The position numbers and the translations under genes are program-made. 64,000 bases of DNA, from contig VBBS01000031.1 in assembly GCA_005888745.1 (NCBI GenBank), positions 55,614 to 119,613 on the forward strand, read 5' to 3'. The notes under the pieces are model-generated. The model ran no database searches and was not told where the DNA came from. It saw only the letters and a program-made list of their open reading frames with translations. Positions within the stretch are counted from its first letter, which is position 1. Each line of letters opens with the position of its first letter. Source of the stretch: Candidatus Bathyarchaeota archaeon. Lineage in GTDB: Archaea > Thermoproteota > Bathyarchaeia > 40CM-2-53-6. This document shows, in pieces, positions 1-64,000 of this stretch.

Positions 1-1
1 G

Positions 2-331
2 GAGAAGAAGAAGGGCTTCGTTAAAGAGTTCATGGATTTTCTTCAGACATTCGGAATCATCGGCCTCGCAATCGCCTTCATCATTGGCGCCGCAGCATCC
101 GCGGTTGTGAACGCGCTCGTCAAAGATCTCATAAATCCGCTTGTGGGTATCTTCCTTCCAAGCGGGAATTTATCCTCGCTGAATGCTACCGTTACATCCC
201 CCGTCTCACAGAAACCAGCAGCCTTCCTCTACGGCGATTTCATCTCTCAAGTCCTATACTTCATCATCATCGCCATAGTCGTCTTCTTCTTATACAAACA
301 GCTCAAACGAGCAGGCTTCGCAAAGATCTAG
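2..331 (+). CDS. mscL: Large-conductance mechanosensitive channel MscL-like protein; 5-prime end partial, the frame is open back to the window start
   Basis: N-terminal KEFxxF..GNxIDLAIAFIIGAAF..VVNALVKDLINPLVG pattern typical of MscL, followed by one TM helix and a charged C-terminus. The reading frame continues upstream of the ATG at 32 to the window edge. Confidence 0.55.
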   Translation, partial: EKKKGFVKEFMDFLQTFGIIGLAIAFIIGAAASAVVNALVKDLINPLVGIFLPSGNLSSLNATVTSPVSQKPAAFLYGDFISQVLYFIIIAIVVFFLYKQLKRAGFAKI

Positions 332-346
332 CCTCTAGCTCAACCC

Positions 347-958
347 CTACCGTGGAGGATAGTAGAACTGTATCCCGGCAAGAATGTACTGCACAGCTAT
401 CGCCGCTATGAAAAGCGACATTATTCGGGCGATGACGGCAACACCAGTCCTGCCCAGTATACGGTAGATGCGATCGGTTTGCCTTAGGACGACCCAGCTC
501 ACAAACATGACGATTACGATGGCTAGGAGGGCAATAGTGATCCCGGACGATTGAATCGAGATCATGGTCAATGTTATCGCTCCAGGACCTACCAGTAGCG
601 GGAATGCTATTGGGAAGACGGCTGCTTCCTCGGCGGAAACAAGAGCAAGTTTATCGAAACGCTCTCCGCGGAAAATGATCTCGATCGACAGCAAAAGAAG
701 AACTAGGCCCCCCGCGATCTGAAAGCTCTGTAGAGAAATTCCGAATAATAGCAAGACTTCTCGGCCCACAAGGGCAAAAACGGCTAGCAGTACAGACCCG
801 ACAATCGCGGCCGTTCTGAAAGTCTTCCGCTTCTGATCGAGGCTCATCTCCTTTGTGAGACCGGCAACAATAGGAACCGGACTTAGTGGGTCGACGATTA
901 CAAACAAGGCCACAGTTGCCTTCAGCAGGTCGAAAAGAAACGCGTCTATGGATGTCAT
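347..958 (-). CDS. MarC family (UPF0056) integral membrane protein
   Basis: 203 aa multi-TM protein with the N-terminal VDPLSPVPI motif characteristic of the MarC family. Confidence 0.7.
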   Translation of the reverse strand: MTSIDAFLFDLLKATVALFVIVDPLSPVPIVAGLTKEMSLDQKRKTFRTAAIVGSVLLAVFALVGREVLLLFGISLQSFQIAGGLVLLLLSIEIIFRGERFDKLALVSAEEAAVFPIAFPLLVGPGAITLTMISIQSSGITIALLAIVIVMFVSWVVLRQTDRIYRILGRTGVAVIARIMSLFIAAIAVQYILAGIQFYYPPR

Positions 959-996
959 TGTGTCGTCGTCTATTCACGCTGGTTCGTAGTTTCTTG

Positions 997-1093
997 TGGT
1001 GGGCCGGGAGGGATTTGAACCCACGACCTTCGCCGTGTGAGGGCGACGTCCGTTCTGTGCGACAGTATGCGTACCAGGCTGGACTACCGGCCC
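997..1093 (-). tRNA. tRNA-Val(CAC) with a putative ~20-nt non-canonical intron in the D-arm; CCA encoded
   Basis: Minus-strand sequence folds as acceptor GGGCCGG/CCGGCCC and D-stem GTCC...GGAC separated by a normal D-loop AGCCTGGTA plus an extra CGCATACTGTCGCACAGAAC. Anticodon stem TCGCC/GGCGA with loop CTCACAC (anticodon CAC), 5-nt variable loop, T-arm GTGGG-TTCAAAT-CCCTC, discriminator A, CCA. Length 97 nt versus 77 expected. Confidence 0.55.
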
Positions 1094-1158
1094 TATGAGG
1101 TGGCTTTGGAAGGCGACTATATTTCATCTTTCGAAAGGAAAAATCGTAATCGTTGTTT

Positions 1159-1569
1159 CTATCGGAGAAGCCTAACATTCGTACCTTGAGGATTCTCTTC
1201 TATGAGACGGAACAAGGGAATGCACCTTCCCCCTGCCTTCTCTATCTTCACAAGTGCTCTTGGAGAGAACTTGAACGCCGCAATTGTGAGCTTTTCTTTC
1301 GGGATTCCTGACCCGAGAACCTTTCCCGGTACAACGATCACATCTCCTGACTTGGCGAGTCTCGATACCTGCCCAAGGTTGAGAACAATTCTGGTTCTTC
1401 GCGATTTGCCCAGGAAACTTGCGACTGTCAGCCAGAGCGGGGCTTGGTGTTGTCTGCCAGCGCGTTTGAGATAATTTATCGTATTGAGCATTTCCGGGTT
1501 TGTAGGTCGGTGGTCTCGCACTGAAGAGTCCTCTTGGCAGGGAAGCGTCTCATCCTGAATCGGTACCAA
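1159..1569 (-). CDS. rpl18e: 50S ribosomal protein L18e (eL18); true start probably internal, around Met27 at 1491
   Basis: TNPEMLNTINYLKRA...RTRIVLNLGQVSRLAKSGDVIVVPGKVLGSG...LTIAAFKFSPRALVKIEKAGG matches the archaeal L18e signature. Confidence 0.75.
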   Translation of the reverse strand: MVPIQDETLPCQEDSSVRDHRPTNPEMLNTINYLKRAGRQHQAPLWLTVASFLGKSRRTRIVLNLGQVSRLAKSGDVIVVPGKVLGSGIPKEKLTIAAFKFSPRALVKIEKAGGRCIPLFRLIEENPQGTNVRLLR

Positions 1570-1623
1570 TAAAGCCTTTGGAGATCACAGGCGCATTTTG
1601 AAAACAATCAGTGTCGATATCGC

Positions 1624-3015
1624 CTAGCTTATCGTCTGGACCTTGAGAATCTCCGTCTTGCCAGACGGGCCCTTGGGGTCGCCGGCAATTATGACGATCC
1701 TGTCACCCTTCTTGGCAAGTCTCGTTCTTACAACCGTCTTCTCGGCTTCGCGGAAAATTTCTTCGCTCGTGCTGAACTCTTTCGTCAGGAGAGCTTGAAC
1801 TCTCCAAGAGAGTAATAGTTGCCGCTGGACCTCTGGATGGGATGTCAGGGCGATGATCGGGAGCGGGGGTCTGTATTTCGAGACAAGACGCGCTGTCCGA
1901 CCTGTACGGGTTGGGGCGACGATTGCCGAGGCGGAGACTTGGAGGGCTGTCTCGCAAGCTCCGAGTGCGAGGGCGTCTGCTTGGCCATGTTCGTACCATG
2001 TTCTACGTTGGGCTGAGATCTCCTTCGGGAGGAATCGCTCGGTCTCCTCCGCGACTCTTCCCAGGATCCGAACCGCTTCGACGGGGTACTTTCCGATCGC
2101 TGTCTCCTCTGAGAGCATTACCGCGTCCGTGCCATCAATGATCGCGTTTGCGACATCTGTCACCTCCGCTCGGGTCGGTGTTGGTGAGGAGACCATTGAC
2201 TCTAACATCTGAGTCGCGGTTATGACAGGTTTTCCGAGCCGGTTGCTCTCGTGAATGATTCTCTTCTGTATTATCGGGACAAGCTCGAGTTTGAGTTCGA
2301 CTCCCAGGTCGCCCCTCGCAACCATGATCCCGTCTGCTTCCTGGACGATCTCCTCGAGATCGTCGACTGCCTCTCTTTTCTCTATTTTCGCGACAATGAA
2401 TATCTGCTGGCCGTCGACCTCAGCGACCTTTCTTGCTGCTCTTATGTCGTCGACTTTCTGGACGAAGGACACGGCAATGATGTCGACTTTGTTCTCTAAT
2501 CCGAACTTGATATGTTCTCTATCTTCGCCCGTTATGGCAGGAACCCGGATTCGAAGTCGGGGAAGATTGACTCCTTTTCCTGAGGTCAGATCGCCTCCGT
2601 TGATTACGCGTCCTTCAACTTCATCTTTCTTGGTTCGTAGGACTTCGATTCTGATTGTCCCGTCAGCGAGGAATATCGTATCGCCTTTTTTGACGGCCTT
2701 GGGGAGGTCAGGATAGGCGATTGGGATCTTGGATTTGGCGTTGGTCGGTTTAGTTGTCAGGCTGATCTTATCGAACTTCTGAAGGTGAAGGGGCTCAGCA
2801 GCGAGTTTGCCTACTCGTAGCTTTGGTCCGGGCAGGTCTTGGAGTATGGCTACGGGTCGGTGGAGACGTTCGCTTACTTGTCGAATCGTCTTGATGGTGC
2901 GAACGTGTTGATCATAGGTTCCATGCGAGAAGTTGATCCGGGCAATATCCATCCCGGAGTGGATGAGCTGGGTCAGTATTCGAGGGGAGTCTGACGCTGG
3001 TCCGATCGTACACAC
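1624..3015 (-). CDS. pyk: Pyruvate kinase
   Basis: 463 aa; N-terminal IGPASDSP...MDIARINFSHG, the central barrel and a C-terminal regulatory domain are colinear with pyruvate kinase. Confidence 0.9.
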   Translation of the reverse strand: MCTIGPASDSPRILTQLIHSGMDIARINFSHGTYDQHVRTIKTIRQVSERLHRPVAILQDLPGPKLRVGKLAAEPLHLQKFDKISLTTKPTNAKSKIPIAYPDLPKAVKKGDTIFLADGTIRIEVLRTKKDEVEGRVINGGDLTSGKGVNLPRLRIRVPAITGEDREHIKFGLENKVDIIAVSFVQKVDDIRAARKVAEVDGQQIFIVAKIEKREAVDDLEEIVQEADGIMVARGDLGVELKLELVPIIQKRIIHESNRLGKPVITATQMLESMVSSPTPTRAEVTDVANAIIDGTDAVMLSEETAIGKYPVEAVRILGRVAEETERFLPKEISAQRRTWYEHGQADALALGACETALQVSASAIVAPTRTGRTARLVSKYRPPLPIIALTSHPEVQRQLLLSWRVQALLTKEFSTSEEIFREAEKTVVRTRLAKKGDRIVIIAGDPKGPSGKTEILKVQTIS

Positions 3016-3133
3016 GATCTTAGTTGCAATGGTGTTAGCCTTCGCTGTCAGTTGTTCGCGACCTTATGCTCATCGGGAATCAATTCGTTCATAACATATT
3101 CTCTCGCCAGTTTCCGAGAGAACTCCTTGCTCC

Positions 3134-4207
3134 TTGGAAAGATTTAACGGAGCCAATAGTCCTTTGTCAATATCAATGGAGCCGAGGATTCAGGGACTGC
3201 ATCACATCACTGCGATCACGTCTGACGCTTCGTCAGCTGTCAACTTCTACACAAGAGTTCTCGGGTTGAGGCTGGTCAAGAAGACTGTCAACTTCGACGA
3301 CCCCTCGGCTTACCATCTCTATTTTGGGGACGAGAAAGGAAACCCGGGCACCCTAATCACCTTTTTTGACTGGGGAAAGAGTATCGGCTTTGGACAAGTA
3401 GGCGCCGGCGTAACTCACCACTTTGCATTCACAACCCAGGATCACGGGTCTCTTGCCACTTGGAAAGACTGGCTGGAACAAAACAGGGTCAGCGTACTCG
3501 GACCCTTCGATCGAGGTTCTTTCAAATCTCTCTATTTTCGTGACCCTGATGGTTTGGTTCTCGAGATCGCGACTCCAGGAAACGGCGTAGATTACTCGGA
3601 CGCGCCCCATTCGGAGTTGATTCTCCCGTTTGATAGCGATACACCGAGTGTCAAACCACATGTTCCGCAGATTCGGGAGATTAGCATTGAGATGAAGCTC
3701 CAGGGACTACATCACGTAACAGCTCTCGCTCATGGATCCTCGCAGACACGCGAATTCTTTGCGAGAATCTTGAACATGGAGCTGGTGAAGGCTAACCAGA
3801 GAGGGTCGTCAGGGACCGCTCAGCAGGTCTTCGGGCTTGAAGGCGGTCGCCCAGGCTCTATGTTATCCTTCGTGGAGTCACCATCGGTTCCTCATGGGAC
3901 AGTGGGCATTGGAACAGTCCATCATATCGCCTTCGCGGTTGAAGATGAAGACGTGCAGTTGCAGTGGCGGGAGCGTTTGCTAGCCCGTGGTATCCATGTG
4001 ACACCTGTGTTGGATAGAAAATATTTCAAGTCGATCTATTTCCGCGAACCGAATGGGATCCTACTCGAACTCGCCACTATCCCTCCGGGGTTCGGAGTTG
4101 ATGAGCCCATGGAAGCGCTCGGTCAGTCTCTTACACTTCCTAACTGGCTAGAATCACGAAGGCGTTCGATTGAGGCCTCTTTGGAGCCTATAGCGTTGCC
4201 GGCCTAG
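3134..4207 (+). CDS. Tandem two-domain VOC (glyoxalase/extradiol-dioxygenase) family protein
   Basis: Two repeats of the IQGLHHIT/LQGLHHVTA...YFRDPDG/YFREPNG glyoxalase-like module. The start may be the internal Met at about 3176. Confidence 0.7.
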   Translation: MERFNGANSPLSISMEPRIQGLHHITAITSDASSAVNFYTRVLGLRLVKKTVNFDDPSAYHLYFGDEKGNPGTLITFFDWGKSIGFGQVGAGVTHHFAFTTQDHGSLATWKDWLEQNRVSVLGPFDRGSFKSLYFRDPDGLVLEIATPGNGVDYSDAPHSELILPFDSDTPSVKPHVPQIREISIEMKLQGLHHVTALAHGSSQTREFFARILNMELVKANQRGSSGTAQQVFGLEGGRPGSMLSFVESPSVPHGTVGIGTVHHIAFAVEDEDVQLQWRERLLARGIHVTPVLDRKYFKSIYFREPNGILLELATIPPGFGVDEPMEALGQSLTLPNWLESRRRSIEASLEPIALPA

Positions 4208-4354
4208 GAGCAATCCCCTCCACCTCGGTCTACACAAAGATTGAGGCGAGACGTTTCGCCAGATCACCTAGTAGCACTTCTGTAGTCAACATGTGAGATT
4301 GGAAAAACGCTTTTTGTTTGCGGGAGGTCGGTCGCCCGTGGTTGTTGGAGTTGG

Positions 4355-4729
4355 TTATTGGGCCGCTACCAGAACTTCGACTGGTTCGGGCTCTTCTGTG
4401 ATAGCTCGGGATTGCTTCGCGAAAGTGTAGACGAGGGCGCAGCCTTGTTCATCGATCCGGAGCTCGACGGCCCCCGTCGGCGCGCCCATTATGTCAATTA
4501 GCTCTGCGACATCCTTTGGAACTCGAAGGTACGCTGATTGTTTGATGAATAACGGTTTCACGCTCTGGGTCAAGTCACATCTTCCAAGGAAGTAATTGCC
4601 GGAACGTCGAGTTCGGGATTTCGGAACTCTATGTCTTGTCCACATGGTGCCTGGAGAGTAAAGAGTGTGTGTTCGTGTCTGTGCTGGAGCCGTGAGAACG
4701 AGCGTGGTTTGGCTGGAAGCTACTATCAC
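4355..4729 (-). CDS. Hypothetical protein, possibly an AbrB/SpoVT-like swapped-hairpin DNA-binding domain
   Basis: 124 aa basic protein. The C-terminal LRVPKDVAELIDI...VELRIDEQG..LV resembles AbrB/MazE folds only weakly. Confidence 0.3.
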   Translation of the reverse strand: MIVASSQTTLVLTAPAQTRTHTLYSPGTMWTRHRVPKSRTRRSGNYFLGRCDLTQSVKPLFIKQSAYLRVPKDVAELIDIMGAPTGAVELRIDEQGCALVYTFAKQSRAITEEPEPVEVLVAAQ

Positions 4730-4820
4730 CTCTGTAGATTAGTAACGTGTAGCTTTAGTTGAGTGGTACATTCTCGTCGCGTCATCTGACGATTCCGAGA
4801 TGTGTCGGTCGGACTGGTGA

Positions 4821-5651
4821 CTAGGCTTAGCAACGATACTAGCCGTTCAATCCTTCAAGGGCGGAACTGGTAAAAGCACGGTCAGCGCCAACCTTGCAGT
4901 TACACTCGCCAAACTGGGCAAGAGGGTTGCTGTGATCGACCTTGACCTGGAAGGCCCCGGGCTGCATGTGATCTTCGGAATATCTGACGCTGAGATCAAG
5001 GTGACGATAAACGATGTTCTCCAATCTGCAATTCCCATTAGGGATGCTGTTCTTGATCTAACTCATAGGCTTGAAATCGAATCGGGATGCCTCCTCTTCT
5101 GTCCAGCAGGCCACAGGCTTGAAGAGATTCTCAAAATGGTCGACACCGGCTTCAATCTCAGCCGCTTCAAAGCAGTTCTCTACAACCTAGCCACGGAATA
5201 CCGGCTTGACTATCTCCTAATAGACAGCCATCCTGGAATAGAAAAAGACACAATCCTATCCATGGCGGTCTGCGACGTCGTAGTTCTATTGTCCCGGGTT
5301 GATCACCAGGACATGTTCGGAAGCGGCGTCATGAACGAAGTAGCGAGCCAGTTGAGGAAGCCAGTGGTTTTGATACTCAACATGATACCTAGTAGCGTAG
5401 GAGAGAAGGAATCCAAGAAGATTGGAGAGAAAATCGCAAGCCTCTTCAATCTCCAAGTCCTCACTGCTCTACCCTTCAACTCGGACGTCTTCGAAAACCT
5501 CAGCAGAGGAGTATTCGTTCTTGAACATCAGAAGGATCCGCTCACCCGAAGATTCGCAGAACTCGCCGAGAACATGATAGGCATCATTGATCGGGCGCTG
5601 GCAGGCGGAGAGAGTTATGATAATGGATCTACTCCTCAGACAGTTGGATAA
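4821..5651 (+). CDS. MinD/ParA-like P-loop ATPase, paralogue of 28649..29434; start codon unresolved
   Basis: The open frame from 4821 encodes ILAVQSFKGGTGKSTVSANLAVTLAKLGKRVAVIDLDLEGPGLHV, colinear with the intact paralogue. The Walker A lies upstream of the first ATG/GTG/TTG (the GTG at 4932). The in-frame ATG at 4800 is followed by TGA at 4818. Confidence 0.65.
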   Translation, partial: LGLATILAVQSFKGGTGKSTVSANLAVTLAKLGKRVAVIDLDLEGPGLHVIFGISDAEIKVTINDVLQSAIPIRDAVLDLTHRLEIESGCLLFCPAGHRLEEILKMVDTGFNLSRFKAVLYNLATEYRLDYLLIDSHPGIEKDTILSMAVCDVVVLLSRVDHQDMFGSGVMNEVASQLRKPVVLILNMIPSSVGEKESKKIGEKIASLFNLQVLTALPFNSDVFENLSRGVFVLEHQKDPLTRRFAELAENMIGIIDRALAGGESYDNGSTPQTVG

Positions 5652-5852
5652 ATCTTAGGAGATCTCGCGCTTCTATTCAGAACGATCAATTGGTTTCAAC
5701 CAGCTCGCAAATTGAGAAGGTGTTGTTGGTTGTTGAGGAGTTGGACTACGTTTTGGGCGCGTTTTCTTGGCATTCTTACAATTGTTGCTCTAATTTCACT
5801 AGGTCGAGCTAAAGTTCAATCCAGCCATAGTCAATTATCGGGTTTTCCAAAG

Positions 5853-5862
5853 TTTCTATAAA
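5853..5862 (+). promoter_or_regulatory. TATA-box-like element (TTTCTATAAA) about 30-40 nt upstream of the TTG start at 5893
   Basis: An AT-rich TATA-like octamer placed as expected for an archaeal promoter of a leaderless transcript. Confidence 0.3.
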
Positions 5863-5892
5863 CCCCCAGTTCTCCCGTATCCCGGTTTCACC

Positions 5893-7098
5893 TTGAGTTA
5901 CCAGTTGGCAGACGAGTATTTCCAGCGGATTCACCAGATAATGTCACTGCTAGATGATGAGAATGTAGAGATTATTGGCGCGATGAAGAAGTTCGGGCCT
6001 CGAAACCTCCAGTCGATTGCCCGAAAATCTGGCGTCCCATATCCAACGGTCTACACTCGCGTTAACAAGCTGGGTACTCAGGGATTGCTCGACACTTGGA
6101 CCTATCCCAACCTTGCCAAGATCGGATTGGCCCGGTCGATGGTTCTACTAACTCCCTCGCCAGGTCGAGAGATAATAGCTAGCGAAGCCCTGAAGATTCC
6201 CGGCTACTGGCTCTGGATCGCAAGATGCACGGGCGAATGCAACGGATACTACTCGCAACATGCTGTTCCTGTTGAAAACAGACAAGACTTTGTTCAGTAT
6301 CTAGACCAGATAGTCTCATCGGGCCTCGCAACAAGTTACAGGATCTTCTGGCTTGGCGACTACCACTCTCACATTCCCAACTTTGAATACTACGATTTCA
6401 AAAAAAGAGCCTGGAGATTCGACTGGCCAGCATGGCTCAGCTTGTTTATGAAAGGCAAGAGTGTTCAGAATGGTCCCGAGGAAAAAGAGTCATCAAAGGA
6501 TGACTTTGACAAGAACGACCTGCTGATTCTCAAAGAGCTAATGAAGGATGCTCGAAAGAAACTCTCCGAACTCTCCCAGCTAATCGGAATGACGCTTCCC
6601 GCAGCCAAGTACCGGTTCGACAACCTGGCCAGGCGAGGATTCTTACAAGACTACGTTATCCAAGTTCTGCCGTACCCACCGGAGATATCGGACCTTTACG
6701 AGGTTCGATTAGACTTCGGGGAACACAAGGCGATGATCGCAAAGGAGAACTTCTTCAAACGCCTACCGTTCGTCTTGAACTATTCGAGGATAAAAGGGAC
6801 AAACTCGATAACCCTCAGAGTCTACCTTCCGAGAACGGAGGTCAACAATCTCTTGACGTTGCTATCGGCCCTCGTCAGGGGAGGCGCGATAGACCGGTTC
6901 TCATACATGTTTCTCGATCCTATGACGATCCAATCTCAGACCTTCCACTACAAGGCCTTCGACGACAAGTCGGGATGGCATTATGACAACCACGATTACC
7001 TAGCCGCTCTCCGCAAGCTTGCATCCTCCTTCGACAAGGCTGAACATTCAGCAGTTACCTTCCAGCCGTCGAAGGGCCTGCCTGTCAGCATGATGTAG
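5893..7098 (+). CDS. Putative transcriptional regulator with two TrmB-type winged-HTH domains (paralogue A)
   Basis: HTH 1 reads NVEIIGAMKKFGPRNLQSIARKSGVPYPTVYTRVNKLGTQGLL and HTH 2 reads DLLILKELMKDARKKLSELSQLIGMTLPAAKYRFDNLARRGFL. Both resemble the TrmB HTH of 60773..61654. A conserved CTGECNGYY motif is present. 401 aa with a TTG start. Confidence 0.6.
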   Translation: MSYQLADEYFQRIHQIMSLLDDENVEIIGAMKKFGPRNLQSIARKSGVPYPTVYTRVNKLGTQGLLDTWTYPNLAKIGLARSMVLLTPSPGREIIASEALKIPGYWLWIARCTGECNGYYSQHAVPVENRQDFVQYLDQIVSSGLATSYRIFWLGDYHSHIPNFEYYDFKKRAWRFDWPAWLSLFMKGKSVQNGPEEKESSKDDFDKNDLLILKELMKDARKKLSELSQLIGMTLPAAKYRFDNLARRGFLQDYVIQVLPYPPEISDLYEVRLDFGEHKAMIAKENFFKRLPFVLNYSRIKGTNSITLRVYLPRTEVNNLLTLLSALVRGGAIDRFSYMFLDPMTIQSQTFHYKAFDDKSGWHYDNHDYLAALRKLASSFDKAEHSAVTFQPSKGLPVSMM

Positions 7099-7154
7099 CC
7101 GTATTCTAATCCGGATCGGTTGGTTGTTGAGACTGGTTCAGCGCTAGCACTTAG

Positions 7155-8444
7155 CTATTGAAAGCTCGGGACCGGCGCAGTTTGGAAAATTACCCGCATA
7201 CCATCCTCCTTATCAAATGCAGATGACACCTTCCTAAGCTCTTCAAAGTATTCCAAGTTGTCGTAGCGCCATCCAGTGCTATCTTCATAGAACTTGTACG
7301 CGAAGGTCTGCGTTCTGATAGTCATGGGGTCAAGCAAGACGTAGGTGAATCCTGCAAGGACTCCTCTTCGCGTTAGCGCGGAGAACATCGTGAGTAGATT
7401 GTTCATCTGGGTCCGAGGAAGATAGATTCTGACGGCAACGGAATTGGCACCTTCCACCCGGGAAAGAGTCAAGACCATTGGAAGACTGCTCAATACCTTC
7501 TCGCCAAGGCCCAAGCCTTCCCGCGTCTGGAAATCCAGGACCATTTCATAGAGGTCGGAGATTTCAGGAGCGAAGGGCAGCATGTCGATAACGTATTCAC
7601 GTATGAACCCAGATTGCGCCAGATTGTCGAAACGATATTTGACTGCTGGGACTGTCATACCTAACAACTGCGCAAGTTCAGTCAGCTTTGTTCGGCCATC
7701 CTTGATCAACTCCTTGAGAATGATCAGGTCCTTCTTGTCGAATGGACTGGGCAGAGAGGTTTCCTTACGTTGAGCTTGAACTGGTTTTGCGGCTAAAGCG
7801 TCGAGCCATTTCGGCCAGTCGAATGTCCACGTCTTCTTTTTGGTATCGTAATAACTAAAATCCGGGAGTGGTGACCCCGCTTCTTCTAGCCAGAAAAGCC
7901 GGTATTCCGTTGCGATTCCCGACGCGACTATCCTTTCAAGGTATTGTTCAAAATCCCAGCGCTTCTCAAGGGGAATCGCGTGAGTCGAGTAGTAGCCGTT
8001 GCATTCTCCCATGCACCTGATGAGTCTCAACCAGTATCCAGGAACCCGGAGCGCTTCTGGAGCAAGCAGTTCCTTGCCTGGCTTTGTTGTGAGGAAGACC
8101 ATGGCTCTCACCAGACCTAGTTTCGCGTAGTCGGGATGGATCCAGGTTCGAAGCAATCCTTCTTTTTCGAGTTTGGAGACTCTCGTGTGGACTGTCGGTC
8201 GGGGAATGTTTGTCTTGTCAGCTATGAGTTGGAGGTTTCTTAGGCCATATTTTCTCATCGCCATGATGATCTTGACGTTTTGGTGGTCCAAAAAGGAGAC
8301 GAAGCGATTGATCTTCTCCAAGTACTCTTCTGGGGCGATATGGCTCAAATATGGTCCGAAGAAGACAGGGGGCACTCGGAACTTTTCAAGGTTTTGTCTA
8401 CATTGGGATAGTCTTTGGAGTTGGCAGACCTGGATCGCCTCCAT
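7155..8444 (-). CDS. Putative transcriptional regulator with two TrmB-type winged-HTH domains (paralogue B, convergent with A)
   Basis: Colinear with 5893..7098 along the whole length, including the CMGECNGYY motif and both HTH modules. Confidence 0.6.
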   Translation of the reverse strand: MEAIQVCQLQRLSQCRQNLEKFRVPPVFFGPYLSHIAPEEYLEKINRFVSFLDHQNVKIIMAMRKYGLRNLQLIADKTNIPRPTVHTRVSKLEKEGLLRTWIHPDYAKLGLVRAMVFLTTKPGKELLAPEALRVPGYWLRLIRCMGECNGYYSTHAIPLEKRWDFEQYLERIVASGIATEYRLFWLEEAGSPLPDFSYYDTKKKTWTFDWPKWLDALAAKPVQAQRKETSLPSPFDKKDLIILKELIKDGRTKLTELAQLLGMTVPAVKYRFDNLAQSGFIREYVIDMLPFAPEISDLYEMVLDFQTREGLGLGEKVLSSLPMVLTLSRVEGANSVAVRIYLPRTQMNNLLTMFSALTRRGVLAGFTYVLLDPMTIRTQTFAYKFYEDSTGWRYDNLEYFEELRKVSSAFDKEDGMRVIFQTAPVPSFQ

Positions 8445-8593
8445 CAGGCATCAAGAATCACCTCGCAGAGTATGGGATAAGCCTTTAACTTATGTTATTC
8501 TGAAGGGGATTTGGCGAGCGGAATCTTAACAATATGTCGAGTTAGGTTTATCTCCGCTCATGTACTCCTCCAGATGTGAGGTAACGGGCGAAG

Positions 8594-8887
8594 TTGGAAA
8601 CCAAGATGGAAGGAGACAGAGCGGCATCTCATGAGAAGGTCAAGCTGTTTCTTGGACGGTATCCGGAATACGCGAAGACCCTTCGACTAGCGGTGGCTCA
8701 TGAGGAGTCCGCGGGTTCCTCTGACGGCCAAGGATGGCAGTGGCATGATGTAGATACTCATCCAACCAAACTAATCCGGCTTGTTACCGAAGGAATAGCG
8801 AAGATAAGTCTCAGATCAAGGCAGGCCACCTACTATCTTCTCAGGGAGCGAACCATAGTCAAGAAGAGCCTGAACGAACTCTCTTGA
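8594..8887 (+). CDS. Hypothetical small protein
   Basis: A 97-aa ORF in an otherwise empty 830-nt intergenic region, with no recognisable motif. Confidence 0.25.
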   Translation: METKMEGDRAASHEKVKLFLGRYPEYAKTLRLAVAHEESAGSSDGQGWQWHDVDTHPTKLIRLVTEGIAKISLRSRQATYYLLRERTIVKKSLNELS

Positions 8888-9275
8888 CAAATGACCTTTT
8901 CCTTGAAAGAGGCAATTCTAGATTCAAAGAGCATAGCTCCGATCATCTCCCAGCGCCAAACATGCACTGACGGTAGTCTTCTTCCATGTTAACAAGAGAC
9001 AATGCCAGTGGTTGCACTATCCTAAACCTTCACTCTTTCCACGTCCAAAATCATTAGAAATGTCGCAGGCTGTACTTCTGTACTTCAGTTGCAAAGGCGT
9101 CTGCTGAGGGTGACTCTGATCTTGATACTAGTAGTTGGTATCATGCTTTTCCGGAACCTCTAACCAAGCTAGGGCCCGGGTCTGACTCTGAAGGTGCCCA
9201 AAGGTCCTATAGCTGCTCGGTTTCGAGCTCTGGCAGAGAGAGTTGAAACGTTCGCCTAAGCTCGCGGAGCACCTG

Positions 9276-10529
9276 CTAAGGGCTTAGCCGCGTCCTATCT
9301 CTTGGAAACATCGTGGTTTCCCTGATGTTATCTCTACCAGTCATCTTCATAGTCAATCTCTCCAGGCCAATCGACCAGCCCGCGTGAGGTGGGGCGCCGT
9401 ACCTGAAAGAGTCGACGTAGAACTTGAAGTTCTCAGGATTCAGTCCTTTCGACTTGAGCTGTTGAATCAGCAGAGCGGGCATGTGTATGCGTTGGGTCCC
9501 TGACGCTATCTCTAATCCTCGATAGATGAGGTCAAAGGCCCTAGATGTCTTGCCGTCTTGGTTTGGCATTGCGTAGAATGCTTTCTGTTCCGGTGGCCAA
9601 CCAATAATGAAGAATGCTTCCCCCTTCAGAAGCTGCCAGAGTTTCTTCTCTTGCGTCTTGGAAAAGTCGTTTCCAACCTGTATGTCTTCGCCGTTCTTGC
9701 GCAGAAGTTCGATCGAGTCTCTGTATTGTACTCGCATGAGTGGCAGGTGGAGTGGTTCGAGCTTCTGACCGATCTTCTCCAGTTCTTCGTTACATGACGC
9801 GCTAATCTGCTTGATGCACTCGGCGAGGAATTCCTCAAGGATCTTCATGACGTCTTCGTCTGTTGAGAATGCTTGTTCTATGTCCATCTGTCGGACCTCA
9901 TTGAGATGGGTGGGTTGTTCGAACTTTTCCGCTCTGAATACTGGTAGAACGGTGTAGACCTTCTCGAATGATATGGCGCACATTTGTTTGTAGAGTTGTG
10001 GTGACTGGGCTAGGTAGGCGTCTTTTTCGAAATATTTGAGGGAGAAGAGTTCGGCTCCGCCCTCGCTTGCTGAGGCGATGATTACTGGAGGCTGTATCTC
10101 CACATAATGTCGGCTTGCGAAGAATTCTCGGAAGGTTTGGAGAATTTTCGATTGGATTTTGAAGATGGCGTTGGATTCTTCGCTGCGGAAGTCTAGGAAT
10201 CTCCAGTTAAGCCTCGTCTCTAGCAGAGTGTTCTGGACGCCTCTTGGGTCGAGGGGTAGTGGTGTTTCAGCTCTGTTCACCACTTCGAGCTGTTCGGGGA
10301 TGACTTCGATTCCTTTCTTGGCGATCTTGCTGGAGACGACTTTGCCTTTGACGAGGATCACGTCTTCCTGATGGAGTGTGCCGATCTCCTTGACAATGTC
10401 AGGGCTGACCTTTGCTTTGGGAGCAGTCACCTGAACGATTCCAGTCATGTCGCGGAGAAGGATGAAGGATATTCCCCCTAGGACTCTGACATCGTGAACC
10501 CAGCCGGCTAGAACGACATCCCTGTCCAT
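9276..10529 (-). CDS. aspS: Aspartyl-tRNA synthetase, archaeal/eukaryotic type
   Basis: N-terminal OB anticodon-binding domain, class II motifs (FRAE, GLERL), about 417 aa without the bacterial GAD insertion. Confidence 0.9.
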   Translation of the reverse strand: MDRDVVLAGWVHDVRVLGGISFILLRDMTGIVQVTAPKAKVSPDIVKEIGTLHQEDVILVKGKVVSSKIAKKGIEVIPEQLEVVNRAETPLPLDPRGVQNTLLETRLNWRFLDFRSEESNAIFKIQSKILQTFREFFASRHYVEIQPPVIIASASEGGAELFSLKYFEKDAYLAQSPQLYKQMCAISFEKVYTVLPVFRAEKFEQPTHLNEVRQMDIEQAFSTDEDVMKILEEFLAECIKQISASCNEELEKIGQKLEPLHLPLMRVQYRDSIELLRKNGEDIQVGNDFSKTQEKKLWQLLKGEAFFIIGWPPEQKAFYAMPNQDGKTSRAFDLIYRGLEIASGTQRIHMPALLIQQLKSKGLNPENFKFYVDSFRYGAPPHAGWSIGLERLTMKMTGRDNIRETTMFPRDRTRLSP

Positions 10530-10665
10530 GTGTTCTTTGAGCTGGGAGGTAAGGGCTGTCCGCTTGAGATGGGAGACATGGCTGGTTGGGCTGTTGGACA
10601 GGGTTGTTCAGCTTGAAAACGAACGGGGTGCTTGTTCATTTAGGGCTTCTTTCTCTACGGTTCTG

Positions 10666-11276
10666 TCAACTCTTCCTCTGGTGAGTTAGCTTTGGGGCAT
10701 CGACTCCGGGGATTAACATAGGTGTCGGATTCCCCCTCATAGCTTCAACTGCCCTGCCTTGTGACTCGACGATGGGAGGCCGGGAACGTGTGAACCTCAC
10801 CGGTCCCCGCTGGGCCAGGTTGATGGCCGCTACCTTGTCCCGGTCCGTTACTCTCCGACAGTTACTGCACCAGAGCTTGCGTTCTAGTCGTTTGTCCGAT
10901 GGAGTCTCTCCCCGCATCTCGGACAAGTACTACTGGAACCTCTGGTCTCACGCATTGACAAATGGATAACCGGTAGTCCAACCCATCGGGCTTCCTACTC
11001 TATCTATCGTTGAGCCTGAAAGCCTTCTCAGCGAAGACCATTGTTGGCTAGACAAATCCGTAATGACTCGTTAATCATCCTCCTGAACACTTCGAGTAAT
11101 CCTAGCACGTCTCGCGTTGGGGCATGATGTTGCCAGAAAGACTTGACAGCTAAGAACGAAGAACAAGAGCCAAAACTCTCCGTATACGTTAGAGAGGTAT
11201 CCGACGATAAGTTGACAGGACCTTTTCTACCAATTCCTAACATCGAAATCGAAGGCGTTTCGGATAATGCTCCCAA
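10666..11276 (-). pseudogene. tnpB: Internally deleted TnpB (IS200/IS605 OrfB) remnant. An N-terminal fragment and a C-terminal zinc-finger/RuvC-III fragment sit only ~600 nt apart.
   Basis: ORF 11028..11276 encodes a TnpB N-terminus (...FLAVKSFW...LLEVFRRMINESL). ORF 10666..10926 encodes CSNCRRV...DRDKVAAINLAQRG plus a tail that is nearly identical to locus 34471..34674. The total span is too short for an intact TnpB. Confidence 0.55.
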
Positions 11277-12526
11277 TCGTCATGGTCGTGCTGGATGGCG
11301 CGAGCGGTAGGGTTGGCGCAATTAAGTCGCCTCTGGAGGAGGCTTCCACACCGAACCTGGACGCTTTGGCAGCGAGAGGTAGCATGGGAAGGATGTATAC
11401 CGTTGGGGAAGGCATTGCTCCCGAGAGTGACGCTGGTGTTTTCTCCCTACTAGGATATGATCCGCTTGAGACTCATCTGTCCCGAGGCGTGGTTGAGGCT
11501 CTTGGTGCTGGTGTCGAATTTCATAATGGTGATCTTGCACTCAGGGCCGGCTTTGCGACCGTCAAAGCCGACAGGCTTGTGGACCGGAGGGCTGGCAGAA
11601 ACCTCTCGACTCCCGAGGCTCAAGAGCTCGGAACCGCTCTGAACAAAGAACTTCATCTCAAGTCGAGTGTCAGGTTTGTCTTCAAGCCGACTGTGGGGCA
11701 TAGAGCGGTGGTTGTTTTCCGTGCAGATGGGCGTCGGTTTTCATCGAACATATCCAACTTTGATCCCGCCTATGTTAGGAAGGGCAACATCAGTCTGGCT
11801 CAGCCCGGCGTGAACGAGTATGACATTCCCAAGTGCGAGCCGCTAGATGGATCTGACGAAGCCGTTGTTTCCGCGGCCTTGGTGAACGAGTTCGGATTCA
11901 AAGCTAGAAAGATTCTGGACAGTCATCCTATGAACGAGGCGAGGAGGAGAAGGGGTATGGTTCCGGCGAATTTTGTTTTGATGAGGGATGCTGGAACTTC
12001 CAAGCCGCATGTCGACGAGTTCCATGGGAAGTGGGGTCTCGACCCTTTGATGGTCGCGGATCTTCCTGCTGAGCTAGGTATTGGACGATTGCTTGGGATG
12101 GACGTTAGGGAATTGGAGCCTGGGACACGACCCAATGATTATCGTAAGCGCGCTGAGCTTGTCTTAGATTCTGTGGGAAAGTTTGGGTTCGTGTATGTTC
12201 ATTTGAAGGGCCCTGACGAGCCGGGGCATGATGGATTGTCCGATCTGAAGAAGGAGAGGATTGAGGAGATTGACAAGGGTTTCTTCGCCGTGTTGGCAAA
12301 ATCGCCTCGGTTGAAGGATCTCGTTGTGGCAGTTACGTGTGATCACTCTACGCCTGTGGAGGATAAGGGGCATAGCGATGATCCGGTTCCAGTTCTTGTG
12401 TTCGGCGGGAAGTCAAAGCCAGACGGGTCCGCTAGGTTCACAGAGAACGATGCGGTGAAGGGATCGCTGGGGACTTTGAGGCGAGGCATGGTGCTTATAG
12501 CGCATCTGAGGCAGGTTGCTTCGTAA
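11267..12526 (+). CDS. apgM: 2,3-bisphosphoglycerate-independent phosphoglycerate mutase, archaeal type
   Basis: 419 aa; VLDGASG...STPNLD and a C-terminal metal-binding ...VTCDHSTPV...GHSDDPVP are typical of ApgM. Confidence 0.9.
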   Translation: MLPIVMVVLDGASGRVGAIKSPLEEASTPNLDALAARGSMGRMYTVGEGIAPESDAGVFSLLGYDPLETHLSRGVVEALGAGVEFHNGDLALRAGFATVKADRLVDRRAGRNLSTPEAQELGTALNKELHLKSSVRFVFKPTVGHRAVVVFRADGRRFSSNISNFDPAYVRKGNISLAQPGVNEYDIPKCEPLDGSDEAVVSAALVNEFGFKARKILDSHPMNEARRRRGMVPANFVLMRDAGTSKPHVDEFHGKWGLDPLMVADLPAELGIGRLLGMDVRELEPGTRPNDYRKRAELVLDSVGKFGFVYVHLKGPDEPGHDGLSDLKKERIEEIDKGFFAVLAKSPRLKDLVVAVTCDHSTPVEDKGHSDDPVPVLVFGGKSKPDGSARFTENDAVKGSLGTLRRGMVLIAHLRQVAS

Positions 12527-12533
12527 CATGCAC

Positions 12534-13430
12534 CTATCCGATTACTATCCCGAATAGTTGTCTGATTAGGGTTCCTGCTATGTAGAGGGCAAATGAGGCG
12601 GCCATTATGATCCCTGCGATCTCTGCAAATTGTCTCTTGAATTTTCTCGCTGATATGACAGTATCGTAGTAGGTCATCGCGGCGACTAGGGCAACTCCAA
12701 CGACTAAGGAGACCCCTAGGGCGGTGACCATTGAACCGGTGAGGAAGTATGGTAGTGCGAGGAATATCGCGGTAAACATGTATGATACGCCCGTGTAGAT
12801 CGCGCTCCATTTCGCTGATCCTTCGAAGCCCTGTTTGGCTTGGGCGTAGGCGGCGGATGCCATGGCGATGGACGCGGCCATTCCCGCGACTACGCCCGCT
12901 AGGCCCGCGAGCTCTGTCTTCGCGTATATTCCGAGGGAGCCGGCGTGGATTCCTGATATCTCGACGACCGCGTCTGCGAGACCGAGGACGATGAAGCTCA
13001 TGTACTTGACTCGTCCTTCGTGAATCTCGCCCATCAAGTAGCTCTCTTGATGCTCCTCTTCTTCCATCATGGCTTCGAACCTTGCCTTGTTCGCCGGTGG
13101 GATGTTCTTCACCATCTGCCGGTAGCGTTCGTGAAGCACGTCCTCGTGTCTTTCCAGGAATTTCATGGTAAAGGTTAGGCCGAGGGTGAGGCGGAGGAGG
13201 AGGGTAAAGTAGACCTTGAGCCTGTTCACCTTAACAGGGGTAGCGGACGTGTATGCTTTCCAGAACTCGTAGTGCGATTGCTCACCCCGTGCCAGATCTT
13301 CTAGTGCCTTCTTGAACGACTGGTTCTTTTCGTGACGGCTAAGCATCTGGTAGACAGCGCCATCTGTGTACTCGTCCTTTGCAGACTTGGCAGCGAGCCT
13401 GACTAGGTCAGGGCTAAGAATCTCTTGCAA
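12534..13430 (-). CDS. Ferritin-like (rubrerythrin/ER-type) domain fused to a VIT1/CCC1 iron-transporter membrane domain
   Basis: N-terminal EQSHYEFW...EEEEHQ ferritin-like diiron motifs. The C-terminal ~180 aa has five TM helices of the VIT1 type. Confidence 0.7.
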   Translation of the reverse strand: MQEILSPDLVRLAAKSAKDEYTDGAVYQMLSRHEKNQSFKKALEDLARGEQSHYEFWKAYTSATPVKVNRLKVYFTLLLRLTLGLTFTMKFLERHEDVLHERYRQMVKNIPPANKARFEAMMEEEEHQESYLMGEIHEGRVKYMSFIVLGLADAVVEISGIHAGSLGIYAKTELAGLAGVVAGMAASIAMASAAYAQAKQGFEGSAKWSAIYTGVSYMFTAIFLALPYFLTGSMVTALGVSLVVGVALVAAMTYYDTVISARKFKRQFAEIAGIIMAASFALYIAGTLIRQLFGIVIG

Positions 13431-13739
13431 GGGTAAGCTCCTCCTGTGGAAGGTTGGGTCTGGTATTTAGTTAGCCCCTTCGTAAGGGAGACCAAGGGCG
13501 ATAGCGAGCATTTTTTCTCTAGTCAGCGTGGGAACGTCTTAGTTAGTTAATCAAGCGACCGAAATGTCGGGATTGACGGAGACACGGCTTTACAGGCTTA
13601 GATTAACCGCGAGAGATGCTCAAGAAAATATCAGTTGGCTGGTGTCTTACTTTCGCGGGCCTCAGGCTAAAATTGTAATCTTGATGATGGTTACAGGGGA
13701 TCTGCACAGAACCGATGAGAAGCCGCGACGCTTGGCGAG

Positions 13740-14759
13740 TTGGAGGCCCATCGACTGATTAAGACTTTCAAACTGAAACACAGCTTGGACTTGGAGTTAG
13801 ACTTGCGGAAGGCACGTCAAGTTGCGGAGTTTGCCCTCAAGACTCGAACTCTCTCCACGGCCGATGTGAAACAGTTCGGTCTTCGGAGTCGGATTGCTCA
13901 GGGTATTCTCCGAAAGTATTCTCGCAATAAGAAGCTCAAAGAAGTCGGCTCTGTCAAACTAACCATCAATAACCCAACCGGTTTCTCTGTAGACAACGAA
14001 TGGAATGTGTCGATTCCTGATGTCAAGCTCGTTTTTCTATTCCTAAGCCCTATCGTGAGAGATTTCAAAAGATTAACCAGATAGAGTTCGACAGCAAGTA
14101 CGCTTTCTTCTCTTGCACCTTTGAAGATAAGCCAGAATACAAGCCTTCGAGTTGGATTGGTGTAGATCGTAACACTACCGGACACGTTGCTGTTGCCGGT
14201 AGTTCCCTCTAACAGCAAAGCTTGGGTCTTTGGGGCTAAGATTCCACACATTCATCAAAAGTATCTTGGGCTTCGTCGCAATCTTCAGAAGAAGGGACTC
14301 TATCGTGTCGTCAAAAAGATTCGAAACAGAGAGAGTCGGATTGTCCGAGACTTAACACACAAAGTTAGCCGTTCAATTGTAAACCTTGCCAAGTCTCAGA
14401 ACGCTGGCATCAAGATAGAGTGGCTACGTGGTATCCGTAACAGTTCTCGTTGGAGGAGCGGTCGTCTTCATTCTTGGAACCCCTTTCAACTTGAACAACA
14501 AATCCTCTACAAGTCAAGACTCGAAGGTGTTCCAGTAACCCACGTTGATGCGAGAGGCACGTCTAAAGACTGTTCTCGTTGTGGACGCGTAGGTCTTAGA
14601 CAGGGAAATCTCTTCAAGTGTTCAAACTGTGGAAGAGTTGGGAATGCGCACGTCAATGCGGCTTTCAACATAGCTCAACGTCCCTCCATTCTCACTTCGG
14701 CTCTCAAAATGCAGAGTCGAAGGGCTGGTACTGATTCAGCCCAAAGAGCAACTCGATGA
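13740..14759 (+). pseudogene. tnpB: TnpB (IS200/IS605 OrfB) gene disrupted by two nearby frameshifts
   Basis: The N-terminal part lies in frame 0 (13740..14084). The RuvC-I motif SWIGVDRNTTGHVAVA lies in frame +1 (14059..14214). The C-terminal RuvC-II/III and zinc finger CSRCGRV...CSNCGRVGNAHVNAAFNIA are back in frame 0 (14187..14759). Confidence 0.65.
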
Positions 14760-14871
14760 AGTCTATGCAAGAGAGACGGAGAGACTCTGAAGAGCTCGCA
14801 TGCTTCAGCAGGCGGTCAACTCAGATAAGTTATAACATGGGGGTCGACGGTGCGGTATCCTGTGCCGTGGG

Positions 14872-15783
14872 TTGATTGACTATGCACAGCTTCTTTTGCT
14901 GGGTGCTATAGCTGGCTTCACGATTTTCCTTGGCCTCCCTTTGGCAATTCTTCAAAACGTGAGTTCGCGTAAGAAGGGCTTCCTCAATGCCCTTTCAATT
15001 GGCATCCTTCTGTTCCTTGTGATCGATGTGTTCAGCCATGCATGGAAGACCGCGACGTGCGTTGCCTCAAGCGCCCTTTCGAGAAATGCTGCGACGTGTG
15101 TCCTGTCAGGGGCGAGCGCTGTGAATTGGTCCGTTGCCGACGCCATTATAGATCTTTTCGCCGTTTTCGGAGGACTCGCCCTAGGACTGTTGGGATTGGT
15201 AGCGTACGAGTCGAAGTATATGGCAAAGGCGCCTCCGATCGTAAAGGCTCGTTTGCAGAATGGACCAGAAACATCTCAGCTGAGCGCCGCTGAGCAAGCT
15301 CAGCAGATCCAGATGTTCCAAGAGCATCGCCCTTACAGGCTTGCAATGATGATCGCGATCGGCATAGGAGCCCACAATTTCAGTGAAGGGCTGGCTGTCG
15401 GTCAATCCTACGCCGCAGGATCCGTTGGGCTGGCGTTACTCCTCATAGTTGGTTTTGGGGCTCACAACACCACAGAGGGTTTCGGGATAGCTGGTCCACT
15501 AGCCGGACTTATTAGGCGACCTACGGCGCGATTTCTGGCGGTAGCCGGGCTGGTTGGCGGGGGCCCTACATTCGTCGGTACGGTGGTTGGGAGTCTCTGG
15601 ACATCCGTTTTCACGTACGTACTCTTCCTAAGCCTCGCCGGGGGAGCTATTCTCTACGTTGCGATGCTAATGTACAACTCAGGAAGAAAACAGACAACGA
15701 ACCAGATTCTCATGATAGGAATTTTCGTCGGGTTGTGCGCTGGTTTTCTTACTGACTTGTTAGTAACCCTGGGAGGAGCCTAG
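14872..15783 (+). CDS. ZIP family metal (Zn/Fe) transporter
   Basis: 8-TM protein with HNFSEGLAVG and GAHNTTEGFGIA motifs; TTG start. Confidence 0.8.
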   Translation: MIDYAQLLLLGAIAGFTIFLGLPLAILQNVSSRKKGFLNALSIGILLFLVIDVFSHAWKTATCVASSALSRNAATCVLSGASAVNWSVADAIIDLFAVFGGLALGLLGLVAYESKYMAKAPPIVKARLQNGPETSQLSAAEQAQQIQMFQEHRPYRLAMMIAIGIGAHNFSEGLAVGQSYAAGSVGLALLLIVGFGAHNTTEGFGIAGPLAGLIRRPTARFLAVAGLVGGGPTFVGTVVGSLWTSVFTYVLFLSLAGGAILYVAMLMYNSGRKQTTNQILMIGIFVGLCAGFLTDLLVTLGGA

Positions 15784-15857
15784 GGAATTATTGTTCATTA
15801 CCGTTCCAAAATGACTAGACGGGTAAAGTCGTACATGAGCCGCGTAAGTTCATGTGC

Positions 15858-16529
15858 TTAGTCTTCACTAATTGGCACCCCAATTACCCGTGAAGGGGCG
15901 CCATCTCCATTTTGGAGCTTGATGGGCATGCAAATCATTAGAATTCTTTTTCCCACAAACTGTCTGGTCGCGCGGCTGAGGGATTCCAGTATGAAGATCC
16001 CGTTGCCAAGAAGGGTCTTGTGGGTCACAGGGTCTGGTGCTCGGAATCTCTCTACGCTGAGAAAATCGATACCTATCGCACGGATCTTCTTCGAGACTAG
16101 GTATTCTGCAGCGTCCCCGGTAAGATAGGTATAGTTCGATCGTACTGATTCCTCTCCCCAGTGTTCGCTGCAGCCAGTGTATATGATCACGATGTCATCC
16201 TCTAGTATTCTTCCATCGAGATTCTGGCAAAGGTCTTGGCCCGTAATTCCACTGCCAATTGGCTTGCTGGACATATCGGTCACGTATGCTTCTCCGAAAA
16301 GTTTGGTCGTAGGAATCTGGTCTATACTGATTCCATTCGGAATGAAATGTCGGGGAGCGTCGATATGGGTACCGGTGTGTGAGCCGAGGGTTAGTTTGGT
16401 CATGTTCACCCCATCCTTTTCTAGTGTAGCGTAGCTGACGAAGCTTGGGAATGGATCTCCGGGATAGATCGGCATACCGTTGTGAAGCTCATGGGTCAGG
16501 TCAACTGCCTTTTCGAACATGTACTGCAT
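15858..16529 (-). CDS. Cyclase family protein (kynurenine formamidase-like, PF04199)
   Basis: HTGTHIDAPRHF metal-binding motif and a length of 223 aa. Confidence 0.8.
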   Translation of the reverse strand: MQYMFEKAVDLTHELHNGMPIYPGDPFPSFVSYATLEKDGVNMTKLTLGSHTGTHIDAPRHFIPNGISIDQIPTTKLFGEAYVTDMSSKPIGSGITGQDLCQNLDGRILEDDIVIIYTGCSEHWGEESVRSNYTYLTGDAAEYLVSKKIRAIGIDFLSVERFRAPDPVTHKTLLGNGIFILESLSRATRQFVGKRILMICMPIKLQNGDGAPSRVIGVPISED

Positions 16530-16674
16530 GCGAAGCGCCTACCGTGGTACCCCTAATATGTGGAGGGTGTCTGCCCTGAATCCTCGTCTTGGTCTTATCA
16601 CCACACCTATCGGGCGAAGAGCGGGGCGTAGAATATGCTGGGAGACTAGAAAAAAGGGAGAAGGTTGAGGGTGC

Positions 16675-16872
16675 TTAGACTTTGTTGAGTAGGGCCTTTA
16701 CGACGTCTTCTGGGCCCTTGTAGTTGCTCTCGGGGAGAGACTTGGCGACAAAGTCTTTGTCGATTGACGGGACGTCTGACATATTGTTGCAGGCTGCCAT
16801 GACTTGTGTCTTGTTCGCCGGGTATTTGATGTGGTGCTTGATGTGTTCCAATTCTGTTTTCAGATTACTCAT
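16675..16872 (-). CDS. DUF2795-like small protein
   Basis: 65 aa; ...IKYPANKTQVMAAC...DVPSIDKDFVAKSLPESNYKGPEDVVKAL matches the DUF2795 pattern YPAxK..L...A...lP...Y..P.DV. Confidence 0.45.
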   Translation of the reverse strand: MSNLKTELEHIKHHIKYPANKTQVMAACNNMSDVPSIDKDFVAKSLPESNYKGPEDVVKALLNKV

Positions 16873-17031
16873 GAGGCCCGCGGTGCCACATGAGGAATAA
16901 GAACCTTCTTCGCTAGACGTTTCTTTACCGAACTCTTTGGGTTCATGTGATTAGCGGATCAGTGAGATGCGTGTAGACTCTAGAGTGCTACTTGATAGCG
17001 GTAGGCAGATCAACGCTTCGACCTGACAAGC

Positions 17032-17510
17032 ATGAGCGTCCAAGCCAAGAATTTCGATTTAGTCAAGCTAGTTGAGCTGAAGCCGAAGCCTTGGAACAAG
17101 GGAGCAATCGAGATCCGGGGACCTTACTACTCCTCTGTCAGTTACGGGTACCTGAGAGATCTCCTTGATGATTGGGGCAGTTAGACGGCTACAAATTTGC
17201 AGGAGGCTCGATGAGACTATTGCCGCGAGAGACGACTAGGAAAATTATCAGACTATGCCATGAATACGGTGTGTATGTCTCCACGGGTGGCTTCGTCGAG
17301 CGGGTCATCGTAGAAGGGTCGGCTATCGTAGACAGGTACTTGGAAGATTGCAAGGCCTTGGAGTTCGACATGGTCGAAGTGTCCAGCGTCTTCGCGCCTT
17401 GGGGCTGGAGGATAAAGTAGCCGTTGTGCGCCAGGTTCAGAAACTGGGCATGAAAGCCAGAAAGCTCCTATTCCGCACCCGAGGCATCAATGATTCTTTC
17501 TTCGATTCAT
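17032..17510 (+). pseudogene. comA: Fragmented comA-like ((2R)-phospho-3-sulfolactate synthase) remnant spread over three frames
   Basis: Frame A (17032..17184) encodes KPKPWNKGAIEIRG...LRDLLDDWGS. Frame B (17172..17420) encodes LDGYKFAGGS...CHEYGVYVSTGG...DMVEVSS. Frame C (to about 17510) encodes EDKVAVVRQVQKLGMKA. The pieces are colinear with ComA but add up to only ~180 aa. Confidence 0.4.
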
Positions 17511-17711
17511 GAATCACATTCTCTGGAATGTCGCTATACTTTACAGCATATGCATATTTGCTCAGTTCTTCCGCAATAGTCATGTTGGTAACCTCGAAAA
17601 CACTTTTGCCGATTTTGTTGTCTGGAATTATAGGTTTCTGGGTGTCATTCCCTTTACGTCTCGTGCAAATCTTAGGTTCGCCTATCTTTATTAGTATCTA
17701 CTAAATCCCTG

Positions 17712-19118
17712 TTGCGAGTATTCTACTCAATCGGTAGTCTTACAATGCGGTTCCCATGGAAGAGTAGTGCAAAGGCGCAGCAGCAGGGTGTCGTGGAGGC
17801 CTCCGTTCAGCAGACGGGGAAGGGAGTTTCTTTGCGTAACTTCGTGCTCTGGCTTGGGCCAGCACTCATGGTATCAATAGCGTACATGGACCCGGGCAAC
17901 TATGGAACAGACATCGCAGCAGGTGCCGGTTTCAAGTACGACCTTCTTTGGGCCGCTTGGTTTGCTGGAGGCATGGCTATGCTCCTTCAGTACCTCTCGG
18001 GTAAGCTTGGAATTGCATCCGGGTATTCGCTTCCTGAACTGGTCAGAATGTCGCTTGTAAAGCGAAGATTTGTTGTTCCTTACTGGCTTGCGGCCGAGGC
18101 CGCAGTCGCAGCCACAGACTTGGCAGAATACTTGGGGACGGTATTGGGTCTCAATCTGCTCTTTGGGGTCCCTCTTCTCTATGCTTCAGTATTCGGTGCG
18201 CTAGATGTCATTCTCTTGCTCGCCATGATGGGGAAAAGGTTCCGGCTTATTGAGCAATACTTTGCGATACTGATCAGTGTTCTCGTCTTCGGGATTCTTT
18301 ACAACCTTGTCGTGGTCAAACCCGACTTGGCAGAGGTCGCTTATCACTCCGTAATGCCCATCGCGTCAAGCAACGCTGCTATCCTAATTGTAGTGGGAAT
18401 AATCGGCGCAACCGTGATGCCGCACGCGCTGTTTGTACACTCGTGGCTGTCAAAAAACAAGATGGATCTAATCGGACGAAAGGTCAACGGGGGAAACCTG
18501 AGTAATTCAGTTACCGAATCGATGAAACGGACGGCCAATCATCACGCATTTTCGACTGGAGAGATAGAAAGAACGAGGAAATTCCATCTCAAGGAAACTG
18601 TACTGGCTCTGACTATTGCGTCTGTGGTTAACGCGGGAATACTCCTAGTCGCAATCCCGCTCTATCCAAAGCCAAACGTTACGGTCAGCGACTTTGTCCA
18701 CGGGATCGGCCTTTTATTCGGATCGGCGATCGCCGTCATCTTCATTCTGACTTTGCTTGCATCGGGGCTATCATCGTCAGCACTTGGAACCATCGCAGGA
18801 CAGGTCATAATGGAGGGTTTGATCGGGAAACACTGGAATGTATGGGCAAGACGAATAGTAACGAGATTCATCAACGTGTTTCCAACCACGTTCGCAATAC
18901 TGCTTGGACTCGACCCGCTCAGCCTGCTCGTTTACAGTCAGGTAATTTTGAGCCTGATGATTCCTCTTCCTATGATACCCATCGTCTACTACACATCGAA
19001 GAAGAAGTTCATGGCAGGTTTTGTCAACAGGAGGAGTACGATCGTCCTGGCAATAATTACCGTCGCCTTGATCCTGGCTTTCAACAGCTTCCTGCTCTAC
19101 ACCATATTCATCCCTTAG
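17712..19118 (+). CDS. mntH: Nramp family divalent metal (Mn2+/Fe2+) transporter
   Basis: 468 aa with 11-12 TM helices and the DPGN signature in TM1 (IAYMDPGNYGTDI). Confidence 0.85.
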   Translation: MRVFYSIGSLTMRFPWKSSAKAQQQGVVEASVQQTGKGVSLRNFVLWLGPALMVSIAYMDPGNYGTDIAAGAGFKYDLLWAAWFAGGMAMLLQYLSGKLGIASGYSLPELVRMSLVKRRFVVPYWLAAEAAVAATDLAEYLGTVLGLNLLFGVPLLYASVFGALDVILLLAMMGKRFRLIEQYFAILISVLVFGILYNLVVVKPDLAEVAYHSVMPIASSNAAILIVVGIIGATVMPHALFVHSWLSKNKMDLIGRKVNGGNLSNSVTESMKRTANHHAFSTGEIERTRKFHLKETVLALTIASVVNAGILLVAIPLYPKPNVTVSDFVHGIGLLFGSAIAVIFILTLLASGLSSSALGTIAGQVIMEGLIGKHWNVWARRIVTRFINVFPTTFAILLGLDPLSLLVYSQVILSLMIPLPMIPIVYYTSKKKFMAGFVNRRSTIVLAIITVALILAFNSFLLYTIFIP

Positions 19119-19279
19119 TCGATATCCTATTATCTGGGGCTCTTGGCGAGCGGTCTGTTGGATAGTGTCCTACGTCTTCTAGCGGTGGGCGTCAGTCTCG
19201 AAGATGCAGGCGGGGAGTTGAATGCGGACACTGCATCTAAATAGCATGGGGCGAGAATTGTCCGCTTGGGAAGAAAGCG

Positions 19280-19783
19280 TTGGCAATGAGCATCGTTGGG
19301 AAGCAGAGTTCGAGACACGAGTCGGGACAGCGGTTCGAGAGGATATTGGTATCTGTAGACGGTTCTGAAGGCTCGGCTAGAGCTTCGGAGGTCGCGGTGG
19401 ATTTAGCGGAGAGATTCAACGCCCAACTCTTCGTATTGAACGTGTTCCGGGGTTACCCCGAGTACATGACCTTGTTTCCTTCTGCTCCATCTCCATCCGG
19501 CGAGGCCATCCAGGCTTACGAATCGTACGCAAGAAAAGCTGCTTTGGAAGTGGTAGGGCTGACTTTATCGATGGCTGAGAAAAAGGGCGTGAAGGCTAAG
19601 CCTCAAACTAGCGAAACTGTTGGGTCCGTTGTTCAAGCAATAACTGACTACGCTGCCAGCGAGAAGATTGACCTAATCGTCATGGGGACACGTGGAATGG
19701 GGGGTTTCAAGAGGATGCTCATTGGAAGTGTCTCGAGCGGTGTTGTCACACACGCTCAATGCGCCGTTCTAGTGGTAAGGTGA
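19280..19783 (+). CDS. Universal stress protein (UspA family)
   Basis: ILVSVDGSE...IDLIVMGTRGMGGFKRMLIGSVSSGVVTHAQCAVLVV is the classic UspA ATP-binding architecture. Confidence 0.8.
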   Translation: MAMSIVGKQSSRHESGQRFERILVSVDGSEGSARASEVAVDLAERFNAQLFVLNVFRGYPEYMTLFPSAPSPSGEAIQAYESYARKAALEVVGLTLSMAEKKGVKAKPQTSETVGSVVQAITDYAASEKIDLIVMGTRGMGGFKRMLIGSVSSGVVTHAQCAVLVVR

Positions 19784-19793
19784 GGCTTCTCAC

Positions 19794-20171
19794 ATGAAGC
19801 CAACAGGGGAAGTCTCAGCCCCATTGCCCGTGTACATCGTGGGCCTCGACGACAATGATATCGAGTCTTCCCTAGCCAAAACAAAATTCCAAAGGTCAAT
19901 AGAATCTCTTAGCCACCTCTACCCTGAGCTCGGGGAGGCCAGAGCCACCGTCAAAGCATTCTCCAAGGGGAAGGAGAGGAAGCATTTCGAGGTTCATGTA
20001 TTGATAAGAATGCCCAAACACCAGGTCGAGTTCAGAGAAGAGGGCTGGTCCATCGAAGAGGCCTTCGAAAACATAGGACTGAAAATCAAGAGGCTCATGA
20101 CAAAACCCCGTGACAGTCCGTCCCGACGTCGCCTCCCAGCAAGGGCCGAAAGAGCAGTAGCTCGATTCTAG
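19794..20171 (+). CDS. HPF/RaiA-like (ribosome hibernation / sigma-54 modulation protein family) candidate
   Basis: VYIVGLDDNDIES...FEVHVLIRMP...SIEEAFENIGLKIKRLMTK follows the beta-alpha-beta-beta-beta-alpha pattern of HPF/YfiA. The assignment is tentative. Confidence 0.4.
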   Translation: MKPTGEVSAPLPVYIVGLDDNDIESSLAKTKFQRSIESLSHLYPELGEARATVKAFSKGKERKHFEVHVLIRMPKHQVEFREEGWSIEEAFENIGLKIKRLMTKPRDSPSRRRLPARAERAVARF

Positions 20172-20243
20172 ACTAGCAAGAGCATGACCTAGAACGTCAC
20201 CCGAAACTCTATCTTCCTATCTCTTGACTTCGGACTCTTTCAA

Positions 20244-21128
20244 ATGCCCTCCAGTCCACCTTCTCGCCGAGCCCGTCGAGTCTCATACAATCAAGGCCTG
20301 AACAAAGAGCCAAGTCTAAAGGAATTCTACCCTTCTCGACCAGTCAACGCTCGGAAAGGCGACTTTGGTCGGGTGGTCGTTTGTGGAGGCAGTGACCGAT
20401 ATGCTGGCTGTTTGGCCTTCAACTCACTGGCCGCCCTGCGAGCTGGGGCAGATCTTGCAATAGTGGTCGCACCTAGACGAGCTGCGGACATCGTCGCAGG
20501 ATATTCCCCTGATCTCATTACCGTGCCCTGTGATTCTCCTTACCCAGAACCGAATGTCGCGATTGAATCGCTAGAGAATGCTGACTCCCTAGTCATTGGA
20601 TGCGGTGTTACTAGAACTGCAGAGTCGCATCAGGCACTGTTGGACATTATTCAAGGGTGCAAGACACCGATGGTTCTAGACGCTGAAGCCCTTCACAGCC
20701 TAGCGGCCAAAACAGACATCATTAAAGGAAAGAAAGCGCTTTTGACACCAAACGCCGGAGAATACGAAGTTCTCTCCAGGGCCTCCTGGCCTTCCACTCT
20801 TGAGGCGAAGAGAACGGCGGTCGAAAATCTAGCGAGACAGTACGATGCAACAGTTGTTGTAAAAGGGGTTCCGGATGTGATTTCTGATGGGAAAAGAACC
20901 TACGTCGACCGTCGAGGGTCTCCTTATCTGACGAAAGGAGGGTACGGCGATCTCCTCGCGGGAGTCGCTGGCGCTCATCTCGCGAGGGGGAGAAACCCGT
21001 TCGACGCCGCGAAAGTCGCCGCCTTCATGGTTGGACGTGCGGGGGAGCTAGCGTCATCCAAACTCGGCGAAAGCACATTGGCCAGTGATGTTTTGTCGCA
21101 TCTTTCCCTTGTAATCCCTTCCCGTTGA
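20244..21128 (+). CDS. nnrD: ADP-dependent (S)-NAD(P)H-hydrate dehydratase (YjeF C-terminal domain)
   Basis: GDFGRVVVCGGS..YAGC..LAALRAGADL...LTPNAGE...GVPDVISDG...TKGGYGDLLAG motifs of the carbohydrate-kinase-like YjeF-C domain. Confidence 0.8.
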   Translation: MPSSPPSRRARRVSYNQGLNKEPSLKEFYPSRPVNARKGDFGRVVVCGGSDRYAGCLAFNSLAALRAGADLAIVVAPRRAADIVAGYSPDLITVPCDSPYPEPNVAIESLENADSLVIGCGVTRTAESHQALLDIIQGCKTPMVLDAEALHSLAAKTDIIKGKKALLTPNAGEYEVLSRASWPSTLEAKRTAVENLARQYDATVVVKGVPDVISDGKRTYVDRRGSPYLTKGGYGDLLAGVAGAHLARGRNPFDAAKVAAFMVGRAGELASSKLGESTLASDVLSHLSLVIPSR

Positions 21129-21181
21129 CATGAGGGTCTGTGACAAGCCTAAGAAAGGGAAGAAGATAGGAAGGAAGGCGG

Positions 21182-22300
21182 ATGTCGCTTAACATCGGGA
21201 GGATCATAGGGATTCCCGTCAGAATCCACTACACTCTCTGGCTCGTTCTTCTCTTAATCGCGTGGTCACTTGCTGAAGGCTACATGCCTCAGCATTATCC
21301 CAGCCTTGGTGTGATCACCTACTGGGCAATAGGAATCGTATCCGCCATCATTCTTTTCGTCTCAGTCTTCCTCCATGAACTTTCCCACTCATATATCGCC
21401 GAGAAAAATGGCCTAACGATCGCAAGGATTACCCTGTTCTTCTTCGGAGGGGTCTCAGAAATGAGCGAAGAGCCGAAAGACGCGGCGCTGGAAGTTCGCA
21501 TGGCAGCCGCAGGCCCCCTCACAAGCTTTCTGATCGCAATTGTCCTAGGCGCCTCCTGGTATCTGACAGGACTAGTAAACGGACCGGTCCCGGTTATTGC
21601 AACGCTCTACTATGCGGCGCTCCTCAACGGAGTTCTAGGCGCGTTCAACCTAATTCCCGCCTTCCCTCTGGATGGAGGCAGAGTCCTCCGCGGAAGTCTC
21701 TGGAGTCGATCGAAGAATCTTCTCAGTGCCACCGCGAACGCGACACGAGTTAGCGAAGCGATCTCTCTACTGATGATGGCCGTCGGGCTGTTCTTCGTTG
21801 TCTTCGGGGATTTCGTCAATGGATTATGGATCATCTTTCTTGGCTGGTTCATCAGATCGGGCGCAGAGACAAGCTTGAGACAGACGAGATTGACCGAGTC
21901 TCTGGCAGGCGTCAGCGTCGGAGACATCATGACTAGAGAACTACTATCTGTCTCTCCTGATGCTTCTGTCCAACAGCTGGTCTCCGACTTCTTCCTCGTC
22001 CATCCCCACGGAGGCTACCCGGTCGTTTCAAACGGGAAATTGCTCGGGGTTGTCACGATGTCGTCTGTTCGGTCGATTCCTCGCGAGAAGAGGGAGATCG
22101 AGAGAGTCAGCCAGGCAATGGTTCCCTATGAACGAACGATCACGGTGAGTCCGACAACCTCAGCCATCGACGCCTTGCAAATGATGGCCAAGAATGGGGT
22201 AGGCAGACTGGTCGTTATGGATGGAGACAAGATTGCTGGAATGGTCACCCGCGGAGATCTAATGAAGACCATGAAGGCAAGGCAAGAACTTGGTATGTAG
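21182..22300 (+). CDS. Site-2 protease (M50 family) with a C-terminal tandem CBS pair
   Basis: HELSH zinc-binding motif in a TM helix, an LDGGRV motif, and two CBS domains at the C-terminus. Confidence 0.8.
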   Translation: MSLNIGRIIGIPVRIHYTLWLVLLLIAWSLAEGYMPQHYPSLGVITYWAIGIVSAIILFVSVFLHELSHSYIAEKNGLTIARITLFFFGGVSEMSEEPKDAALEVRMAAAGPLTSFLIAIVLGASWYLTGLVNGPVPVIATLYYAALLNGVLGAFNLIPAFPLDGGRVLRGSLWSRSKNLLSATANATRVSEAISLLMMAVGLFFVVFGDFVNGLWIIFLGWFIRSGAETSLRQTRLTESLAGVSVGDIMTRELLSVSPDASVQQLVSDFFLVHPHGGYPVVSNGKLLGVVTMSSVRSIPREKREIERVSQAMVPYERTITVSPTTSAIDALQMMAKNGVGRLVVMDGDKIAGMVTRGDLMKTMKARQELGM

Positions 22301-22387
22301 GGATTCCCAGCCCCTCGTGACTAGGCTTGATGCAGAGAAATGGGACGAAGGTAGGCCGTTACTTTCAGTTAGCAGATAGGGTTCTGA

Positions 22388-22801
22388 TTATTTAGCGCGG
22401 GTAAGCGGCCGAATCTTCTCTTCTCGAACCCTTTCCGCACCAGCAATGTCTGGTTTATCCCACTTTTTCACCCATTCGGCGAGGTCGCCGAGAAGAGCAT
22501 GCAGTTCGATCCCCTTCTTGGTGAGCGAGTACTCCACTCGGGGAGGAGTCTCTGGGTAGACTTTTCGCTCGATGATCATTCTCTGGTCCAGCTCGTTCAG
22601 TCTCTCTGCGAGGCTCGTAGCGCTAATCCCCTGTATCCTCCGTTTCAACTCGTTGAATCTTGCTGGCTCTTTGAGGCCTAGAGCGTGGATCACAGGAAGG
22701 GTCCAGACTTTGGTAAGGTCGTTCCAGGCGGAGTGTAGCAGCTTGCATTCATCGGACTGCTCTTTCGTTATGTCTTGGTTAACCTGAGTTAACTTACTCA
22801 A
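22388..22801 (-). CDS. HxlR family winged-helix transcriptional regulator
   Basis: ...KEPARFNELKRRIQGISATSLAERLNELDQRMIIERKVYPETPPRVEYSLTKKG is the HxlR signature. Confidence 0.8.
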   Translation of the reverse strand: MSKLTQVNQDITKEQSDECKLLHSAWNDLTKVWTLPVIHALGLKEPARFNELKRRIQGISATSLAERLNELDQRMIIERKVYPETPPRVEYSLTKKGIELHALLGDLAEWVKKWDKPDIAGAERVREEKIRPLTRAK

Positions 22802-23207
22802 CTAACTAATACCCACTTAGTTTCCCTGGACTACCAAGTATATAAGCGTGACTGGGCCCTAGGTAGTTCAGACATGATGCGACAGGTTCTGTCAGGTCCT
22901 AGTCTGACATGGGACTTGACTCATCTGCATCGACTTTCAGGATTGCCCTCAGTCTGGGGTTCCTGTACCATTGCTTCCCCTGCAGACGCAACGGCCGTGA
23001 ACCTCACGGCCCTCGTCTGGCATTCACCAGACCAGCTAGACAGTTTGCCAGTCAGGGTTTTACGCCTTGATCAGGGCAACCTATTACCCAGCATTGGCCC
23101 AGTCAGCTCTTTCGGGCCAGAGCCCATAACTTGCCCCTCGGACTGGGCTTCATCGAGTGATGACTACCAACATAGACACGCAGGAGAACTATTTCACGCA
23201 TAGGTGA

Positions 23208-23597
23208 ATGAAAATGATCAGCAGCCGACAAACTGACAGAGCAACGCGACATAAAGAAGATGTTAGAGGTTTCACCGAGAGAGAATATCGATACCTGATG
23301 GAGAGAAGCCTTGCAAGAATCGCCTTTGTCTGCGAAGACTCTCAACCTCACATCGTCCCCGTAATCTACGAATTTGACGGTCGCTACCTCTACCTCAGCG
23401 GCTGGAACCTACAATATAGCCTGCGATTCCAGGACCTGGACGAGGAAAAGATCACTCTCCTCGTCGATGACTTGGAGTCTGCCAATCGACTAATTCCCCG
23501 TGGAATCGAGGTCACCGGTCTTGTTGAGACCAAAGAGAAGGACGCTAAGCTCTATCTCAGAATCACACCGGTAGGAAAGATAAGCTGGGGACTCTAA
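23208..23597 (+). CDS. Pyridoxamine 5-prime-phosphate oxidase-like FMN-binding protein (PNPOx/general stress protein 26 family)
   Basis: 129 aa split-barrel-like; ...LARIAFVCEDSQPHIVPVIYEFDGRYLYLSG... Confidence 0.5.
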   Translation: MKMISSRQTDRATRHKEDVRGFTEREYRYLMERSLARIAFVCEDSQPHIVPVIYEFDGRYLYLSGWNLQYSLRFQDLDEEKITLLVDDLESANRLIPRGIEVTGLVETKEKDAKLYLRITPVGKISWGL

Positions 23598-23599
23598 AC

Positions 23600-24571
23600 A
23601 TGACAACAACACTATCTGCGCTAGAGAACCAGGTTACCGAGGCTGTCGAGCGGCTGAGCGAGAGCGTCGTCAGCATAGACAGTGTACGGGTCACTAGAGA
23701 CTTTCGCTATGGTCTAGTACCAATCGAAGGAAAAGGTTCCGGACTAATAATCGACCGCAACGGATACGTCATCACCAACAATCACGTCATCGACGGAGCA
23801 ACAAGAGTTCAGGTCCATCTCAAAGATGGTAGAACATTGCTCGGCGAAGTCGTCGGCTCAGACAGTTCCACGGACATCGCCGTGATCAAAGTGGATGCTG
23901 ACAACCTCCCCGGAGCTAGCCTAGGAGACTCGGAGAAACTGAGGGTTGGACAAATCGCTCTCGCGATTGGCAACACCCTCGGGCTTCAAGGGGGACCTAC
24001 GGTTTCCATGGGAGTCGTTAGCGCACTAGGAAGGCCCCTGCCCGGCACGGACTTCATCTTTGAAGGACTCATCCAGACGGATACAGCGATCAATCCGGGA
24101 AACAGCGGAGGACCCCTCGCAGACATAGGAGGAAACGTGATAGGAATGAACACCGCAATGATTCCCTTCGCCCAGGGTGTAGGCTTCGCCATCCCCGTCA
24201 ACACCGTGAAATGGGTTGTACAGCAGATCCTCGAAAAGGGACGAGTAATTCGACCATGGCTTGGAATATCAGGAGCTAACATGAACCAGGCGATCGCCCG
24301 GAGATACGATCTCCCAGCAGACTCAGGAGTGTTGGTGGTTGAAGTCGACTCGCGAGGACCGGCTTATGAGGCAGGGATGCGAGTCGGCGATGTGATAATA
24401 CAAATCGGTTCCCACGCGGTCAAACAGATGAAAGATATCCTGATGGCATTGTCGAAACTTGCGATAAAGGAGGAGGTTGAGGTGGGCTTCATACGGCTAA
24501 ATGCAAAACGAAAGGCTTTACTGAGATTGAAGGAATCACCTATAGCAGTGTCCAGTTCAAGGGAAGGGTAG
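23600..24571 (+). CDS. htrA: HtrA/DegP family serine protease (trypsin-like domain plus PDZ)
   Basis: Catalytic triad context (HVIDGA..., DIAVIKVD, GNSGGPL) followed by a PDZ domain. Confidence 0.85.
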   Translation: MTTTLSALENQVTEAVERLSESVVSIDSVRVTRDFRYGLVPIEGKGSGLIIDRNGYVITNNHVIDGATRVQVHLKDGRTLLGEVVGSDSSTDIAVIKVDADNLPGASLGDSEKLRVGQIALAIGNTLGLQGGPTVSMGVVSALGRPLPGTDFIFEGLIQTDTAINPGNSGGPLADIGGNVIGMNTAMIPFAQGVGFAIPVNTVKWVVQQILEKGRVIRPWLGISGANMNQAIARRYDLPADSGVLVVEVDSRGPAYEAGMRVGDVIIQIGSHAVKQMKDILMALSKLAIKEEVEVGFIRLNAKRKALLRLKESPIAVSSSREG

Positions 24572-24580
24572 AACAGTAAC

Positions 24581-25666
24581 ATGGCCCTAGTTGATCTAAG
24601 CCAGATAGTAAACCTAGTCTACTTCGCCTCATTCTTTCTGATCTTCTTCTACGGTCAACGTCTACAGGTGCAGTGGCAGCTCGTCAGCGTCAAGCGGAGC
24701 CTCGGAAAACTGGAGAGAAGCAAGACGGCTGCTCGCCAAAAATTTGTCGACTCGATATCCCGATTCCAGACGGATAAGAAGACGGTCGAAACCAAGATTG
24801 ACCGACTCAATAACTCCTTCACTATAGCCCCCGTGAGCCTCGATCCCTCTGGGATAGTCGGAAAACTGGAACATGTTCTAGATACCTATGATGATCATTT
24901 GAAAATGGAAGTGAAGGCCATTGCTCCCAACGCCACAGAGTCTGACGTGAACACTCTCAGTAACCAGCTAGAGATCTCAATTGGGTTGGACGGCATGTTC
25001 CGGTTGGTCCGTCACTTCTACCTCCTTGCGAAGAAGACTGGAGGAATAATGGCCCTCGCACAGCTTCAGATGGCTCTCCCGATGATAATGGAAGAGGCCG
25101 AAGCCTATGGCGCCGCCATTGACTCTTTTGCGAAAGCCCAACCTATAGGCGATGGGGTCGGACCCCTAGTCGTAAGCCAGATCACTGCTGGACGACAAGG
25201 AAACGAGCTAGTGAAAGACACAATGGTCTACGATGTCGACTTTGAAGGTCGACGAGTCTGGGTTGTCCGAGCAAAGGGTCCAGGAGGAAACGTCGGAAAA
25301 CCGGGTCTTGCAGTTGAGAAGCTGATCCAGGAATCAGGACCCATTGGGCTAGTAGTTACAGTTGATGCGGCATTGAAGTTCGAGGGAGAACCCAGCGGAG
25401 ATGTCGCGGAAGGAATCGGTGCCGCGATTGGCGGGCCCGGAACAGAACGGTATCACATCGAAGCTAGCGCTTCGAAGAACCAGATTCCGCTCCTCGCAGT
25501 AGTTGTGAAAATGTCTTCAAAGGAAGCAATATCGTCCATCACACCTCTTGTCAAGACGGGGGTCGACGCTGCAGTCAGCAGGGTCCAGGACGAGATCAGA
25601 TCAAAGTCTAAGCCGGGCGACAACATTATCCTAGTGGGCGTAGGAAACACGATCGGCGTCCCCTAG
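24581..25666 (+). CDS. DUF1512-like archaeal protein with an N-terminal TM helix
   Basis: 361 aa, an N-terminal hydrophobic helix followed by a soluble domain; overall resemblance to the archaeal DUF1512 family, recalled from memory. Confidence 0.45.
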   Translation: MALVDLSQIVNLVYFASFFLIFFYGQRLQVQWQLVSVKRSLGKLERSKTAARQKFVDSISRFQTDKKTVETKIDRLNNSFTIAPVSLDPSGIVGKLEHVLDTYDDHLKMEVKAIAPNATESDVNTLSNQLEISIGLDGMFRLVRHFYLLAKKTGGIMALAQLQMALPMIMEEAEAYGAAIDSFAKAQPIGDGVGPLVVSQITAGRQGNELVKDTMVYDVDFEGRRVWVVRAKGPGGNVGKPGLAVEKLIQESGPIGLVVTVDAALKFEGEPSGDVAEGIGAAIGGPGTERYHIEASASKNQIPLLAVVVKMSSKEAISSITPLVKTGVDAAVSRVQDEIRSKSKPGDNIILVGVGNTIGVP

Positions 25667-25679
25667 CGGTGCCTCGACC

Positions 25680-26087
25680 GTGGAGCACCCTAGGTTGAGC
25701 CTCGCAGGAGACAAATTGTCGGAGTTCGCAGGCCAGAAACATATCAGTCTTGAAACATATCGGAAGACTGGGGACCCCGTGCGCACCCCTGTTTGGTTTA
25801 TCGAAGAGAATGGAGAGCTGTTCGTCCGCACTGATTCTAGTACTGGAAAGATAAAGCGGATCCGTAACAATTCCCGAGTTCGCATCGCCCCCTGTAACGC
25901 GCGAGGCACCGTCAAAGGCATATGGGTCGACGGAGAGGCTCGAATGATCGAACCAGAATCATCCGAACACGTCTTCTCTCTCCTAAAGAAAAAGTACGGA
26001 ATGTCCTACAAGATCATCAGGTTCGTCCAACGGTTCAGCAGGAGCAAAGCCCATCCCATCGGGCTAGCGATTCGAATCCGGACTTAG
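25680..26087 (+). CDS. PPOX-class (F420/FMN-dependent) split-barrel flavoprotein
   Basis: ...ISLETYRKTGDPVRTPVWFIEENGELFVRTDSSTGKIKRIRNNSRVRIAP... matches the PNPOx-like/FDOR pattern. Confidence 0.6.
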   Translation: MEHPRLSLAGDKLSEFAGQKHISLETYRKTGDPVRTPVWFIEENGELFVRTDSSTGKIKRIRNNSRVRIAPCNARGTVKGIWVDGEARMIEPESSEHVFSLLKKKYGMSYKIIRFVQRFSRSKAHPIGLAIRIRT

Positions 26088-26405
26088 CATATAGTTCTCG
26101 AGTCAGAACCCGCCCATTTTTAGCCCTGATCTCGGTTCTAGGAGCCCTTCCCCAGATTTCCTACCAAATCGTTCTTGACGCCTCGACAAAACGCCATACC
26201 ATCCGAGCCTCTACAGTGCCTGAATTGCCGTCTCGCCAATAATCACCGTCAGACAGCAAATACTCTCTGGACGAGGGGGGGTTCTAAGCGACCGTCCCCG
26301 CGTCGCATGAGCGGGCAGTTCAGACAGGACGAAACTGCGCTGACTCGAAGACAGGCCGGCTAGATGAGGCAGCCCTATTTTTCCTTGGAAGTTCCGAACC
26401 GTATT

Positions 26406-26825
26406 CTAAGGCTCGGTGATCTTAATGGCTTGAACTGGGCACTGGATCTCGCAAGCTCGACAGAAGATACAGTCTTGTTCTCTGGCGGGATCAGCTTTCC
26501 AGTTCGCCAACGGTGCCTTTCCGCTGTCATTGGTAACTCCTTTGTCCATTTTCTCCTGTTCACCGGGAAGTTCAAGCCGGTCGAACACGTTTACAGGACA
26601 GACGGTAATACAGATACCATCGGCGATGCAAATGTCAAAGTCCACACCTACGTTGCTCCCGTGAACCCCGTACTCCTTGCTCACTCCATTCTTGTACAGG
26701 ATCTTGTGCCCAAGATGCTGCTCCTTTGTGGGCCACTGATTTGGAAAACTAGCGTCTTCGATGAGCTTCCGAACGTTTCCATCCGCCACGGCTAATCCTT
26801 CCTCAAGAGCCCCTGTTAACGGCAT
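26406..26825 (-). CDS. Zinc-containing 7Fe ferredoxin (Sulfolobus type)
   Basis: HLGHKILY...GVHGSNVGVDFDICIADGICITVCPVNVF...ADPAREQDCIFCRACEIQCPVQAIKITEP is colinear with the archaeal zinc ferredoxin, including the His-rich zinc site. The annotated start may be too far upstream. Confidence 0.75.
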   Translation of the reverse strand: MPLTGALEEGLAVADGNVRKLIEDASFPNQWPTKEQHLGHKILYKNGVSKEYGVHGSNVGVDFDICIADGICITVCPVNVFDRLELPGEQEKMDKGVTNDSGKAPLANWKADPAREQDCIFCRACEIQCPVQAIKITEP

Positions 26826-27007
26826 ATAAAACCGTTGAATCCGAAAAGTATGCTGACACAGCTCTCGCCCTCGGTCCTGTAGACCAGGGCTCGCTATTGC
26901 ATGTTACTTAGCCGGTCAATAACCGAAACTACCTTTTCTTCCCATCCCATTTCCCATCAGCCAAGATTAATGAAAATCGCAGCTGGATCGTAGGCGCTCC
27001 CAGTCCC

Positions 27008-27505
27008 GTGAGAAGCTTCATGGCTGTTACAACACACGTATCCGTTCGACCCAGGTCATGCTATCTTCCAGGCCACCGACGATTGCGCACACAGATCTCT
27101 ACCTTATTCCACGAAACCGTCAACGATTGTTTTAGAAACGCACTTGACGGCATGGGCCCGACAGTACGCGATGTAATCTACGACCTACTTGCAAAGAAAG
27201 GAATTGAACAGTCGGAAATATCCTCACGGTTTGACGATGTTGTCGCAGTCCTAATGGATTCTCTCGGGGCGAGCGCACGCGTGCTCATCTACCGGACAAT
27301 GACCCTGTTATGTCAGGAGTACCAGGTCAGGGCGGACTTCTCCTATCAAGACTCTCTCAGAGACAGGATGGTCCTTCTCAGGGATCGAGTAGTCGCGGAC
27401 CATCTATATCCGAGGCGCGTACAACGAAACGATCCGGTATTCTCCACCCCCAACACTGCGCATTTCGCGCAAAATCCTGGGGCAACCCTTTCAGGCGGAA
27501 AATAG
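27008..27505 (+). CDS. Hypothetical protein
   Basis: 165-aa ORF with no recognisable motif. Confidence 0.3.
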   Translation: MRSFMAVTTHVSVRPRSCYLPGHRRLRTQISTLFHETVNDCFRNALDGMGPTVRDVIYDLLAKKGIEQSEISSRFDDVVAVLMDSLGASARVLIYRTMTLLCQEYQVRADFSYQDSLRDRMVLLRDRVVADHLYPRRVQRNDPVFSTPNTAHFAQNPGATLSGGK

Positions 27506-27669
27506 AAAGAACTCGGCGCATTCAACCCTCAAACCTGGACTCCACGTGCCCGTGTTTTACCATCCTGCAACCCAGACATGCTGATCGTTAGACAGGATCT
27601 ATCAACAATCGTTGCCATTCCGTTCCAGTTCGAAAGTGGTTTAAGACCGGCATTCTACGAGCGCTTCAC

Positions 27670-27782
27670 GCCGGGATGGCTGAGTGGTTAAAGCGACGGC
27701 CTCGAGATCTCAAGTGATAAGGGCCAGGACACGACAGCCGTTGGGCGTCACGCCCTCGTGGGTTCGAATCCCACTCCCGGCG
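27670..27782 (+). tRNA. tRNA-Ser(CGA) with a ~29-nt intron at the canonical 37/38 position
   Basis: Acceptor GCCGGGA/TCCCGGC, discriminator G, 3-bp D-stem GCT/AGC with a long D-loop. Anticodon stem ACGGC...GCCGT with loop CUCGAG+A, interrupted after position 37. Long variable hairpin GGGCGTCACGCCC. T-arm GTGGG-TTCGAAT-CCCAC. Confidence 0.7.
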
Positions 27783-27834
27783 CCTGAACTTAGCGTAGAG
27801 TCAAAATCCTGGACAATCTATCGATACAGCTGAT

Positions 27835-28659
27835 CTAGCTCTTCTTGAACTTGTTCCAGAAATGCTGTTTGTGTTTGGCGATTCTGGCCGCTTTCTCGAC
27901 CCCAGCATCAATGTCCGCACCTTCCGACTTTTCGTTCTGCTCGTCCGACGAGGCTTCTGACGTGCCGATAGCAGACTTTGAGCTAGTTGAGCCTCCACCG
28001 GTTCCGGGCTTCACCTCTCCCCTCAGCGGCGCTCCACCATCAACGTCCGTCATGTCAACTTTAGGCCTCTCTGCTTCTTGCCCATCGCCTGTTTCGACGA
28101 GGGAGATCTGGAACTCGCACTCGGCCTCGCCTTGCGACATACAGCGGACTTCTTTGGCTTGAACTGTCTTGTCGAGCACTTCGGCGAATATTCCAGCTAG
28201 AAAGCCGCTTGTAAATATGCAGTTAGGTTCTTCCGAGGATCCGTTTTCAGTGGCTTCGAAGCAGTTGGCTACGACTATGTTTGCGTTGCTCTTGTCGAAA
28301 TCGAGCCCGCTGATCCGGATCTTGCCCAGGCCAAGGTTCGTGTCCTCGAGCGCCGAGTGAACCAGGTTTTCTAGACTCTGTCTACTTTGTTCGCCTGTGG
28401 TCCCTATGCTTTCTCTGAAAATGCTCCCTTCGTGTACACCGATCCCGCTCGCCAGGTAGGAGAGGAATGGTGCTGACTGGTCTCCGACCAGTCTTTCGAG
28501 TGCTTCCCTCATGATCCGGATAACATCCCTCCTCAGAATGATCATTTTCTGTCCAAAGAAGGACACTTCTCCTTTGTTGTCGTTGAAGCGGAGCTGGTTC
28601 ACTGATCCTACGAGTCTTCGGAGGTCGTAGCCCGTTGAGCGTTTGGGGTTAGTTTGCAA
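27835..28659 (-). CDS. V4R (4-vinyl reductase) domain protein with a disordered Gly/Ser/acidic C-terminal tail
   Basis: V4R-like core with conserved Cys and GF..G positions (...NCFEATENG...CIFTSGFLAGIFAEVL...). The start overlaps the upstream MinD-like gene by 11 nt. Confidence 0.65.
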   Translation of the reverse strand: MQTNPKRSTGYDLRRLVGSVNQLRFNDNKGEVSFFGQKMIILRRDVIRIMREALERLVGDQSAPFLSYLASGIGVHEGSIFRESIGTTGEQSRQSLENLVHSALEDTNLGLGKIRISGLDFDKSNANIVVANCFEATENGSSEEPNCIFTSGFLAGIFAEVLDKTVQAKEVRCMSQGEAECEFQISLVETGDGQEAERPKVDMTDVDGGAPLRGEVKPGTGGGSTSSKSAIGTSEASSDEQNEKSEGADIDAGVEKAARIAKHKQHFWNKFKKS

Positions 28660-29434
28660 TCTTTGTTGCTCCTGATAATTCTCTCTCCAATATTTCTACC
28701 GCCTCACCTATTTTCTTGGCAAAGGGTGAGTCGGGATTGTCTACGACGAATACGGATCTGCTGAGGTTGTTGATAACGTCCAACTGGAACTCGAAGGCTT
28801 GTAAGAACCGCGACCTGAACAGCTGAGACAGTTCCTGTCCGACCTTTACAGCGTCCTTGATCCGAACACCGGGCGGAACCATGTTGAGCGTGAGAAAGGT
28901 GGGTTTTTCGAATGTTTCCGCTAACAACACCATTACCGCAGTCCCGAACAAGTCTTGCTGATCAACTCTTGACACCAGGACTAGGGCATCGCAGCAACCC
29001 ATCGCGAGAACAGTATCGTTCTCGACTCCGGGGTGAGTGTCGACTATGATATAGTCGAGCTTGTTTTGTTCTCCAACCTTCTGTATCGTGTCTTGGAATA
29101 TTTCGACTTCGAGTCCTGATTTCAGTAGTCGGAGCATATCCTCCACCTTGTTGCTGGCGGGACAGAAGAACAGTCCGCCCTTCTTGAGGTTGAACCTCTG
29201 CGTCAGATCTATCACTACCTCTGCCGGTGTTGCGTCTCCAAGAAATATATCAGTGAGGGTTGCCTTGATCTCGCTCTTCTTCAAACCGAAAAGCACGTGT
29301 AGACCGGGTCCGGATAGGTCGAGGTCCATTACTCCAACTCTGCAGTTCCTGGCGAGAACGGCCGCAAGGTTCGCAGTTAGGGTTGTTTTTCCTGTTCCTC
29401 CTTTGAACGAGTGAACAGCGATTACTTTTGTCAT
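28649..29434 (-). CDS. MinD/ParA-like P-loop ATPase
   Basis: MTKVIAVHSFKGGTGKTTLTANLA... deviant Walker A, then Switch I/II and DTHPG; paralogue of 4821..5651. Confidence 0.8.
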   Translation of the reverse strand: MTKVIAVHSFKGGTGKTTLTANLAAVLARNCRVGVMDLDLSGPGLHVLFGLKKSEIKATLTDIFLGDATPAEVVIDLTQRFNLKKGGLFFCPASNKVEDMLRLLKSGLEVEIFQDTIQKVGEQNKLDYIIVDTHPGVENDTVLAMGCCDALVLVSRVDQQDLFGTAVMVLLAETFEKPTFLTLNMVPPGVRIKDAVKVGQELSQLFRSRFLQAFEFQLDVINNLSRSVFVVDNPDSPFAKKIGEAVEILERELSGATKIAN

Positions 29435-31830
29435 TCTTTATCCTTCTTCAACTGGTCTTTTACCGACTGGAAGAATTCCTGGTTCTCGATTCTTCCTGCT
29501 TCCGCCTTTACAGCCTCGAGGTCGATCTTCAACCTCGCATGTGTCACCTTGTGTCTCCTGAACGCTAGGAAGGTGCCGATCAAGAGCGTAGCGATTAGAG
29601 CAGCAAGGATGCCGAAATAGTACAATGGAAAAGATACGTTGCTGCTTGGCTGATTTGGTTGGATCGCGATGGTGGATGTCGCGGTTTTTGTCGATCCATT
29701 GTTGTCAACAGCAGTAATCGTGACTGTGTAGGTCGCCGAGGGAGAGGAACTCGCCAACGAGTAGGTGTGACTATCAGTCGTTGTCCCCGGAGCGATTGTA
29801 TCGACCTTTCCATCACCCCAGTTCACGGTGACGCCCGTTACTGTTCCATCCGGGTCGGAGGACGAGAACGTTACAGTGACCGCCTGGCCAGACGTGCCAG
29901 ACGCCGACGGCGGAGTCCACGTTATCACGGGCGGTTGGTCGGTGACCGTGATGCTGGGCGTCGCACTTGATGTCGAACCGCTATTGTCGTGTACCGTTAC
30001 GGTAATGGTGTAGGTTGCCGAAGGAATTCCGTTTGCCAACGAGTAGGAGTGACTATCCGTGGAAGGAGGCCCTGATATCGTATCGACGATTCCGTCTCCC
30101 CAGTTGACCGTAGTGGTTGCAATCGTGCCGTCGGAATCAGAGGCGGAGATGGTAACGATGACGGCTTGCCCCGGTGCAGGAGTTGTGGAGGATGTTGTTA
30201 TCGTGACGACAGGCGGTCGATCGGTGATAGTTACCGCCTGGATGGAGACAGATGTGGAGCCGCTATTGTCGGTAACATTCAGCCTCGCCGTGTATATGCC
30301 GGCGACCGAATAGCTGTGAGACGGTGCGGCTCCAGATCCCGTCGATCCGTCACCGAAATCCCAGGCATAGCCTACGATCGTTCCGTCGGGATCAAAACTC
30401 GCGGTCCCGTCGAAGCTCACTGAGACAGCTGTTAGAATTGTCCCGCTCGTGAAACTGAAGATCGCTGTAGGGAGCCTGTCTTGTAACTGGATTGTCTTAG
30501 TGGCCTTTCCGGAGTTTACCGGGGACGTTGAGTCTGCTCCGGCCACCGTAAGCGACCATAGACCTCCCGGCTCATTGCCGGGGGTATATTGTCCAACCCA
30601 GAGGTTGAGGGTTGAATCGAAGACTACCGGTATTGTATCGTTATGTCCGCCTCCCGAGAATAGGAGGAAGGCAGCTACTTGGCCCGACTGTAGGTTTGTT
30701 AAGTCAGGGTAATCGATCGTGGCGTTGAACCTGATCTGTTCGCCTATGGCAAAATAAGGCTTGGAAGTAATAGTGATCGTGAGCGTTGCGGGTTGAAGTT
30801 GAGGTGATGTTGTCACTGGGATGCTTGGGCCATTGTTTCCGAATCCATCATCGAAACCGTTGACCCCTAGCGACGAAGTCCAAACGCCTGTCTGATTATT
30901 AGGAAATGTCTTGTAGGTTGCGTTGAAGGTCTGAGCGACACTGTCATAAACGGCTGTTAGTGGTACTGTGCTTCCGCCGGGGCTTGCTAAAGTCACCAGT
31001 GCTGTTCCGCTGTTAGCGTATTGTCCATCTGGGTAGGTTGACTTGAATGAGAATTTCATTGTCTCCGTTCTCTGATAGGAGGCTTTGCTAGATGTGAATG
31101 TTGAGATCGACATTGTTGCAGCTCGTACAATGAACCCTTGAGCGTCCGGCGGGTTCTTCGCCGTAACCTGGCCTGTTATGGTGATCAGATAGTTGTCGAT
31201 GATTGCGTTTCTAGGGATCTTCCAGGAGCCGGTGACTATTCCCGTTGATGAGGCTGCAGTTGTTGTGTTGAGAACGACTGTTGAACTCGTTTGGGCTCTT
31301 ATGATAACCGTTGCCGATTCTAAGCTATTGTATCCTGTAGCTCTTATTCCCACCGTGTCAGTCCTTTGATACTCGGTATTGTCCGTGAGAATAAAGAAGA
31401 AACCATTGGTAGTAAGGGCCACAGCAGTGTTTGTTGCCAATGCCGGCCTCGTCTGGTTAACCCATCCGACATACTGCCCTACGAGGGAGCTTGTGCCGCC
31501 ACCGACACCTGTGAAAGCAGCGCTCGGATATGACGGGAGTAGGCTGAACTGCGTTTGACCTGAGAACGTCGTATAGTTTTCGAGAACGGAATTCCATACC
31601 TTTGTCGAGGGATCCCGAACGTGGAAGCTGAACTGATAGAGTGTACTAGGAGAAGCTCCAACTACATTCAGAATTAGAAGAACCGAGTATCCCTCTTGCG
31701 TGATGAATGGTAGCGGTGTCAACGAATATTGAGGAACGGCATGCGCGGAAGGAGGAAGACCTGCAAAGGTCAGAGAGATAATCGATACCGCAAAGAGGAC
31801 AGCGTATCTAGTCGTTTTGGCTTGTGGCAC
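29431..31830 (-). CDS. Large secreted surface protein with tandem PKD domains, an N-terminal signal peptide, and a C-terminal TM anchor plus charged tail
   Basis: Signal peptide (MPQAKTTRYAVLFAVSIISLTFAGLPPSAHA). At least three PKD repeats (WDFGDGS..., VNWGDGIVDT..., VNWGDGKVDT...), which also show as ~290-nt DNA-level repeats. C-terminal hydrophobic helix followed by a KE-rich tail. The stop overlaps the MinD start. Confidence 0.75.
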   Translation of the reverse strand: MPQAKTTRYAVLFAVSIISLTFAGLPPSAHAVPQYSLTPLPFITQEGYSVLLILNVVGASPSTLYQFSFHVRDPSTKVWNSVLENYTTFSGQTQFSLLPSYPSAAFTGVGGGTSSLVGQYVGWVNQTRPALATNTAVALTTNGFFFILTDNTEYQRTDTVGIRATGYNSLESATVIIRAQTSSTVVLNTTTAASSTGIVTGSWKIPRNAIIDNYLITITGQVTAKNPPDAQGFIVRAATMSISTFTSSKASYQRTETMKFSFKSTYPDGQYANSGTALVTLASPGGSTVPLTAVYDSVAQTFNATYKTFPNNQTGVWTSSLGVNGFDDGFGNNGPSIPVTTSPQLQPATLTITITSKPYFAIGEQIRFNATIDYPDLTNLQSGQVAAFLLFSGGGHNDTIPVVFDSTLNLWVGQYTPGNEPGGLWSLTVAGADSTSPVNSGKATKTIQLQDRLPTAIFSFTSGTILTAVSVSFDGTASFDPDGTIVGYAWDFGDGSTGSGAAPSHSYSVAGIYTARLNVTDNSGSTSVSIQAVTITDRPPVVTITTSSTTPAPGQAVIVTISASDSDGTIATTTVNWGDGIVDTISGPPSTDSHSYSLANGIPSATYTITVTVHDNSGSTSSATPSITVTDQPPVITWTPPSASGTSGQAVTVTFSSSDPDGTVTGVTVNWGDGKVDTIAPGTTTDSHTYSLASSSPSATYTVTITAVDNNGSTKTATSTIAIQPNQPSSNVSFPLYYFGILAALIATLLIGTFLAFRRHKVTHARLKIDLEAVKAEAGRIENQEFFQSVKDQLKKDKE

Positions 31831-32029
31831 CTGACTGCTCCCCGCGAAACAGAACCTGTCGAACGAGAACCAACACGGGACTAAAGTCTCACGTAACTTC
31901 GAATGAGAGCCGAAGGTATCGCGAGGGATCGGTCAACCGAACCATAGACTCGCCGAGAAGACACATTCCCTGGAACAAAACCGGCTATATCTTGGAGGAA
32001 ACCAATAAAGGGGGCTATCAGCGAGGTCG

Positions 32030-32443
32030 TTGATTGTTTCAATCATGACGAAACTCGATGATGATGCACGGAAGATTCTCGAAGGTAAGAACTTCATCTT
32101 CTTAGCCACCGTAAATCCCGACGGCTCGCCTCAGGTCACTCCCACATGGGTCGATACGGACGGGCATCATGTGCTCATCAATACAGCAGTCGGCCGCGTG
32201 AAACACCGAAACGTCAAGAAGAATCCGCAGGTTGCGCTAGCGATTACGGAGCAAGGGAACCCGTACAAGCTCGTAATGATTCGAGGTCGCGTCATCGAAC
32301 AGGTAACCGGACCGGAAGCCGAAGGGCACATCGATAAAATGGCGAAGAAATATACTGGTGCTGAAAAATATCAGAATAGACGACCAGGCGAGAAGAGGGT
32401 TCTATTGAAGATCGAGCCCCATCACGTTTCCCGGATGCGATAA
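32030..32443 (+). CDS. PPOX-class F420/FMN-dependent split-barrel flavoprotein
   Basis: ...NFIFLATVNPDGSPQVTPTWVDTDGHHVLINTAVGRVKHRNVKKNPQVALAI... is the classic PNPOx-like/FDOR pattern. Confidence 0.65.
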   Translation: MIVSIMTKLDDDARKILEGKNFIFLATVNPDGSPQVTPTWVDTDGHHVLINTAVGRVKHRNVKKNPQVALAITEQGNPYKLVMIRGRVIEQVTGPEAEGHIDKMAKKYTGAEKYQNRRPGEKRVLLKIEPHHVSRMR

Positions 32444-32527
32444 ACAACTAGCTGTAGCCGGAATCGGTACGAGTTAGTTGCGATTCTAGGCAGAGTCTTC
32501 TCGGCTAAGACGTGAAGAACAAGACGA

Positions 32528-32983
32528 CTATGTGACTTCTATAACGCGGCCGGTTTGAGCCTGATACTGATATCGTATGATTCTCTTCACGCAGTCCCCG
32601 TTCCAGCATTGGTAGACCCTATCGCCATTAGCAAACAACTCCCGCATAACCATGGGCTTGCCGCATCCGACGCAGTGGAAGGCTCCAGATCGTCGCTCGT
32701 CGAGGAGAAGCCGGAGATCGATCCCCCTAGTATCAGCCTCCTTCTTCATAGCCTGTCTATACGTGAGTGTAAGCGCCTGCCAGTAGGCAGCGTTTTGCGG
32801 CGTCGTCTCGTACTCGAAATTGCGGCCAGCGACGACAGGTGGGCTGTAGCCCTCAGCGACGTAAACTGGATTCTTGGAGTATGGCACCTTGATTCGTGGA
32901 GCCCCACTGTGAGGAGCAGCATGACTCGTTGGAATCGAATGATTGCTATCATGATGAATGGGCGGGTGATGGGTAGTGGGCAC
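32528..32983 (-). CDS. Hypothetical His-rich protein with a C-terminal zinc-ribbon (CVGCG...CWNGDC)
   Basis: 151-aa ORF. Which strand is real is ambiguous; the minus strand is preferred because of the zinc-ribbon motif. Confidence 0.3.
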   Translation of the reverse strand: MPTTHHPPIHHDSNHSIPTSHAAPHSGAPRIKVPYSKNPVYVAEGYSPPVVAGRNFEYETTPQNAAYWQALTLTYRQAMKKEADTRGIDLRLLLDERRSGAFHCVGCGKPMVMRELFANGDRVYQCWNGDCVKRIIRYQYQAQTGRVIEVT

Positions 32984-33016
32984 TGTTAGCCCTTCCAGCC
33001 TAACGTTTGGCGAGGG

Positions 33017-33913
33017 CTACTTCTTTTTGCTTGTACGAGGCTTGTCCGACGTCAGTACAGGAACTGGGAGCGGAACCTCTACGATTCCAGAAGCTGTAAC
33101 CTGGAATGTCACCCAATGGGTTTCATGAGGCGCCCCCTTCATCTTTCGTATCCGGAACTGTTTGACGAGTAGGCCTCTATCGGCGAACCCGGGGTTGAAT
33201 CTCACATCAACTATTCCGTCAACCACATAGAACAATAGATCGTCAAGGTCAGCATACGCGCGAAGCGGCGTGTGGTGAGAGCAGAAGAAGGGAACTAGAC
33301 GTTCCTTGGGACCCTTAGCCCGCCAAGACTTGACACCGTCAAGCATGTGGAAGACCAACGGTCTCTCTTCCTGAACAAGTGTAAACATCTCTGTCAAGGA
33401 ATCGACAAAGACGGCGCCTCTTCCCATCATTTTCATTTCTTCCATCATCGTGAAGAGAGCGCTCGTGACAGAGTGAAGATCTTTCGGATCCTTGACAAAG
33501 TGGGAATATTTCGGAGTCTCAGTTGGTTCCATTCTGAAAGAGAAGCAGTCTAGAAACCTGAGCTGGCCGGAATCCAAATACCGGTCGATGTCCCAGCCGA
33601 ATGACTCCATGTCCTGTTGAAGTGCTATTGGAGGTCCTTCAAAATTCATGTAGATGCACGGCTCCTTCTCTACCTTTAGCATGCTGTAGAGGAGCTGTTC
33701 CATCAGCACGGATTTTCCTGTCCCAAGGTCTCCTGCCAGAATTGTAAGGCTGTTTCTGGGTATCCCCTTTGGAAGGACTTTGTCCACAGCGTCAATTCCG
33801 GTCTCGAACGACTTTGGCAGTCCGACCATCCTTCGAGTTTCAACGGATTTAGCTGTCGAGATAAAGGATATTGTAACTGTCTTGAAGGTTAGCCCTATGC
33901 TAAACTGTGTCAT
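33017..33913 (-). CDS. KaiC-like / RecA-superfamily ATPase (single KaiC domain)
   Basis: Walker A ILAGDLGTGKSVL, followed by the KaiC-type core and Walker B (...AVFVDSL). Confidence 0.7.
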   Translation of the reverse strand: MTQFSIGLTFKTVTISFISTAKSVETRRMVGLPKSFETGIDAVDKVLPKGIPRNSLTILAGDLGTGKSVLMEQLLYSMLKVEKEPCIYMNFEGPPIALQQDMESFGWDIDRYLDSGQLRFLDCFSFRMEPTETPKYSHFVKDPKDLHSVTSALFTMMEEMKMMGRGAVFVDSLTEMFTLVQEERPLVFHMLDGVKSWRAKGPKERLVPFFCSHHTPLRAYADLDDLLFYVVDGIVDVRFNPGFADRGLLVKQFRIRKMKGAPHETHWVTFQVTASGIVEVPLPVPVLTSDKPRTSKKK

Positions 33914-34017
33914 CCGCCAGCGCAGAATGAGGGTTTAGTCAGAAACCGTGAGTTGAGTAGGGTCAATACTCAATGGCGTTGGTTGGAGAAGAAAATGGAG
34001 GTGGCCGGACTTTTGTC

Positions 34018-34404
34018 TCAGTGTATCTGGGCGGCAATTGTTCTAATGAAGGATTTGTCAAGCGCGCCGGCTTCGTAGAGGTTCACCATCGTGTTGGTGC
34101 TAGCCTCGCCGCTCAGTCTTCCAAGGTCGCCTCTGACATGTCTCCATTTTAGCTGAGTGTGCCCACTCTTGGAGTTGTAGATTATCCCTAAAACATAGCT
34201 CACGCGGACGAAGCTGATATCGTTCACCCGGCTCAAAGTCACCTTGTCTTCAGCCTCAACGTACATCGTTCCTAGTTCGCGGGCTCTTTCCGGAAACACG
34301 GAAAGCTCCGCCCCGTACTCACTTGGAATAAAGGAACGACACGTGCTCGTAATCATGAACCTTCGAAAGCTCTCCAGCATGCACGTCGTTTCCAGCCTAG
34401 CCAT
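34018..34404 (-). CDS. Hypothetical protein downstream of the KaiC-like gene
   Basis: 128-aa ORF with no recognisable motif. Confidence 0.3.
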   Translation of the reverse strand: MARLETTCMLESFRRFMITSTCRSFIPSEYGAELSVFPERARELGTMYVEAEDKVTLSRVNDISFVRVSYVLGIIYNSKSGHTQLKWRHVRGDLGRLSGEASTNTMVNLYEAGALDKSFIRTIAAQIH

Positions 34405-34470
34405 TCTCTAATCCCCTAACTCTTCGTTTCAAGATAGAAAGAGCCGATTGAGGCTATTAACTTGGTTCTG

Positions 34471-35692
34471 TTAACTCTTCGTCTGTTGAGTTAGCTTCGG
34501 GGCATCGACTCGGGGGATTACCGTCGTCGTCGGGTTCCCCTTCACAGCTTCAACTGCCCTGCCTTGCGCCTCGACGAAGGGAGGCCGGGAACGTGCGAAC
34601 CTCACCCGTCCCGCCGGGCCAGGTTGATGGCCGCTACTGTGTCCCGGTCCATTACTACCCGACAATTGCCGCATCAGAGCTTACGTTCCAGTTTCTTGTC
34701 CGATTGGAGTCTCTGCCCGCATCTCGGACAGCCCAGACTGGAACCTCTGGTCTCACGCCTAGACAAACGGATGACCGACGGGCCGACCCATCGCGCCTTG
34801 TATTCTATCTGTCGTTGAGCCTCACCGAAACCCACCCGTTCATCCTACCCCGATATTTTCTACCCTGACCATTACCCTTACGGTAGAGCGTTTGGATGCC
34901 CTCAATATTCTCGAGAACTATTGCTGTTCTCCGCTGGACTGCCACTGCAACAATCGTCTTTGTGGCACTGTGGAGTATCTGACCGGTTCTAGCGGCTCTC
35001 CGTTGTCCATACCTGGAAGCTAACCCTGTTCGTATCCTATCATCGTCCCCGTGTGAAAGAGGCGACCATACGCATGGTAGCCTTGGCTATTCTCACACAC
35101 TTCAAGAGAATCATAGTGGCATGTCTCCTGGTCGTTTCCAACTGTGAGGTTACGAAGATTACGGTCCACGCCTACCGTGGAGTTGCCCTGTAATAGGGGA
35201 GTGTCGCGGGCGATGCAGAGGCTCAGTCTTCCGGGTGAGGGTGAAAGAGCGAACCTCGACTCCCGGCTGAGGTATGACCTCTAACACGCGCTTGGTCAAA
35301 GATATGCTGAAACGTTTACCTCTCGATACGGGAATCCTCAGCCCTCCGTTCTCTATCTTGAACCCGTAACAGGAGACGAGCTGCTGTCTGAAGGAATACG
35401 GGGTCCTAGCGGCGAAGCCTCTGGGGATAGACTTCTTTCGAGCAGCTAGTATTCCCGCGGCTCTGCTTATCGCGCAGAGCCTGTAGCAGCTGGGAGAATC
35501 GTACTGGACGAGCTGGTTGTAGGAGTGTAGTGAAAGCCTTCTCAGCGAAGATACATCATTCAACAGACCGACCCGTATGGAATTGTTAACCATCCGTCTG
35601 AACACGTCCAATAATCGGAGAACATGAGCTACAGGAGCATAGTACTGCCGGACAGACTTGAAGGCTAACACAACAAAACGACAGTGAGCCAA
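34471..35692 (-). pseudogene. tnpB: Near full-length TnpB (IS200/IS605 OrfB) locus, disrupted; same family as 10666..11276
   Basis: N-terminal 177-aa ORF (AHCRFVVLAFKS...LLDVFRRMVNNSIRVGL...) and a C-terminal ORF whose tail VRFARSRPPFVEAQGRAVEAVKGNPTTTVIPRVDAPKLTQQTKS matches locus 10666..10926. The middle ~480 nt has no continuous frame. Confidence 0.6.
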
Positions 35693-35869
35693 GATCCTAG
35701 GTATGAGCCAGAGGCATCCGACGGTAATTTAACAGAGCCCTCTCCAAAAGCTTCAACTGGTTTCGCATCAAGAATCAAAGATGGCGCAGTGATAACGTAC
35801 CAGACCTCTTTTTACCCGCTAACTTATCTTCCCGAATACATAGATTTCATCCCGAGTAAGGCGTTGTAG

Positions 35870-36268
35870 ATGGCTATCCTCGTCAGGGTCCCAGTGCCGA
35901 TTCTAGAGGACCTGGTCGAGGCTGCAGTCTCGAAACAGGGAAACATCTACCGCGCTGAACTTGCCAAGCTGATTGGTGCTTCCAAGGAATCGCTCGACGG
36001 CAAAACGTCATTGTATTTGATCAGCCTCATGAAGCTCTGCGGTTTCGCCGAAGCAGACATGGCTAATGTTTTGAGAAAGTCGAAGATCGTGAACCAGCGA
36101 GGAGCGGTGACCCACGACATCTCTTCCGGGGATGAGCTGAAAGGAGTAATCGATAATGCGCTGGAAGGATTCCAGTTATTGATCTCCGAGAGCTTCAAGC
36201 CAACTGAGCCGGAAAAGGAGGGATTGTTCAACCCGTCTGCCTATAGAAAGAAGCCTCCCGAAAAATGA
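35870..36268 (+). CDS. Hypothetical soluble protein
   Basis: 132 aa, not hydrophobic, so it is not nuoA. Confidence 0.35.
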   Translation: MAILVRVPVPILEDLVEAAVSKQGNIYRAELAKLIGASKESLDGKTSLYLISLMKLCGFAEADMANVLRKSKIVNQRGAVTHDISSGDELKGVIDNALEGFQLLISESFKPTEPEKEGLFNPSAYRKKPPEK

Positions 36269-36453
36269 AAATCCGCAGCCCCCGAAAGAGGCGTAAGGCA
36301 AACACATTCTACCCGTTGAAGCCGTCTCTCCAGTAGAGTCTAGCCAAGAGTCTTATCACGAGGAACCACGATAAACTAACGTAAATCTCGTAATAGTCGT
36401 GAAGATGCGGATAAATAGGCAAAACAAGCTAGAATCTGGTAGTTGAAAGAGAA

Positions 36454-37005
36454 TTGTCCGCTCAGAGACCTGCCCAAGAAGAAGACCCTGTAGCGACGCT
36501 TGCAGAGGGCCTGAGCATCTGGGTTGGAAAACTCAGCGATCTTGTCAAGAAGGTCGTTGACACCGGGCCGATTCGAAATGTGATCAACTGGGCGCGAATG
36601 TACTCTCTATGGCCGGTCAATATCACAACTGCCTGTTGCAGTGCTGAGTTCGGCGCAGCTAGCGGCGCACGACACGATCTTGAAAGATTTGGGGTTTTGC
36701 CGATAGGCTCTCTCCGGCAATCAGACCTGATAGTGATCGAGGGAACTATCACGAAGAAGATGGCGAAACGGCTCCGGATGATCTACGACCAGATGGCGTT
36801 GCCCAGATACGTTATTGCAATGGGAGACTGCGCTATGTCCGGCGGCCTATTCCATGACTCCTATAGTATAGTGAATGGCGCGCACGAGTTTGTCCCAGTG
36901 GACGTATACGTCCCGGGTTGCCCCCCAAGACCAGAGGCCTTGGAGCAAGCGATCATCATGCTCCAAGAGAAGATTCGAAGGTCAAAGGTGTACGAGCAGG
37001 GATGA
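36454..37005 (+). CDS. nuoB: NADH:quinone oxidoreductase / Fpo-type complex subunit B (20 kDa, N2 cluster)
   Basis: ...TTACCSAEF...GDCAMSGG...VPGCPPRPE are the cluster N2 ligands. Confidence 0.9.
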   Translation: MSAQRPAQEEDPVATLAEGLSIWVGKLSDLVKKVVDTGPIRNVINWARMYSLWPVNITTACCSAEFGAASGARHDLERFGVLPIGSLRQSDLIVIEGTITKKMAKRLRMIYDQMALPRYVIAMGDCAMSGGLFHDSYSIVNGAHEFVPVDVYVPGCPPRPEALEQAIIMLQEKIRRSKVYEQG

Positions 37006-37484
37006 GCCTTTCTCACGAAAGAGAAGATGCTCTCGTACAAAAGCTCAAAGAGAGCTTTCCCGCCGACATCAAGGAAACGAACATTATCCGCCGCGCCAGG
37101 CTTGAAGTGACCGTCGCTCCAGAGAAGATCAAGGACATCGCAGTATTTCTCCGAGACAAACTCGGGTTTGACCATCCAAACGGGGTTTCTGCTGTTGACT
37201 ATAACCGAGAAAACAGGTTCGAGATCGTCTATCATGTTTCATCGATGGGCATCAGGGAAATGCGAGATCTTGTTCTCGACTTGAAAGAGTCGGTTCCAAG
37301 AAACGCGCCGAGGGTGGGGTCTCTGGTCTCGGTCTGGTCGGGTGTTGAGAACTATGAGCGAGAAAGCTTCGAGATGTTCGGAATAGCTTTCGAGGGTCAC
37401 CCGAGATTGGAGAAGCTGTTTCTGACCGACAACTGGGATGGGCCCCCTCCTCTCCGGAAAGACATACGATTTCCTACGGACTGA
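37002..37484 (+). CDS. nuoC: Complex-I-like subunit C (30 kDa)
   Basis: NuoC fold (...ERESFEMFGIAFEGHPRLEKLFL...). The ATG overlaps the nuoB stop (ATGA). Confidence 0.85.
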   Translation: MSLSHEREDALVQKLKESFPADIKETNIIRRARLEVTVAPEKIKDIAVFLRDKLGFDHPNGVSAVDYNRENRFEIVYHVSSMGIREMRDLVLDLKESVPRNAPRVGSLVSVWSGVENYERESFEMFGIAFEGHPRLEKLFLTDNWDGPPPLRKDIRFPTD

Positions 37485-37491
37485 GACGACA

Positions 37492-38637
37492 ATGTCAGCG
37501 CCTCCTAAACCCGTTCCCCTGACAACTGTCGAGTCCACTGAGACTTCTGAGTCTGGGGCTCAAACGCTCACGTTGAGCGTTGGTCCTCAGCACTCCGGCT
37601 CAGGACACATGCGGTTGATCGTGGAGGTGGATGGCGACATCATTGTTAACGTTGCCCCGGACCCCGGCTATGTTCACAGAGGGATCGAGAAGATTATTGA
37701 GCTCAGAAATATTATCAAGAGTATTCCGGTCATCGAGAGACCCTCGATCATCGATGCTTCCAATCTCAACCATGCATGGGTGAGGTCGATCGAGGAGATT
37801 CAAGGGGTGGAAGTTCCTCGAAGGGGACAATACCTCAGGAGTCTCCTGAACGAGATGAACAGGATCATGAGCCACCTCTACTGGCTCTCTATCTACGGCG
37901 TATTCCTCGGACATACCACCATGTTCATGTGGCCCCTCGGTGACAGAGAGCTATTCATCGATCTAGCTGAGAAGCTTACCGGCGCCAGGATCACCTACTC
38001 CTATCTTGTGCCCGGTGGGGTCCGGCGTGATCTGCCGCCTGGGTTCGCTGAGGAGGCTATCAAGAGAACAGAATACTTTGAGAAACGCTTGAAGGAGTAC
38101 GACCGGATATTCTTCAACAACCCGTTATTCACGTCTCGGGCGAAAGGAATCGGGGTCCTCTCCAAAGAGAAAGCGATCGACCTAGGGTGTACGGGGCCGA
38201 CACTTCGAGGTTCAGGTGTTGACGCCGACCTTCGCAAGGACGAGCCCTACGCCGCCTATCCTGAACTCGACTTCGAGGTCTCAACCCGACCCGACGGTGA
38301 TTCCTTCAGTAGGGCGATGGTCCACATGGATGAAATGCGAGAGAGTTGCAAGATAATACGCCAGATCGTCAAGAAGATTCCTTCGGGGCCAATCAGGAGG
38401 AAGGCGCCGATAGTGTTGCCTCGTGGTATCGCGTATGGAAGGGTTGAGTCGGCTCGAGGCGAATGCAGCTTCTATCTCATAGGCGAAGGAGGCGACAAAC
38501 CTTACCGGGCTCGGTATATCACCGGTTCCTACCGCAATATGGCCGCTATCCCAGCGGTTCTGCTTGGAAACAGGTTGGCGGACATGCCTACTGCATGGTG
38601 GAGCATAGACTACTGGCCAGTAGAGGCGGACAGGTAG
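37492..38637 (+). CDS. nuoD: Complex-I-like subunit D (49 kDa)
   Basis: NuoD/NiFe-large-subunit-like fold with the RGxE...H signature. The start is taken at the internal Met after the nuoC stop. Confidence 0.85.
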   Translation: MSAPPKPVPLTTVESTETSESGAQTLTLSVGPQHSGSGHMRLIVEVDGDIIVNVAPDPGYVHRGIEKIIELRNIIKSIPVIERPSIIDASNLNHAWVRSIEEIQGVEVPRRGQYLRSLLNEMNRIMSHLYWLSIYGVFLGHTTMFMWPLGDRELFIDLAEKLTGARITYSYLVPGGVRRDLPPGFAEEAIKRTEYFEKRLKEYDRIFFNNPLFTSRAKGIGVLSKEKAIDLGCTGPTLRGSGVDADLRKDEPYAAYPELDFEVSTRPDGDSFSRAMVHMDEMRESCKIIRQIVKKIPSGPIRRKAPIVLPRGIAYGRVESARGECSFYLIGEGGDKPYRARYITGSYRNMAAIPAVLLGNRLADMPTAWWSIDYWPVEADR

Positions 38638-38643
38638 AAAGCA

Positions 38644-40233
38644 ATGGCCCCGATCATCGGCAAAGCGAAGGCCGCGATCGACATCTCGATCGCATACCTG
38701 ACAGGGATACGTCACCTCTTCCACAGACCCTACACGCTGAGGTTTCCCCAACAAAGATACGCCGTTGAGAAGGGATACAGAGGACGACATCTGCTTCACC
38801 TCGATCGGTGCACTGGTTGCGGGATCTGCGCGTGGATCTGTCCTGAGAAATGTATCACGATCGTACCTCGCGGCCAGCGATGGTACCCACAATATTTCTA
38901 CGGTCGTTGTTGTTTCTGCCACTTCTGCGTGACTCCTGATACACTTGTATCGACGAACCCATCCGTCTCACCTATAATCCAGATACAGCCCGGCGACCGG
39001 GTCTTGACGCACACCGGGCGCTACCGTAGGGTGCGCGAGGTCCTTACACGAAACTACTCGGGAAGACTCTACAGCATCAAACCATTGGGAACGCCTTTCC
39101 CCCTTAGGGTGACGCAGGATCATCCCCTCCTAGTATCTTCCAGAAACATCATCAAAAAGGGGAGACTTGAGAAGAAACCAAGGGCCCCCATGTGGAAGAC
39201 ACCCCTTGAACTGAAACGGGGCGACTACCTGACGATGCCTATCGCCAAGGAGGTTCGGGACATCGACGTTTACGAACAGGAGGTCGTAGTTAGTCAGCCC
39301 AGCACCGGAAAACGTCTCAGAAGCAAGCTGAGCCTGAGAACAGAGCCTGATTTGTTTAGGCTGATCGGGTACTACCTTGCAGAAGGTTACGCTGTAAGGA
39401 GAACTGTCGGCTTTTCATTCGGAGAACACGAAAAAGAGTACATTGCCGACTCATCCCGACTCCTCGAGAAATATTTTGGCCGCGAAACCAAGAGGTCAAC
39501 GATACACAATTCGACCCATGTCCTTCTCCACTCCGAAGTTGCCCTTCAATTCTTCAAGACCTTTGGCCTAGGCGCGGAAAACAAGAAACTTCCAGATTGG
39601 GCTATGTTTGCGCCGGCCGAAAAACAGCGAGAACTCATACGCGGAACATGGAGAGGCAACGGTTACCTTCACAGACCCACCAAGGGCAATCGTTCAACGT
39701 TCTTCGAGTACACGACGATTTCCAAGACACTCGCCTTCCAGCTGCAACAACTCCTCTTCCGGACAGGAATTGTTGGCCAAGTTGGACTTACCTCCCATGC
39801 AGACCAGAGACCAACCTACGTGGTGACGGTTAGAGGCCGTTTTGTTTCGGCAATGGCAGATCTGATGCAGATCAGATTTGAGGACGAAAGGGTCAAGACG
39901 TTTTCTCGCTTTGAAATGGACTCGGACTATGTCTACGCGCCGGTCGAGAAAATATTCTCAGTTGAAGTTCATGATCAGCCTGTTGTGAATCTCTCGGTCG
40001 AGGGAGATGAGTCCTACGTGGCGGGAAGCGTGACAGCACACAATTGTACAGACTATTGTCCAGAGTTTGCGTTGGAGGAGACTGTTGAGTATGATATTGC
40101 AGAGTATACGCGTGATCGTTTGGTGTGGAGTCCTGAGAGGCTTTCCAAGCCCCCTGTTAAGAAGGACGACAAGTACGTGTTCAGTGTTGATACGATCGGG
40201 GGCGCGTCACAGGTGCGTCAGAAGGAGGAATAG
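38644..40233 (+). CDS. nuoI: Complex-I-like subunit I (2x[4Fe-4S] ferredoxin), interrupted by an intein
   Basis: The extein totals 156 aa. First motif CTGCGICAWICP. Second motif CCFCHF|CTDYCP is split by a 373-aa insertion. Confidence 0.8.
   Translation: MAPIIGKAKAAIDISIAYLTGIRHLFHRPYTLRFPQQRYAVEKGYRGRHLLHLDRCTGCGICAWICPEKCITIVPRGQRWYPQYFYGRCCFCHFCVTPDTLVSTNPSVSPIIQIQPGDRVLTHTGRYRRVREVLTRNYSGRLYSIKPLGTPFPLRVTQDHPLLVSSRNIIKKGRLEKKPRAPMWKTPLELKRGDYLTMPIAKEVRDIDVYEQEVVVSQPSTGKRLRSKLSLRTEPDLFRLIGYYLAEGYAVRRTVGFSFGEHEKEYIADSSRLLEKYFGRETKRSTIHNSTHVLLHSEVALQFFKTFGLGAENKKLPDWAMFAPAEKQRELIRGTWRGNGYLHRPTKGNRSTFFEYTTISKTLAFQLQQLLFRTGIVGQVGLTSHADQRPTYVVTVRGRFVSAMADLMQIRFEDERVKTFSRFEMDSDYVYAPVEKIFSVEVHDQPVVNLSVEGDESYVAGSVTAHNCTDYCPEFALEETVEYDIAEYTRDRLVWSPERLSKPPVKKDDKYVFSVDTIGGASQVRQKEE
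38926..40044 (+). mobile_element. Intein (Hint domain plus LAGLIDADG-type homing endonuclease core) inside nuoI
   Basis: Starts CVTPDTLV (block A) and has TQDHPLLV (block B). The endonuclease core contains GYYLAEGYAV. Ends VHDQPVVNLSVEGDESYVAGSVTAHN followed by +1 Cys. Excision restores C-x2-C-x2-C-x3-C-P. Confidence 0.75.
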
Positions 40234-40236
40234 ACA

Positions 40237-41475
40237 ATGTCCGCGGCTCCGAAACCCGCAACGTCGCCAGCTGTCGCTCAGACTATGCCTCTGAAGTCGA
40301 CTGTCGAGGGTGAAGGTTGGAAGGCGCGGCCGATCAAGCTCAAGATCTTTGGTAATCTCATCCAGGAGGTTGTGAACAAGAACCTCTGCATGTACTGCGG
40401 AGCCTGCATTGCCTCCTGCCCGATCGACATTCTCTTTCACAGCGAAAAAGAAGAACCGGTGATGAGGGGTACTTGTGCTGCCTGCCAGGTCTGCTACTAT
40501 AGTTGCCCGAGGATCGAGCTACCGCTTGCGGAGATCGAGCAACAGGTCTTCGGACGATCGAGAACTGCCGAGGAGGCGATTCTCGGAATCCATGTCGGAT
40601 CCTACTCGGTCAAGTCGAAGGACCCTGATGTGGTCAAGCGTGCCCAGGATGGTGGAGCCGTAACTTCTCTCCTACTCTACGCGCTCGATCGAAAGATAAT
40701 CGACTACGCCGTCAACTCTGGCTTTACGTCAGGTAAGCCCTGGCGGCCTGAGCCGCAGATCGCGCGGACTAGAGCGGACCTGTTGAACCACGCCGGGTCC
40801 CGATACACACCCGGAGGGCAGGTCGGAGGACTGGCTGAGGTAGCTATCCCTAACCGGTCTGTTGTTAGCTTCCAGGAAGAGCGTATTGCTCTTGTCGGGT
40901 TGCCCTGTGAGCTTCAGGGAAACTGGCGCATGGCCACTCACTGGATAGCCGCACCGAAGCTCACGAGAAATCTCGTATTCACGATTGGGCTGTTCTGTTC
41001 TAAGGTGTTTGATTATCAGAAGATGATGGTGGACTATGTTCAGGGCAAGAGGGGAATAGACCTCAACAACGTTACGAAGGTCAATATCAAGAGAAACCGG
41101 TTGCTAGTCTACACAGGGGACAAACTTGCCATTGACGAGCCTGTGGAGGCTGTGGCCGCTGCGGCGCGCGAAGAATGTAATGCTTGTGTCGACTATTCGG
41201 CCGAACTGGCCGACATCGCTGTTGGTGCTATCGGATCGGCTCCTGGTTGGAGTACGGTTATTACTAGAAGCCCGAGGGGAGAGGAGATACTGAGAGGCGC
41301 GGTTGAATCAGGCTACTTGGATGCGAAGCCATTGGACCCGATGGGAAAAGCGATGAAGTTTCTTGAGAAGCTGTGCGAAAAGAAACGCTTGCGGGACCCC
41401 TCGGCTTATCTGCGCCATGAGACTGCTTTCCCGAAGCCGGAGCCAACTCTGGTTGCGCTCGAGATCCCCCACTAG
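40237..41475 (+). CDS. FrhB/FpoF/FqoF-like protein (coenzyme F420-binding iron-sulfur flavoprotein)
   Basis: N-terminal 2x[4Fe-4S] (CMYCGACIASCP, CAACQVCYYSCP) followed by an FrhB_FdhB N/C-like body with conserved Cys near the C-terminus. Confidence 0.7.
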   Translation: MSAAPKPATSPAVAQTMPLKSTVEGEGWKARPIKLKIFGNLIQEVVNKNLCMYCGACIASCPIDILFHSEKEEPVMRGTCAACQVCYYSCPRIELPLAEIEQQVFGRSRTAEEAILGIHVGSYSVKSKDPDVVKRAQDGGAVTSLLLYALDRKIIDYAVNSGFTSGKPWRPEPQIARTRADLLNHAGSRYTPGGQVGGLAEVAIPNRSVVSFQEERIALVGLPCELQGNWRMATHWIAAPKLTRNLVFTIGLFCSKVFDYQKMMVDYVQGKRGIDLNNVTKVNIKRNRLLVYTGDKLAIDEPVEAVAAAAREECNACVDYSAELADIAVGAIGSAPGWSTVITRSPRGEEILRGAVESGYLDAKPLDPMGKAMKFLEKLCEKKRLRDPSAYLRHETAFPKPEPTLVALEIPH

Positions 41476-41577
41476 AAACCCGACAATCCTCAACTGCCCT
41501 GGAGAATCTGTCTAGTTTGAGCAATTTTCCAGATCTGGCAGATCCGAACCGTTGCTGAGGATTGCTTTCACAAAGGT

Positions 41578-41634
41578 CCGAGGAGGGGGCTCTCTTGCGT
41601 CGCAAGGTCGAGTCGCTAAGAGCCCCTCCTTCGG
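41578..41634 (+). terminator. Strong GC-rich stem-loop ~100 nt downstream of the FrhB-like gene
   Basis: CCGAGGAGGGGGCTCT...AGAGCCCCTCCTTCGG is an inverted repeat of about 14 bp. Its loop holds a second small palindrome (CTTGCG/CGCAAG). Confidence 0.3.
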
Positions 41635-42070
41635 AGAATATTTGTTGTCTGACGGTGATTATTGGCGAGACGGGCGATTCAGGCACAGTCGAGACTTGGA
41701 TGGCATGCCGTTTTGTCGAGGCGTCAAGAACGATTTGCTAGGAAATCTGGGGAAGGGCTCCTAGAACCGAGATCAGGGCTGGTAATGGGCGATTTCGTAA
41801 TCGGAATTTTTCTGCTCAGACCCCTCTCGCGTCGAGAGATACTGTGGTCTTATACTGGCTCTTTTTCCCCAGAAAATCTTGTGTCACAACTATAATGGGC
41901 GAGTCTTGTGATTCAGGGTTCAGTCCCGCCTTGGCTGTGACGGCTAAAAGACGAGAAGCCCAGCGCCATTTTTCAAAGGATTCTCAGGCACGTTTGGACT
42001 CGTGGTCCTATTCGACGTTGGAGCTTATTCTGGAGGATATCTTCTCCAAGAAGCGATAGTGATGTTGTGG

Positions 42071-42676
42071 TTATGGAAGGCGCCTGTGCGGCGGGCCTAA
42101 GTCTTTGACGATCGAGGAAATTGGACCTATGGATCTGTGAGCATGGCGACGGCCAAAAGCTCTGGGAGGAACGAGCATTTGCAAGAGATTTCTCACTGAC
42201 TGTTTTGAGTCCTCCTCCTTGGCCTCCTCGCCCGCCTTAATCTCAGCAGTATCCACTTTCACGATTTTGGGAGGACCGTTCCTGTGGGAGGGACTGCCGA
42301 GAAAGTGTTCGGCCAGCAGTGATCGCGGAGCTTGGAGTCCGCAGGAAGGACAAGTGTCGAAAGACACCATGGCAGAGGCAATACTGAGCGTCTGATTTGG
42401 TGCGATTGTTGCATCCGGTGTTTTCGTTCTAGCTTTCCTTCTAGTTCCGGCGAAGGTGACAGTCCGCTGGCCCTTCCGGTTGTGAGGAGAGGTTTTTCGA
42501 TGACGGACTGACGAAACCGATCTAGTTTTCCGTATCGTGAGTATTGGCATTTTCTTTGATGAAGATTGTCTGGTTCTCAGAGTCATGCTCAGGTGTCCGG
42601 TTCTAAACACCACTGCTAGCATTACGAGAGTTCCGGCTAGTAGCCCGCCGAGGAATTCGAAGATAACCGGGTCCAT
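42071..42676 (-). CDS. Hypothetical basic protein with an N-terminal TM helix and a C2H2-like CPSCG...H...H motif
   Basis: 201-aa ORF with a C2H2-like motif CPSCGLQAPRSLLAEHFLGSPSH; weak call. Confidence 0.3.
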   Translation of the reverse strand: MDPVIFEFLGGLLAGTLVMLAVVFRTGHLSMTLRTRQSSSKKMPILTIRKTRSVSSVRHRKTSPHNRKGQRTVTFAGTRRKARTKTPDATIAPNQTLSIASAMVSFDTCPSCGLQAPRSLLAEHFLGSPSHRNGPPKIVKVDTAEIKAGEEAKEEDSKQSVRNLLQMLVPPRAFGRRHAHRSIGPISSIVKDLGPPHRRLP

Positions 42677-42691
42677 AGTCTGTTTTTCTCC

Positions 42692-42886
42692 CTATGTCAA
42701 CGGAACGTCGAGATAGCTGTCCTGAGCACATTCGGCGCAGCGTATCTTCCCCCTTGGGGTTCTACACGCTTCGTCATCACTCAATATTTCTCTCCTGCAA
42801 GAGGGACAGACTACCATGCACTGGCTCATGTGCCCAACCGTCAAGAAGAAGACCGCGTGCAGAGGTAATTCCCCGGTTGTAACCAA
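42692..42886 (-). CDS. Small zinc-ribbon protein
   Basis: 64 aa with CPSC...CAEC. Confidence 0.25.
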   Translation of the reverse strand: MVTTGELPLHAVFFLTVGHMSQCMVVCPSCRREILSDDEACRTPRGKIRCAECAQDSYLDVPLT

Positions 42887-42995
42887 TCCCGAAGCTCTCG
42901 GGTAACACCCGCTTTAAATAGGGAGCAGAGAATTTCGCGAATCTCACTCTCAACAAAGAATCGTTTTCCAAACCCCAGGACTTGACTCGGGCTAG

Positions 42996-43247
42996 GTGTC
43001 GGGAATCATCGGGGCGGTTATCAGTTTCACTTTTAGTGCCATCTACTGGATAATACTTGTTTGGCGTAGTAGATTCGTGGCAAAACTGTTGGAAAAGGTC
43101 ACCAATCATGAGTGTCCGCGTTGTGGTCGGACGCAGTTGAACGTCTACTTCTCGGACCAGACTGACAACCGAGTGGGTGCCTGGTGCGAGTTCTGCAATC
43201 TCAAGGCGTACTATTTCGGCGAAAGACTTGTTCCGATCAATTCCTAG
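42996..43247 (+). CDS. Small membrane protein with a zinc-ribbon
   Basis: 83 aa; an N-terminal TM helix, then CPRCG...CEFC. Confidence 0.35.
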   Translation: MSGIIGAVISFTFSAIYWIILVWRSRFVAKLLEKVTNHECPRCGRTQLNVYFSDQTDNRVGAWCEFCNLKAYYFGERLVPINS

Positions 43248-43268
43248 CCTGATCGTGTTCGCAAGACT

Positions 43269-43610
43269 CTATTCTGGAGGGGAGGATCCCTCGGGAATGT
43301 TCAAAGTCATCTCTCCCTCAACCATCTTTCTCTGCAAGCGCGCAGTGAAAAGCTCCAGGTCCACGCTGAGCTCTTCAAGTCTCTTGATCGCTTCGGGTTG
43401 TAGGATGGGGCTGACATTCTGGCCACCTATCCGCCCATAGGCAACGGCTTCGAACGGAAATCTTTCGCCCTTGTAGATCGCGTAGCCCGTTAGGAAATTG
43501 GCGACGCCGCCACCGACACCGCTCGATTCACCCATCGCGTCGATGAAAACGTCCATGTCGTACTGTAGCTGAGCGTCTTCCGCTTTTCGAAATGGGTTCT
43601 GAGAATTCAT
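43269..43610 (-). CDS. Hypothetical protein
   Basis: 113-aa ORF with no recognisable motif. Confidence 0.3.
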   Translation of the reverse strand: MNSQNPFRKAEDAQLQYDMDVFIDAMGESSGVGGGVANFLTGYAIYKGERFPFEAVAYGRIGGQNVSPILQPEAIKRLEELSVDLELFTARLQRKMVEGEMTLNIPEGSSPPE

Positions 43611-43616
43611 CGATGA

Positions 43617-44426
43617 TCAGCCGTAGGCCGGCATGTCTAGCGGGTGCCACTGTTTTGCTCTGAGGCTTCTGACTCGTGACCATGAGAGCCAACCGGCGAC
43701 AACGGCCGCGACCAACAGTATGTCTAATGCTGTCTCGCTCGCGGTGAGGCCGGTTGTGAATTGGATCCATAGCTGAGCAGCAAACGCGGTCGCAACTGCT
43801 ACTAGTCCTAGGGTAGCAGGCCAGAGTTTGGGCCTCTGCAAGAAGATTCCAGACGCTATGACGGCTACGGCGAGAATCGCAAGGACACCGAGAACTGTGG
43901 GGTTGGCTAAGCTGAATGAGGCTTGTAGGCCGAGCGAAACTCCTGAGACGATGAACAAGATGCTTGTTAGGTTGAGAACATTGTATCGCGACGGTTGGAT
44001 TATTGCGGCGGATAGTGGTGGGGTAAAAGAGAACGGTTTTCCTAGTGCTTGGTTAGCGTTGGTAGTTCCGAGATGTTTCTTGCCTGTGATCACGTCAACT
44101 GGCGCGTTTACGAAGTTTTCTACGAGGATGATTCTATGTTGACCTATACCAGAGGCGGGTCCGGCTTCTATGGAATAGTCTGATCCGACTTTGAGTTCGA
44201 GTTTCGTGTCAGTGGTGCACGAGTGCTGGATCATGTTTCCGGGCTTTGCCTGGATCAGAGTCCAGTTGGAACCCGTGTTTCTCGTACAGATTAGTGCGGC
44301 CCATTTTGACCCGGGTTCAATCTTGGGGAGTCCGACTTCAGGGGCGAGGTCTGTCATTCCGAATCGCTTGTCTTCGCAGAAGGTCTGCGGGCAGGACCGG
44401 CATTTCCAGACGTCAATCGAGCCCAT
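43617..44426 (-). CDS. Membrane protein with an N-terminal zinc-ribbon, a soluble middle domain and 3-4 C-terminal TM helices
   Basis: This is the downstream 270 aa of ORF 43617..45020. The part of that ORF upstream of about 44430 is antisense to serS and is taken as a shadow. The start is put at the internal Met MGSIDVWKCRSCPQTFC. Confidence 0.45.
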   Translation of the reverse strand: MGSIDVWKCRSCPQTFCEDKRFGMTDLAPEVGLPKIEPGSKWAALICTRNTGSNWTLIQAKPGNMIQHSCTTDTKLELKVGSDYSIEAGPASGIGQHRIILVENFVNAPVDVITGKKHLGTTNANQALGKPFSFTPPLSAAIIQPSRYNVLNLTSILFIVSGVSLGLQASFSLANPTVLGVLAILAVAVIASGIFLQRPKLWPATLGLVAVATAFAAQLWIQFTTGLTASETALDILLVAAVVAGWLSWSRVRSLRAKQWHPLDMPAYG

Positions 44427-44594
44427 GACGTAGCCGTTGTCAATGAGGTTGACGACTCCGAAATAGACTACGTCGTGCTGGTGTAATTCCAAGACTGAGT
44501 TTGGGAGACGTCTTCGTCCTTGAAAAGTCTTGGCACAACCCAGAGGGACATTGGTTTTTTTACCGACGGGGAGATTGTTGGGCGCGAATCTGTC

Positions 44595-45881
44595 TTGCTG
44601 GACATCAAGCTCGTAAGAGAGAACCCCGAGATAGTCAAGGAGAGCCTGCGGAAGAGGGGCATGCCTGACATGCGGAACCAGGTGGATCTCCTCTTGAAGC
44701 TCGATACTGAGTGGCGGCGCCTTCAGGCAGAAGCTGATCAACTGAGGAGGAAAAGAAACGAGGTCACGGCGGCAATCGCCGAGGCGAGAAAGAAGAAACA
44801 GGATGCTGCGGCACTGATGAAAGAGGCCCAGGTCGTTCCGGAGAAGGTCCAGGGTCTCGAGGCAAGAATCGATGAGGCAAGGCAGAAGATCGAGAATCTT
44901 CTCATGAATCTTCCCAACATTCTCCACGAGAGTGTGCCTTTCGGAAAAGATGAAGACGACAATGTCGAAGTAAGAAAGTGGGGCGCGACCCCGAAGTTCG
45001 AATTCAAGACTCTTGATCATATCGACTTAGGACTCAAACGCGGGCTCATCGATGTCGAGAAAGCAGCGCGTGTCGCCGGAGCTCGCTTCTACTATCTTAG
45101 AGAGGATCTTGTCCGTCTGAACCATGCACTGATCCAATACGGGCTAGATTTTGTAGTGAAAAAGGGCTTCCAGCTCTACCAGCCGCCGTACTTTCTGCGG
45201 CGCGACATCATCGCCGGGGCAGTTGCCCTCAAGGACTTTGAAGACGTGATCTACAAGATCGAGGGTGAAGATCTCTACTTGATTCCTACCGCTGAGCACG
45301 CTCTCCTAGCGCTCCACAACGACGATATCATCGATCAACCGAACCTGCCATTGCGCTACGCCGGGGTCAGTCCGTGTTTTCGGAAGGAAGCGGGGGCCCA
45401 TGGCAGAGATACCAAGGGGATATTTCGTGTCCACCAGTTCGAGAAGGTTGAGATGTTCCTCTTCTCAACCCCTGAGGATTCTTGGAAGCTTCACGAGGAG
45501 TTGTTGCAGAACGTGGAGGAGTTCTTTCAGAGTTTGAAGATTCCTCATAGGATCGTCAACGTGTGCACCGGGGACCTTGGGACTGTTGCGGCGAAAAAAT
45601 ACGATCTGGAGGCGTGGCTGCCTGGACAGGGGAAATATCGGGAAATGGCGTCGTGCAGCAACTGTACATCGTACCAAGCGGTCAGATCAAAGGTCCGGTA
45701 CAGGGAAAAACCTAGTCTTCCCACCAAATACGCACACACATTGAACAGTACTCTCGTTGCTACCGAACGCGCTATCGTCGCGATAATGGAAAACGATCAG
45801 ACTCGTGATGGAACGATCGAAATACCGCGCGTTCTGCAGGATTACATGAACGGGCAGCAGGAGATTCCACAACACCGTTAG
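44595..45881 (+). CDS. serS: Seryl-tRNA synthetase
   Basis: N-terminal coiled-coil (MLDIKLVRENPE...), class II motifs, and a C-terminal ...GQGKYREMASCSNCTSYQA. The likely start is the TTG at 44595. Confidence 0.9.
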   Translation: MLDIKLVRENPEIVKESLRKRGMPDMRNQVDLLLKLDTEWRRLQAEADQLRRKRNEVTAAIAEARKKKQDAAALMKEAQVVPEKVQGLEARIDEARQKIENLLMNLPNILHESVPFGKDEDDNVEVRKWGATPKFEFKTLDHIDLGLKRGLIDVEKAARVAGARFYYLREDLVRLNHALIQYGLDFVVKKGFQLYQPPYFLRRDIIAGAVALKDFEDVIYKIEGEDLYLIPTAEHALLALHNDDIIDQPNLPLRYAGVSPCFRKEAGAHGRDTKGIFRVHQFEKVEMFLFSTPEDSWKLHEELLQNVEEFFQSLKIPHRIVNVCTGDLGTVAAKKYDLEAWLPGQGKYREMASCSNCTSYQAVRSKVRYREKPSLPTKYAHTLNSTLVATERAIVAIMENDQTRDGTIEIPRVLQDYMNGQQEIPQHR

Positions 45882-45944
45882 CCCAGTCCAGGAAGTAAGT
45901 TTCGGAATTGACCGGCCTGATCTGTCCCTCGGAAGTTTGTTCAG

Positions 45945-46736
45945 CTAGAAGAATCCAATGGCGCTTCCGATGATGTACAGGACGCCCGCTGCTGCTACTC
46001 CGATGATCACAGTTTCGAGTCCGCTTCTCCAAAATCTTCTTCCCACGATTCTTCCTTTCCAAACTCCAACTCCGAACAAAAACAGGGGCGAGACTAGTGC
46101 AGCGGCGATGATGGAGCTGTTCCTTGTTGTAAGAAGAATGAACGGGGTGAGCGGTATCAGGGCTCCTGCAAGGTATGATAAGCCGATAACCCAGCCCATC
46201 TTGATAGGGTTCTCCAGTCTCGTCTCGTGCACGTGTAATTCATGCATCAGAATATCTTCGAGGAATTTCTCTTTGTTCCCGGATATCTTCTCGACAATTT
46301 TTTCTGCTTCATCCTGGCTGAGCCCTTTGGCCACGTAGAAGTTTTTCAGTTCGCTCTTTTCTTCCTCTGGCTCTTGTTCGATCTCTCCCGCTTCTCTCTT
46401 GGCGTCTGCATGATAGAGGTCGTATTCTGATCGTTGTGCCAGAAATCCCGCGAAAGACATGGAGATAGCTCCAGCTAGCATAGAGGCGATTCCAGCGAAC
46501 CGGATTAGTTGGATGTCTGAGACGTACCCAGCGAACCCGCTTAGAAACGCAAGGTTCGTGATAAGTCCGTCAGATATTCCAAGTGCGGAGCTTCCGATAT
46601 AGCCTCTAGCGCGGATGTGCTTGTGTCTCTCGGCTGGTTGCGTTGTCAAACCGGCTAACTGTCGATTGCTACTCATGTGGAGGTTGTTGACGCAGGCTGA
46701 GTGGGTTATTTCAGTCCTCGCCCTTCCCCACTTCAA
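45945..46736 (-). CDS. VIT1/CCC1 family iron/manganese transporter
   Basis: ...SDGLITNLAFLSGFAG... N-terminal motif, a central acidic loop, and C-terminal TM helices. Confidence 0.7.
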   Translation of the reverse strand: MKWGRARTEITHSACVNNLHMSSNRQLAGLTTQPAERHKHIRARGYIGSSALGISDGLITNLAFLSGFAGYVSDIQLIRFAGIASMLAGAISMSFAGFLAQRSEYDLYHADAKREAGEIEQEPEEEKSELKNFYVAKGLSQDEAEKIVEKISGNKEKFLEDILMHELHVHETRLENPIKMGWVIGLSYLAGALIPLTPFILLTTRNSSIIAAALVSPLFLFGVGVWKGRIVGRRFWRSGLETVIIGVAAAGVLYIIGSAIGFF

Positions 46737-46784
46737 CAGGTTAATTGCTCTGCCAGTCCATCAAAAAGAGCCGAGAGCGCGTAG

Positions 46785-47381
46785 ATGAGTCCCAAGAGAC
46801 ATTTCACTGTCAAAGAGTTGTCGCTTTCGACCTGGCCGGATTTCGAGAAGCTCGCCGTCAAGCAAGGTGGCTGTTGGTGCATGTTCTATCAACGACCGAA
46901 ACCGGTCGGGAAAGGGTCGTCGACCGAAGAATGGAAGAAAATCAACAGGAAAGACAAAGAAAACCTCGTACGACAAGGTCGCGCGCACGCGATCATGGTC
47001 TACGATGAAAGGACGCCGGTTGGTTGGTGCCAATACGGCACGAGAGATGAGCTTCCAAGAATAGACGCGGGGCGCGGCTATCGGAAGGTCAGACCTCTAG
47101 TTGGAACCGAAAAGATTTGGAGAATAACATGCTTCTTCGTCGACAAGGACTACAGAGGTCAGGGTGTCTCCAAGATCGCGCTTCACGCGGCCCTCGAATC
47201 TATCCGGAATCACGGAGGAGGAATCGTCGAAGCCTACCCAGTCGTGTCCAAGAAAATGGCCGCTGTGCCTGAGTGGCGTTGGTTCGGCACACCGAGCATG
47301 TTCAGGAGAGAACGCTTCAAACAAGTTGCTCCGCTGGGAACAAGTGGTCTTCTTATGCGAAGGACAATACTGCCAGGCTAA
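46785..47381 (+). CDS. GNAT family N-acetyltransferase
   Basis: Acetyl-CoA-binding motif RGQGVSKIALHAALESI. Confidence 0.7.
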   Translation: MSPKRHFTVKELSLSTWPDFEKLAVKQGGCWCMFYQRPKPVGKGSSTEEWKKINRKDKENLVRQGRAHAIMVYDERTPVGWCQYGTRDELPRIDAGRGYRKVRPLVGTEKIWRITCFFVDKDYRGQGVSKIALHAALESIRNHGGGIVEAYPVVSKKMAAVPEWRWFGTPSMFRRERFKQVAPLGTSGLLMRRTILPG

Positions 47382-47387
47382 ACGGGA

Positions 47388-47885
47388 TTGACGAGCAAGA
47401 AGTCTAATCGCGTGCCAGCGGGAAGCCGACCATACATGCCTGGCTATGACATGATGTTTCGGAAAGACAAGAGATCTCTGTCCTGGAAATGGGCAGTTGA
47501 TCGGTTTTCCAACGCGCACAACTATTACCTTTCTACAACCCGTTCTGATGGCAGACCGCATGTCATGCCGGTTTGGGGAGTCTGGCTGGATCGCGCGTTC
47601 TACTTCAGCACCGGCCGGCGATCAAGGAAATCGAGGAATCTGTCAATCAATCCCAGTTGCGCAGTTTGTCCTGAAAACGCGTCGGAGGCTGTTATCTTGG
47701 AGGGCACGGCGGTAGAGATTCGCGAAAAATCGCTGCGAAGTCGGTTTGCGGCCGCTTACAAAAGAAAGTACGATTGGGATATGGGCGATAGCAAAGAGCC
47801 GATTTACGAGGTGCGACCCCGAGTGGTTTTCGGAATCAGGGAAAATGCCGAGGCGAATCCTACACGCTGGCGATTCAGTAGTTGA
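47388..47885 (+). CDS. PNPOx-like / PPOX-class split-barrel flavoprotein
   Basis: ...NYYLSTTRSDGRPHVMPVWGVWLDRAFYFSTGRRSRKSRNLSINPSCAV... Confidence 0.65.
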   Translation: MTSKKSNRVPAGSRPYMPGYDMMFRKDKRSLSWKWAVDRFSNAHNYYLSTTRSDGRPHVMPVWGVWLDRAFYFSTGRRSRKSRNLSINPSCAVCPENASEAVILEGTAVEIREKSLRSRFAAAYKRKYDWDMGDSKEPIYEVRPRVVFGIRENAEANPTRWRFSS

Positions 47886-47974
47886 CGTTGGACCAAGCAA
47901 TTGCTTGGACTGTTAGTTTTGGCCCGTTGAGCTTGGACGAAAGAGAGAGGGGGCCGACAAACGATGACCAGTAT

Positions 47975-48361
47975 CTACATGCGGCGGGCGCTTTGCCAGA
48001 GTCCGACGATGTTTCCTTCGGGGTCCTTGAAGTAGGCCGTGAAGCCCATGTCCGCGACTGCTTCCTTTTTCTTGACTGTCTTGCCGCCTAGCTTCTCGAT
48101 GTTCTTGAGTGATGCTTCGATGTCGGGGACGTCGATGGTGATGACAGTGCTCTTGACTGGTTCTTGGCGTTTGGTCATTCCTCCGTTGATGGCGCCTGGC
48201 TCCGTGGGTATTCCCTGCTGGTTTGATGGTGTGGTGCCTACCATGTGGTACTGCATTCCTGGGTACTGGTTGATCTCCCATCCGAAGGCTTTCGTGTAGA
48301 AGGTCTTCGCGCGTTCGACGTTGTCGGCCGGTAGCTCGAAATGTACTACTTTACCGGGCAT
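47975..48361 (-). CDS. VOC family (glyoxalase I-like) protein
   Basis: VVHFELPADNVERAKTFY...GFTAYFKDPEGNIVGLWQ. Confidence 0.75.
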   Translation of the reverse strand: MPGKVVHFELPADNVERAKTFYTKAFGWEINQYPGMQYHMVGTTPSNQQGIPTEPGAINGGMTKRQEPVKSTVITIDVPDIEASLKNIEKLGGKTVKKKEAVADMGFTAYFKDPEGNIVGLWQSARRM

Positions 48362-48493
48362 ACGTACCAGTTCGATTGGCGAAAATTCGCAGGTAATAAG
48401 CGCTCGCTATACTTTCTTTCCTTAGCGTAGGCCTCCGGGTCGGCGCGAGTCTCAAGTAGGCCCGCAGGGGCCACGGAGAATTCAAGGCTCTGC

Positions 48494-48650
48494 TGTTTCA
48501 AGAAGTGGTTTCAGGTACCCCTGCTTCCAAAAGATAAGCTTCAGGAATCCTGTTTTCGAAAGACGGTTTTGAGAACCGGGTTTCAAAAGGAATGGTTTCG
48601 GAAAGGTCTTTTCAAAAGAGCGATTCTCAAAGCTCGATTTCCCGTTTCAC
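48494..48650. repeat. Degenerate tandem array, about 5.5 copies of a 28-29-bp unit (consensus roughly TTTCAAAAGANNGGTTTCNGNAANCCNG), in a divergent intergenic region
   Basis: Units start at 48494, 48524, 48553, 48581, 48609 and 48638. The array sits between the divergently transcribed VOC gene (minus) and the O-methyltransferase gene (plus). Confidence 0.5.
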
Positions 48651-48761
48651 GGACTCGTCTTGCTGGCAAACAATAAGCTTCCCGCCCGAGACCGTGATGA
48701 AGAGATTCTGTGCCATCCAAAAAGCCAAATGGGCCTAGAGAGGCCGTCTCTAACGTGACCC

Positions 48762-49826
48762 TTGTCGAACCAAAAACAGCAAGTCGTAGCCGATAAGCAG
48801 AAAGCCACTGGCGACCAGAATTCGCGGACAACGAACCTTTCACCAACAAACCAGATGTTCCAGCTCATTTGGCCAGGCGCGATGGCTGCACAGATCGTCT
48901 ATGTTGCAGCAAAGCTAAGACTAGCTGATCTAATTACACAAGAACCTAAGACCGAAAGTGATCTGGCACAGGCAACAAAAACTCACAGCCCTTCGCTCGG
49001 TCGTTTCCTTCGCGCCCTGGTCGGCCTCGGAATATTCACCCAGGACGAAAAGGGCAGATTCCATCACACACCGTTAAGCGAGACTCTACGAAGTGAACCA
49101 GTAAGAGCCTGGGCAGTGATGCTAGGAGCCCCGTTTATCTGGAGGCCTTGGGGAGAGTTGTACGAAGCTATCGTTACAGGCCGACCCGCGTTCGAGCGCA
49201 TATTTGGCTCCAATCTATTCGACCATTTGGCAGCGCACCCAGATGATAGCTCCATTTTCGATGCCGCGATGAGTTCTCACTCTGTTATGACTTCTACGAT
49301 TCTAGCAGCGTATGATTTCTCGCGATTCGACCGTATCGTAGATGTGGGTGGAGGCCGGGGCGAGCTGCTTCTGGGAATTCTTTCAGCATACCCCAAGCTG
49401 CAAGGGGTTCTTTACGACCTCCCAACTGTCGTCGCCGGGGCTGCGGCTGCGGCAACTGGACCAGTTGCCTCTCGGTGTGAAGTTGTAGGCGGAGATTTCT
49501 TCAAGAAGGTTCCTGAAGGGGCGGACGCTTATGTTCTCAAGCAAATCATTCACAGCTGGAACGACGAGGACGCCTCTAGGATTCTGAAAAACTGTAGGGG
49601 CGCAATCAGGAATGATGGAACGCTTCTCATAATGGGAGATGTTCTCAGACAATCTGGCAAGCCAGATCCCAATGGGGGTCTCATGGACATGATGATGCTT
49701 GTGCTTTCGCCTGGTAAAGAACGAACCGAGGAAGAATACCGCGCTCTCCTAGAGCGAGCCGGCTTCTCCATGCCGCGAGTGATTCCCACACCGGGCCCGT
49801 CAATTATTGAAAGCAGACCCGCATAG
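48762..49826 (+). CDS. Class I SAM-dependent O-methyltransferase (dimerisation domain plus OMT domain, PF00891-like)
   Basis: N-terminal winged-helix dimerisation domain and the SAM motif VDVGGGRGELL...LYDLP. Confidence 0.8.
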   Translation: MSNQKQQVVADKQKATGDQNSRTTNLSPTNQMFQLIWPGAMAAQIVYVAAKLRLADLITQEPKTESDLAQATKTHSPSLGRFLRALVGLGIFTQDEKGRFHHTPLSETLRSEPVRAWAVMLGAPFIWRPWGELYEAIVTGRPAFERIFGSNLFDHLAAHPDDSSIFDAAMSSHSVMTSTILAAYDFSRFDRIVDVGGGRGELLLGILSAYPKLQGVLYDLPTVVAGAAAAATGPVASRCEVVGGDFFKKVPEGADAYVLKQIIHSWNDEDASRILKNCRGAIRNDGTLLIMGDVLRQSGKPDPNGGLMDMMMLVLSPGKERTEEEYRALLERAGFSMPRVIPTPGPSIIESRPA

Positions 49827-49967
49827 CGAAGCGGGCTCTCAAGAATAGTCTCACCACAGGCTTGTTCGCGGACAAGGATATCCAATAACGCTCAGCGACC
49901 GGTGTTAGAACTGTCGACCAAAGGTAAATATTGACTCTACCCCTCTTCGGAGACGAGAGTCGTCAGC

Positions 49968-50588
49968 TTGGGGAGAAGAAGACGCCGAGTAGTTAGAATC
50001 GTCAAGAAGAAACTCCCCACGGTCTTTACATGCCCGCGATGTGGTGAAGAAGCGGTTAGGGTAACGATTGACAAGCAGACTGGCCATGCCACGGTTCTTT
50101 GCGCTCTCTGCCTGCTGAAAGACGAGTTTCCAGCCCATCCTGCTGCCCAGATGATAGACGTCTATTCTTACTTTACAGACCGGTTCTACGGCGTCAAAGA
50201 CCCAAGAGCCATAATTCCTCGGGAAAGAGAGCATATGATGGCTCCGTCCGAGCCGGAGGAGCCTTCCCTTGAGACCCCCGGTCAGGAATCCACGGCGATC
50301 GAAGTGGTTCCCGAGACCCCGTTGGTCGAGACCCCGACGAACCCCGTTCCGGACATTTCTCCTTCTGAGCCAGTCGAAGCAAGCCCATCGCCGGCCGAAT
50401 CCATGGATGAAACGAGTCTACCCGCGGTGACGGCTTCAGCTGAGGAGAATGAGCAATCTCAAGATGCCGAGGAGAAGGCTGATACTGAAGAAGAGGGTGA
50501 GCCTTTTGCGGATATCCTTCAAGAGAACAAGGACAAGAAACGGTATAGCCCGAATCCTCTCCCACCACAAGCGTCTGAAGAAGCCTAG
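49968..50588 (+). CDS. Elf1-like zinc-finger transcription elongation factor with a long Pro/Glu-rich acidic tail
   Basis: A basic N-terminus (MGRRRRRVVRIVKKK), then FTCPRCGEE...TVLCALCLL...DVYSYFTDRF, matching the Elf1 C4 zinc-finger fold. Confidence 0.65.
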   Translation: MGRRRRRVVRIVKKKLPTVFTCPRCGEEAVRVTIDKQTGHATVLCALCLLKDEFPAHPAAQMIDVYSYFTDRFYGVKDPRAIIPREREHMMAPSEPEEPSLETPGQESTAIEVVPETPLVETPTNPVPDISPSEPVEASPSPAESMDETSLPAVTASAEENEQSQDAEEKADTEEEGEPFADILQENKDKKRYSPNPLPPQASEEA

Positions 50589-50986
50589 TTCGAATCCGTT
50601 TTCCTTTCCTCGTAGACAGGTGTTAAGAGGTTGACTACTCTGTCGACCGTAGCTCTGCGGTCCCTGAGGGACTGTACCAGGTCTTTCTCGTAGATCTTGA
50701 AGATGTTGGTCATGGTCATTCTTGGATGAAGTGCACTAAACCTGTCCTTGGACCCAGGTGCATGTATGATGAGACCTCTTGCAGTCATCGATTGAAGAAG
50801 CTCACGCGTTTCGTCGTCTGAGAGGGCAAGGGTTGCGGCAAGCTCATCTATCCCGACGCTGCTTCGTTCAAGCATCTGAACATAGGCGAGTGTTTCTAAT
50901 GATGGGAGATTGAATTGGCGTTCGAGAAGTTGGGCAATCTCGATCTTGTCGATTTGCTGGCGCCTGAGGGAGCCCGGAACGGGCAT
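50585..50986 (-). CDS. Winged-helix (TrmB/MarR-like) transcriptional regulator
   Basis: ...LAYVQMLERSSVGIDELAATLALSDDETRELLQSMTARGLI... Confidence 0.5.
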   Translation of the reverse strand: MPVPGSLRRQQIDKIEIAQLLERQFNLPSLETLAYVQMLERSSVGIDELAATLALSDDETRELLQSMTARGLIIHAPGSKDRFSALHPRMTMTNIFKIYEKDLVQSLRDRRATVDRVVNLLTPVYEERKTDSN

Positions 50987-51021
50987 AGGATACCCCTCAG
51001 GGTAGTTCCCTATTTCACCTT

Positions 51022-52782
51022 GTGACCGGTGTCAAAAGCATTAATACAGGTGCTCAACGTCGTATTCACTACTCAGAGTGGTATATGATGGCACTGTTAG
51101 AAATCGAACTACCGATGGAACTACAGCCACCCCAGAAGCAAATAGGCCAATTCATTCGCCGAACACAGAGCATCTGCCCGGAATGTAACCGTATCCTCCC
51201 AAGCACCGTCTTCGAACGGGAAGGAAAAGTCTTCATGACCAAGACCTGCCCAGAACACGGTGAGACAGAAGAGCTCTACTTCGGCTCATACGACATGTAT
51301 CAGAAATTCGCGACCTACTGGTCTGACGGCAAGGGGACTCATGCACCGAACGTCCCGATCGAGAGCTGCGCATGCCCTGCAAACTGCGGCTTGTGCTCCA
51401 ACCACCTCAGCCACACGGGTCTCGCGAACATCATTGTTACGAATCGTTGTGACCTAACCTGTTGGTACTGCTTCTTCTACGTCAAAAAGGGCCTTGAAGG
51501 AGCGTACGTCTACGAGCCAGGCCTCGACCAGGTCAGGGAAATGGTCCGAGCCCTCAAAGCTGAGAGGCCCGTACCAGGAAACTCGCTCCAGATAACCGGC
51601 GGAGAACCGACCCTACGACCAGAACTTCCGGAGATTGTCCGTATCATCAAGGAAGAAGGAGTAGACCACATCCAGCTCAACACAAACGGGATCAACCTCG
51701 CCCTCAACCCCAACCTAGCCCACACCCTACGTGATAACGGTCTCAGCAACCTCTACATGAGCTTCGACGGAGTCAGCCCCAAGACCAACCCCAAGAACCA
51801 CTGGGAAGCGCCTTACACAATCGAGAGCTGCCGAAAAGCAAACCTCGGAGTGGTACTCGTTCCTACAGTAATCAAGTCGATAAACGATCACGAGCTAGGC
51901 GGAATACTACGGTTCGCCCAACGAAACATCGACATCGTCCGAGCTATCAGCTACCAACCAGTCTCGCTAACCGGACGAATGAAGAAGCAAGAGAGGGAAA
52001 AGTACCGAATTACTATTCCAGACTGCATCGAGAGAATCGAAGAGCAGACCAACGGAGAAATTCCAAGAGACGCATGGTTCCCAGTCCCCAGCTGCTCCCC
52101 AGTAACCCACTTCGTGGAAGCCTTCACGAAGAGACCCCAGTACGAGTTGTCAATACACTTCGCGTGTGGCGCCGGAACATACGTGTTCGAGGACAAAGAC
52201 ACCAAAAAGATGGTTCCCATCACATCGTTCGTCGACCTCAAAGGACTCTTCGAGTACCTAGACGAGAAGACAGACGAGCTGAACTCGGGCACGAACAAAT
52301 ACTTGGTCGCTGCGAAATTCATTACCAAACTCAACAGCTTCATCGAGAAGGACAAACAACCAGCAGGACTCAACCTGAGCAAATTGCTCGTTGGAGCCTT
52401 GCTCAAGCACGACTATAGCTCGGTGGGACAGTTCCATGTACGAAGCATGTTCTTGGGCATGATGCACTTCCAGGACAAGTACAACCAGGACGAGGAACGA
52501 CTGCAGCGATGCGACATACACTACCTTACACCGGACATGAGGATCATCCCATTCTGCAGCTTCAACGTCATCCCCGAATGGTACCGTGATAGGATTCAGA
52601 AGAAGTACGGTATCACGGTGGACGAGTGGGAGAAGAAGAACGGCGAGAAGCTGGAAGCGCGACTCTACCGGGGATCGCTCCGGAGAGGAAAGCACGCTGA
52701 CGGCTGCGGATGCAGCAGCGTCCACATCGAGCCCCAGCATTTTTTGCCTGGAATCAGATCGCTACGCGAGTCTCTGATCTAA
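51022..52782 (+). CDS. Radical SAM enzyme with an N-terminal zinc-ribbon and extra C-terminal Cys clusters; a tetraether lipid synthase (Tes/GDGT-MAS)-like candidate
   Basis: CxxxCxxC radical SAM motif (NRCDLTCWYC), GGEPTLR, an N-terminal CPECN...CPEHG, and additional conserved Cys (CGAG, CSFN, CGCSS). 586 aa. Confidence 0.7.
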   Translation: MTGVKSINTGAQRRIHYSEWYMMALLEIELPMELQPPQKQIGQFIRRTQSICPECNRILPSTVFEREGKVFMTKTCPEHGETEELYFGSYDMYQKFATYWSDGKGTHAPNVPIESCACPANCGLCSNHLSHTGLANIIVTNRCDLTCWYCFFYVKKGLEGAYVYEPGLDQVREMVRALKAERPVPGNSLQITGGEPTLRPELPEIVRIIKEEGVDHIQLNTNGINLALNPNLAHTLRDNGLSNLYMSFDGVSPKTNPKNHWEAPYTIESCRKANLGVVLVPTVIKSINDHELGGILRFAQRNIDIVRAISYQPVSLTGRMKKQEREKYRITIPDCIERIEEQTNGEIPRDAWFPVPSCSPVTHFVEAFTKRPQYELSIHFACGAGTYVFEDKDTKKMVPITSFVDLKGLFEYLDEKTDELNSGTNKYLVAAKFITKLNSFIEKDKQPAGLNLSKLLVGALLKHDYSSVGQFHVRSMFLGMMHFQDKYNQDEERLQRCDIHYLTPDMRIIPFCSFNVIPEWYRDRIQKKYGITVDEWEKKNGEKLEARLYRGSLRRGKHADGCGCSSVHIEPQHFLPGIRSLRESLI

Positions 52783-52826
52783 TCTTTCCTCTCTAGCTCC
52801 GCGAAGTAAAGAGGATTGGAGAGGCC

Positions 52827-54674
52827 CTATGCCTTAGGCGCAGGTTTTTCGGCGCCCAGAAGCGTTCGTTCTAGAAAATCGCCTATCGTAGTGTAAGCTT
52901 TGATCCGGTTCGGAATCTTTGCGATTCCATGCCCCTCGTCCTCGAATCTCAGAAATTCCACATGCCTTCCAAGCGCTTTCAACCTCTCGACCATTTGCTC
53001 AGCTTCTCCGATCGGAACCCTAGGATCATTTGCTCCATGAATCACTAATAGAGGCGCTTGGATCTTCTCTACGTGGTGTATGGGTGAAATCCGTTTGAAG
53101 AGCTCCCTGTCTTTTTCAAGGCTGCCATATTCTGCTTCTCTAAGATGTCGTCTCCAGCGAGCCGTGTTTTCCAGAAATGTTTCAAAGTTCGCGATCCCAA
53201 CGAGGTCAACTCCCGCCGCCCATAGGTCCGGATATTCTGTCAGTGCAGACAGAACCATGAAACCGCCATAGCTGCCACCTACTATTCCGACTCTATCTCG
53301 CTTTGCGAGGCCTTTTCCAACACCCCATTTCACAAGATGTTCTAGGTCGCGGACCGAGTCCAGACGCTTCTCAACATCATCAAGATGGACGCCCTTCTTG
53401 CCGTAGCCGGTGCTGCCGCGCACATTTGGAGCGAGGACTAGGAAGCCTCGGTTCACCAGATATTGGACGATGATGTTGAACCTGGCGGTCTCTTGGCTCT
53501 CCGGGCCTCCGTGGACGAAGACCACTGTTGGCAGGGGTCCGCGACCATTCGCGGGACGGTAGGCCCAGACTGGAATGATTAGATCGTCGAAGCTGGGAAA
53601 TCTCAAACCTTCAGGTTCGACGAGGTTTGATGGTGGAATGGCTGCGGTCGGGACAAAGGTGGCTTGTCTAACTGACTGGTCTTCTGTATCGTAGAGCCAG
53701 AGGTTCAGGTTGTGTCTTGGTCCCTGTAGGCTGAATATGAGGTGCCTGGAGTCAGGGCTCCAGTCCATTAGATTGTGGCCCGCGACTACGGGCGATTCGT
53801 ACGAACCTAGGGGTAAACCATCCACGAGAGAATCATGTTTTTTCTGGAGGTCGTAAATATGCAATCTGCTCGCCCCGTCGACGTTCCGGAAGTATGCTAG
53901 AACTCGGTTATCGGGAGATATCCTGGCACCAATGGCGTCCCAATCCTCTTCGATCAGATAATCCAAGTGGCCGGTTCCGACGTCGATGGTGGCAGGCTGT
54001 AGGAATTCGCGGTCTTTGTCGGTCAAAACGTACAGTGTGTTCATGTCTTTGGCGTGGCCGGCATAGTCAAAGCTCGCTTCACCGGAGTGCTGGGTGAGGT
54101 GGGCTGTTTCCGAGGTATCAGGCCAGAGTAGATAGAGATCATTGTCGAGGTTGGTGTTGGCTCTTGTGAAGAGCATTCGATCTTTGTCTACCCAGTCCAG
54201 GGGATAGTTTGTGGCGTCGTTCTGGTAAACGAGAGTCTTCTCTCCATCTGCGAGAGCGCTGATGTAGATATCGAAGAATTTTTCATCCCTCTCATTTGAC
54301 GCATAACAGATCCTGTCGCCCTCCGGTGAAAACGATCCGAAGACCCGGATCCATTCATCTCCAACCGTCAATTTTCTCGCGGCAAGATTCTCCATATTCA
54401 GCGCCCAGATCTGGTGCCTCTCGCCGCCGCCCGGGTCCATGGAGAAAGCCAGATTCTTACCGATCGGGGAGAAAACAGCCGACGAGACGCGATCGTTGAA
54501 AAGCGTTAGCTGGTCAATTCGGCCGGTTGCGAAGTCGAGAATCCAGGCTTGGGGAACTCCGGTAATATCGCTGATGAATGATACAGTCTTGCCGTCAGGT
54601 GCGAAGCTTGGTCCGTAGGCGATTCGAACGCTAGAGTATCGATCGAAACCGTATCTTGGACGGTTTGAGGACAT
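52827..54674 (-). CDS. S9 family prolyl oligopeptidase / acylaminoacyl peptidase with an N-terminal beta-propeller
   Basis: Catalytic GGSYGG nucleophile motif, a C-terminal HGANDPRVP...H, and an N-terminal TolB/WD40-like propeller repeat. Confidence 0.85.
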   Translation of the reverse strand: MSSNRPRYGFDRYSSVRIAYGPSFAPDGKTVSFISDITGVPQAWILDFATGRIDQLTLFNDRVSSAVFSPIGKNLAFSMDPGGGERHQIWALNMENLAARKLTVGDEWIRVFGSFSPEGDRICYASNERDEKFFDIYISALADGEKTLVYQNDATNYPLDWVDKDRMLFTRANTNLDNDLYLLWPDTSETAHLTQHSGEASFDYAGHAKDMNTLYVLTDKDREFLQPATIDVGTGHLDYLIEEDWDAIGARISPDNRVLAYFRNVDGASRLHIYDLQKKHDSLVDGLPLGSYESPVVAGHNLMDWSPDSRHLIFSLQGPRHNLNLWLYDTEDQSVRQATFVPTAAIPPSNLVEPEGLRFPSFDDLIIPVWAYRPANGRGPLPTVVFVHGGPESQETARFNIIVQYLVNRGFLVLAPNVRGSTGYGKKGVHLDDVEKRLDSVRDLEHLVKWGVGKGLAKRDRVGIVGGSYGGFMVLSALTEYPDLWAAGVDLVGIANFETFLENTARWRRHLREAEYGSLEKDRELFKRISPIHHVEKIQAPLLVIHGANDPRVPIGEAEQMVERLKALGRHVEFLRFEDEGHGIAKIPNRIKAYTTIGDFLERTLLGAEKPAPKA

Positions 54675-54793
54675 GTCTATCTCGCTCTTTCCTGACCGCT
54701 GTTCTTATAATCGCTTCACTAGTTCAACCGTCAATGCCAAGGTTTTTCAGAGTGGAAGCTCGAAACCCCGATCACCAGGCTTAGTGGAAGAAA

Positions 54794-55351
54794 TTGCAGA
54801 AATCTATTGTGAAGCAGGATGCTGGTAGCTGGGCACGAATTGAACAAGTCACTGTAAAGTGCTCACCTCAAAAGGCGAAGATCGACGACAATCTCGCGTT
54901 TACTGTGGGTTTCCATCTTGATGGGGTCGTCCGTCGAAACTTCCATCAGAAGTTCTGGGAGGCCGCCTACGACCAGCATGATGGCGGACTACGAATGGCT
55001 TTCAAGGTTGAACTGCGAAAGTCGGGAGTTCGATTGCTCGCTAAGCCTTTGAAGGAAGAGAAGTTTGTCCGAAGGGCGGTGTTCTTCTGGACCAGAAACC
55101 CAGAGATCCCCCATCGTGTCTGGATGACTGTCGCGACGGAGTTCGAGACTATCCTCTACCCGAAGACCGAGGAGGAAGCTAGAGAGATGATGTTCAACGT
55201 GACACGCAGCTTCGAGCTGCCTGCGAACTCGCTTGGCAAAGGCGATCACAGTCTAGGAGCTAGCGTGAGTGCCAAGTGGGGCAAGCACGTCTTCACGGAG
55301 CGGGGAGAGGCGTCAGGTAAGTCGCCTTCTCTGAAGATTCAGATCTCCTGA
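54794..55351 (+). CDS. Hypothetical protein
   Basis: 185-aa ORF with no recognisable motif. Confidence 0.35.
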   Translation: MQKSIVKQDAGSWARIEQVTVKCSPQKAKIDDNLAFTVGFHLDGVVRRNFHQKFWEAAYDQHDGGLRMAFKVELRKSGVRLLAKPLKEEKFVRRAVFFWTRNPEIPHRVWMTVATEFETILYPKTEEEAREMMFNVTRSFELPANSLGKGDHSLGASVSAKWGKHVFTERGEASGKSPSLKIQIS

Positions 55352-55616
55352 TTTTTTCAGGGGACTTTTCCCAAACAACGTCATCTTTATGTGGCTAGAT
55401 CATCGGAGACGATTAAGTAGGCGAATCGCACGTTGGCAAAGTATGACGGAATCAAAGGACAAGAGATCTTGGAGATTGAGGAGGGGGAGAATGAAGTGAC
55501 CATCATTCTCAGAGACAACCGCTACCTATTCGTCAAAATCATCGACGGAAAGCTCGCTACAACCTCGGTCCCGGAGTAAGCTATACCAAACCAGTCGCTG
55601 ATCCGAGAAAACTCCC

Positions 55617-56645
55617 TTAGACTTTGAGCACTATCTTTCCAAAATGCTCGCTCTTCTCCATCTTCACCTGAGCCTTCGCAGCTTCCATCAGTGGAAAGAC
55701 GGAGTCGACAACGGGCTTGAGTTTCCCATCCTCAAAGAAGCCGAGGACTTTGAGGAGCTCTCCGCGTCCACCCATATAGGACCCCATGAGGGAGAACTGT
55801 TTGACGAAGACGTATCGGATATCGATCTCGGCTCTTCCCCCACTCGTGGCGCCGCAGTTGACTAATCTTCCGGCGGGGGCCATCGACTTCATGCTCTTCT
55901 CCCACGTCGCCTCCCCGATATGATCGAAGACGACGTTGACCTTTCGTCCATTTGTTACCCGTTTGACTTCGCCGGGTATGTCCTGAGTATGGTGGTTGAG
56001 AACAAAATCTGCTCCAAGTTTCTGAGCCTTGTCTCTCTTAGTCTCGCTCCCAACGGTAGCAACGACTCTAGCGTTCAACAGTTTGGCAACTTGGACAGCA
56101 GCGCTCCCAACACCACTACCTGCCGCCCACACCAGAACGGTTTCCCCTGGTACTAGATGTGCTCGAGTCACCAGCATATGCCAAGCTGTCAAGAAAACGA
56201 GTGGGACTGATGCCGCTTGTTCGAAGCTGAGTTTGTCGGGGATTGGAAGAATATTAGTTCCAGGAACAACAACGTACTCAGCATAGCCTCCCTGCGTCTC
56301 GTATCCTATGATCCTGTAAGACTCGCATAGACTGTCCCATCCGTTGCTGCAATAATCGCAGATTCCACAGCTCATTCCTGGCGCGATCAAAACCCTCTCC
56401 GCATTAGAACGTCCGATAACAAGACTCCCAACCTCGGCGATTTCTCCTGAAATGTCCGAGCCAGATATGTGGGGCAGGGGAATCCTTTCGCTCCTCGTTC
56501 CCGCTCTGGCCCAGATGTCCAGATGGTTGAGTGCGCACGCTCTCACTCTGACCAGAACTTCCGTCGGGCCAATCTTTGGGTTAGGTGCTTCCTCGAACTG
56601 AAGCTTCTCGGGTCCACCAAATTCGTGGAATCTGACTGCCTTCAA
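55617..56645 (-). CDS. Zinc-binding alcohol dehydrogenase / quinone oxidoreductase (MDR superfamily)
   Basis: GHE..G.V...G, a structural zinc site CGICDYCSNGWDSLC, and the Rossmann motif AAGSGVG. Confidence 0.85.
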   Translation of the reverse strand: MKAVRFHEFGGPEKLQFEEAPNPKIGPTEVLVRVRACALNHLDIWARAGTRSERIPLPHISGSDISGEIAEVGSLVIGRSNAERVLIAPGMSCGICDYCSNGWDSLCESYRIIGYETQGGYAEYVVVPGTNILPIPDKLSFEQAASVPLVFLTAWHMLVTRAHLVPGETVLVWAAGSGVGSAAVQVAKLLNARVVATVGSETKRDKAQKLGADFVLNHHTQDIPGEVKRVTNGRKVNVVFDHIGEATWEKSMKSMAPAGRLVNCGATSGGRAEIDIRYVFVKQFSLMGSYMGGRGELLKVLGFFEDGKLKPVVDSVFPLMEAAKAQVKMEKSEHFGKIVLKV

Positions 56646-56761
56646 AACGGTCTCACGCCATAATCAGAAAAATGACTGTTTTAAGTTCTCATAATGGTCT
56701 CTGAACAGTCTACCCTTAACTACCCCGCTCAATCCCTAACCAAAATCTAGGTTAGCTAACC

Positions 56762-57214
56762 ATGTCCACGAGCTCGCCGGAAGTTAGCGCTGATAGAATA
56801 GCGAGCGAGCTCAAGGGTAACACGTTAAGGGTATACTGGTTCGTGATGAACGCCTCTAACCAGACTGTCGGGGTTCGAGAGGCGCAGAGAGCATTGAACT
56901 TCTCAAGCCCCACCCTCGCTCTCTACCACCTGGACAAGCTTCGAGACCTCGGCCTCGTCTCGCGAGATTCCGGAGGGTACAAGCTGATCAAAGAGGTGAA
57001 AGTTGACGTTCTCAAGCAGTTCATGAAGCTTCCAGGCCAATTCTTCGTGCCTAGGTTCTCCCTCTACGCCGTCCTATTCACAGTCCTAACCATCTATTAC
57101 GCGCTAAACCTCGTAACCATCGACTTCTTCGCCTTCTTCGGCCTCCTCTTCGGTGGGCTAGGATCAGCCATCTTCTGGTTTGAAGCCGTCAAAACTTGGA
57201 GGCAGAGACCTTAG
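56762..57214 (+). CDS. Winged-helix regulator-like protein with two C-terminal TM helices
   Basis: N-terminal wHTH (...VREAQRALNFSSPTLALYHLDKLRDLGLV...), then two hydrophobic helices. Confidence 0.5.
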   Translation: MSTSSPEVSADRIASELKGNTLRVYWFVMNASNQTVGVREAQRALNFSSPTLALYHLDKLRDLGLVSRDSGGYKLIKEVKVDVLKQFMKLPGQFFVPRFSLYAVLFTVLTIYYALNLVTIDFFAFFGLLFGGLGSAIFWFEAVKTWRQRP

Positions 57215-57291
57215 AACTCATCAAAATATAGAACAGGTGTTCAAAATCGTTGAGTTAATTGAGAGAGTGACCTTAACGTGGGAGGAATAGA

Positions 57292-57945
57292 TTGATGGAC
57301 CTAGCAAGCAGAAAGATGGTCTACTATGGCCTCTTAGGGCTGCTCATAGCTGGAGCGACGATAACCGTGTTTCGCGTAGCTCCCCAGGTCGTTCATACCT
57401 CAATACTGGCCAAAGACGGCACGCTCGACCTTTACTTCGCAAGTGTTCCGTCGGATATCCCAAGCAATAATGTTGTAACTAGTACGGACTTGCCAAATGC
57501 AAACTTGCCCATTTCTACCCACGGTCTGCTGGACCTCTCCTCCATAGTCAGTCTTGAAGTCACTATAGACTCAGTCATGATTCATAGCAATGAGGCAAAT
57601 AACACTGGCTGGATGGAAATCTCTCACAGTTCGACCACTCTTGACCTTCTCAAGCCCACAAGCGTCTCTGTGCTCATCGCAGGGGTAAAAGTCCCCGCGC
57701 AGAACATTACCATGGTCGTGCTACACGTATCAGACGCCACAGCGAGCGTCTTAGGACTGAATAGCCCCGTGCCGGTCATCGTCCCCAGTGGTAATCTGAA
57801 GATCCCTCTTGATTCAGGGGCCAGCATCAAACCCCAGATGACAACAAGCATTACCGCTGAACGCCCTCACATAATTATTGAAGGCATCAACACAATTCGC
57901 CTCTCGCCAGTCCTCCACGTAGACGACATCAGCGGTCCCAATTGA
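57292..57945 (+). CDS. Membrane-anchored extracellular Ser/Thr-rich protein
   Basis: An N-terminal TM helix followed by a beta-rich, S/T/N-rich domain. Confidence 0.4.
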   Translation: MMDLASRKMVYYGLLGLLIAGATITVFRVAPQVVHTSILAKDGTLDLYFASVPSDIPSNNVVTSTDLPNANLPISTHGLLDLSSIVSLEVTIDSVMIHSNEANNTGWMEISHSSTTLDLLKPTSVSVLIAGVKVPAQNITMVVLHVSDATASVLGLNSPVPVIVPSGNLKIPLDSGASIKPQMTTSITAERPHIIIEGINTIRLSPVLHVDDISGPN

Positions 57946-57961
57946 CAACTTGACTCTTTGG

Positions 57962-58084
57962 TAGCGGGGGGTGGATTTTCGGTCCCACGTGGGCCCTTCG
58001 AACCACCGCTTGAGGATCGAACTCGCCTCGATCAATCTCAGGGTTATGAGCCCTGCGGGTTAAACCTGGCTACCCCACCCCGCT
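57962..58084 (-). tRNA. tRNA with a CAU anticodon (initiator-like features; alternatively tRNA-Ile2), carrying two putative non-canonical introns (26 nt in the variable region, 21 nt in the T-loop)
   Basis: Minus strand: acceptor AGCGGGG/CCCCGCT (an A1:U72 pair), U8, D-stem GGGT/ACCC, anticodon stem CAGGG/CCCTG (G29-31:C39-41) with loop CUCAUAA. An extra AGATTGATCGAGGCGAGTTCGATCCTCAAGC lies before T-stem GGTGG. The T-loop TTCGAAT is interrupted by ~21 nt holding the palindrome GGGCCCACGTGGGACC. T-stem 3-prime is CCACC, discriminator A, no CCA. Confidence 0.5.
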
Positions 58085-58164
58085 GCAAGAGCGAAGCCGG
58101 TTCTGGCGAGTTTTAAAAGGTTTGACCGGAAGAAATTCTACTCGATCTCGGTGTTCTGATCGAG

Positions 58165-59532
58165 TCAGGACACAATCGGAATTGAAACTAGCGACACTAG
58201 TGTTTGATCGATTGTGTCGTCTGTTTTTGGAGAATTGGGGTGATCGATTCCATATCTAGAGGCCGGTTTGGTTAAGTGTCGATGTGCTCTGGGCGGCGGA
58301 AGGTACACTCCTACCCTGATTTTTCGGGGCTCTAGCTTTTCGACCCTTGACGTTCTTGGAAGGCGTGCTTTGCATTTTCTGCATCTGAATCCTTGATCTC
58401 TGCCCATTGATTCGCAGCGGGTGCCGCAGTTAGAACACGTAGGGTTCTCCAGCCGAACCTTATCCACCAGCCTAGTCACTTCCAGTTTCTCTACATTCAG
58501 GGTCAATTCTCGCAATGGTTGAGGGCGGATGCCACCTGAAACAGCAACCGAGTCGCCAGGGGATAGCTGGAGGGACGTATCACGAACAGATCCGGTTGCA
58601 TGGTAGGCCGCACAGTCAACCGAGCCCGTCTCGTCATGAATTCTGAAGATCACATGGCCCCCGCGAACGATTCGAGGTGAATCGCTGACATCGCCGGTGA
58701 TCACTGCGGACTGGTGGGGTCGAAGAGCTTGGATTCTGGTGTGGTAGTTGAGATGAGCATCTGTTCCTTGGTTTGTCCTGAAGATCATGACCCTTTCGAT
58801 GGGTTCATTGATCTCCAGGTGATTGAGCCCTCCAGTCACACTTGCAGGGTCTTTTCCTCTGATGCCAAGAAGAACAGGATCTGGACCGTGAGGACAAATG
58901 AGCACTCGGCCCGTTTCAGGGTCTATATTGTTGAAAGTCAATCCACGGAATAGCGCATCCATCTGTCGAACTGAATCATAGTTCACCCTTCTTTTCGTTC
59001 CAATATTTTCAGGCGTCCGGTATGCAATGATTTCGAAGGTGTGATCGTGGTCGAAATCGGCCCCCACACTCGCCAGTGCTCCGACGAGACCTCGGGACCC
59101 TTTGAGCAAGTGCACTTCTGAGCGGGCACTCTCTGCGGTCTGCCGTGCTTCATTGACTGAGAGAACATCGTGTAGTGCTCTGGAGGAAAACTCACGCAAT
59201 GGATTCGGTGCTCGGCCCTTGAGAAACACCATCGCGGGGTCCGTCGCTCGCTGCGTAAGATCCGTGGTGCGCTCGACTGTTGCTATAGCGACCTTCTTGA
59301 CATCTTCCAGTTGCTCTTCTTCGACAGTGAAATGTAATGAAAGGGCTCCGTTTCCTCGTGTTTTCCAAGGAATGTTGGGGTTGAGCCTGACCAGCCAAGG
59401 AAAGTCAAGGGGTTTGAATCCTTCGGACACCAATTCTTGGAACAGGACCGCCGCTGTGTATGTAGTACATCCTCCGAGTCTGGAATCGGTGTCGTCGACT
59501 CCAATGTGAAACTCAGTTAGCACTAGGGGCAC
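58165..59532 (-). CDS. tiaS: tRNA(Ile2) 2-agmatinylcytidine synthetase
   Basis: The N-terminal HIGVDDTDSRLGGCTTY kinase-like motif is characteristic of TiaS, as is a C-terminal zinc-ribbon CSNCGTRCE...CRKCKARL. 455 aa. Confidence 0.8.
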   Translation of the reverse strand: MPLVLTEFHIGVDDTDSRLGGCTTYTAAVLFQELVSEGFKPLDFPWLVRLNPNIPWKTRGNGALSLHFTVEEEQLEDVKKVAIATVERTTDLTQRATDPAMVFLKGRAPNPLREFSSRALHDVLSVNEARQTAESARSEVHLLKGSRGLVGALASVGADFDHDHTFEIIAYRTPENIGTKRRVNYDSVRQMDALFRGLTFNNIDPETGRVLICPHGPDPVLLGIRGKDPASVTGGLNHLEINEPIERVMIFRTNQGTDAHLNYHTRIQALRPHQSAVITGDVSDSPRIVRGGHVIFRIHDETGSVDCAAYHATGSVRDTSLQLSPGDSVAVSGGIRPQPLRELTLNVEKLEVTRLVDKVRLENPTCSNCGTRCESMGRDQGFRCRKCKARLPRTSRVEKLEPRKIRVGVYLPPPRAHRHLTKPASRYGIDHPNSPKTDDTIDQTLVSLVSIPIVS

Positions 59533-59573
59533 AATCTCCTCAAGAGGATTCCAAAGATGGATTTCGAAAGCGA

Positions 59574-59807
59574 CTAGTTCTCGATAACGATCATCGTGAG
59601 GGTGGACTTTACCTTGTTGAGATGGCGGACCTTCCAGGTGATGATCTCTTTCAGCTTGTCCATGCTGTCAGCGGCGACCTTCGCCACAATGTCGTATACC
59701 CCGTAGACCATGTAAGCCTCCTTGACCTGCGGAACCGATTTCAGCTCCTTTACAACTTGGTCTTCGGAGCCGATCTCTGCGTTTATCAGAACGAAAGCCA
59801 TAGGCAT
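59574..59807 (-). CDS. Stand-alone Lrp/AsnC-type ligand-binding (RAM) domain protein
   Basis: 77 aa; ...FVLINAEIGSEDQVVKELKSVPQVKEAYMVYGVYDIVAKV... Confidence 0.6.
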   Translation of the reverse strand: MPMAFVLINAEIGSEDQVVKELKSVPQVKEAYMVYGVYDIVAKVAADSMDKLKEIITWKVRHLNKVKSTLTMIVIEN

Positions 59808-59960
59808 TTTGAAACAGCCGAGGTGGTGGTCTCAACTGTTCAGTTTTAAGCTTTCGGCCGAATCGTGCGGCACTAATGTTGAGTAGTACCGGGCGTTACT
59901 AGTGCTGGTTTCAGAATTGATATCCCCAGTTCTGATACTCAGCGAGAAGATTGAAAGTCG

Positions 59961-60773
59961 ATGAGTAGTGCGACGCCGTCAAGCATCGATCTGGCAGCTC
60001 TCATTGTCAGCTTGGGAGTGCTAATAGTGGCGTCACTTAGTGATCTGAAGACTCGAGAAGTCTCCAACAGATTCTGGGTTATCTATGCTCCAATAGCAGC
60101 CCTCTTGTTCCTCGCGCGAATAGTCTTCGTCCCTGATACAGCTGTGGTCCTCGCTGTCTCTGCGGCAGCGACTATTGTCGTCTCGTTCCTTCTTTTCCAG
60201 TTCGGGGCGATGGGTGGTGCGGACAGCAAGGCTTTGATGTGCATTGCACTCGCTCTTCCAGTTGCTCCCGCTTTCCTATCTCCACTTTGGCAAGGTCCAC
60301 TGACCTTCTATCCATTTCCAATCGCGATTCTTGTCAACTCGTTCTTACTCTCCATCAGTATGATGTTCATTCTGCTCGGAAAGAACATCCTCTCGAGGTC
60401 TTCCGCCAAAAAGGGTATTTTCCAAGGGTTCGAGAAAGAATCGATTTTGAGAAAGGCTCTCGTTCTTTTGACCTCGTACAAGACCAGTTTCAATGCGCTA
60501 CAATCAAGTACGCATCTGTATCCTGCTGAGCAGGTGGCGGTTGTTGACTCTCGGCCCGTGCGACACCTGCACCTAGTCTCTTCGGTTGAAGAGGAACGAG
60601 ACAAGCTTGTTGCCGGACTCCAAGGATACAAGGATCAGGGGCTTTTCTCGGACGGCGTCTGGGTCACCCCAGGCCTTCCTCACCTGGTATTCATGACCGC
60701 AAGTCTCATCGTTACCGTTGTTATTGGTGACTTGTTGATGTTGCTCTTCTTCAGAGCTGTGGGGGTTTCATAA
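59961..60773 (+). CDS. Archaeal prepilin/preflagellin peptidase (A24 family, PibD/FlaK-like)
   Basis: A polytopic membrane protein with the two catalytic Asp contexts (SLSDLKTREVSN and GAMGGADSKAL). Confidence 0.7.
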   Translation: MSSATPSSIDLAALIVSLGVLIVASLSDLKTREVSNRFWVIYAPIAALLFLARIVFVPDTAVVLAVSAAATIVVSFLLFQFGAMGGADSKALMCIALALPVAPAFLSPLWQGPLTFYPFPIAILVNSFLLSISMMFILLGKNILSRSSAKKGIFQGFEKESILRKALVLLTSYKTSFNALQSSTHLYPAEQVAVVDSRPVRHLHLVSSVEEERDKLVAGLQGYKDQGLFSDGVWVTPGLPHLVFMTASLIVTVVIGDLLMLLFFRAVGVS

Positions 60774-61654
60774 TGACATCGTCTATTTTAAATCCCGTTC
60801 TAAACGACAACAACAGAAGCCTAGGAGTGAAAGTGTTGGCCGCAGACGAGTTCAGCGTACAGTCCCTGATGAAACTAGGACTGACTGAGTACGAAGCCCG
60901 GATCTATGTCGTACTGACGAAAATGGGGCCTAGAAACGCCAGCGAGATCAGTTTTCTCGGCAAGGTCCCGAGGCCAAAGACATATGGTGCGATCAGAGGA
61001 CTAGAGAGTAAAGGTCTCCTGCGCATTGTCCCAGGCAAACCGGAACGATACATGGCTGTCTCGCCAAATGATGTACTCATACCCTTAGTCGAGAAACTGA
61101 ACAAGGAAACAACCGAGTGCGTCCAGGTTGTCGAGAACCTTGCCATGGCCTTCGAATCCTCAAGATACGTATACACAGAGAAACCCTACGAGAGATACGA
61201 CCTTTGGAGCGTCAGGGGCCGAGACAAGGTGTACAAGCGCGTCCAAGACATGATCGGCGAAGCCAAGGTTAACGTTTTCTTTACTACAACAGCGAACGGA
61301 CTCGTTCGAATCTACAAGGCGCACTCAGAGGTGCTGGAGAAGGCTGCTGAAAGAGGGGCCAAGGTCCGAGTCGCGGCGCCTATAAACCAGATCAACCAGA
61401 GCGTCGCGCGAGAACTGGGAGAGGTCATAGAGGTCAGAAATTCATCGGGCCCGATGGTGAAATTCCTTACAGCCGATTCGGCAGAGATTATCTTCACTGA
61501 AGATATTCCTGACGATACAAACGTAGCGACAGGACAAGATGTAGCAACTTGGACGAACGACCCCTTGCTGGTGAAAGCGCACGAGAAAATGTTCGATCAG
61601 CTCTGGCCATCACAACCCCAACAGAAGGAAACCGTAAAAGCAAGAGCACGATAG
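60773..61654 (+). CDS. trmB: TrmB family transcriptional regulator
   Basis: N-terminal HTH LGLTEYEARIYVVLTKMGPRNASEIS...VPRPKTYGAIRGLESKGLL plus a C-terminal TrmB effector domain. Confidence 0.75.
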   Translation: MTSSILNPVLNDNNRSLGVKVLAADEFSVQSLMKLGLTEYEARIYVVLTKMGPRNASEISFLGKVPRPKTYGAIRGLESKGLLRIVPGKPERYMAVSPNDVLIPLVEKLNKETTECVQVVENLAMAFESSRYVYTEKPYERYDLWSVRGRDKVYKRVQDMIGEAKVNVFFTTTANGLVRIYKAHSEVLEKAAERGAKVRVAAPINQINQSVARELGEVIEVRNSSGPMVKFLTADSAEIIFTEDIPDDTNVATGQDVATWTNDPLLVKAHEKMFDQLWPSQPQQKETVKARAR

Positions 61655-62036
61655 GTCTGCTGTTACACTCAGCTTTACGAAGCATAATTTTTTCTTTTCT
61701 CACCTTCAATCCCGGGATTAGATTTTTCCTTCCCAAATCAGTACCAAAGGGGGGGAGTTCTGAGCCCTGTTCAGTATTTCCACAATAATTCAACGCGTGG
61801 AATTCTACCGTCAAGTGCCCGGTCCTCTTATATGAAAAATCGTGCTGAGTAAAGAATCATCCAGTCTGAGAATCATCAGGATATCCAGTTATCTCCCCGG
61901 ATTGATACACGCGAGTGTCCATGTAACTGTTCGACAATTTTCGAAGTTACATGATGCCTATGTTGGATGCGGCCTTGGGTGTAGTCAGTGGCTTGTGGGC
62001 GATATCCACACCACGACCCCAGAGCCAAGAGAGCAA

Positions 62037-62291
62037 ATGAGTCGATTGAATAGATCAAAGGATACCTTACGCGACAGAATACTGCACGTGCTCTCCGGCG
62101 CTCCAATACCAATGGACGTCGAAAATGTACGAATCAAGTCAGGGCTCAAAAACTGGGAAAGCACCAAAGCACTGCTCCTCGAGCTCGTAGTGGAGGGCGT
62201 CATCAGCGGTCAGAAGACCACCAAGTCCTGGGTGTTCTGGGTAGATCACACCGACACCCGGCTGAGCATAGCAGGAAGAGATCACGCATGA
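62037..62291 (+). CDS. Small winged-helix protein (start taken at the internal Met of ORF 61842..62291)
   Basis: MSRLNRSKDTLRDRILHVLSG...ALLLELVVEGVISGQKTTKSWVFW is wHTH-like. Confidence 0.4.
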   Translation: MSRLNRSKDTLRDRILHVLSGAPIPMDVENVRIKSGLKNWESTKALLLELVVEGVISGQKTTKSWVFWVDHTDTRLSIAGRDHA

Positions 62292-62424
62292 ACAACGCCC
62301 CTAGAAACCTCTGCTACGTAGCAACGGTACCAACGAGCCAATCAAGCGCGCCTTCTCGCGTAGCCCCGGCTTCGGTTCAATCTGGGAAACGGGTTGGGAC
62401 GAGCCCACAGGGAAACTACAAGGA

Positions 62425-62976
62425 GTGAAAAAATTGAAAAAAATAATCGGGAACAAGAAAGGCATCGACACCATACTCGCAGCACTACTCATGGTCGTCA
62501 TAGTCGTCGTCGCATCAGTCATGGTCTACGCATGGTCAACAGGACTACTCGGAACACTACTCGTAACACCACAAACAGGCAAGGAAGCATTGACCTTGGA
62601 AAACAGCGCTTTCAACTCCAATACCAATGTCACGTTGGACATCAGGAACGCCGGGAGCGCATCCATTACCCTCAACAGCTACTACGTAAAGAACGCCACT
62701 GGTGGCCAATGGTCTCAACTCAGCTGGCAGAGCCAACCGCATCCTCCAGGCATAATCCAGCCCAATGCGCTAGGAATAGTCTACTTTGCGATAGGCACCA
62801 CAGGTACATCGGGCGCTGGCGCGCTTGGTAACGCTGGTCCATGCAACGCTTCAGGTTTCACATCGCCGTGCGCAGAGAGTGGCACCGGATTCGGCGCATT
62901 CACTTCAGGCTATCAATACACCATCATCGTAGTGACTTCACGGAACAATCAGTTCAGCTTCTCGGTGACTAGGTAA
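62425..62976 (+). CDS. Class III signal peptide (archaeal type IV pilin-like) protein 1
   Basis: A basic N-terminus, KG, then a hydrophobic helix ending ...YAWSTG (KKGIDTILAALLMVVIVVVASVMVYAWSTGLL); the archaeal pilin/flagellin N-terminal domain pattern. Confidence 0.7.
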   Translation: MKKLKKIIGNKKGIDTILAALLMVVIVVVASVMVYAWSTGLLGTLLVTPQTGKEALTLENSAFNSNTNVTLDIRNAGSASITLNSYYVKNATGGQWSQLSWQSQPHPPGIIQPNALGIVYFAIGTTGTSGAGALGNAGPCNASGFTSPCAESGTGFGAFTSGYQYTIIVVTSRNNQFSFSVTR

Positions 62977-62991
62977 ACAGGCGATCAAAGC

Positions 62992-63465
62992 ATGAAAAGT
63001 ATCAATCGATATCTCAAGCACAGAAAGGGCATCAACACAATACTCGCCTCATTGCTCATGGTGGTCATAGTCGTCGTCGCATCAGTCATGGTCTACGCCT
63101 GGTCCACGGGTCTTCTCGGAACCCTGCTCGTTCAGCCAAACGTTGGAAAAGAGGCACTTAACTTGAACACGGCTTCATTTCCTACCAACTATAACGTCAC
63201 GCTCATCGCTCAAAACTCAGGCACCGTTGCCACAACCTTTACGACCTATTATGTGAAAAACGCTACTGGCACGACCTGGACTCAAACAGCTTGGAGCTGG
63301 GCTCCAACAATCCAGCCCAATTCGCCTGGAACCATTCAAATCGGACTTAACGTGGCGGGAGGCTCGTATTCGACGAGCACGTTTTACTTCGTGCCGGGCA
63401 ACTCTTACACCGTTACGCTCGTGACTTCACGGAACAACCAGTTCACCTTCAGCGTAGTTCGGTAA
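62992..63465 (+). CDS. Class III signal peptide (archaeal type IV pilin-like) protein 2
   Basis: RKGINTILASLLMVVIVVVASVMVYAWSTGLL; a paralogue of the previous gene with the same C-terminal ...VTSRNNQF(T/S)FSV(V/T)R. Confidence 0.7.
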   Translation: MKSINRYLKHRKGINTILASLLMVVIVVVASVMVYAWSTGLLGTLLVQPNVGKEALNLNTASFPTNYNVTLIAQNSGTVATTFTTYYVKNATGTTWTQTAWSWAPTIQPNSPGTIQIGLNVAGGSYSTSTFYFVPGNSYTVTLVTSRNNQFTFSVVR

Positions 63466-63572
63466 GTTAGGTGAGCGAATGTTGATGGATTATGATGCCT
63501 GGTTTGAACTTCCCGGTTTTTTGAAAACCGATCCATATCGGTAAAACTAGAAGCTTAGGAGAGGAATGGAAA

Positions 63573-64000
63573 GTGTCTACGGTGAAGTGGGCAAGGTCTG
63601 GGGCAAGGAAGCACCGTAGGTCACAAAAAGCCATTTCCACTATCATGGCTAACTTGACCATGCTTATCATCGTTGTATCTTTGAGCGGGCTACTCTTCGT
63701 ATGGGCTACATCCAGCTTTGGGGCCTATACTGGCGGCGCAGGATACTGGTTCACAAGCCGAAGCATCGCAAATCAAGAGAGAGTTTCCGTAGAGGCCGTC
63801 TATTTCGGCAGCACGGGATCGGTCAACAATCTCGTGACTCTTTATGTGAGGAATGTAGGGACAACTCCCTTCTCAGTCGCCTCGGTCTACGTGAATTCAA
63901 CGCTCTACAATTGGGCGGGAGGATCTGTCCCTGTGAACCAAGTTCAACAGATACCACTCAACCTCTCAACTGGAGGCCAATCCTGGGCAAAAGGAGATCT
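63573..64000 (+). CDS. Class III signal peptide pilin-like protein 3; probable GTG start, 3-prime end beyond the window
   Basis: ...RSQKAISTIMANLTMLIIVVSLSGLLFVWATSS... is of the same type as the two upstream paralogues. The ORF runs to the window edge. Confidence 0.55.
   Translation, partial: MSTVKWARSGARKHRRSQKAISTIMANLTMLIIVVSLSGLLFVWATSSFGAYTGGAGYWFTSRSIANQERVSVEAVYFGSTGSVNNLVTLYVRNVGTTPFSVASVYVNSTLYNWAGGSVPVNQVQQIPLNLSTGGQSWAKGD

Follow-up and report, generated by a model that had tools for sequence, protein, structure and literature searches.

ATPases of the ParA/MinD superfamily are known mainly as spatial organisers. MinD forms an ATP-driven dimer at the membrane; true MinD homologues have been reported in Euryarchaeota only among archaea, and a C-terminal membrane-targeting helix is essential in Haloferax MinD4. 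Other ParA-like ATPases each serve one non-DNA cargo beside which they are encoded, and contact between the ATPase dimer and a short peptide of its partner is to be expected in such systems. In split BY-kinases the cytoplasmic fragment of CapA activates the kinase CapB. Among archaeal modules at the membrane, the Haloferax Dip system (DipA GTPase, DipB and DipC) includes a partner with conserved termini on either side of a long disordered stretch; according to its authors, the system has no sequence relationship to Min. V4R proteins are prokaryotic relatives of the TRAPP subunit Bet3. Zn is bound by Thor-TRAPPC3 and PoxR, for both of which ligand binding is also presumed; V4R domains more generally are thought to bind hydrophobic ligands and to signal in cis or in trans, and two GxxxG doublets, on helices alpha2 and alpha5, are a feature of the V4R/Bet3 fold (PMC2253512).

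Here we describe a locus in a soil Bathyarchaeia genome that brings together a surface protein, a ParA/MinD-superfamily ATPase and a V4R protein (Table 1). The window, that is, the whole stretch of DNA analysed, comprises 64,000 nucleotides (GCA_005888745.1 VBBS01000031.1:55614-119613). The three genes form a conserved, apparently undescribed unit of soil archaea; as a preliminary description had held, we found no published account of the triad in the literature. Our overall best explanation, to which we would give about an even chance, is that a peptide at the C-terminus of the surface protein docks the ATPase onto its partner and that the V4R protein tunes the ATPase cycle.

Table 1. Genes and protein features of the locus (window coordinates)
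Feature	Position	Strand	Basis
Surface protein, 799 aa, GTG start: signal peptide, about four MG2-like beta-sandwiches, three PKD, one TM, 42-aa cytoplasmic tail	29431..31830	(-)	ORF, Pfam, AF2 model, Foldseek
Signal-peptide-like leader, residues 1-31, AHA end before VPQ	31738..31830	(-)	Sequence read directly; cleavage site inferred
Conserved N-terminal ectodomain array, residues ~33-452, MG2-like Ig folds	30475..31734	(-)	MG2 Pfam, alignment, AF2 model
Three PKD repeats, residues ~455-723	29662..30468	(-)	Pfam PKD_4/PKD
Single transmembrane helix, residues ~736-757	29560..29625	(-)	Kyte-Doolittle 19-residue window >1.8 at this segment only
Cytoplasmic tail, residues 758-799	29434..29559	(-)	Conservation across clade A
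Conserved C-terminal peptide LKIDLEAVKAEAGRIENQEFFQSVKDQL, residues 767-794, proposed ATPase-docking motif	29449..29532	(-)	Conservation among upstream partners
ParA/MinD-superfamily ATPase, 261 aa, ATG start	28649..29434	(-)	ORF, Pfam/NCBIfam, PDB profile matches, family alignment
Deviant Walker A SFKGGTGKT, residues 9-17	29384..29410	(-)	Invariant across ATPase family alignment
Stand-alone V4R sensor protein, 274 aa, TTG start	27835..28659	(-)	ORF, Pfam V4R + XylR_N, phmmer
XylR_N+V4R sensor module, residues 1 to ~190	28090..28659	(-)	Putative Zn ligands, two GxxxG doublets
Hypervariable low-complexity linker, residues ~191-248	27916..28089	(-)	Cross-species alignment, pLDDT <50
Cationic amphipathic C-terminal helix (DAGVEKAARIAKHKQHFWNKFKKS)	27838..27915	(-)	Conserved in clade A

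Gene overlaps and conservation of the triad

ORF calls and direct reading of the junctions bear out the arrangement given in the preliminary description, with all three genes on the minus strand and each overlapping its neighbour. The tetranucleotide ATGA at 29434..29431 is common to the surface-protein stop and the ATPase start, and the V4R gene begins, with the TTG at 28659, 11 nt ahead of the point where the ATPase TAA stop (28649..28651) ends, a start that is supported because homologues begin at the same position, some of them with M. These overlaps suggest translational coupling, but the fixed stoichiometry that had also been read from them is not something an overlap can show.

The triad is retained in every one of the 23 species-level genomes that represent this ATPase clade (clade A, the clades being defined on a neighbour-joining tree of 38 sequences) and in all five clade-B loci; two further divergent triads were found (L172 and P0119 context). 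In all, at least seven loci of more divergent ATPase lineages (46-51% ATPase identity) carry it, with V4R proteins only 30-37% identical and unrelated flanking genes, and its presence in different genomic neighbourhoods indicates that it moves as a unit. In a reciprocal scan of metagenomes, the ATPase gene lay upstream in 66 of 67 V4R loci and a tail-bearing ORF was present in 51 of 51. The partner gene and the ATPase gene overlap at their stop and start codons, mostly by 4-8 nt, in nearly all loci of every clade, the exceptions being one locus in which they abut and two with gaps of 1 and 5 nt. All of the module-bearing organisms are uncultivated or hard to manipulate.

Adjacency of three unrelated genes, by chance or through synteny alone, is effectively refuted by these comparative data. 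Most of the 23+66 loci do come from close relatives, in which synteny alone would keep gene order, yet the triad recurs at the divergence given above among unrelated flanks, overlapping stop and start codons are retained, and the tail peptide is more constrained than the remainder of its protein. The preliminary description had named scattered homologues as the sign of a chance association; in both clade A and the divergent loci they are co-localised. Clade C and the Nitrososphaera clade both keep the peptide-ATPase pair but have no V4R gene. Its absence in these two sister clades points to an accessory regulator that is not essential to the core, rather than to an obligatory gate.

The surface protein and its C-terminal peptide

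The first gene product has the PKD score, leader and membrane anchor of a PKD-domain surface protein: PKD_4 reaches 107 bits over three stretches (cut-off 27), and the AF2 model (mean pLDDT 83.3) places a leader helix at residues 4-23 and an all-beta region at residues 34-723. A sequence scan located 10 N-x-S/T sequons. The signal peptide, multiple PKD domains and C-terminal TM helix described earlier are therefore confirmed, but about four MG2-like beta-sandwich domains N-terminal to the PKD repeats, evident from Pfam matches in relatives and from the fold, had been overlooked. MG2 is matched in 25 of 30 motif-bearing representatives (Pfam), and the MG2-like Ig folds of this array also occur in shorter paralogous partners. 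Foldseek returned the MG-domain arrays of CD109/A2ML1/C3 as best matches (E ~1e-21), with low TM-scores of 0.15-0.20. An alpha-2-macroglobulin or thioester protein was rejected, as only the MG-like beta-sandwiches match and Pfam detects no TED or CUB domains.

The last two PKD repeats arose by recent duplication, being direct DNA repeats at 282-nt spacing with 90-92% identity. Surface-protein length ranges from 619 to 930 aa between species; PKD repeats are gained or lost and the ectodomain evolves fast. The PKD repeats, previously taken as the defining component, are thus a variable add-on, and the conserved core is the C-terminal cytoplasmic peptide.

This peptide of about 28 residues has the consensus LK[IV]DLxA[VI]xxEAxx[IV]xxxEFFQS[VI]KxQL and overlaps a tail helix modelled at residues 772-798. 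It ends the gene product upstream of the ATPase in clades A, B, C and E and in Nitrososphaera histidine kinases. Among clade-A species the tail is 79-100% identical, versus 50-75% for the ectodomain; the peptide is conserved as strongly as the ATPase, whereas identity in the ectodomain falls to ~50%. A motif search of 1.84 billion proteins recovered only 59 cluster representatives at E<=0.001, in 55 of which the match lies <=11 residues from the C-terminus; two others are fragmentary and continue past the match in a trailing extension, and in the two weakest, both repetitive proteins, the match is internal. The motif is restricted to partners of this ATPase family. In six Nitrososphaera-type loci the same motif closes a histidine kinase devoid of TM segments, encoded directly upstream of an orthologous ATPase (49-60% identical). 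One genome can contain several paralogous modules, each carrying a distinct version of the motif, a pattern consistent with cognate pairing.

The ATPase and the V4R protein

The ATPase matches AAA_31/ParA/CbiA in Pfam, and its best PDB profile matches are the MinD proteins of Aquifex, Archaeoglobus and Pyrococcus (E 2e-21 to 8e-16). Walker motifs are retained across the family, so that a MinD-like protein with a deviant Walker A, as first described, is a fair reading; it is nonetheless not a true MinD, scoring 60.4 bits against a cut-off of 201.75 for TIGR01969 minD_arch and 50.5 against 212.9 for TIGR01968 minD_bact. Neither the family alignment nor a sequence scan revealed a conserved C-terminal amphipathic membrane-targeting helix, the family C-termini reading ...ELSGATKIAN or ...VEAFS, and the neighbouring genes encode no MinC/MinE-type domains in any locus examined. 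The paralogue at 4821..5651, which had been called closely related, is just 42% identical to the operon ATPase and has no canonical start codon ahead of Walker A.

Several other assignments were discarded. An Mrp/NBP35/ApbC Fe-S carrier is contradicted by the scores (MrpORP 51 versus 450, ApbC 32 versus 348) and by the absence of CxxC, the family having one invariant Cys only, C148. For a BY-kinase of the CapB/Wzc type, TIGR01007 gives 38 versus 108 and the C-terminal tyrosine cluster is absent from the sequence; the KGGVGR-motif variant AAA ATPase family (NF047398) reaches 73.4 bits versus 90, the motif here being KGGTGK. Tail-associated and tail-less ATPases differ conservatively only, and their comparison yielded no obvious docking patch.

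The ParA-family HMM matches could be taken to mean DNA or plasmid partition, with the V4R or tail protein as an unconventional adaptor, and more distant relatives in other archaeal phyla (27-32% identity) have a DNA-linked look, with a small winged-helix protein encoded upstream. Partition is nevertheless very improbable here. NF041546 ParA_partition scores 48 versus a cut-off of 180 and there is no DNA-binding partner; indeed, by Pfam/NCBIfam profiles all three proteins lack a DNA-binding domain. No centromere-like iterons were seen near the operon, where the sole DNA repeats are those coding for PKD, and composition around it is flat and chromosomal.

Improbable too, if less so, is a role in biogenesis, in which the ATPase would resemble SIMIBI NTPases (Get3/ArsA, FlhF, SRP-type) and deliver, insert or sort the surface protein via its C-terminal region. 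Translational coupling to a large secreted membrane protein would suit such a factor, and the P-loop class is common to targeting factors, as weak ArsA and MipZ matches recall. Yet those matches lie far under the cut-offs and no Get3-type hydrophobic groove features were detected in the ATPase; the signal peptide at the N-terminus of the surface protein is of the ordinary kind, the conserved element is a soluble peptide past the TM helix and not the helix itself, and the same peptide is found on a histidine kinase lacking any TM segment.

The third protein matches V4R (PF02830) at 55.5 bits (gathering score 31) and XylR_N weakly; phmmer retrieved the MopR sensor domain (5KBE, E 6.6e-5), PoxR (5FRU) and MJ1460 (2OSD). 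Its putative Zn ligands C147/E170/C173/C181 are invariant in clades A and B, the cysteines aligning to MopR C155/C181/C189 at the same intervals of 26 and 8 residues, and the Glu at the E170 position is presumably a ligand of the MopR-type site as well. By this alignment the MopR-type zinc site appears intact. G74-x3-G78 and G152-x3-G156 are conserved and match the V4R/Bet3 GxxxG signature. A MopR-type phenol sensor was rejected since the anchors H106 and W134 are not kept (a His equivalent, H101, occurs in clade A only, and the Trp position is Val), as was a transcription activator of the XylR/DmpR/MopR kind, since only XylR_N and V4R were detected, the remainder being linker and short helix.

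The linker is variable in length and only 13-24% identical in comparisons between species that give 73-77% identity for the V4R core. The preliminary description's acidic Gly/Ser tail is accordingly a hypervariable low-complexity linker, and the conserved basic amphipathic helix at its end had been missed. This helix, present in all clade-A homologues and missing in clade B, is predicted at residues 246-273 (in an AF2 model that is poor overall, mean pLDDT 45.7), with a hydrophobic moment of 0.44-0.50 and a net charge of +5 to +6.

Proposed mechanism and comparison with known systems

We propose that soil Bathyarchaeia possess a self-contained module with translational coupling of its genes, centred on an ATPase without its own membrane anchor. 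The ATPase would dock on the helical peptide with which the upstream-encoded protein ends in the cytoplasm. Here that protein would be a glycosylated surface protein that spans the membrane once and has an ectodomain of MG-like and PKD domains; in Nitrososphaera it is a soluble histidine kinase. By analogy with ParA/MinD ATPases that act on other cargoes, ATP-dependent dimerisation might then pair, cluster or position the partner at the membrane. The V4R protein may recognise a small hydrophobic ligand and act in trans to modulate the cycle of the ATPase, kept near the membrane or the ATPase in clade A by its flexible linker and cationic amphipathic helix. The placement of an adhesin and its gating by V4R, as envisaged in the preliminary description, are likewise hypothetical.

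Possible, though unlikely, is that the module serves outside-in signalling: the ectodomain would bind an external ligand or surface, the tail would alter ATPase dimerisation or nucleotide state, and the ATPase would be the switch, with V4R as a second cytoplasmic input or output. The histidine kinase bearing the same peptide, the V4R domain as a classical sensory domain of signal-transduction proteins, and a receptor- or adhesin-like ectodomain with fast evolution and PKD gain and loss are consistent with this. Against it, a single TM helix and a 42-aa tail offer no obvious conformational relay, Pfam/NCBIfam profiles find no DNA-binding or enzymatic output domain encoded in the module, and spatial organisation is what ATPases of this superfamily are chiefly known for. 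Signalling overlaps with docking of the ATPase through the peptide and does not exclude it.

A bolder and more doubtful extension of peptide docking is an undescribed membrane-associated NTPase switch, in which a portable C-terminal 'address' peptide on surface receptors or histidine kinases recruits the ATPase and V4R is a ligand-gated regulator of nucleotide state at the membrane. If this is true, the regulation of P-loop NTPases by V4R/Bet3-fold proteins would have a prokaryotic precedent, and archaea would have a means of coupling the cell surface to the cytoplasm.

Among known systems, Dip resembles the triad by analogy only, as an archaeal three-protein NTPase module at the membrane; it is GTPase-based, acts in cell division and belongs to FtsZ-using archaea, a separation drawn from its published description. 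CapA/CapB-type split BY-kinases (PDB 2VED, 3BFV, 4JLV) join the cytoplasmic C-terminal fragment of a membrane protein to a MinD-fold P-loop protein encoded next to it, and among the PDB matches the two are fused and crystallised together. These matches cover the P-loop region only (~39 bits), and the triad lacks both the tyrosine cluster and a polysaccharide-export context. The V4R protein shares the XylR_N+V4R architecture, Cys/Glu/Cys/Cys zinc site and GxxxG doublets with the sensor (A) domain of MopR/PoxR/DmpR/XylR, with MJ1460 and with Thor-TRAPPC3/Bet3. Unlike MopR/PoxR/DmpR/XylR, it has no AAA+ sigma-54 domain, no HTH and no MopR phenol anchors, and for none of these proteins has pairing with a MinD-type ATPase, or a linker with an amphipathic helix, been described.

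With MinD, whether of bacterial MinCDE or of Euryarchaeota, the ATPase shares the deviant Walker A KGGxGK[ST], the best solved-structure matches and possibly the general logic of a dimer at the membrane; it differs in its low family scores, in lacking the targeting helix, MinC and MinE, and in its occurrence in Bathyarchaeia and Nitrososphaera. There is a likeness also to ParC-ParP of chemoreceptor arrays, McdAB, PomXYZ, TadZ/CpaE, FlhG and BcsQ, in which a ParA/MinD-fold ATPase is encoded beside its single non-DNA cargo, although none of the family HMMs of these systems reaches its cut-off. We regard the triad as a variant of such ParA/MinD cargo systems, so far without a published description that we could find. 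It differs from them in its cargo, which is either a surface protein with Ig repeats and one membrane pass or a histidine kinase, in the addition of a V4R sensor, and in that the proposed docking peptide lies within the cargo itself, at its extreme C-terminus.

Conservation of the three-gene module

We confirmed by ORF calling that the surface protein, the ParA/MinD-superfamily ATPase and the V4R protein are encoded by three minus-strand genes at the positions assigned to them in the preliminary description (see table), and both overlaps claimed there were read directly at the junctions: the surface-protein stop and the ATPase start share an ATGA at 29434..29431, and the end of the ATPase gene overlaps the TTG start of the V4R gene by 11 nt. 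This TTG is supported because homologues begin at the same position. Base composition is flat throughout the window, soil metagenome contigs hold identical proteins, and the nearest genomes are soil 'Candidatus Bathyarchaeota/Bathyarchaeia' MAGs, the ATPase being 98% identical in isolate BA_9. Convergent with the V4R gene lies a tRNA gene whose variable arm is long and in which an intron, an insertion of ~33 nt, follows the anticodon loop; it is probably tRNA-Ser, the anticodon read by eye being CGA, but ARAGORN found no tRNA in the whole window.

Operon genes and other features, in window positions
Feature	Position	Strand	Remarks
Surface protein ORF	29431..31830	-	799 aa, GTG start
PKD repeats 2 and 3 of surface protein	29753-30271	-	
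ATPase ORF	28649..29434	-	261 aa, ATG start
V4R protein ORF	27835..28659	-	274 aa, TTG start
tRNA gene	27670-27782	+	Rfam 53 bits
KaiC-like ATPase	33017-33913	-	PF06745, 103 bits
Clade-D ATPase	4821-5651	+	
Winged-helix protein, first copy	5893-7098	+	~400 aa
Winged-helix protein, second copy	7155-8444	-	~400 aa

An ATPase profile was run against one genome per species (GTDB representatives), and small HMMs of the V4R protein and of the surface protein's C-terminal region were then run over the flanks of the resulting loci. The possibility that the three genes are neighbours by chance, with homologues not co-localised elsewhere, had been raised beforehand; the triad nonetheless recurs throughout clade A, the clade of the window ATPase, and in divergent lineages. 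In clade A (23 species-level genomes, 83-98% ATPase identity), an ORF bearing the cytoplasmic tail ends at the ATPase start in 23/23 loci and a V4R ORF starts at the ATPase end, again in 23/23. The same three genes occur at five loci of two more divergent lineages (L007, L009, L035, L050 and L051), with 47-51% ATPase and 30-37% V4R identity and upstream proteins of 363-519 aa that lack PKD repeats. Two further divergent ATPases (P0118 and P0119, 46% identity) are each directly followed by a V4R gene, and the gene upstream of P0118 encodes a tail-bearing MG-like membrane protein. When metagenome contigs were scanned reciprocally with a V4R profile, the ATPase lay upstream in 66 of 67 testable loci and a tail ORF was present in 51/51, these loci being close relatives that add numbers, not independent events. 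Because the neighbouring genes differ among lineages (among them SHMT/Sec61-beta, pilus-type ATPase genes and ABC-transporter genes), the triad moves as a unit.

Some 1.2 kb upstream of the operon is a KaiC-like ATPase gene, which is syntenic in clade A; at L009, a locus of the more divergent V4R-bearing clade B, the genes directly before the triad (1-4464) are a KaiC-like gene, T2SSE and two copies of T2SSF, and a further KaiC-like entry, alongside the window and L009 copies, lies at L010 399-1193. KaiC-like and pilus genes were considered as module members and rejected as not core, the KaiC-like gene being missing from clade-B loci other than L009. Archaeal modules were also met in MAGs titled 'Candidatus Dormiibacterota bacterium' or 'bacterium' (L026, L035 and L041 in DASPWZ; L032, L045 and L058 in JAJPJY), records that are probably mislabelled or mis-binned.

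Across the wider family V4R is an optional component: the Bathyarchaeial clade C combines an MG-like tail protein and the ATPase without V4R, and clade D, to which the second copy in the window (4821..5651) belongs, has neither partner. This second copy does stand beside two double-HTH regulators, as described earlier, but at 42% identity it is not the close paralogue it was taken for. Its reading frame has no ATG, GTG or TTG before Walker A. Compared with the clade-D loci L037, L040, L041, L044, L046-L049, L052, L053, L055 and L058, the homologous start position is TTA in one subclade (TTG in two genomes) and ATA in the other, with an SD-like GGTGA or GAGG 6-8 nt ahead of each. The lack of a canonical start codon is itself conserved between genomes, which suggests near-cognate initiation rather than a pseudogene. 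The two adjacent regulators are paralogues with two winged-helix domains each (N-terminal TrmB/IclR-type, central HTH_24/AsnC-type); the pair also adjoins the clade-D ATPase in L044, a third copy lies near the clade-C module of L045, and a regulatory link with the ATPase paralogues may exist. Distant ATPase relatives (27-32% identity) in Methanomethylicota, Hermod-/Promethearchaeota and Nezhaarchaeales have instead a small winged-helix protein upstream (118-159 aa at L063, L067, L069, L074, L081, L083 and L090), whose gene ends a few bases from the called ATPase start or well inside it. The two genes look like a conserved system in their own right, probably DNA-linked.

The surface protein and its C-terminal peptide

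All upstream proteins that we aligned share a leader, MG2-like beta-sandwich domains, one TM helix and a cytoplasmic tail. To these the window protein adds three PKD domains (Pfam/NCBIfam), so that its description as a PKD surface protein holds here, but PKD is dispensable to the module and missing from the triads of the five more divergent loci. Between clade-A species whose ATPases are 84-86% identical, the tail is 79-95% and the ectodomain 50-56% identical. PKD repeats 2 and 3 share 90-92% DNA identity in stretches at a spacing of 282 nt, which indicates a recent tandem duplication and fits a variable repeat number between species; taken with total lengths of 619-930 aa, this repeat identity implies that the ectodomain evolves fast by repeat gain and loss. 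AF2 gave a confident model of the full-length protein (mean pLDDT 83.3), all-beta over residues 34-723 and ending in a helix at 772-798. Foldseek matched this model, at low TM-scores, to the MG-domain arrays of CD109, A2ML1 and C3, and no thioester or bait elements were found; a chain of some seven Ig-like domains is the best description of the ectodomain.

In the alignment the last ~28 residues of the tail follow the pattern LK[IV]DLxA[VI]xxEAxx[IV]xxxEFFQS[VI]KxQL. A word-indexed search with the tail profile returned short contig-end fragments only, and our count rests on an exhaustive search of 1.84 billion cluster representatives, which gave 59 proteins at E<=0.001. The peptide lies within 11 residues of the C-terminus in 55 of these; in two others, both fragments, an extension trails behind it, and the weakest two are repetitive proteins with an internal match. 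Among 30 full-length representatives, MG2 is found in 25, PKD in 8 and a histidine kinase in 1. A protein joining Prok_Ub to the motif (P0283) looks chimeric or fragmentary and was left out of the count as a partner class. Several paralogous modules occur in one genome, for example L027, L051 and L054 in isolate BA_19 (assembly VBBN), and each carries its own motif variant, a hint at a family of cognate pairs.

At six Nitrososphaera-type loci a histidine kinase precedes the orthologous ATPase (49-60% identity) with a stop/start overlap. This kinase has a TrmB-C-like region, HisKA, HATPase_c and a coiled-coil extension, lacks a TM segment, and at its extreme C-terminus reads ...AIRNEAGKVIESEFFQSLKKQL. 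Such a soluble partner counts against a role of the ATPase in insertion or targeting. At L036 (4781-6535) and L061 (6364-8478) the kinase/ATPase pair lies immediately upstream of gas-vesicle-like genes, by eye GvpA/J-like and GvpF/L-like, and in these genomes the ATPase might help to regulate or place gas vesicles.

The ATPase and the V4R protein

The ATPase matches AAA_31/ParA/CbiA models (Pfam/NCBIfam), keeps the deviant Walker A (SFKGGTGKT), and has family-specific invariant blocks DLxGPGLHV, DTHPGxExDT, SRxDQQDxFG and NMxP; its best relatives of solved structure are MinD proteins. It nevertheless falls far below every curated cut-off of the MinD, ParA, Mrp, BY-kinase and KGGVGR-ATPase families, and alignment and sequence analysis found no amphipathic membrane-targeting helix at its C-terminus. 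The earlier label of MinD/ParA-like therefore stands in the broad sense of a MinD/ParA-type switch, but the protein is not MinD proper, homologues of which have been reported in Euryarchaeota only, where the targeting helix of MinD4 is essential. DNA partition is argued against by the lack of a DNA-binding domain in the three proteins and of any iterons or centromere-like repeats found. There is no case for a defence system either, since PADLOC gave only a generic P-loop match (PDC-M28B, 36 bits, N-terminal part). Tail-associated and tail-less (clade D) ATPases differ at seven positions (H8Q, L60I, S94G, E109N, T133S, G146A and T165S), mostly conservatively, too much so to inform on specificity. 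An apparent ATPase fusion (P0003, 392 aa) is a read-through into another frame.

The third protein scores 55.5 bits for V4R (cut-off 31) and weakly for XylR_N. Residues 1 to ~190 align full-length with the sensor domain of MopR, PoxR and MJ1460, with the two GxxxG doublets typical of V4R/Bet3. Neither V4R-bearing clade varies at C147, E170, C173 or C181, and the cysteine spacing is that of the MopR zinc cysteines C155/C181/C189; of the MopR phenol anchors, H106 is matched in clade A only and W134 is replaced. The AF2 model is poor, with a pLDDT of 45.7. Clade A alone has, after this domain, a low-complexity and hypervariable linker (13-24% identity, against 73-77% for the core, in species with 84-86% identical ATPases) and then a conserved 25-residue helix, DAGVExAxRIAKxKQxFWxKxFKK, so that the long disordered tail described earlier is disordered in part only. 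The helix, whose hydrophobic moment is 0.44-0.50 and net charge +5 to +6, bears the sequence signature of a membrane-surface helix or a basic ATPase-contact peptide. We also considered that it mimics the tail peptide and competes for its site, and rejected this because it scores only 0-3.5 bits against the tail profile.

Proposed mechanism and relation to known systems

We propose that the C-terminal peptide is the docking site of the ATPase, which, having no anchor of its own, would in this way reach the membrane (or the kinase); its dimerisation, driven by ATP, would then pair, cluster or position the partner, and the V4R protein may bind a hydrophobic ligand and modulate the ATPase cycle in trans. 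Pure outside-in signalling is a live alternative and not mutually exclusive with docking. The module offers a possible route tying an archaeal cell-surface protein to a cytoplasmic nucleotide switch, and an easily testable candidate docking peptide common to partners as unlike as a histidine kinase and an Ig-repeat protein of the cell surface.

Many structures in bacteria and Euryarchaeota are organised by ParA/MinD ATPases, about which little has been learned in Thermoproteota-related archaea, a group abundant in soils. What stand-alone archaeal V4R proteins do has been an open question ever since V4R was first linked to Bet3, and we know of no earlier conserved genomic partner for one. As had been supposed, our survey of the literature on V4R with MinD/ParA, archaeal MinD paralogues, COG1719 and Ig-protein modules found no described system with all three components. 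OrpR (which senses through PAS), Dip (GTPase-based) and VARTIG (no ATPase) were rejected as precedents. So far confined to soil Bathyarchaeia and Nitrososphaera, the module is classed as a ParA/MinD-superfamily system in which the cargo itself bears a C-terminal address peptide and V4R is an accessory, and its nearest analogues are ParA/MinD cargo systems with adaptor peptides, the MopR-type sensor domain, and split BY-kinases, in which, among PDB matches, the cytoplasmic C-terminal fragment of a membrane protein is paired with a MinD-fold protein.

Follow-up and report, generated by a model that had tools for sequence, protein, structure and literature searches.

A predicted class-1 intein interrupts an iron-sulfur motif of a NuoI-like protein in uncultured archaea

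The mycobacterial SufB intein is one whose splicing is conditional. Others are the Pyrococcus abyssi MoaA intein, which is trapped by a disulfide between an N-extein cysteine and Cys1, and the DnaB and Prp8 inteins, which are inhibited by Zn (PMC10663303). Most of the inteins known so far cluster in ATPases and in proteins of replication and repair (PMC4760082). In haloarchaeal MCM, several intein sites (MCM-a to MCM-d) are crowded into one conserved motif, and the archaeal-genome table of the same study contains no multi-intein genes for Thaumarchaeota (PMC10643990). Here we describe an insert in a NuoI-like gene, found in a window of 64,000 nucleotides (the whole stretch of DNA analysed) from an uncultured archaeon of the Bathyarchaeia. 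A search of the full-text literature for inteins together with NuoI/complex I, Fe-S, radical SAM, Bathyarchaeota or Thaumarchaeota returned no description of a NuoI intein. The main text of a 2016 intein census does not mention NADH, ferredoxin, Fe-S or a NuoI intein. Two apparent precedents were set aside: a Thermoproteus tenax paper states merely that no inteins were found, and a 'NADH dehydrogenase' match in PMC2814812 is about introns.

The first-pass annotation had proposed a nuoI reading frame of 529 aa with 373 extra residues, and the limits of both were confirmed exactly (Table 1). The elements it had named (the CVTPDTLV start, a block B TQDH, a LAGLIDADG-like motif and a terminal HN followed by Cys) are likewise present. 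Contigs from ENA ERZ28573795 and Logan SRR5436853 contain a protein identical to the window precursor. When the insert, CVTPDTLV...VAGSVTAHN, is deleted in silico, a 156-aa protein remains (computed mass 18.2 kDa) that carries CTGCGICAWICP and the rejoined CCFCHF+CTDYCP, that is, the perfect C-x2-C-x2-C-x3-C-P motif that had been anticipated. As also foreseen, the third ligand Cys of this motif doubles as the +1 nucleophile, its codon directly following HN. The fit of insert boundaries and restored motif is far above chance. The predicted spliced-junction peptide is CCFCHFCTDYCPEF. In alignments, the Fe-S motif columns of the N-extein are invariant among intein-free homologues. The exteins hold ten cysteines, and the insert holds Cys1 only.

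The best NCBIfam families for the spliced protein are NuoI (NF004541, 96.5 bits; TIGR01971, 93.9 bits against a cut-off of 113.05) and FpoI (71 bits), all below the curated cut-offs. Because the score falls under the NuoI cut-off, we refer to the protein as NuoI-like. Its best solved homologues are subunit N of P. furiosus MBS (6U8Y), E. coli NuoI (7AWT) and subunit N of MBH (6CFW). Immediately 5′ of the gene lie nuoB, nuoC and nuoD, a complex-I module context, and with the gene that follows they make up a nuoB-C-D-I-frhB-like operon; no membrane-arm genes were found near it in the window. The FrhB/FpoF-like gene downstream is present in loci L001 and L002 as well, and locus L061 has at this position a 414-aa gene without a Pfam match on record. 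Minus-strand reading frames over the NuoI-like gene (e.g. 38281..38922) were dismissed as spurious in view of the conservation of the plus-strand gene and the strong purifying selection acting on it.

Table 1. Features of the NuoI-like locus in window coordinates
Feature	Coordinates	Strand	Remarks
nuoB	36454..37005	+	Pfam Oxidored_q6; upstream of the NuoI-like gene
nuoC	36918..37484	+	Pfam Complex1_30kDa; upstream of the NuoI-like gene
nuoD	37438..38637	+	Pfam Complex1_49kDa; in public contigs (L002) 340 aa, start 37615
NuoI-like gene	38644..40233	+	529 aa, 60.9-kDa precursor (N-extein + intein + C-extein); from ORF list and translation
N-extein	38644..38925	+	94 aa; profile matches to NuoI/FpoI
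First 4Fe-4S motif, CTGCGICAWICP	38809..38844	+	In N-extein
CCFCHF	38908..38925	+	First two Cys of motif 2; in N-extein
Predicted class-1 intein	38926..40044	+	373 aa, 42.7 kDa, precursor residues 95-467; Cys1 the sole cysteine
Block B, TQDH (T63-x-x-H66)	39112..39123	+	Intein residues 63-66
LAGLIDADG homing-endonuclease domain	39340..39864	+	About intein residues 139-313; Pfam LAGLIDADG_3
LAGLIDADG motif 1, LFRLIGYYLAEG	39352..39387	+	Intein residues 143-154
LAGLIDADG motif 2, LIRGTWRGNG	39634..39663	+	Intein residues 237-246
Codon AAC (Asn245)	39658..39660	+	Motif-2 metal-binding position; GAC/GAT (Asp) in 59 of 61 relatives
Blocks F and G, VVNLSVEGDESYVAG...TAHN	39982..40044	+	Near intein C-terminus
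Terminal His372-Asn373	40039..40044	+	Block G; followed by +1 Cys
C-extein	40045..40233	+	62 aa + stop
+1 Cys codon TGT	40045..40047	+	Third Cys of motif 2; opens C-extein
CTDYCP	40045..40062	+	Rest of motif 2; C-extein start
FrhB/FpoF-like F420-dependent subunit gene	40237..41475	+	N-terminal 2x[4Fe-4S] domain; Pfam FrhB_FdhB_N, FrhB_FdhB_C, Fer4; downstream

Natural intein-free alleles exist, and NuoI homologues have the motif uninterrupted at the insertion site. The closest such protein (P0121) is 156 aa long and 97% identical to the spliced NuoI-like protein; the set to which it belongs (P0121-P0132) comprises proteins of 156-159 aa that are 76-97% identical and contain an uninterrupted CCFCHFCTDYCP. 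At the DNA level, the locus encoding P0121 (L001) aligns with the window up to 38928 and again from 40044, defining a precise insertion of 1119 bp, with 3-4 nt of breakpoint ambiguity because the Cys codon is duplicated. The empty site of L001 provides a candidate homing target, TTTTACGGTCGCTGTTGTTTCTGCCACTTT|TGCACAGACTATTGTCCAGAG.

Profile searches of the insert matched intein and endonuclease families. In Pfam, LAGLIDADG_3 scored 42 bits against a cut-off of 22.5, and Hint_2 (25.7 bits, cut-off 28.4) and Intein_splicing (21.7 bits, cut-off 35.8) matched at the intein termini below their gathering scores; the NCBIfam matches are to the intein parts of Tes, RpoA'', PolD, DnaB, GyrA, VMA and RecA. 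An AlphaFold (AF2) model of the insert is confident (pLDDT 92.9, pTM 0.91), and its top fold matches in the PDB are all inteins, led in Foldseek by TliVMA (E 1e-22, TM 0.73) and followed by PI-SceI, PI-PkoII and PI-PfuI. Homology to PI-PkoII and to VMA inteins is also seen in sequence searches of the PDB. Cys1, T63 and H66 are invariant in all 61 Bathyarchaeia-type and all 14 Nitrososphaeria-type copies; H372, N373 and Cys+1 are kept in 61/61 close relatives. On profiles, modelled fold, conserved residues and intein-free orthologues, the insert is thus identified as an intein of class 1 that contains a LAGLIDADG endonuclease, in line with the first-pass reading of an intein with a homing-endonuclease core.

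Asp is the usual residue at position 4 of block F, where it is helpful and not universal among inteins. Here, residue 355 is Asn in all 61 Bathyarchaeia-type copies (group 1) and Asp in the Nitrososphaeria-type copies (group 2). Asn at F:4 is a variant that does not exclude membership of class 1. One could nevertheless read it, together with the sub-threshold Hint profiles and the loss of one endonuclease residue (below), as a mark of a decayed remnant that no longer splices, leaving a pseudogene or a permanently interrupted protein. We regard this as extremely improbable: nothing breaks the reading frame, 59 of 61 copies measure exactly 373 aa, the nucleophiles, TxxH and HN are all invariant, the Asn at F:4 is fixed throughout the clade and not a lesion private to this copy, and the model shows a complete Hint fold. 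Furthermore, dN/dS values of 0.10-0.16 for the intein (Hint and endonuclease parts alike), as compared to 0.008 for the extein, indicate that both are under selection, purifying in the case of the intein, and the extein value implies a functional host gene. We retain the reading as an intein that is predicted to splice.

The endonuclease domain is conserved in 57 of the 61 copies. In the window copy it is supported by modelled helices at residues 141-153 and 231-245 and by fold matches to I-DmoI/I-Tsp061I, and both LAGLIDADG motifs align with those of PI-PkoII. The family has one acidic metal-binding residue in each motif, whereas the window copy retains Glu153 in motif 1 and has Asn245 in motif 2. 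Position 245, the column of the PI-PkoII motif-2 catalytic Asp, is Asp in 59/61 relatives and in 14/14 Nitrososphaeria-type copies. The substitution is common to three contigs assembled independently. In LAGLIDADG enzymes, Asp-to-Asn changes (I-CreI D20N and the PI-SceI D218/D326 mutants) abolish cleavage and leave DNA binding. Hence, the endonuclease of the window copy is probably disabled by D245N, with the splicing residues intact, and the annotated homing-endonuclease core stands as a domain but probably not as an active enzyme.

The Asn245 enzyme could retain nicking activity, and it is conceivable that the window copy is a still-active homing endonuclease that either tolerates Asn245 or acts as a nickase triggering gene conversion. 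Elsewhere the domain is undamaged and evolves under purifying selection (dN/dS of 0.16-0.17 versus the closest relatives), motif 1 keeps its Glu, and the inteins of the window and of a related locus (L060) share an ancestry more recent than that of their host genes, so that transfer was not ancient. Set against the conservation of Asp at this position and the loss of cleavage in the corresponding mutants, we consider continued activity unlikely. Overall, we are highly confident that the NuoI insert is a genuine class-1 intein, of a family mobile via its LAGLIDADG endonuclease, and that the endonuclease of the window copy is most likely disabled.

Mobility was assessed with 99 extein sequences, 61 intein-plus and 38 intein-free. 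The two kinds of allele are intermingled: a rough and noisy neighbour-joining tree of a 156-aa alignment shows at least 26 changes of state, and for 44 of the 99 exteins, the nearest neighbour has the opposite intein state. The comparison of synonymous divergence covers only three intein-bearing loci, with some 100-290 synonymous sites in each region. For the window versus L060, pS is 0.359±0.029 for the intein and 0.56-0.67 for nuoD, the extein and frhB; for L060 versus L061 it is the intein that has diverged more (0.49, against 0.25-0.39 for the host). This discordance between intein and host indicates horizontal movement. Across the two clades of Bathyarchaeia hosts, identity is 61-69% for the inteins but only 47-54% for the exteins. 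With its scattered presence and its synonymous divergence discordant with that of the host in both directions, the intein behaves as a mobile parasite. Base composition was discarded as a sign of foreign origin, as the gap between the intein (GC 0.517, GC3 0.584) and the host (0.54-0.555, 0.61-0.65) is too small. A family HMM run against the six-frame translation of the window detected no related intein other than the NuoI copy.

We propose the following sequence of events. The NuoI-like gene would be translated as the 60.9-kDa precursor. An N-S acyl shift at Cys1, aided by T63 and H66, would give a thioester that then moves onto the +1 Cys; cyclisation of Asn373 would free the 42.7-kDa intein, and an S-N shift would remake the F94-C95 peptide bond and restore C-x2-C-x2-C-x3-C-P. 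The 18.2-kDa NuoI should then be able to ligate both clusters. The intein family would be a selfish mobile element that is gained and lost repeatedly and whose endonuclease drives its spread by homing to the invariant site encoding CCFCHFCTDYCP. The window copy, its endonuclease most likely disabled by D245N, would persist only via retained splicing.

The first-pass annotation also proposed that the protein would bind its second cluster only once it has spliced. In the standard 2x[4Fe-4S] ferredoxin pattern, the C-terminal part gives one ligand to each cluster. Because the C-extein thus supplies one ligand per cluster, the insertion should affect both clusters and not the second alone. The precursor itself retains CCFCHF-C(1), a C-x2-C-x2-C arrangement of Cys89, Cys92 and intein Cys1, and cluster or metal binding there is possible because the intein termini are close together. 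This raises an alternative in which the intein is a domesticated switch: a disulfide, Zn/Fe or an Fe-S cluster held by these three cysteines would block the first splicing step, coupling NuoI maturation to redox state or Fe-S supply. The contrast between a lone intein Cys and ten extein cysteines, the invariance of the splicing residues, the existence of conditional inteins (disulfide-trapped MoaA, Zn-inhibited DnaB and Prp8) and the Fe-S biology of the nearest relatives outside NuoI, in SufB and radical-SAM proteins, would all suit a switch. We judge it rather improbable, given that very close relatives are intein-free, that presence and absence are scattered over the host tree, that synonymous-site discordance indicates horizontal movement, and that an endonuclease conserved in 57/61 copies is expected of a mobile parasite and not of a fixed regulator. 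The parasite model could accommodate such a switch as an additional feature. A bolder and highly speculative extension would make the intein more than a parasite: a metal, cluster or disulfide at the precursor C-x2-C-x2-C would gate splicing and assembly of NuoBCDI-FrhB, and the NuoI, SufB and radical-SAM inteins would form a clade specialised on Fe-S cysteine motifs.

The first-pass annotation had raised the possibility of a new intein allele. No published description was found, although the allele is abundant in public metagenomes, being common in Bathyarchaeia and non-marine Nitrososphaeria, and some entries already carry the automatic label 'NuoI/intein/homing endonuclease'. Many others are truncated or named merely 'LAGLIDADG homing endonuclease', 'SufB' or 'helicase', so that metabolic reconstructions of these uncultured archaea can overlook NuoI. 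We conclude that the NuoI intein is genuine, that uncultured archaea commonly carry it and that it is, within the literature searched, previously undescribed. In Nitrososphaeria, NuoI has an intein at the same site, and often a paralogue of it (31-34% identity between the two) is inserted just six residues upstream; in the Nitrososphaeria locus L006, the intein-bearing NuoI sits between nuoH and nuoJ-K-L/M.

The allele extends the host range of inteins into the complex-I family, to a core subunit of electron transfer. Since the nucleophile of splicing also serves as an Fe-S ligand, the cofactor site of the host would be completed only by splicing. The many intein-plus and intein-minus alleles, decaying endonucleases and the paralogous intein pair offer a study system for the homing cycle, and the sequence predicts a Cys1/Cys+1 intein that tolerates a Cys-rich context, a candidate tool.

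How does this intein compare with known systems? TliVMA/PhoVMA (7QSU, 7QSS, 7QST), PI-PkoII (2CW7), PI-PfuI (1DQ3) and yeast PI-SceI (1VDE) likewise have a Hint domain split by a double-motif LAGLIDADG endonuclease, and the NuoI intein has in common with them Cys1, TxxH and, ahead of a Cys, a terminal Asn, which in the window copy is part of His-Asn. Similarity to the solved LAGLIDADG inteins is clear in structure (Foldseek E 1e-22 to 1e-14, TM up to 0.73) and, for PI-PkoII, in phmmer (3e-11), but sequence identity is only 12-18%. Unlike these inteins, the window copy has Asn at F:4 and at the second catalytic acidic position, and it resides in an Fe-S electron-transfer subunit, not in an ATPase, polymerase or RNR.

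The nearest relatives outside NuoI are a SufB intein (P0190; 37% identity, E 3.5e-61) and two radical-SAM inteins (P0191, P0192; 33-34%), and the NCBIfam Tes-intein model matches the window intein at E 2.5e-12. Archaeal SufB and B12/radical-SAM (Tes-like) inteins share its C-terminal signature, ...SVEGDESYVAG..HN|C, and likewise reside in hosts of Fe-S biology. However, their insertion sites differ and their hosts are unrelated, and it is in NuoI that the +1 Cys is a cluster ligand of a ferredoxin-type CxxCxxCxxxCP. Nitrososphaeria-type NuoI resembles haloarchaeal MCM in having two intein sites within one motif, but a gap of just six residues separates its inteins, which are paralogous. Finally, the P. 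abyssi MoaA, mycobacterial SufB and DnaB inteins, like that of NuoI, place Cys1 beside extein cysteines of an oxygen-sensitive metalloprotein. For those three, conditional splicing has been demonstrated experimentally, whereas for NuoI it is no more than structurally possible, and the distribution among populations points to a parasite.

Deletion of the insert from the window nuoI gene in silico leaves a protein of 156 aa that contains CTGCGICAWICP and CCFCHF/CTDYCP. The first-pass annotation had placed a 373-aa insert within the ORF and had proposed that its removal rejoins CCFCHF and CTDYCP into a complete 4Fe-4S motif. The ORF and its translation give exactly those limits (see table), and both motifs are present in the in silico product. 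Motif 2 then reads C89-x2-C92-x2-C95-x3-C99-P, with C95 directly following the insert; the third cysteine of this motif is thus the +1 residue, as had been claimed.

Coordinates of the nuoI precursor gene, its insert and neighboring features in the window
Feature	Position (nt)	Strand	Source
NuoI precursor ORF, 529 aa	38644..40233	+	ORF list
Insert CVTPDTLV...VAGSVTAHN, residues 95-467, 373 aa	38926..40044	+	translation
nuoB-nuoC-nuoD-nuoI, then FrhB/FpoF-like gene	36454..41475		
Conserved ORF, 132 aa, directly 5' of nuoB	35870..36268	+	

Searches with the in silico spliced protein identified intein-free NuoI homologues of 156–159 aa (76–97% identity), all of which carry GRCCFCHFCTDYCP uninterrupted at the insertion position. 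The closest of these (P0121, 97% identical) is encoded on a JGI contig, L001, which shares the gene order nuoD-nuoI-frhB with the window. The DNA of L001 matches the window through 38928 and then again from 40044, so the insertion is precise to within a duplicated Cys codon. The empty site in L001 reads TTTTACGGTCGCTGTTGTTTCTGCCACTTT followed directly by TGCACAGACTATTGTCCAGAG.

The insert had been read as an intein with a homing-endonuclease core, and profile searches bear this out. LAGLIDADG_3 of Pfam scores 42 bits (cut-off 22.5), while Hint_2 (insert residues 1–54) and Intein_splicing (residues 36–373, up to the C terminus) align with scores under the gathering threshold. Among NCBIfam models of intein-containing proteins (Tes, RpoA'', PolD, DnaB, GyrA, VMA and RecA), the insert aligns only with the intein parts. 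A phmmer search against PDB sequences returned PI-PkoII (3e-11), with an alignment that takes in the two LAGLIDADG motifs as well as blocks F and G; VMA inteins (PDB 7QSS and 7QSU) were also matched. An AlphaFold2 model of the insert, built from an alignment of 56 sequences, is confident (mean pLDDT 92.9, pTM 0.91). Its top fold match in the PDB is TliVMA (E 1.3e-22, TM 0.73), followed by PI-SceI, PI-PkoII, PhoVMA and PI-PfuI; all the best matches are endonuclease-bearing inteins. Free-standing LAGLIDADG enzymes such as I-DmoI rank after these and match the central domain only. Cys1, Thr63 and His66 (the TQDH of block B), the terminal His372 and Asn373, and Cys+1, which include the block B and C-terminal residues singled out in the first-pass annotation, are unchanged throughout the 61 close relatives. 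A clade-wide deviation concerns position 4 of block F, where 61/61 copies of the Bathyarchaeia type have Asn instead of the Asp found in copies of the Nitrososphaeria type. The insert is a genuine intein, an element of a well-known kind.

Two groups of precursors carry this intein. Group 1 (CCFCHF/CTDYCP; Bathyarchaeia-type) comprises at least 61 full-length precursors including the window copy, with an intein of 373 aa in 59/61. Group 2 (CVFCGL/CVDACP) comes from MAGs labeled Nitrososphaerales, Conexivisphaerales or Thaumarchaeota; its intein is homologous to that of group 1 (∼40% identical) and occupies the identical site. Among 35 parsed group-2 proteins, 15 have the intein at this site alone, 11 have a second full intein (364–371 aa) and 9 a second mini-intein (162–182 aa). 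The second intein precedes the first Cys of the motif, with the two elements set apart by CVFCGL alone (six extein residues). This layout, YGR-intein a-CVFCGL-intein b-CVDACP, is frequent in NuoI of Nitrososphaeria-type MAGs (P0076–P0102; loci L004–L010, e.g. L010, 6001–8103). Inteins a and b are paralogues, 31–34% identical over their full length (E 1e-58 to 1e-69). For Thaumarchaeota, a 2023 survey that tabulates complete archaeal genomes records no gene with more than one intein (PMC10643990). A NuoI variant represented by P0185 (1029 aa) and P0187 (663 aa) has an insertion of ∼150 aa between the two 4Fe-4S motifs and also bears one or two inteins at the NuoI intein sites.

When the intein by itself was used as query in an exhaustive search without profiles, 7809 relatives were recovered at E<=1e-3. 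Those closest to it in hosts other than NuoI lie in SufB (P0190, P0194, P0195, P0198) and in B12/radical-SAM proteins (P0191, P0192), several of which hold more than one intein. Inteins of this kinship thus recur in Fe-S-related hosts, which may reflect either a preference for cysteine motifs or a gene pool shared among archaea.

The exact window precursor protein is also found in ENA ERZ28573795 and Logan SRR5436853. An identical precursor is encoded on L002, an ENA contig, yet L002 and the window (35644 onward) differ when compared over the full 7.6 kb; the window therefore represents another assembly or strain, closely related to that of L002. A search with the full-length precursor gave 248 matches, and among the best 120 the majority are intein-bearing NuoI; named relatives are MAGs of Candidatus Bathyarchaeia or Thermoproteota. 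Some public pipeline labels already read 'NuoI/intein/homing endonuclease'. Others (P0006, P0014, P0022, P0028, P0045, P0064–P0074) read 'SufB', 'ATP-dependent DNA helicase' or only 'LAGLIDADG family homing endonuclease', and many entries are 360–470-aa calls that begin within the intein and lack the N-extein, making NuoI easy to overlook in annotations of these MAGs. Full-text literature searches found no paper that describes NuoI, FpoI or complex I as an intein host, and the main text of a 2016 intein census contains no such case. New details are the host protein, the site with an Fe-S ligand as +1 nucleophile, how widely the intein is distributed and the presence of two paralogous inteins in tandem.

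Relative to the closest intein-bearing loci, L060 and L061, dN/dS is 0.10–0.16 for the intein, alike in its Hint and endonuclease parts, and 0.008 for the extein. Element and host are both under purifying selection, which rules out a pseudogene. Synonymous divergence, compared among three DNA loci only, is discordant between intein and host in both directions. Between the window and L060, pS is lower for the intein (0.359±0.029) than for nuoD (0.669±0.031), frhB (0.572±0.042) or the extein (0.560±0.049); between L060 and L061 it is higher (0.491±0.031, versus 0.25–0.39 for the host). Intein identity between the two Bathyarchaeia host clades is 61–69%, compared to 47–54% for the extein. Within a clade, the intein is the faster-evolving of the two. 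In a rough NJ tree based on a short alignment of 99 exteins, alleles with the intein (61) and without it (38) are intermingled, with at least 26 parsimony changes and an opposite-state nearest neighbor for 44/99 sequences. Collectively, these sequence comparisons indicate that the NuoI intein has probably followed a classical homing cycle of repeated horizontal invasion and loss.

The acidic residues of the LAGLIDADG motifs that bind metal, Glu153 and Asp245, are each present in 59/61 copies. In the window, residue 245, which aligns with the motif-2 Asp of PI-PkoII, is Asn (AAC, versus GAC in L060 and L061); this is not a read error, because three independently assembled contigs share it. By analogy with other LAGLIDADG enzymes, we infer that the window endonuclease would be disabled or reduced to a nickase. 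One of the two residues is lost in 4/61 copies, while all splicing residues are kept in 61/61, a pattern that host selection for splicing combined with merely intermittent selection for homing would produce.

The top families for the spliced protein are NuoI (NF004541, 96.5 bits; TIGR01971, 93.9 bits) and then FpoI (71 bits), all under curated cut-offs, and its nearest solved structures are P. furiosus MBS subunit N, E. coli NuoI and MBH subunit N. Upstream of nuoI lie nuoB, nuoC and nuoD, and downstream an FrhB/FpoF-like gene, an order also seen in L001, L002, L011, L060 and L061; no membrane-arm nuo genes are found near the window nuoI. This arrangement is suggestive of an F420-linked complex-I-like module in Bathyarchaeia that is either soluble or encoded separately. 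By contrast, the Nitrososphaeria locus L006 has a classical complex-I operon, nuoH-nuoI(intein)-nuoJ-K-L/M. The 132-aa ORF, which has no Pfam match and is called in L002 too, may be an uncharacterized operon member.

In 2x[4Fe-4S] ferredoxin folds, each cluster is held by three Cys of one motif and the Cys-Pro cysteine of the other. It follows that the C-extein gives one ligand to each cluster, and the intein is predicted to interrupt both cluster sites, not the second alone. In the 60.9-kDa translation product, the bond between Phe94 and Cys1 would undergo an N-S acyl shift by Cys1, assisted by Thr63 and His66, and the thioester would move to the Cys+1 thiol. Cyclization of Asn373 would free the 42.7-kDa intein, and an S-N shift would remake the peptide bond to give NuoI of 18.2 kDa, in which neither motif is interrupted. 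The precursor itself keeps a C-x2-C-x2-C arrangement, C89-x2-C92-x2-Cys1, in which Cys1 is the sole cysteine of the intein. A disulfide or metal at these residues could hold the precursor and render splicing conditional; we consider this improbable, since the population data favor a parasite. Precursors held by a disulfide (the MoaA intein) or by zinc (the zinc-inhibited inteins) are known (PMC10663303), and it is in such a potential hold that the NuoI precursor would resemble them.

Follow-up and report, generated by a model that had tools for sequence, protein, structure and literature searches.

The minus-strand gene with the anticodon CAU described here is very probably the precursor of an initiator tRNA, tRNA-iMet(CAU), of soil Bathyarchaeia, and it carries two short introns, predicted to be protein-spliced, one in the variable loop and one in the T loop. 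It is located in a 64,000-nucleotide stretch of contig VBBS01000031.1 of a Candidatus Bathyarchaeota archaeon, which was analyzed as a whole and is called the window below. The evidence consists of the anatomy of the sequence, its conservation and covariation among relatives and the identity marks of the tRNA. Judged from helix pairing, covariation and the tRNA that is restored on excision, both inserts are introns of the bulge-helix-bulge (BHB) type.

Gene anatomy

A preliminary description of the locus had proposed a 123-nt tRNA gene on the minus strand, with clean acceptor, D and anticodon arms and the anticodon CAU, and reading of the sequence confirmed both the stems and the coordinates (Table 1). 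The acceptor stem (AGCGGGG/CCCCGCT) has 7 bp and begins with A1:U72, the D stem is GGGT/ACCC, the anticodon stem is CAGGG/CCCTG with three G:C pairs in succession, and the T stem is GGTGG/CCACC. A genomic CCA follows directly 3′ of the gene at 57959..57961. The 26-nt insert in the variable region and the palindrome-bearing insert of about 21 nt in the TTCGAAT T loop, both already described, were recovered as introns 1 and 2; the palindromes in the latter are GGGCCC and CCCACGTGGG. When both inserts are excised at the standard BHB sites, a 76-nt tRNA (79 nt with CCA) is obtained, which ARAGORN reads as tRNA-Met(cat) with a perfect cloverleaf, an AGAUC variable loop and a UUCGAAU T loop.

Table 1 Features of the tRNA locus and its upstream neighbor (window positions; ^ marks a predicted splice site)
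Feature	Position	Strand	Content or basis
pre-tRNA-iMet(CAU) gene	57962..58084	(-)	123 nt, counted to discriminator A73
Exon 1, tRNA positions 1-47	58035..58084	(-)	Acceptor 5′ strand, D arm, anticodon arm, variable-loop nucleotides 1-4 (AGAT)
Anticodon CAT	58046..58048	(-)	Sequence and ARAGORN on the spliced product
Intron 1, 26 nt, variable loop (47/48)	58009..58034	(-)	BHB geometry and relatives
Exon 2, tRNA positions 48-59	57997..58008	(-)	C48, T-stem 5′ strand GGTGG, T-loop TTCGAA
Intron 2, 21 nt, T loop (59/60), within TTCGAA^T	57976..57996	(-)	BHB geometry and relatives
Exon 3, tRNA positions 60-73	57962..57975	(-)	T60, T-stem 3′ strand CCACC, acceptor 3′ strand CCCCGCT, A73
TATA-box-like TTTTAAAA	58111..58118	(-)	Center ~30 nt before the first tRNA nucleotide
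tiaS, tRNA(Ile2) 2-agmatinylcytidine synthetase, 455 aa	58165..59532	(-)	Pfam; 80 nt separate its end from tRNA position 1

The window contains just one further tRNA, tRNA-Ser(CGA), which has one intron of 29 nt at the canonical position. A strict BHB was not obvious in that intron, either by eye or by minimum free energy (MFE) folding, and a check of the cleavage rule on it failed.

BHB motifs and predicted splicing

Both inserts lie in BHB motifs that have a central helix of 4 bp and one 3-nt bulge per strand. The two non-canonical introns of the preliminary description are thereby upheld, since both junctions accommodate a BHB-compatible structure, which is backed by the comparative data given below. 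In intron 1, exon UGAG pairs with intron CUCA in the central helix, AU^U and AG^C form the bulges, and the inner helix h′ is GAUCGA/UCGAUC with 6 bp. The outer helix h is made up of just C43-C44:G49-G50 (2 bp), bases for which the anticodon and T stems also compete. By definition, the flanking helices h and h′ of an hBHBh′ motif have at least two Watson-Crick pairs each (PMC7714728). Because the variable-loop BHB draws two bases from the T stem and the final two from the anticodon stem, it needs an alternative conformer of the precursor or relaxed recognition; the intron 1 motif may function in the relaxed HBh′ form.

The central helix of intron 2 is formed by exon UUCG and intron CGAA, with the bulges AA^G and AA^U. 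Since the 5-bp T stem serves as its outer helix h, this motif is compatible with the cloverleaf. The window carries a rare 21-nt allele of intron 2, which is 22 nt long in most relatives. In the window allele the inner hairpin is G-(G.A)-CCC/GGG-C, with a G.A mismatch at the second pair, whereas h′ of the common 22-nt allele consists of two G:C pairs, a bulged A and then 3 bp, without the G.A mismatch. The architecture goes beyond chance expectation, and it recurs among relatives with covarying helices (see below). About 0.4% of shuffled variable-loop inserts conformed to the BHB rule, a rate that was measured for that insert and does not extend to the T-loop allele of the window, which has one inner pair instead of two and conforms to the relaxed rule only.

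The splice sites were set by BHB geometry. Brute-force paired deletions were also passed to ARAGORN, which accepted thousands of variants and did not pin the sites, and it is for this reason that the geometry was used. In introns at 37/38, the first two anticodon bases lie within the central helix (PMC4090602), from which it follows that the cut falls after the second nucleotide of the bulge. The cleavage rule was taken from this literature (PMC4090602) together with a control on the presence and absence of a further intron, in the D loop (see below). Cutting after the second nucleotide of each bulge restores a canonical tRNA at both inserts. The predicted junctions are ...CCCUGAGAU^CGGUGG... 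for intron 1 and ...GGUUCGAA^UCCACC... for intron 2, and the spliced RNA should contain the two-junction string CCCUGAGAU^CGGUGGUUCGAA^UCCACC.

Folding of the whole precursor gave another structure, with an MFE of −55.5 kcal/mol compared with −44.5 kcal/mol for the cloverleaf plus BHB. The BHB central helices were not recovered by MFE folding of the whole precursor or of local segments, and in the local folds the T-loop central helix was opened. As MFE folding prefers other structures, the case for the BHB motifs rests on comparative data and not on thermodynamics.

Transcription, cleavage, ligation and the type of enzyme are predicted from the sequence as follows. The gene would be transcribed from its own TATA box, about 30 nt upstream, and each insert would fold with the adjoining exon bases into a BHB. 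The archaeal splicing endonuclease EndA would then cut after nucleotide 2 of each 3-nt bulge; the type expected is the broad-specificity (αβ)2 enzyme, which is reported to be the main type in TACK archaea (PMC7714728, PMC4090602). The exons would be joined by an RtcB-type ligase to give the 76-nt tRNA, with its AGAUC variable loop and UUCGAAU T loop, plus the genome-encoded CCA.

Conservation and covariation among relatives

The same gene architecture was found in two Bathyarchaeota MAGs and in at least 120 soil-metagenome loci. Soil metagenomes were scanned with an exon pattern that allowed gaps of 0-30 nt at the insert sites. All of the more than 120 matches listed contained both introns, with lengths of 23-29 nt for intron 1 and 21-24 nt for intron 2. 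An intron-less copy with the same exons was not seen among the at least 120 metagenome matches listed, although a further iMet gene free of introns may be present elsewhere in the genome. Exon 1 was identical in all 122 related loci listed, an identity required by the search pattern, and the search itself accounts in part for the invariance of the exons in relatives. Identical exons recur across lineages in which TiaS is just 47-82% identical to that of the window, and CCA is encoded in 117 of the 121 genes among the matches listed. In the literature consulted, no description devoted to the tRNA introns of Bathyarchaeia was found.

Introns 1 and 2 were aligned with MAFFT (alignment A1); a separate alignment of three-intron sequences (A2) served for the D-loop intron. 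Across 77 unique precursors, 98.8% of the BHB-helix cells were paired, compared with 27-58% when the partners were slid by 1-3 columns (27-62% over the slid controls as a whole), and the observed pairing was reached by none of 500 shuffles (0/500). In the same 77 unique relatives the central helix of intron 1 was 100% paired, its inner helix 98% and the central helix of intron 2 99.7%. Compensatory changes were found at three pairs of the intron 1 inner helix, and changes on both sides occurred in 27 cells (in that helix, AU<->GC 18, CG<->UA 7 and UA<->CG 2). The bulge nucleotides on the intron side are variable and the bulge length is constant at 3; in the anchored register, all 50 + 35 unique intron alleles fit 3-nt bulges with paired flanking helices.

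Initiator identity and alternative readings

The initiator-like marks noted in the preliminary description, A1:U72 (A at 58084, T at 57963) and three G:C pairs of the anticodon stem (G29-G31:C39-C41), are present in the sequence and are accompanied by G11:C24. A1-U72 is a hallmark of archaeal and eukaryal initiators, and the acceptor stem of the archaeal iMet consensus, which the gene matches, is that of the A1-U72 variant of E. coli tRNAfMet (PMC5393177). The anticodon arm reads CAGGG CUCAUAA CCCUG, and its core GGGCTCATAACCC is the same as in E. coli metY. This gene, located between argG and rimP, was also the best E. coli match (about 78% identity over 78 nt in the one match inspected), and the spliced tRNA aligns with it end to end, acceptor pairs 2-7 and the AGATC variable loop being identical. 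The median of four matching places per E. coli genome is consistent with the four initiator genes of that species. A strong G1:C72 pair is typical of elongator tRNAs, among them Ile2 (PMC5393177), and that the initiator marks exclude Ile2 is established knowledge (Marck and Grosjean 2002, as cited in PMC5393177). It has also been reported that tRNAscan-SE 2.0 separates iMet clearly from Ile2 and Met (PMC8450103). The elongator body, strong 1:72 pair and lack of initiator marks that distinguish tRNA-Ile2 were not found in the CAU gene, and the evidence favors an initiator tRNA over tRNA-Ile2.

The neighbor was described as tiaS at a distance of about 80 nt, and this was borne out by four TiaS Pfam domains, all above cut-off (TCKD PF22641, 2.8e-26; FLD PF08489, 1e-37; OB-fold PF01336, 1.4e-8; zinc ribbon PF23783, 7.6e-11), in a reading frame that ends 80 nt upstream of the tRNA. 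The NCBIfam equivalog for TiaS, NF040849, matched over its full length with 419 bits (E = 1.2e-125), below its cut-off of 600 bits, a score that fits a divergent lineage. Close homologues of the window protein are named TiaS by JGI and NCBI; the 120 closest were listed, with at least 57% identity, and the view of linkage covers that clade. A protein identical to the TiaS of the window was also present in the collection searched. A tTtAAA(a) motif is found at the same distance from the tRNA across 83 unique upstream sequences, and also in most, not all, of the loci in which tiaS is not the immediate neighbor. It is the probable archaeal promoter of the tRNA gene itself.

The neighborhood invites another reading, in which the gene is a tRNA-Ile2(CAU), the substrate of the adjoining TiaS, kept beside its modification enzyme as a functional pair. 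The anticodon CAU agrees with this, as does the position of tiaS, which lies upstream on the same strand in the window and in 87 of the 103 related loci that extend 300 nt or more upstream, where TiaS is 47-82% identical to that of the window. Such a pair is nevertheless extremely unlikely in view of the three initiator marks, the best E. coli match to metY and not to a gene of the ileX/ileY type, and the conserved TATA box of the tRNA's own. Moreover, a TnpB-like or pilin-like gene stands between tiaS and the tRNA in several sublineages, at one locus tiaS is missing within 5.4 kb, and the downstream genes are equally syntenic, which indicates that the linkage is not specific to tiaS. Other CAU tRNAs, either Ile2 or elongator Met, were not found in the fetched loci, all of which cover the same neighborhood. 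Of the two identities between which the preliminary description had left the choice, the initiator was thus retained on its identity marks and the metY match, and the Ile2 linked to its modifying enzyme was given up. The adjacency of tiaS and the initiator tRNA looks like inherited gene order, and the apparent pairing of tRNA and enzyme looks like one with no functional link.

Standard tRNA finders give a different picture of the locus. ARAGORN, which had been suggested as a check, made no tRNA call here in its default run, Rfam at the gathering threshold did not find the gene, and ARAGORN with lowered thresholds gave only noise. The Rfam tRNA model does match 58012..58081 with 24.2 bits, the intron 1 hairpin being misread as a T arm, and ARAGORN -i reports an equivalent 74-nt tRNA-Met in 11 related loci. 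It could be argued from these matches that the real gene is an intron-free tRNA-Met of 70-74 nt at about 58081..58012. This is scarcely credible, as the score falls short of the gathering score of 29, the match spans only model positions 4-67 and leaves the acceptor stem incomplete, the pseudo T loop differs freely from one relative to the next, and the ARAGORN calls are confined to those 11 loci, whereas the full reading yields a 7-bp acceptor stem, A73 plus CCA, a TTCGAAT T loop and similarity to metY from end to end. The failure of the finders and an MFE structure of the precursor that is not a cloverleaf, with splicing predicted from sequence, would also suit a decaying tRNA pseudogene or tRNA-like element in which the inserts are retained expansions and remain unspliced. 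From general tRNA structure, the 21-nt insert within the T loop, if retained, would be expected to disrupt the contact between the T loop and the D loop. In all of the more than 120 matches listed, both inserts keep the BHB register, with bulges of 3 nt and helices of 4 bp, the intron helices stay paired through compensatory changes, and CCA and the TATA box are conserved; decay is accordingly judged very unlikely. The identical exons across diverged lineages, the encoded CCA and the conserved TATA motif point instead to a functional gene. It follows that default finders overlook an essential gene and that 11 relatives receive a false 74-nt tRNA-Met from ARAGORN; Bathyarchaeia MAGs may seem to be without an initiator tRNA or may be wrongly annotated, which the exon-intron map corrects.

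A polymorphic third intron

A third intron, in the D loop (15/16), is present in 68 of the 121 related genes listed, i.e., about half. A D-loop-intron-like sequence was searched for in the window and not found. When the BHB rule is applied to this intron, the product is exactly equal to the alleles that naturally have no D-loop intron. It is a clean presence/absence polymorphism of 21-25 nt, for which a TiaS tree of 65 loci implies 12 or more changes of state; the flanks of loci with and without it can be 97.5% identical, and no duplicated tRNA fragment was seen at the polymorphism. It is possible, if rather doubtful, that the initiator tRNA gene of soil Bathyarchaeia is a live arena of BHB-intron turnover, in which the 15/16 intron may have been gained or lost repeatedly and precisely. 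In that reading, the occurrence of the 47/48 and 59/60 introns in all of the more than 120 sampled lineages would suggest that these two have become obligatory. If the turnover is true, the lineage is a natural system in which the insertion and precise deletion of archaeal tRNA introns can be watched, and the two apparently fixed introns together with the polymorphic one form a tidy data set on intron gain and loss.

Roles that can be imagined for obligatory introns are the ordered folding or modification of the precursor and the shielding of an essential single-copy gene from integrating elements.

Comparison with known systems

The preliminary description had called two non-canonical introns in one tRNA a rare example, which was overstated, since two or three are not rare in TACK archaea (PMC8450103, PMC4033280). 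The gene is an ordinary further example of the known archaeal multi-intron tRNAs, and no new mechanism is revealed by it. These tRNAs are best known in hyperthermophilic Thermoproteales, and the gene widens their range to the initiator tRNA and to a mesophilic lineage that is abundant in soil.

In Thermoproteales, a mean of 0.84 introns per tRNA gene has been reported, with at most three per gene (PMC8450103, PMC4033280), and typical median lengths are 12-25 nt (PMC4090602, PMC4033280, PMC8450103, PMC7714728). The multi-intron tRNAs of Pyrobaculum, Thermofilum and Caldivirga, which were found by SPLITS and tRNAscan-SE, likewise have short protein-spliced introns with BHB or relaxed BHB motifs at non-canonical positions. 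The two systems share up to three introns per gene and a TACK host, a group in which the broad-specificity (αβ)2 endonuclease is the rule. They differ in that the host here belongs to mesophilic soil Bathyarchaeia and is not a hyperthermophile, and in that the affected gene is an initiator tRNA. The set of sites also differs, comprising 15/16 (polymorphic), 47/48 and 59/60, without a canonical intron at 37/38. Position 59/60 and the variable loop were already listed as tRNA intron sites (PMC4090602, PMC3218864); 47/48 and 15/16 are not given explicitly in the position list of the review, which ends in "etc."

A close parallel is the permuted tRNA-iMet(CAU) of Thermofilum pendens, likewise an initiator in which the BHB-recognized junction of the T loop is at 59/60 (PMC3218864). 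Circular permutation has placed the 3′ half of the T. pendens gene upstream of its 5′ half, and that gene also has a 37/38 intron, whereas the gene described here is collinear with an intron at 59/60. In tRNA-Thr(GGU) of Caldiarchaeum subterraneum, alleles with differing intron number likewise coexist in natural populations of one lineage (PMC3293823). This coexistence, there and for the D-loop intron here, points to gain or loss on short time scales; in Caldiarchaeum, a mobile element of 1.8 kb and a tRNA fragment are associated with the change, whereas a clean presence or absence of 21-25 nt is seen here.

As regards the tRNA body, the gene was compared with the archaeal iMet consensus and with E. 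coli tRNAfMet2 (metY). A1:U72 is the archaeal mark, and acceptor pairs 2-7 are shared (PMC5393177), as are the GGGCUCAUAACCC anticodon arm with its three G:C pairs and the AGAUC variable loop. E. coli tRNAfMet2 has C1xA72 and a UUCAAAU T loop, in contrast to the A1:U72, the UUCGAAU and the introns of the gene described here.

Gene structure and predicted splice sites

The CAU-anticodon gene contains two stretches foreign to a normal tRNA, one of 26 nt located between the anticodon and T stems and one of 21 nt in the T loop, where it splits TTCGAA from T. Archaeal splice sites are marked by a 4-bp helix between two 3-nt bulges and, in the canonical 37/38 intron, anticodon bases 1 and 2 lie in this helix (PMC4090602); the cut was therefore placed after nucleotide 2 of each bulge. 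Bulge-helix-bulge (BHB) motifs with 4-bp central helices and 3-nt bulges could be drawn at both exon-intron junctions and the helices are paired in relatives, so that the two non-canonical introns proposed in the preliminary description are real. ARAGORN, which had been suggested as a check, reported no tRNA in the window under default settings; with both introns removed, the 76-nt product (79 nt with CCA), whose variable loop is AGAUC and whose T loop is UUCGAAU, gave a perfect tRNA-Met(cat) cloverleaf. The locus is very probably a tRNA-iMet precursor gene with two BHB introns.

Features of the tRNA gene, its introns and its surroundings (window coordinates unless a related metagenome locus, L, is named; arrows mark cuts)
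Feature	Position	Strand	Details	Basis
tRNA-like gene	58084..57962	-	123 nt	sequence reading
Acceptor stem		-	AGCGGGG / CCCCGCT, 7 bp	sequence reading
Discriminator	CCA 57961..57959	-	A73, then genomic CCA	sequence reading
D stem		-	GGGT / ACCC	sequence reading
Anticodon arm	CAT 58048..58046	-	CAGGG-CTCATAA-CCCTG; anticodon CAT	sequence reading
T stem		-	GGTGG / CCACC	sequence reading
Intron 1 (variable loop)	58034..58009	-	26 nt, position 47/48; UGAG (exon) paired with CUCA (intron) in the central helix; bulges AU↓U, AG↓C; 6-bp helix GAUCGA/UCGAUC on the intron side, 2-bp helix C43-C44:G49-G50 on the exon side	BHB geometry
Intron 2 (T loop)	57996..57976	-	21 nt, position 59/60; UUCG (exon) paired with CGAA (intron) in the central helix; bulges AA↓G, AA↓U; short hairpin on the intron side, T stem as the helix on the exon side	BHB geometry
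TATA-like motif	58118..58111	-	TTTTAAAA; centred ~30 nt upstream of tRNA	
tiaS ORF	59532..58165	-	four TiaS Pfam domains, all above cut-offs	
150-aa protein	56762..57214	+	no Pfam hit; convergent to tRNA	
DUF4382 protein	57292..57945	+	convergent to tRNA	
tRNA-Ser(CGA)	27670..27782	+	53 bits on Rfam tRNA model; long variable arm	
D-loop intron, example	L001:4458-4481		67 other loci likewise	
TnpB/Cas12f-like ORF	L023:1568-2650	opposite to tRNA	also L031, L040, L118; partial in L086	
417-419-aa protein	L020:1024-2283, L033:1291-2550, L057:2103-3356, L027:1950-3203			

The geometric rule was matched by about 0.4% of shuffled variable-loop inserts, and the T-loop allele of the window satisfies it only with one inner pair required instead of two. 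This intron 2 is a rare 21-nt allele, one C short and hence with a G.A mismatch in its inner helix; the 22-nt form of about 87% of relatives, among the matches listed, has two G:C pairs, then a bulged A and three further pairs. The minimum free energy (MFE) fold of the whole precursor (-55.5 kcal/mol) is unlike the cloverleaf plus BHB (-44.5), and local MFE folds opened the T-loop central helix; thermodynamic prediction was thus unhelpful and energies were left out of the case for the BHBs.

The T-loop BHB does not conflict with the cloverleaf. The variable-loop BHB draws on two mature stems, with U42-G43 (anticodon stem) in its central helix and G49-G50 (T stem) in its 2-bp outer helix, and the D-loop BHB found in relatives takes the D stem's 5' strand. 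Therefore, these two introns should keep the precursor from its mature fold for as long as they remain in it, or else be read in the relaxed (HBh') form. The gene would be transcribed from its own promoter, both BHBs would be cut by the splicing endonuclease and the exons would be joined by an RtcB-type ligase, with end processing. In the TACK superphylum, which includes Bathyarchaeota, the endonuclease is mainly of the broad-specificity (alpha-beta)2 type (PMC7714728, PMC4090602). The tRNA-Ser(CGA) of the window also has an intron, of 29 nt at or near 37/38, in which no strict BHB was obvious by eye or by local MFE folding; this hints at relaxed substrate recognition in the organism.

At Rfam gathering score, only tRNA-Ser(CGA) was found in the window, and the CAU gene gave a sub-threshold match of 24.2 bits (58012..58081) in which the hairpin of the first insert was taken as the T arm. 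Over this same minus-strand stretch, the intron-1 hairpin and the next CUC resemble a T arm (..GAGTTCGATCCTC..). ARAGORN -i called a false 74-nt tRNA-Met in 11 relatives (loci L009, L023, L031, L034, L040, L042, L044, L059, L066, L076 and L077). The hairpin is an annotation trap, and the practical value of the gene lies mainly in annotation, as a trap for tRNA finders, and in the clean data it offers on how introns turn over.

Conservation and covariation in relatives

Relatives were sought with the TiaS protein in species-representative genomes, which gave two soil MAGs, 'Candidatus Bathyarchaeota archaeon BA_3' and 'Crenarchaeota archaeon 13_1_40CM_3_52_17', each with a TiaS 79% identical to that of the window and the same tRNA just 3' of tiaS; one carries a third insert, of 24 nt, in the D loop. 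A metagenome scan with the exon sequence as query, permitting 0-30 nt at both the D-loop and the variable-loop site, gave at least 120 loci, whose soil origin was judged by contig names matching JGI soil-metagenome projects. Among the matches listed, intron 1 (23-29 nt) and intron 2 (21-24 nt) were present in every locus, and no intron-less copy was found among these 120 or more.

Because the search pattern itself required invariant exons, independent information lies in the intron columns only. Across the unique alleles of the three introns (50, 35 and 25), the 3-nt bulges fit throughout, the intron-side bulge bases vary freely and the central helix is paired in all but one. In 77 unique precursors, 98.8% of cells were paired, against 27-58% with partners slid by 1-3 columns; for 42 three-intron precursors the values were 99.4% and 38-62%. 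The observed pairing was reached in none of 500 shuffles of either set. Two-sided changes in the 77-sequence set occupy 27 cells at three intron-1 inner-helix pairs (AU<->GC 18, CG<->UA 7, UA<->CG 2).

The D-loop intron

A D-loop intron of 21-25 nt, between G15 and C16, occurs in 68 of 121 iMet genes among the matches listed; the window gene is without it, the site falling between 58070 and 58069. The 3' strand of its central helix is GCCU, GCUU or ACCC, always paired with exon GGGU, and an alternative local MFE fold of the region was not conserved among relatives. These alleles provide a natural control, as the cleavage rule applied to them returns the exact sequence of alleles lacking the intron.

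This intron is strikingly unstable. Four identical haplotypes of introns 1 and 2 were found both with and without it, and loci L097 and L023 differ in it despite 97.5% identity across 800 nt upstream. Parsimony on a neighbour-joining TiaS tree (65 sequences) required at least 12 state changes, a count that may be inflated by tree error and recombination. All copies are homologous (ATTCTC...GAGAAGCC...), so that repeated precise loss or allele exchange is more likely than repeated insertion.

Probable initiator identity and the neighbouring tiaS

The preliminary description, whose factual statements on the tRNA and tiaS were all correct by sequence reading and, for TiaS, by Pfam, had left open whether the gene is an initiator or tRNA-Ile2. 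The window tRNA carries three initiator marks: A1:U72, the consecutive G:C pairs G29-31:C39-41 and G11:C24 (purine-11:pyrimidine-24). A1-U72 is a conserved mark setting archaeal and eukaryal initiators apart from elongators, and the archaeal consensus acceptor stem is identical to that of the E. coli tRNAfMet A1-U72 variant (PMC5393177); this stem, AGCGGGG/CCCCGCU, is also that of the window gene. When the spliced sequence was compared with all complete E. coli genomes by blastn, full-length matches of ~77-78% were found in every genome, at a median of four places. The single match inspected was metY, the initiator gene flanked by argG and rimP, and pairwise alignment showed it to be identical at acceptor positions 2-7, in the anticodon arm GGGCTCATAACCC and in the variable loop AGATC. 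Among the three archaeal CAU classes, iMet is the best separated by tRNAscan-SE 2.0 (PMC8450103). It was concluded from these marks that the gene is a predicted tRNA-iMet; they and the metY match make tRNA-Ile2 highly improbable.

The functional tie to tiaS, which had been left open, was not supported. TiaS must discriminate against AUG-reading CAU tRNAs, so a TiaS-substrate relationship with this tRNA is not expected. The window TiaS matches the NCBIfam TiaS equivalog over its full length (E = 1e-125, 419 bits, well below the 600-bit cut-off). JGI and NCBI list its close homologues as tRNA(Ile2)-agmatinylcytidine synthase. Two of them are called merely 'DUF1743 domain-containing protein' by automatic pipelines. 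In the window, tiaS ends 80 nt upstream of the tRNA on the same strand; of 103 related loci (matches listed with at least 300 nt upstream), 87 also have it upstream and on the tRNA strand, usually with a gap of 70-117 nt and a TiaS 47-82% identical to that of the window. The genes 3' of the tRNA are equally syntenic. Both keep their place in almost every relative; conservation is high for the 150-aa protein (66-97% identity), and the DUF4382 protein is fast-diverging (32-54%). The tRNA has its own TATA-like motif, kept as tTtAAA at TATA distance across 83 unique upstream sequences and in most, not all, loci with another upstream neighbour. In one sublineage, a 360-aa TnpB/Cas12f-like gene (Pfam Cas12f1-like_TNB, 5.9e-20) separates tiaS from the tRNA and raises the gap from ~80-110 nt to ~1.6 kb; in another, the 417-419-aa protein intervenes, which has no Pfam hit and an N-terminus resembling, by eye, an archaeal class III (pilin-like) signal sequence (..RKGMATIMAEVMMVVIVIIMSTIIFVWVVP..). 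One locus lacks tiaS within 5.4 kb of the tRNA. Inherited gene order is the best reading of the adjacency.

Comparison with known multi-intron tRNAs

tRNA introns at non-canonical sites, and several in one gene, are well known from Crenarchaeota and Thermoproteales, Thaumarchaeota, Nanoarchaeota and Korarchaeota. A tRNA gene can hold up to three introns, with a mean of 0.84 per tRNA gene in Thermoproteales (PMC4033280, PMC8450103), and two introns in one tRNA are thus not the rarity they had been taken for. The intron positions listed for tRNAs include 45/46 and 59/60 (PMC4090602). In the literature searched, no account of tRNA introns of Bathyarchaeia was found. In Thermofilum pendens, the permuted iMet has its junction at 59/60 (PMC3218864), the site of intron 2 in the window gene, and intron heterogeneity at population level is known from Caldiarchaeum tRNA-Thr (PMC3293823). 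What is new here is the mesophilic soil host, the initiator gene and the combination of sites, namely 47/48 and 59/60 together, joined in some loci by 15/16.
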